From the NCBI RefSeq assembly GCF_003334255.1, contig NZ_QOWU01000277.1: a stretch of 240 nucleotides of DNA. One strand, written 5' to 3'. Every line of letters begins with the position of its first letter. Within the stretch, counting starts at the first letter, position 1. The DNA comes from Escherichia coli (GTDB lineage: Bacteria; Pseudomonadota; Gammaproteobacteria; Enterobacterales; Enterobacteriaceae). A program made the translations under genes and the position numbers. Under the pieces are notes generated by a model. The model was not told the origin of the DNA and did not search any database. It saw only the letters and a program-made list of their open reading frames with translations. Positions 1-240 of this stretch are shown one piece after another.

Positions 1-240
1 TCACTGAGAACGTCCCACGCCTTACGCTGTTGTGCCAGGTACGCATTAAAGGTCATCCGCGGCTCTGTGCCCCCGAATCCATCCGGGACCGTCTGGTCGC
101 AGTACTGCCCGATGGCATACAGCGCCCACTTGTCCACATCCGCCGCCCCCAGGCGTTTTCCCATCCCGTAGCGCGGGTGAGTCAGCATGTCCCACAGGCA
201 CCAGGCCGGGTTGTTGCTGTATGCCGGTTTCAGACTGCCG
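1..240 (-). CDS. J: Internal fragment (partial at both ends) of a lambdoid phage tail-tip / host-specificity protein, lambda gpJ-like (central tail fiber). Codon register is the complement of + positions 3-239, giving 79 complete codons.
   Basis: Seen in sequence: the reverse-complement frame reading + positions 239 down to 3 has no stop codon in 79 codons; the other two minus-strand frames hit stops (e.g. TGA at + 232-234, TAA at + 46-48). Codon usage is strongly biased as in enterobacterial genes (CTG for Leu, CCG for Pro, GCG for Ala; third-position GC about 61/79, or 77%). From memory, not a search: the translation closely matches the lambda gpJ segment ...KPAYSNN-AWCLWDMLTHPRYGMGKRLGAADVDKWALY-IGQYCDQ-VPDGFGGTEPR...NAYL--QRKAWDVLS. 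No start or stop is in the window, so the gene continues past both edges. Confidence 0.88.
1..240. mobile_element. Part of the tail-morphogenesis module of a lambdoid phage or prophage (no element boundaries in window)
   Basis: Inference from the gpJ-like CDS: J-family tail-tip genes are found in lambdoid phage genomes and in prophages of enterobacteria. GC (62.5%) is above a typical enterobacterial chromosomal average, in line with lambdoid tail regions. No att site, integrase or repeat is visible here, so phage versus prophage cannot be decided. Confidence 0.6.

Follow-up and report, generated by a model that had tools for sequence, protein, structure and literature searches.

The lambda tail tip and related systems

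The closest described system is the tail tip of phage lambda. The central protein of this structure is gpJ, which forms a trimer. With its N-terminal hub domains (HDII-insertion, HDII, HDIII and HDIV), and jointly with gpL, the trimer closes off the tail tube in a cone; past the hub come two FNIII domains, then a helical shaft, a beta-prism fibre and, at the C-terminus, the receptor-binding domain (PMC10721106; PMC11101478). The receptor is bound by the C-terminus (PMC11101478), after which a signal is passed upward, the hub rotates, the gpI plug is released and the tube is opened for the exit of the DNA (PMC10721106; PMC11101478). Landmarks given for lambda gpJ are FNIII-A at residues 72-215, beta13 of the HDII-insertion at 216-223 and the beta-sandwich insertion of HDIV at 483-569; around residues 262-340, the part of the protein that is of concern here, these papers supply flanking landmarks only and no numeric boundaries of HDII, HDIII and HDIV (PMC10721106; PMC11101478).

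The stretch of DNA analysed here, called the window, is 240 bases long with a G+C content of 62.5%. It was proposed from its letters alone to be an internal piece of a gene of the lambda gpJ family on the minus strand, lying in a phage or prophage tail module. Comparison with lambda gpJ (PDB 8iyk, 8xcg and 9e7m; NCBIfam NF049904) placed the window in the same family and in the same segment, residues 262-340, with 70 of 79 residues identical and no gaps. In J genes of Stx-converting and other lambdoid prophages of E. coli (the PhiR12 series, Stx1 and Stx2 phages, CP-1639 and BP-4795), which are annotated as host specificity protein J, all 240 bases were matched at 93-99.2% DNA identity, and there was no difference in kind from the window. 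These variants differ mainly by synonymous third-position changes and, beyond the window, by mosaic C-termini. A far more distant likeness in sequence was found with J-like tail-tip proteins of other siphophages and tailocins, namely the F2-pyocin tail fibre (PDB 25vf), 9l9p and the J-like protein gp24 (PDB 23gd), which are 1148-1204 aa long, belong to other hosts and have other distal fibre and receptor parts. Over 78 residues the segment was aligned with them at the equivalent position, about residues 269-352 (E 1.4e-25 to 1.3e-14), and these matches show that the segment forms part of the hub's conserved core.

Coding frame of the window

Six-frame translation showed that frame 2 of the minus strand (-2) is open throughout, with 79 whole codons at plus-strand positions 3-239, while minus frames 1 and 3 are closed by stops. 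The single uninterrupted frame that had been described was therefore present, but frame 3 of the plus strand (+3), which had gone unmentioned, was also open across the whole window. The minus-strand feature at 3..239 corresponds to codons 262-340 of gpJ (tip attachment, central tail fibre or host-specificity protein J) and its translation is GSLKPAYSNNPAWCLWDMLTHPRYGMGKRLGAADVDKWALYAIGQYCDQTVPDGFGGTEPRMTFNAYLAQQRKAWDVLS. The whole window, 1..240 on the minus strand, is interior to the J coding sequence, base 240 being the third base of codon 261 and bases 2-1 the first two of codon 341. In a locus that is 100% identical to the window (L002), the reverse complement of the window begins at nucleotide 783 of the coding sequence and is in phase with the annotated CDS, so that the peptide represents residues 262-340 of a J protein of 1176 aa.

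An open frame of 79 codons is not in itself beyond chance, since at least one open frame was found in 47% of mononucleotide shuffles of the window and two open frames in 10%, and the case for coding is therefore carried by homology. Frame -2 has a GC3 of 0.77, with CTG, CCG and GCG as its dominant codons, and it ranked first of the six frames in codon log-odds (+0.07 with host neighbours as the training set, +0.24 with other prophage genes), followed by +3. The enterobacterial-type codon bias claimed by the sequence-only reading agrees with this ranking, but the small log-odds margin gives it weak support.

Substitutions were compared in six homologous segments of 75-99% identity, from PhiR12_1, a lambda-type DE3 prophage, a Salmonella prophage, PhiR63_2, Stx1_12188 and Tritos. 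Differences fell mainly on the third codon position of frame -2 (5, 5 and 28 at the three positions in the comparison with DE3; 12, 11 and 37 with the Salmonella phage), most altered codons were synonymous in that frame (23 of 32 against DE3), and the frame was free of stops in all six homologues. Purifying selection acts on frame -2.

Membership in the gpJ family

The 79-aa peptide was aligned over its full length and without gaps to residues 262-340 of the lambda tip attachment protein J (PDB 8iyk, chain J; E 1.2e-46), the E-values for the structures 8iyk and 9e7m ranging from 1.2e-46 to 1.9e-46. A high-identity match over all 79 residues, by which the family assignment was to be checked, was thus obtained. 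With the NCBIfam model NF049904 (lambda_TipJ) the fragment matched positions 262-340 at E 1.2e-54 and 185.3 bits, a score that is to be read against a curated cutoff of 1950 bits set for the whole protein, which a fragment of 79 aa alone is too short to reach. The full J ORF of L002 scored 2135.9 bits over model positions 1-1130 and was above that cutoff. The translation of frame -2 matched eleven PHROG families, other tail families among them, and the match to PHROG 31, "central tail fiber J", had an E-value of 2e-52.

In contrast to these profile searches, the Pfam scan of the 79-aa fragment gave no match even at E up to 10, so that the proposed HMM confirmation of the translation rests on the PHROGs and NCBIfam. 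The Pfam result is explained by the position of the fragment. In the full J of L002, Pfam domains were found at residues 86-207 (FNIII-A_GpJ), 331-492 (Phage-tail_3), 609-712 (Ig_J), 714-816 (Ig_J_second) and 871-998 (Phage_Tail_Tip), and the fragment lies mostly in the gap between the first two. The complete protein has the domain architecture of the gpJ family, i.e., an FNIII-A insertion in the hub, two Ig/FNIII domains and a tip fibre.

Based on these results, the window is almost certainly an in-frame part of the interior of gene J from a lambda-like temperate siphophage, which most likely resides as a prophage in an E. coli chromosome. The assignment to the lambda gpJ family, and to an internal part of the gene, was borne out by the lambda structure 8iyk, by lambda_TipJ, by PHROG 31 and by the DNA matches alike. 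The family is already known, the fragment is an ordinary member of it and nothing was found that contradicts the gpJ assignment; the earlier judgement that no novel system is involved was correct.

Relatives and genomic neighbourhood

Megablast of the window returned 154 phage records, the best of them PhiR12 phages at 99.2% identity; one of these, PhiR12_1, carries the annotation 'tail tip host specificity protein J'. Of 5,426 complete E. coli genomes, 2,211 contained the window; the median number of copies in these was 2 and the maximum 12. Seven E. coli chromosomes matched it at 100% DNA identity under a gpJ annotation. Among the matches listed for phages and E. coli, all annotated records were named J, host-specificity or tail. 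Matches at the nucleotide level extended to phages of Salmonella, Ralstonia, Rhizobium and Pseudomonas, and the lambda-type DE3 prophage was about 84% identical in DNA (202 of 240 bases).

Two of the seven chromosomes with identical copies were examined (loci L002 and L003), and both contained a complete lambdoid late region with the canonical H-M-L-K-I-J tail module. Their genes include those for protease, decoration, capsid, FI, head-tail joining, tail tube, G/T, tape measure, M, L, a K-like C40 peptidase, I, J and tail fibre, and the J ORF is of full length in both (1176 and 1157 aa, respectively) and free of internal stops. The lambda-type DE3 prophage has the same gene order, H-M-L-K-I-J-lom. 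J was accordingly found after H, M, L, K and I and before lom or the side tail fibre gene in all the related loci concerned (PhiR12_1, L002, L003 and DE3), which is the place after L-K-I that it also occupies in lambda. The tail module context asserted for the window was confirmed by the annotated neighbourhoods of these related loci.

At the junction between prophage and host (L002 3160-3761; L003 2733-3391), both loci adjoin yecD-aspS-nudB-yebC, and a truncated 'hypothetical' pseudogene lies at the junction. Integration of both prophages in the yecD/yecE region would fit this arrangement, and a Stx2a phage that is among the matches of the window takes its name from yecE (Stx2_12E129_yecE).

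Alternative explanations

Many lambdoid prophages in multi-copy E. coli genomes are defective. The source of the window could on that account be a pseudogene or the decayed remnant of J in a prophage that is cryptic or defective, instead of a functional tail-tip gene. The copy numbers in carrying genomes given above point in the same direction, and the 240 bases cover only part of J, so the rest of the gene may be broken. However, frame -2 is intact across the window, both identical loci carry a full-length J ORF within a complete head-tail module, and near-identical copies occur in phages of the PhiR12 series, whose recorded hosts are E. coli K-12 MG1655 or E. coli C. A remnant is thus unlikely as the source of the window. 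Far less probable still is derivation from the J-like protein of an F-type tailocin or another tail-like machine that is not a phage. A recognisable counterpart of the segment is conserved in the tail fibre protein of the F2-pyocin (25vf, E 1.4e-25), but the DNA is 97-100% identical to J genes of E. coli prophages and phages. Genes for capsid, decoration, protease and packaging are present in the matching loci and mark them as phages and not tailocins.

The open frame on the plus strand (+3, at 3..239) raises the question of a real gene on that strand, either alone or overlapping J. It has no stop over all 79 codons and, as described, it came second in codon log-odds. These properties follow, at least as regards openness, from the sense strand: +3 is antisense to the coding frame and exactly in register with it; only TTA, CTA or TCA codons on the sense strand would close it, and frame -2 has none of these. 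Among the shuffles, two open frames arose in one case out of ten. Moreover, a PHROG search with the +3 translation gave no match even with E-values of up to 1 admitted, so that no better match in a different frame, which would have spoken against the gpJ assignment, came from the other open frame. In three of the six homologues (DE3, PhiR63_2 and Stx1_12188) it is interrupted by a stop, and the altered codons, mostly synonymous in -2, were nearly all non-synonymous in +3 (32 of 32 against DE3, and from 41 of 44 up to all across the homologues). On these three grounds the antisense ORF was rejected as a gene and judged to be a non-coding mirror of the sense codon choice; a protein encoded by +3 is extremely improbable. 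Similarly, there is hardly any likelihood that +3 represents an overlapping gene or an antisense transcript inside the conserved stretch of J that codes for the hub, within this sub-lineage of lambdoid prophages. The reading of the window as an in-frame piece of gene J on the minus strand is therefore retained.

Searches for other elements within the window were negative. Rfam gave no match at E up to 1, the scans for promoters and terminators detected no promoter-like or terminator-like site, no gene boundary was found, the Chi site was absent from both strands, and the repeat search returned only two-copy matches of 10-12 nt, which are at chance level.

Role of the segment and host specificity

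Residues 262-340 come after the HDII-insertion and FNIII-A (to residue 223) and before the beta-sandwich of HDIV (483-569), a position that places them in the hub scaffold. By analogy with lambda, the segment would belong to the conserved scaffold of the hub that builds and gates the tail tip, and not to the part that recognises the receptor. The window is transcribed from the minus strand within the late tail operon H-M-L-K-I-J, and the segment, as part of the gpJ trimer, may take part in closing the tail tube and in its receptor-triggered opening, as the homology to lambda suggests.

In the comparison with lambda J, the bins covering residues 251-350 were the best conserved (88%). The full J proteins of the identical loci are 1157-1176 aa long compared with 1132 aa in lambda, and in both L002 and L003 the C-terminal region, with its fibre and receptor-binding parts, shares just 8-37% identity with that of lambda, so that the receptor need not be LamB. 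Although the windows of the two loci are identical, the proteins of their J genes (L002 9492-13022; L003 9549-13022) were 94-100% identical per 50-residue bin to residue 850, with 100% in all bins but one, whereas identity fell to 62-70% at residues 851-1000 and to 19-27% at residues 1001-1176, i.e., the last 175 residues or so. The distal fibre and the receptor-binding part have here been exchanged as in a mosaic. An Ail/Lom gene follows J in L003 and is absent in L002.

The sequence-only reading had called the gene a host-specificity gene. The name fits the gene as a whole, but the segment itself is conserved hub and not the receptor-binding end: the window covers residues 262-340 of about 1130-1180 and lies outside the C-terminal receptor-binding region. 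The hub placement, and the conservation of the segment while residues 1001-1176 diverge, make the name unfit for it. Since the receptor-binding C-terminus is exchanged independently, the window is uninformative on host range. There is no new biology inside the window, and its sole value is that of an anchor, fixing the strand, the frame and the tail module of a lambdoid prophage (late operon, minus strand) for the annotation of its surroundings.

Observations in related loci

The spacer between I and J in L002 (13023-13277) is AT-rich and 255 nt long, compared with about 60 nt in the lambda-type DE3 prophage. It contains an ORF of 32 codons on the operon strand, with an equivalent ORF in PhiR12_1 (L001 7128-7226), and a terminator-like hairpin just upstream of J; promoter-like and terminator-like signals are present on both strands. 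On the opposite strand, a sigma-70-like promoter (11/12) has a terminator-like hairpin about 85 nt downstream, and these signals could be those of a small antisense transcript or a moron. Copies of the spacer occur in 146 phage records, most of them of Stx-converting phages, and among the matches listed the majority of records leave it unannotated. Of the known prophage sRNAs, AgvB and AsxR have been located close to PR' and Q, and other contexts within phage operons are given for the Pas sRNAs (literature on prophage sRNAs). An Rfam search of the spacer gave no match, and together with the differing published locations this led to the rejection of AgvB, AsxR and Pas as its identity.

In PhiR12_1, an insert of about 2 kb (L001 8647-10659) separates L from K within the module for assembly of the tail tip. 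An antirepressor-like gene was found there along with three small ORFs, of which one is on the operon strand and two are on the other strand. L002 and L003 lack this insert and have L directly next to K. Further genes were seen downstream of the prophage tail fibre gene in both loci (L002 5049-7801; L003 4681-7149), and these could be genes for a tail-fibre tip or chaperone, or an adhesin-like moron.

Follow-up and report, generated by a model that had tools for sequence, protein, structure and literature searches.

Which gene does this 240-bp window of Escherichia coli DNA (the whole stretch that was analysed) belong to, is it phage lambda's own copy or that of a relative, and does it say anything about receptor choice? 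J is a trimeric tail-tip protein: its N-terminal hub domains seal the tail tube at its end and keep gpI, gpL, and gpM in place, and the receptor-binding domain is at its C-terminal end. Here, we report that the window is almost certainly an ordinary piece of J from a lambdoid (lambda-like) siphovirus, which most likely resides as a prophage in an E. coli chromosome, and that the window encodes hub residues 262-340. The feature is already known and is annotated routinely.

Identity of the window

Six-frame translation of the window gave, from position 239 to position 3 on the minus strand, a stop-free peptide of 79 codons (GSLKPAYSNNPAWCLWDMLTHPRYGMGKRLGAADVDKWALYAIGQYCDQTVPDGFGGTEPRMTFNAYLAQQRKAWDVLS), and the entire window lies inside the J coding sequence (Table 1). 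Searched against solved structures with phmmer, the peptide matched 8iyk_J ("Tip attachment protein J") at residues 262-340 (E = 1.2e-46). The fragment aligned to NCBIfam lambda_TipJ (NF049904) at profile positions 262-340 (E = 1.2e-54, 185.3 bits; the cutoff of 1950 bits is a whole-protein value, out of reach for a 79-aa fragment alone) and by itself matched PHROG 31 "central tail fiber J" (E = 2e-52). Judged by these matches, the homology of the peptide to lambda J is far beyond chance, and no result speaks against this identification.

An Rfam scan of both window strands (E <= 1) gave no match, no Chi site was found on either window strand, and a repeat search of the window returned just 10- to 12-nt two-copy matches, of a size often due to chance. 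The window also holds a perfect 10-nt inverted repeat (GGCATACAGC / GCTGTATGCC, arms 92 nt apart), which is probably a chance occurrence.

Table 1. Coordinates of features in the window and in the compared loci (2015C-3121, L002; the other four exact-match genomes inspected, L003-L006; PhiR12_1, L007; lambda, L001; VT1-Sakai, L011)
Feature	Sequence	Coordinates	Strand	Basis or remark
Internal fragment of lambdoid prophage gene J (tip attachment / central tail fibre protein)	Window	1..240	-	100% DNA identity over 240 bases to annotated gpJ, seven E. coli chromosomes
79 complete codons, J residues 262-340, hub-domain scaffold	Window	3..239	-	Translation, gapless lambda gpJ alignment, 8iyk_J match
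Stop-free frame, 79 codons, same codon register	Window	3-239	+	Rejected as a gene
34-aa ORF	Window	67-171	+	Rejected as a gene
10-nt inverted repeat	Window	114-123 / 216-225		Probably chance
J, lambda reference	NC_001416	15505-18903		NP_040600
I-J gap	L001	1446-1505		60 bases
J CDS	L002	19219-22749		1,176 aa
J, as scored against lambda_TipJ	L002	19219-22746		2135.9 bits
Match to the window	L002	20001-20240		Within the J CDS
I-J gap	L002	18964-19218		~255 bases
I-J gap	L007	2965-3218		~255 bases
Hypothetical ORF in the I-J gap	L007	3015-3113		99 nt, annotated
J with lom-like gene downstream	L003-L006	3219-6692		1,157 aa
J with window-type segment	L011 (AP000400.1)	13525-14700		Annotated as truncated
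FNIII-A_GpJ	2015C-3121 J	86-207 (residues)		Pfam
Phage-tail_3	2015C-3121 J	331-492 (residues)		Pfam
Ig_J	2015C-3121 J	609-712 (residues)		Pfam
Ig_J_second	2015C-3121 J	714-816 (residues)		Pfam
Phage_Tail_Tip	2015C-3121 J	871-998 (residues)		Pfam

Occurrence and nearest relatives

The nucleotide search for nearest relatives that had been proposed from the sequence-only reading was run, and the exact matches lay in seven complete E. coli chromosomes (2015C-3121, DETEC-S792, S1-KEN-03-A, S1-KEN-04-A, 99RCEF, UCPROB-001, and UCPROB-002), each time in a gene annotated as gpJ. The window's allele type was present in 2,211 of 5,426 complete E. coli genomes and the lambda-type segment in 4,365 of them, mostly at 95-99% identity. 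Both types are common, well-sampled alleles, and many E. coli genomes must carry the two together; the idea that the lambda type is a rare outlier and the window type the common allele is reversed by these counts.

The window might instead derive from a free phage whose genome was sequenced (an induced temperate phage such as those of the PhiR12 or Stx type) and not from a chromosomal prophage: 154 phage records match its DNA (one of them a Salmonella phage), led by PhiR12_1 and PhiR12_4 at 99.2%, and ten phage records hold the 79-aa peptide at 99% identity or more, with PhiR12_2 at 100%. The seven 100% DNA matches are all chromosomal, however, against none in the phage collection, a weak point given that such collections are non-exhaustive. 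We infer that the source is a prophage and consider a free phage genome unlikely; the identity of the feature is unchanged by either origin.

Among the phages, PhiR12_1, _2, _4, and _5 (PV340549-PV340554) are 98.8-99.2% identical to the window DNA, and the peptide of PhiR12_1, like that of PhiR12_2, is identical to the window's. Many long-tailed Stx1a-, Stx2a-, and Stx2c-converting phages, as well as BP-4795, CP-1639, and VT1-Sakai, carry the same allele type at 96-98% DNA identity and 76-77 of 79 residues, from which the window is set apart by two or three residues (G44A, A69S, and sometimes T50M). One further record, MW057783.1 ("Campylobacter phage CJLB-4," 48,361 bases, labelled a Campylobacter jejuni phage), equalled the lambda records in score, identity, and E-value and matched at almost identical coordinates; it has the appearance of lambda DNA filed under another name, through contamination or mislabelling.

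Full-length J and its C-terminal modules

In strain 2015C-3121, a genome with an identical window (its flanks are not the window's own), J belongs to a complete lambda-order late module (terminase, portal, protease, decoration, capsid, tail tube, G/T chaperones, tape measure, M, L, K, I, J, and tail fibre genes) that adjoins aspS-nudB-yebC-ruvC. The full-length protein exceeds the lambda_TipJ cutoff (Table 1). A lambda-order tail module (tape measure, M, L, K, I, J, then lom or tail fibre genes) is annotated in all five exact-match genomes inspected (of the seven) and in PhiR12_1. The 2015C-3121 J shares with lambda gpJ the series of Pfam domains, which runs from FNIII-A through the hub (Phage-tail_3) and two Ig/FNIII domains to the tail tip fibre, and the gene order L-K-I-J; it differs in length (1,132 aa in lambda) and is 62% identical overall. 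The I-J gap is longer in the 2015C-3121 prophage and PhiR12_1 than in lambda (Table 1), and the annotated I protein of these long-gap elements has 193 aa versus 223 aa in lambda.

A source prophage that is defective, with J reduced to a pseudogene or truncated remnant and the segment no longer functional, would be in keeping with the number of matching places per E. coli genome (median, 2; maximum, 12). It would also be in keeping with VT1-Sakai, where the J with the window-type segment is annotated "truncated protein by a mutation" and some copies of this allele therefore lie in defective J genes. The window's 79 codons are open, however, the five inspected genomes all encode full-length J (1,157 or 1,176 aa) without internal stops, and comparison with lambda (below) points to long-term purifying selection, which is silent on recent decay. 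We regard a defective source copy as very unlikely.

The five full-length proteins are of two kinds, one of 1,176 aa (2015C-3121, shared with phage PhiR12_1) and one of 1,157 aa (the other four genomes), the latter followed by a lom-like gene that is absent after the former. At the DNA level the two are essentially identical over the first ~2,100 nt; the proteins are 100% identical over the first ~500 residues and 97-100% identical up to alignment column 800, after which identity drops to 86%, 65%, 26%, and 23% in successive 100-column bins toward the C-terminus (23-26% over the last ~180 columns). The pattern marks a clear recombination junction within J, around alignment columns 800-1000.

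The last 199 aa of 2015C-3121 J found matches of at least 94% in PhiR12 phages only (94.5-96.5%). The C-terminal type of these phages and 2015C-3121 differs from that of the other four exact-match genomes inspected. Against J of lambda and of the Stx phages, the same 199 aa were ~35-37% identical over 79-85% of the query (~37% for the Stx-converting phage ends). Over the aligned part of lambda residues 1001-1132, 2015C-3121 J is just 15-20% identical, which implies a different receptor-binding end. A literature search for "PhiR12," made to learn its receptor, found no paper with that name.

Variation in J had been put forward, from the letters of the window, as relevant to receptor specificity. 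For residues 262-340 this does not hold: the same 240 bases stand on at least two unrelated C-terminal modules, and the window therefore carries no information on receptor specificity. The accompanying suggestion, a role of hub-segment variation in tail assembly, is plausible, and such a role is putative.

Position of the segment within J agrees with this. In lambda gpJ, the FNIII-A insert occupies residues 72-215, and an extra beta-sandwich insert of HDIV occupies residues 483-569 (PMC10721106); the receptor-binding domain is at the extreme C-terminus, past two FNIII domains, an alpha-helical shaft, and a central straight fibre (PMC11101478). Residues 262-340, which lie downstream of the FNIII-A insert and run ten residues into the Pfam Phage-tail_3 match, are therefore assigned to the hub scaffold, well away from the receptor-binding end, a placement bracketed by the ranges printed in PMC10721106 and not taken from coordinates. 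[quoted passage not shown] By analogy with the lambda structures (PMC10721106, PMC11101478), J of the window type would form a trimeric tail tip, bind an outer-membrane receptor through its C-terminus, and do the same structural job as in lambda.

Divergence from lambda

Against the lambda reference (Table 1; gpJ structures, PDB 8IYK and 8XCG), the peptide belongs to the same family and aligns without gaps to the same residues, 262-340, with 70 of 79 identical. The differences (window/lambda) are S/T at peptide position 2, L/F at 3, P/M at 11, A/V at 42, T/S at 50, M/I at 62, F/C at 64, A/T at 69, and Q/T at 70. The sequence-only reading had listed about nine differences and called the remainder identical; the alignment that it proposed bore it out at every position and for both residues of each pair, with no further difference, and gave neither complete identity to lambda nor a segment unlike J.

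Over all 240 bases, DNA identity to lambda is 84.2% (38 mismatches), with 28 of the 38 at the third position of minus-strand codons. Among the codons that differ, 23 are synonymous and 9 non-synonymous, with Nei-Gojobori estimates of ~0.82 for dS, ~0.065 for dN, and ~0.08 for dN/dS. Together, the third-position bias and the low dN/dS mark this as a diverged, functional allele under purifying selection that is not lambda's. The divergence is old and selectively constrained, and is neither sequencing noise nor decay. The longest exact run common to the two is 21 bases, which is why megablast with the window did not return lambda.

A gene on the plus strand, in either of the frames listed in Table 1, would be a reading of vanishing probability. 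Stop-free antisense frames are common at 62.5% G+C, of which this one is probably a by-product; in every annotated record, J is on the strand that matches the window's minus strand; and the codon-position pattern of substitutions against lambda, which marks the minus-strand frame as the one under selection, led us to reject both plus-strand frames. That the window is lambda itself, the nine listed differences being errors, is ruled out by the alignment to NC_001416 J, in which all nine are real, by the 38 mismatched bases, and by the shortness of the longest shared run.

The earlier assignment to a lambdoid relative, with a J allele such as E. coli prophages carry, is thus upheld by 84.2% DNA identity to lambda as against 100% to the seven chromosomal genes and 96-99% to PhiR12 and Stx-converting phages.

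Allele types and their meaning

Across the phages compared, the nine positions form linked haplotypes: SLPATMFAQ in the window and PhiR12_1, SLPATMFSQ or SLPAMMFSQ in three Stx-type alleles (which agree with the window type at seven or eight of the nine), and TFMVSICTT in lambda and PhiR29_1. Within the phage collection, 148 records match the 79-aa peptide with at least 95% identity, another 102 (lambda and derivatives) match it at 80-90%, and almost none lie between. Hub segment 262-340 in E. coli prophages has two common, strongly linked allele types, SLPATMFAQ and TFMVSICTT. These have diverged mainly synonymously under purifying selection, so both should encode working hub domains.

It is possible, if rather unlikely, that the haplotypes mark two hub "compatibility types" that co-evolved with the partner tail-tip proteins gpI, gpK, and gpL. 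K and I of an exact-match prophage are roughly 70% and 59% identical to those of lambda (global alignments, length differences included), a divergence that is compatible with such types and does not demonstrate them. Were they real, lambdoid lineages could not freely exchange hub segments, though they can exchange receptor-binding ends.

In itself, it matters little that the window comes from a gene that is well annotated, in a class of E. coli prophage that is very common. For the biology of these phages, an allele call in residues 262-340 is of no use for predicting host range or receptor, and the hub module of J is conserved and recombines independently of the receptor-binding end.

Follow-up and report, generated by a model that had tools for sequence, protein, structure and literature searches.

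The prophage P-EibA of E. coli ECOR-9 (AF151091) was annotated by its depositors with the gene order J-lom-orf-401-orf-191A-eibA-orf-156A-orf-60A-eaaA, and the record also annotates a stem-loop after eibA. Related deposits are those of P-EibC, P-EibD and P-EibE. Both eaaA and eaaC are located on ECOR-9 prophages and linked to eib, and eaaC has been transduced experimentally (SPATE review, PMC3153244). Relatives of EibG that do not bind IgG, named Cla, have also been described (2025 preprint, 10.64898/2025.12.25.695649).

The DNA analyzed here, called the window, is a stretch of 240 nt in total. Comparison with phage lambda, P-EibA and related phages indicated that it is very probably an internal stretch of an intact J gene in a lambda-like E. 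coli prophage, with cargo of the P-Eib type located beyond the J stop.

Distribution of the window and the loci compared

Seven complete E. coli chromosomes contained the window at 100% identity. With a threshold of 95%, matches were found in about 1800 E. coli chromosomes and 133 phage records. The number of copies of the segment per E. coli genome had a median of 2 and a maximum of 12. The best phage records were PhiR12_1 and PhiR12_4 (99.2%), and many Stx-converting phages (Stx1a, Stx2a) matched at 97-98%.

For six of these seven exact matches, designated L001 to L006, the surrounding 30 kb were taken for comparison; the match left out, H34, had the same length and coordinates as H33. The gene content beyond the window is that predicted from these exact-match genomes. 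Coordinates in the flanks were extrapolated from L002, where the window coordinate equals the locus coordinate minus 15000, and all features lie on the minus strand. From right to left they are as follows.

1272..3302, minus strand: I, K and L, extrapolated from L002; M, H, T, G, V, U and Z lie further right
-2451..1022 (-2508..1022 in L001), minus strand: the whole of J, extrapolated from L002
1..240, minus strand: internal segment of J, residues 262-340, identified by the open frame, homology to lambda gpJ and PHROG 31
-3118..-2519, minus strand: lom, extrapolated from L002; flanked by terminator-like hairpins and missing in L001
-5300..-3269, minus strand: Stf-like fibre with collagen repeats and the DUF4376 gene (orf-191), extrapolated from L002
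-7855..-5983, minus strand: after an AT-rich gap, the gene for an eib-type trimeric autotransporter and orf-156, extrapolated from L002
-12136..-8129, minus strand: the SPATE gene eaaA, extrapolated from L002; only in the ompW-type loci L002, L005 and L006

The window as an internal segment of gene J

The minus-strand frame is free of stop codons throughout the 240 nt and encodes a product of 79 aa, GSLKPAYSNNPAWCLWDMLTHPRYGMGKRLGAADVDKWALYAIGQYCDQTVPDGFGGTEPRMTFNAYLAQQRKAWDVLS. Two of the six frames of the window are open, and since 198 of 2000 shuffles (about 10%) also gave two open frames, the open frame alone is not significant. The identification as J rests on homology and on the substitution pattern relative to lambda J. 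The window peptide aligned without gaps to residues 262-340 of the lambda Tip attachment protein J (PDB 8iyk_J, E 1.2e-46) and matched PHROG 31, 'central tail fiber J' (E 2e-52). The window also corresponded to residues 262-340 in all six fetched J proteins. An earlier sequence-only reading had placed J on the minus strand, which is confirmed by the open frame together with the gpJ and PHROG 31 matches; its placement within gpJ was right as well, except that the range given, residues 264-342, was off by two.

Of the 38 nucleotides at which the window differed from lambda J, 28 were third codon positions, and first and second positions accounted for five each. At the codon level 23 changes were synonymous and nine were non-synonymous. 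Judged from this pattern, the J frame within the window evolves under purifying selection.

The second open frame is located on the plus strand in frame 3, and short internal ORFs of 28-51 aa are also present. They are what could be cited for an extra feature embedded in the window, for instance a repeat element, an antisense gene or an RNA with a structure of its own. However, the substitutions follow the J frame and two open frames are as frequent in shuffles as stated above. No Rfam match at the gathering threshold was obtained in the window, L002 or L003, the J-sense RNA fold of the window was no better than that of shuffles (z = 0.91), and repeats in the window were limited to matches of 10-12 nt, which is the chance level. 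An embedded feature is thus extremely improbable, and nothing besides the J coding sequence was found within the window.

The J proteins of L001 and L003 had the same residues from 1 to 700, whereas their last ~190 residues were only 20-28% identical. Therefore, the window is located in the conserved part of J and not in its host-range end. It encodes part of the N-terminal region, which is conserved and builds the tail tip, and does not reach the receptor-binding C-terminus. The divergent C-termini are as expected for a receptor-binding end that may be swapped. The L001 allele of J was also found in phage PhiR12_1 (96%).

Full-length J and the tail module

J was an uninterrupted CDS in all six loci, with 1157 aa in five of them and 1176 aa in L001, and is thus 25-44 residues longer than lambda gpJ (1132 aa). 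The J of L003 and that of lambda aligned end to end with 66% identity over 1159 aligned columns. In the six loci J starts 782 nt to the right of position 240, and it stops 2452 nt to the left of position 1 (2509 nt in L001). These distances agree with the approximately 0.8 kb and 2.4 kb proposed from the window itself, and the length proposed with them, about 1130 aa, was close to that observed.

To the right of J, the six loci displayed the order I-K-L-M-H-T-G-V-U-Z, as determined by comparison with lambda itself and by PHROG assignments. This is the lambda order, identical for I, K, L, M, H, T, G and V, and the I/K/L-type genes expected on this side were accordingly found at every locus. K encodes a C40 peptidase and H the tape-measure protein. 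As in lambda, J was the last gene of the tail operon and came immediately after I, K, L and M. The loci differed from lambda in the gap between I and J, which is 60 nt in lambda and about 250 nt here, and in that three of them couple the tail tip to an HK97-like and not to a lambda-like head. Neither a truncated J nor a non-lambdoid gene order occurred in the six loci, in agreement with the sequence-only reading.

An uninterrupted J of 1157-1176 aa within a complete head-tail module at every fetched locus, together with the open window frame under purifying selection, makes it very unlikely that the window comes from a decayed cryptic prophage in which J is a pseudogene fragment and an intact tail module or cargo is missing. 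Such a remnant would fit the copy numbers per E. coli genome given above as well as the commonness of defective lambdoid prophages, which is general knowledge. The reading of the window as part of an intact J is consistent with all six fetched loci.

The gap between I and J (L002 16023-16271) contained a conserved pair of GC-rich hairpins. A T-run comes after one of them, close to the J start on its upstream side, and an A-run precedes the other. No convincing ORF was detected in this gap. Further to the right, tandem repeats of ~162 nt were suggested at L002 25324-26090, inside a 2748-nt CDS annotated as 'portal protein', based on pairwise BLAST among L002, L005 and L006, in which internal matches (89-94% identity) were shifted by 162 and 324 nt. 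The large gene of the portal region was annotated as frameshifted in L005 and L006.

The lom and side tail fibre region

To the left of J, lom was present in five loci and absent from L001, and its product was 41% identical to lambda Lom. Terminator-like hairpins were located after the J stop and after the lom stop. The lom gene follows J in lambda as well, and the extra cargo past the DUF4376 gene sets these loci apart from lambda. The next gene encodes a side tail fibre with an N-terminus 53% identical to that of lambda orf-401/Stf; unlike lambda Stf, it carries collagen-like repeats. The position held by Tfa in lambda is occupied here by the DUF4376 protein, which belongs to PHROG 1141 and is labelled only 'tail fiber protein'. 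A homology of this protein to lambda Tfa was considered and rejected, as similarity to lambda Tfa was not detectable. Thus, of the lom, stf and tfa genes anticipated to the left of J, the first (in five of the six loci) and an stf-type fibre were there, and tfa was not, the DUF4376 gene being found instead.

In L001 the 3' end of J was located at 12492-13011, and the stretch after it (12308-12491) had no lom. In a third prophage type (L016 424-564, L017 665-805, L018 17-157) a gene encoding a 46-aa toxin of the hok/gef family was located right after J, in the position of lom. This prophage type adjoins a gene encoding a LytS-type histidine kinase.

The eib and eaaA cargo

The DUF4376 gene and eib are separated by a gap of about 680-800 nt, with 35-37% GC in L002. 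When this AT-rich gap, 680 nt in length, was searched for overlooked genes, only unsupported short ORFs of at most 109 aa were obtained. All six fetched exact-match loci carried eib and orf-156. The eib-type protein, a trimeric autotransporter of the immunoglobulin-binding Eib type, matched EibD (PDB 2xqh, E 8e-82; also 2xzr) and contained a coiled-coil stalk like that of EibD and a YadA anchor (PDB 2lme, E 2e-18). In each of the four alleles the C-terminal 166-274 residues, with anchor and stalk, shared 59-94% identity with EibA or EibC.

Two types of ending were found. In L001, L003 and L004 (yecD type), a 57-aa membrane orf and dinI were located beside yecD and aspS. In L002, L005 and L006 (ompW type), the cargo ended with a gene for an S6 peptidase of 1335-1341 aa and an ompW remnant. 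This peptidase is a SPATE, as it matched the passengers of Pic (E 1e-224) and Hbp (E 1e-220), an EspP-like barrel and TIGR01414. It displayed a GDSGS motif at residue 260 and was 99.6% identical to EaaA.

The ompW-type loci had the same gene order as P-EibA, namely J-lom-orf-401-orf-191-eib-orf-156-orf-60-eaaA. Over ~10.7 of 11.3 kb, P-EibA was 98.2-98.8% identical at the nucleotide level to L002 and L005, and its ORF-191A and ORF-156A were 100% and 97% identical to the proteins found here. The loci differed from P-EibA by the replacement of ~590 nt encoding the Eib N-terminal head, and the Eib of L002 was 57% identical to EibA overall. The yecD-type loci had no eaaA and ended in dinI, and L001 moreover had no lom and another J C-terminus. 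Given the annotation of AF151091, the identity to it and the statement on ECOR-9 prophages in the SPATE review, this cargo was already known.

The expectation that accessory cargo would be located past the left edge and not inside the window was borne out, since cargo of the Eib/EaaA type was located to the left of J in the six loci. Virulence or defence genes had been named as occasional contents of this region, and a novel system as more likely there than in the window. The cargo is of the virulence or colonisation type (Eib, EaaA), and it is neither novel nor a defence system: a comparison of PADLOC defence models with ten cargo proteins of the flank gave only coiled-coil noise (E > 0.002).

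Mosaicism and cargo of related prophages

The seven exact matches represented two prophage backbones at two integration sites. Backbone 1 has a lambda-like head (homologues of E, D and FI) and is located at yecD, and backbone 2 has an HK97-like head and is located at ompW. The backbones share one block of 7.6 kb with 99.6% identity (L003 10705-18318 versus L002 10705-18318), which spans the stf N-terminus, lom, J, I, K and L. Four different Eib heads were found among L001, L002, L003 and L005. The precise cargo is therefore not fixed by the sequence of the window, as its exact matches vary in backbone, integration site and Eib head, and one of them has no lom. The different heads, together with the Cla relatives without IgG binding, also mean that IgG/IgA Fc binding by these Eibs cannot be assumed.

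The N-terminal Eib head is exchanged like a cassette (L002 8208-8932 versus 4003-4592 of L009), and the DNA of L002 and L005 around it was 98-99% identical to P-EibA. The eib genes of the other loci were located at 8049-9323 (L001), 7681-8763 (L003) and 7645-9018 (L005).

In phages PhiR12_1 to PhiR12_5 and PhiR5_1 (PV340545-PV340554) the window was 98.3-99.2% identical. The module of PhiR12_1 to PhiR12_5 was the same as here (98.8-99.2% identity), and the PhiR12 and PhiR5_1 phages shared the tail order, an eib-like gene, orf-156, the small orf and dinI. PhiR12_1 differed in that two transposase-type genes split its DUF4376 gene and an extra block was inserted between K and L. Since this extra block lies to the right of J, the location of cargo only to the left of J is a tendency and not a rule. 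The depositors' notes for the two genes of PhiR12_1 (L008 3906-6208) read 'Transposase / Integrase' and 'ATP-binding transposition helper protein', and one gene of the block between K and L (L008 13304-15316) was noted as an antirepressor.

Matches to the window at 95% identity or more also included phages with other cargo: BP-4795 carried copies of IS629 and NleA, and an Stx1a phage carried NleC. In BP-4795 the order was J-lom-tail fibre-IS629-NleA, and in the Stx1a phage Stx1_14744 it was J-lom-tail fibre-hypothetical gene-nleC-dinI. These two phages and the many Stx1a and Stx2a phages matching at 97-98% would agree with an origin of the window from a related lambdoid phage or prophage, Stx-converting or effector-carrying, in which the tail order is the same and T3SS effectors (NleA, NleC) replace Eib/EaaA. 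However, none of those phages matched the window exactly, the best phage record reaching 99.2%, and all six of the fetched exact matches carried eib together with orf-156. We consider effector cargo unlikely for this prophage and P-Eib-type cargo very probable. The placement of the cargo genes is of the moron type, as lom and eaaA were absent in some relatives and NleA or NleC occupied the region in others.

The orf-156 gene downstream of eib

The orf-156 gene encodes 156-157 aa and directly follows eib in every fetched exact-match locus. It was labelled only as hypothetical or ORF-156 in all records examined, including the original ECOR-9 deposits, and belongs to PHROG 6585, function unknown. 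In a search of 5.8 billion proteins, all homologues were from E. coli and were named 'hypothetical'. Activation of eib by IbrAB is reportedly the subject of a primary study; a literature search gave nothing relevant on orf-156 or ibrAB. For orf-156, no significant match was obtained with NCBIfam, with PADLOC or with Pfam, the last queried with the single sequence as well as with every member of the family; only the comparison of structures was informative.

An AlphaFold2 model based on an alignment of 20 sequences was confident, having a pLDDT of 86 and a pTM of 0.80. The top ~34 PDB matches obtained with this model in Foldseek were all response regulators of the NarL/FixJ type. The model predicts a four-helix HTH DNA-binding domain of the LuxR/GerE type, which would be common to Orf-156 and these regulators. 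The N-terminal half is modelled as alpha/beta, with only four strands before the HTH, whereas NarL/FixJ response regulators have a five-strand receiver with a full phospho-acceptor pocket, made up of two acidic residues following strand 1, an Asp following strand 3, Thr/Ser and Lys. Strand 1 is followed by A-T-R-N without an acidic pair, and only D52 after strand 3 is nearly invariant. No match to Pfam Response_reg was found in Orf-156. An assignment as a NarL/FixJ response regulator was thus rejected, based on the incomplete receiver domain, the missing acidic pair and the missing Response_reg match.

The pairing of orf-156 with eib was judged from four sampled contexts. Homologues with 65-68% identity directly followed an eib-like gene in another prophage and on Rep3/CcdAB plasmids. 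A homologue with 55% identity was located alone beside hpaBC without an eib remnant, by which a strict linkage of eib and orf-156 is rejected. It is possible, although we put this forward only tentatively and hold it to be rather doubtful, that Orf-156 is a LuxR/GerE-type regulator with a truncated, phosphorylation-independent receiver-like domain, which would travel with Eib-type genes on phages and plasmids and control them or neighbouring cargo such as eaaA.

On the Rep3/CcdAB/PIN-MazE plasmids (L019-L021 1-4918), the eib-like gene and the orf-156 homologue were located after a gene for a YadA-type adhesin of 1439 aa and a gene with BamE/OmpA domains. About 160 phage records, mostly Stx-converting, matched orf-156 at 60-80% identity. 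Among the matches listed, for example those in the Stx2a records CP111102.1 (10728-11011) and NC_041935.1 (44756-45039), only residues 25-156 were covered, in two pieces equal to 58% of the query, which looks like a decayed copy.

Organization of the prophage end and its significance

J would belong to the late tail operon (...H-M-L-K-I-J), with transcription running to the left, and would, by analogy, work as in lambda, including receptor binding by its C-terminus. The variable end of the prophage would begin ~2.45 kb to the left with lom, followed by the collagen-repeat fibre with its DUF4376 partner and by the P-Eib-type cargo. The cargo would be arranged as Eib, Orf-156, the small membrane orf and then EaaA or dinI, up to the attachment site at ompW or yecD. 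In the lysogen lom, eib and eaa may be independently expressed. The hairpins bracketing lom and the AT-rich DNA upstream of eib are as expected for inserted units that could act autonomously; promoter-like matches were no more numerous than in shuffles (6 versus 5.5).

The tail module and the P-Eib-type cargo are ordinary and already described, Eib and EaaA having first been deposited for the ECOR-9 prophages. The comparison confirms a useful rule of thumb for lambdoid prophages, namely that accessory genes gather in the stretch past J, lom and stf, as this region carried Eib/EaaA, NleA, NleC or hok/gef in the relatives. The sole piece of research value is orf-156, for which the predicted LuxR-type fold and the pairing with Eib suggest a hypothesis for how these poorly expressed adhesins may be regulated.
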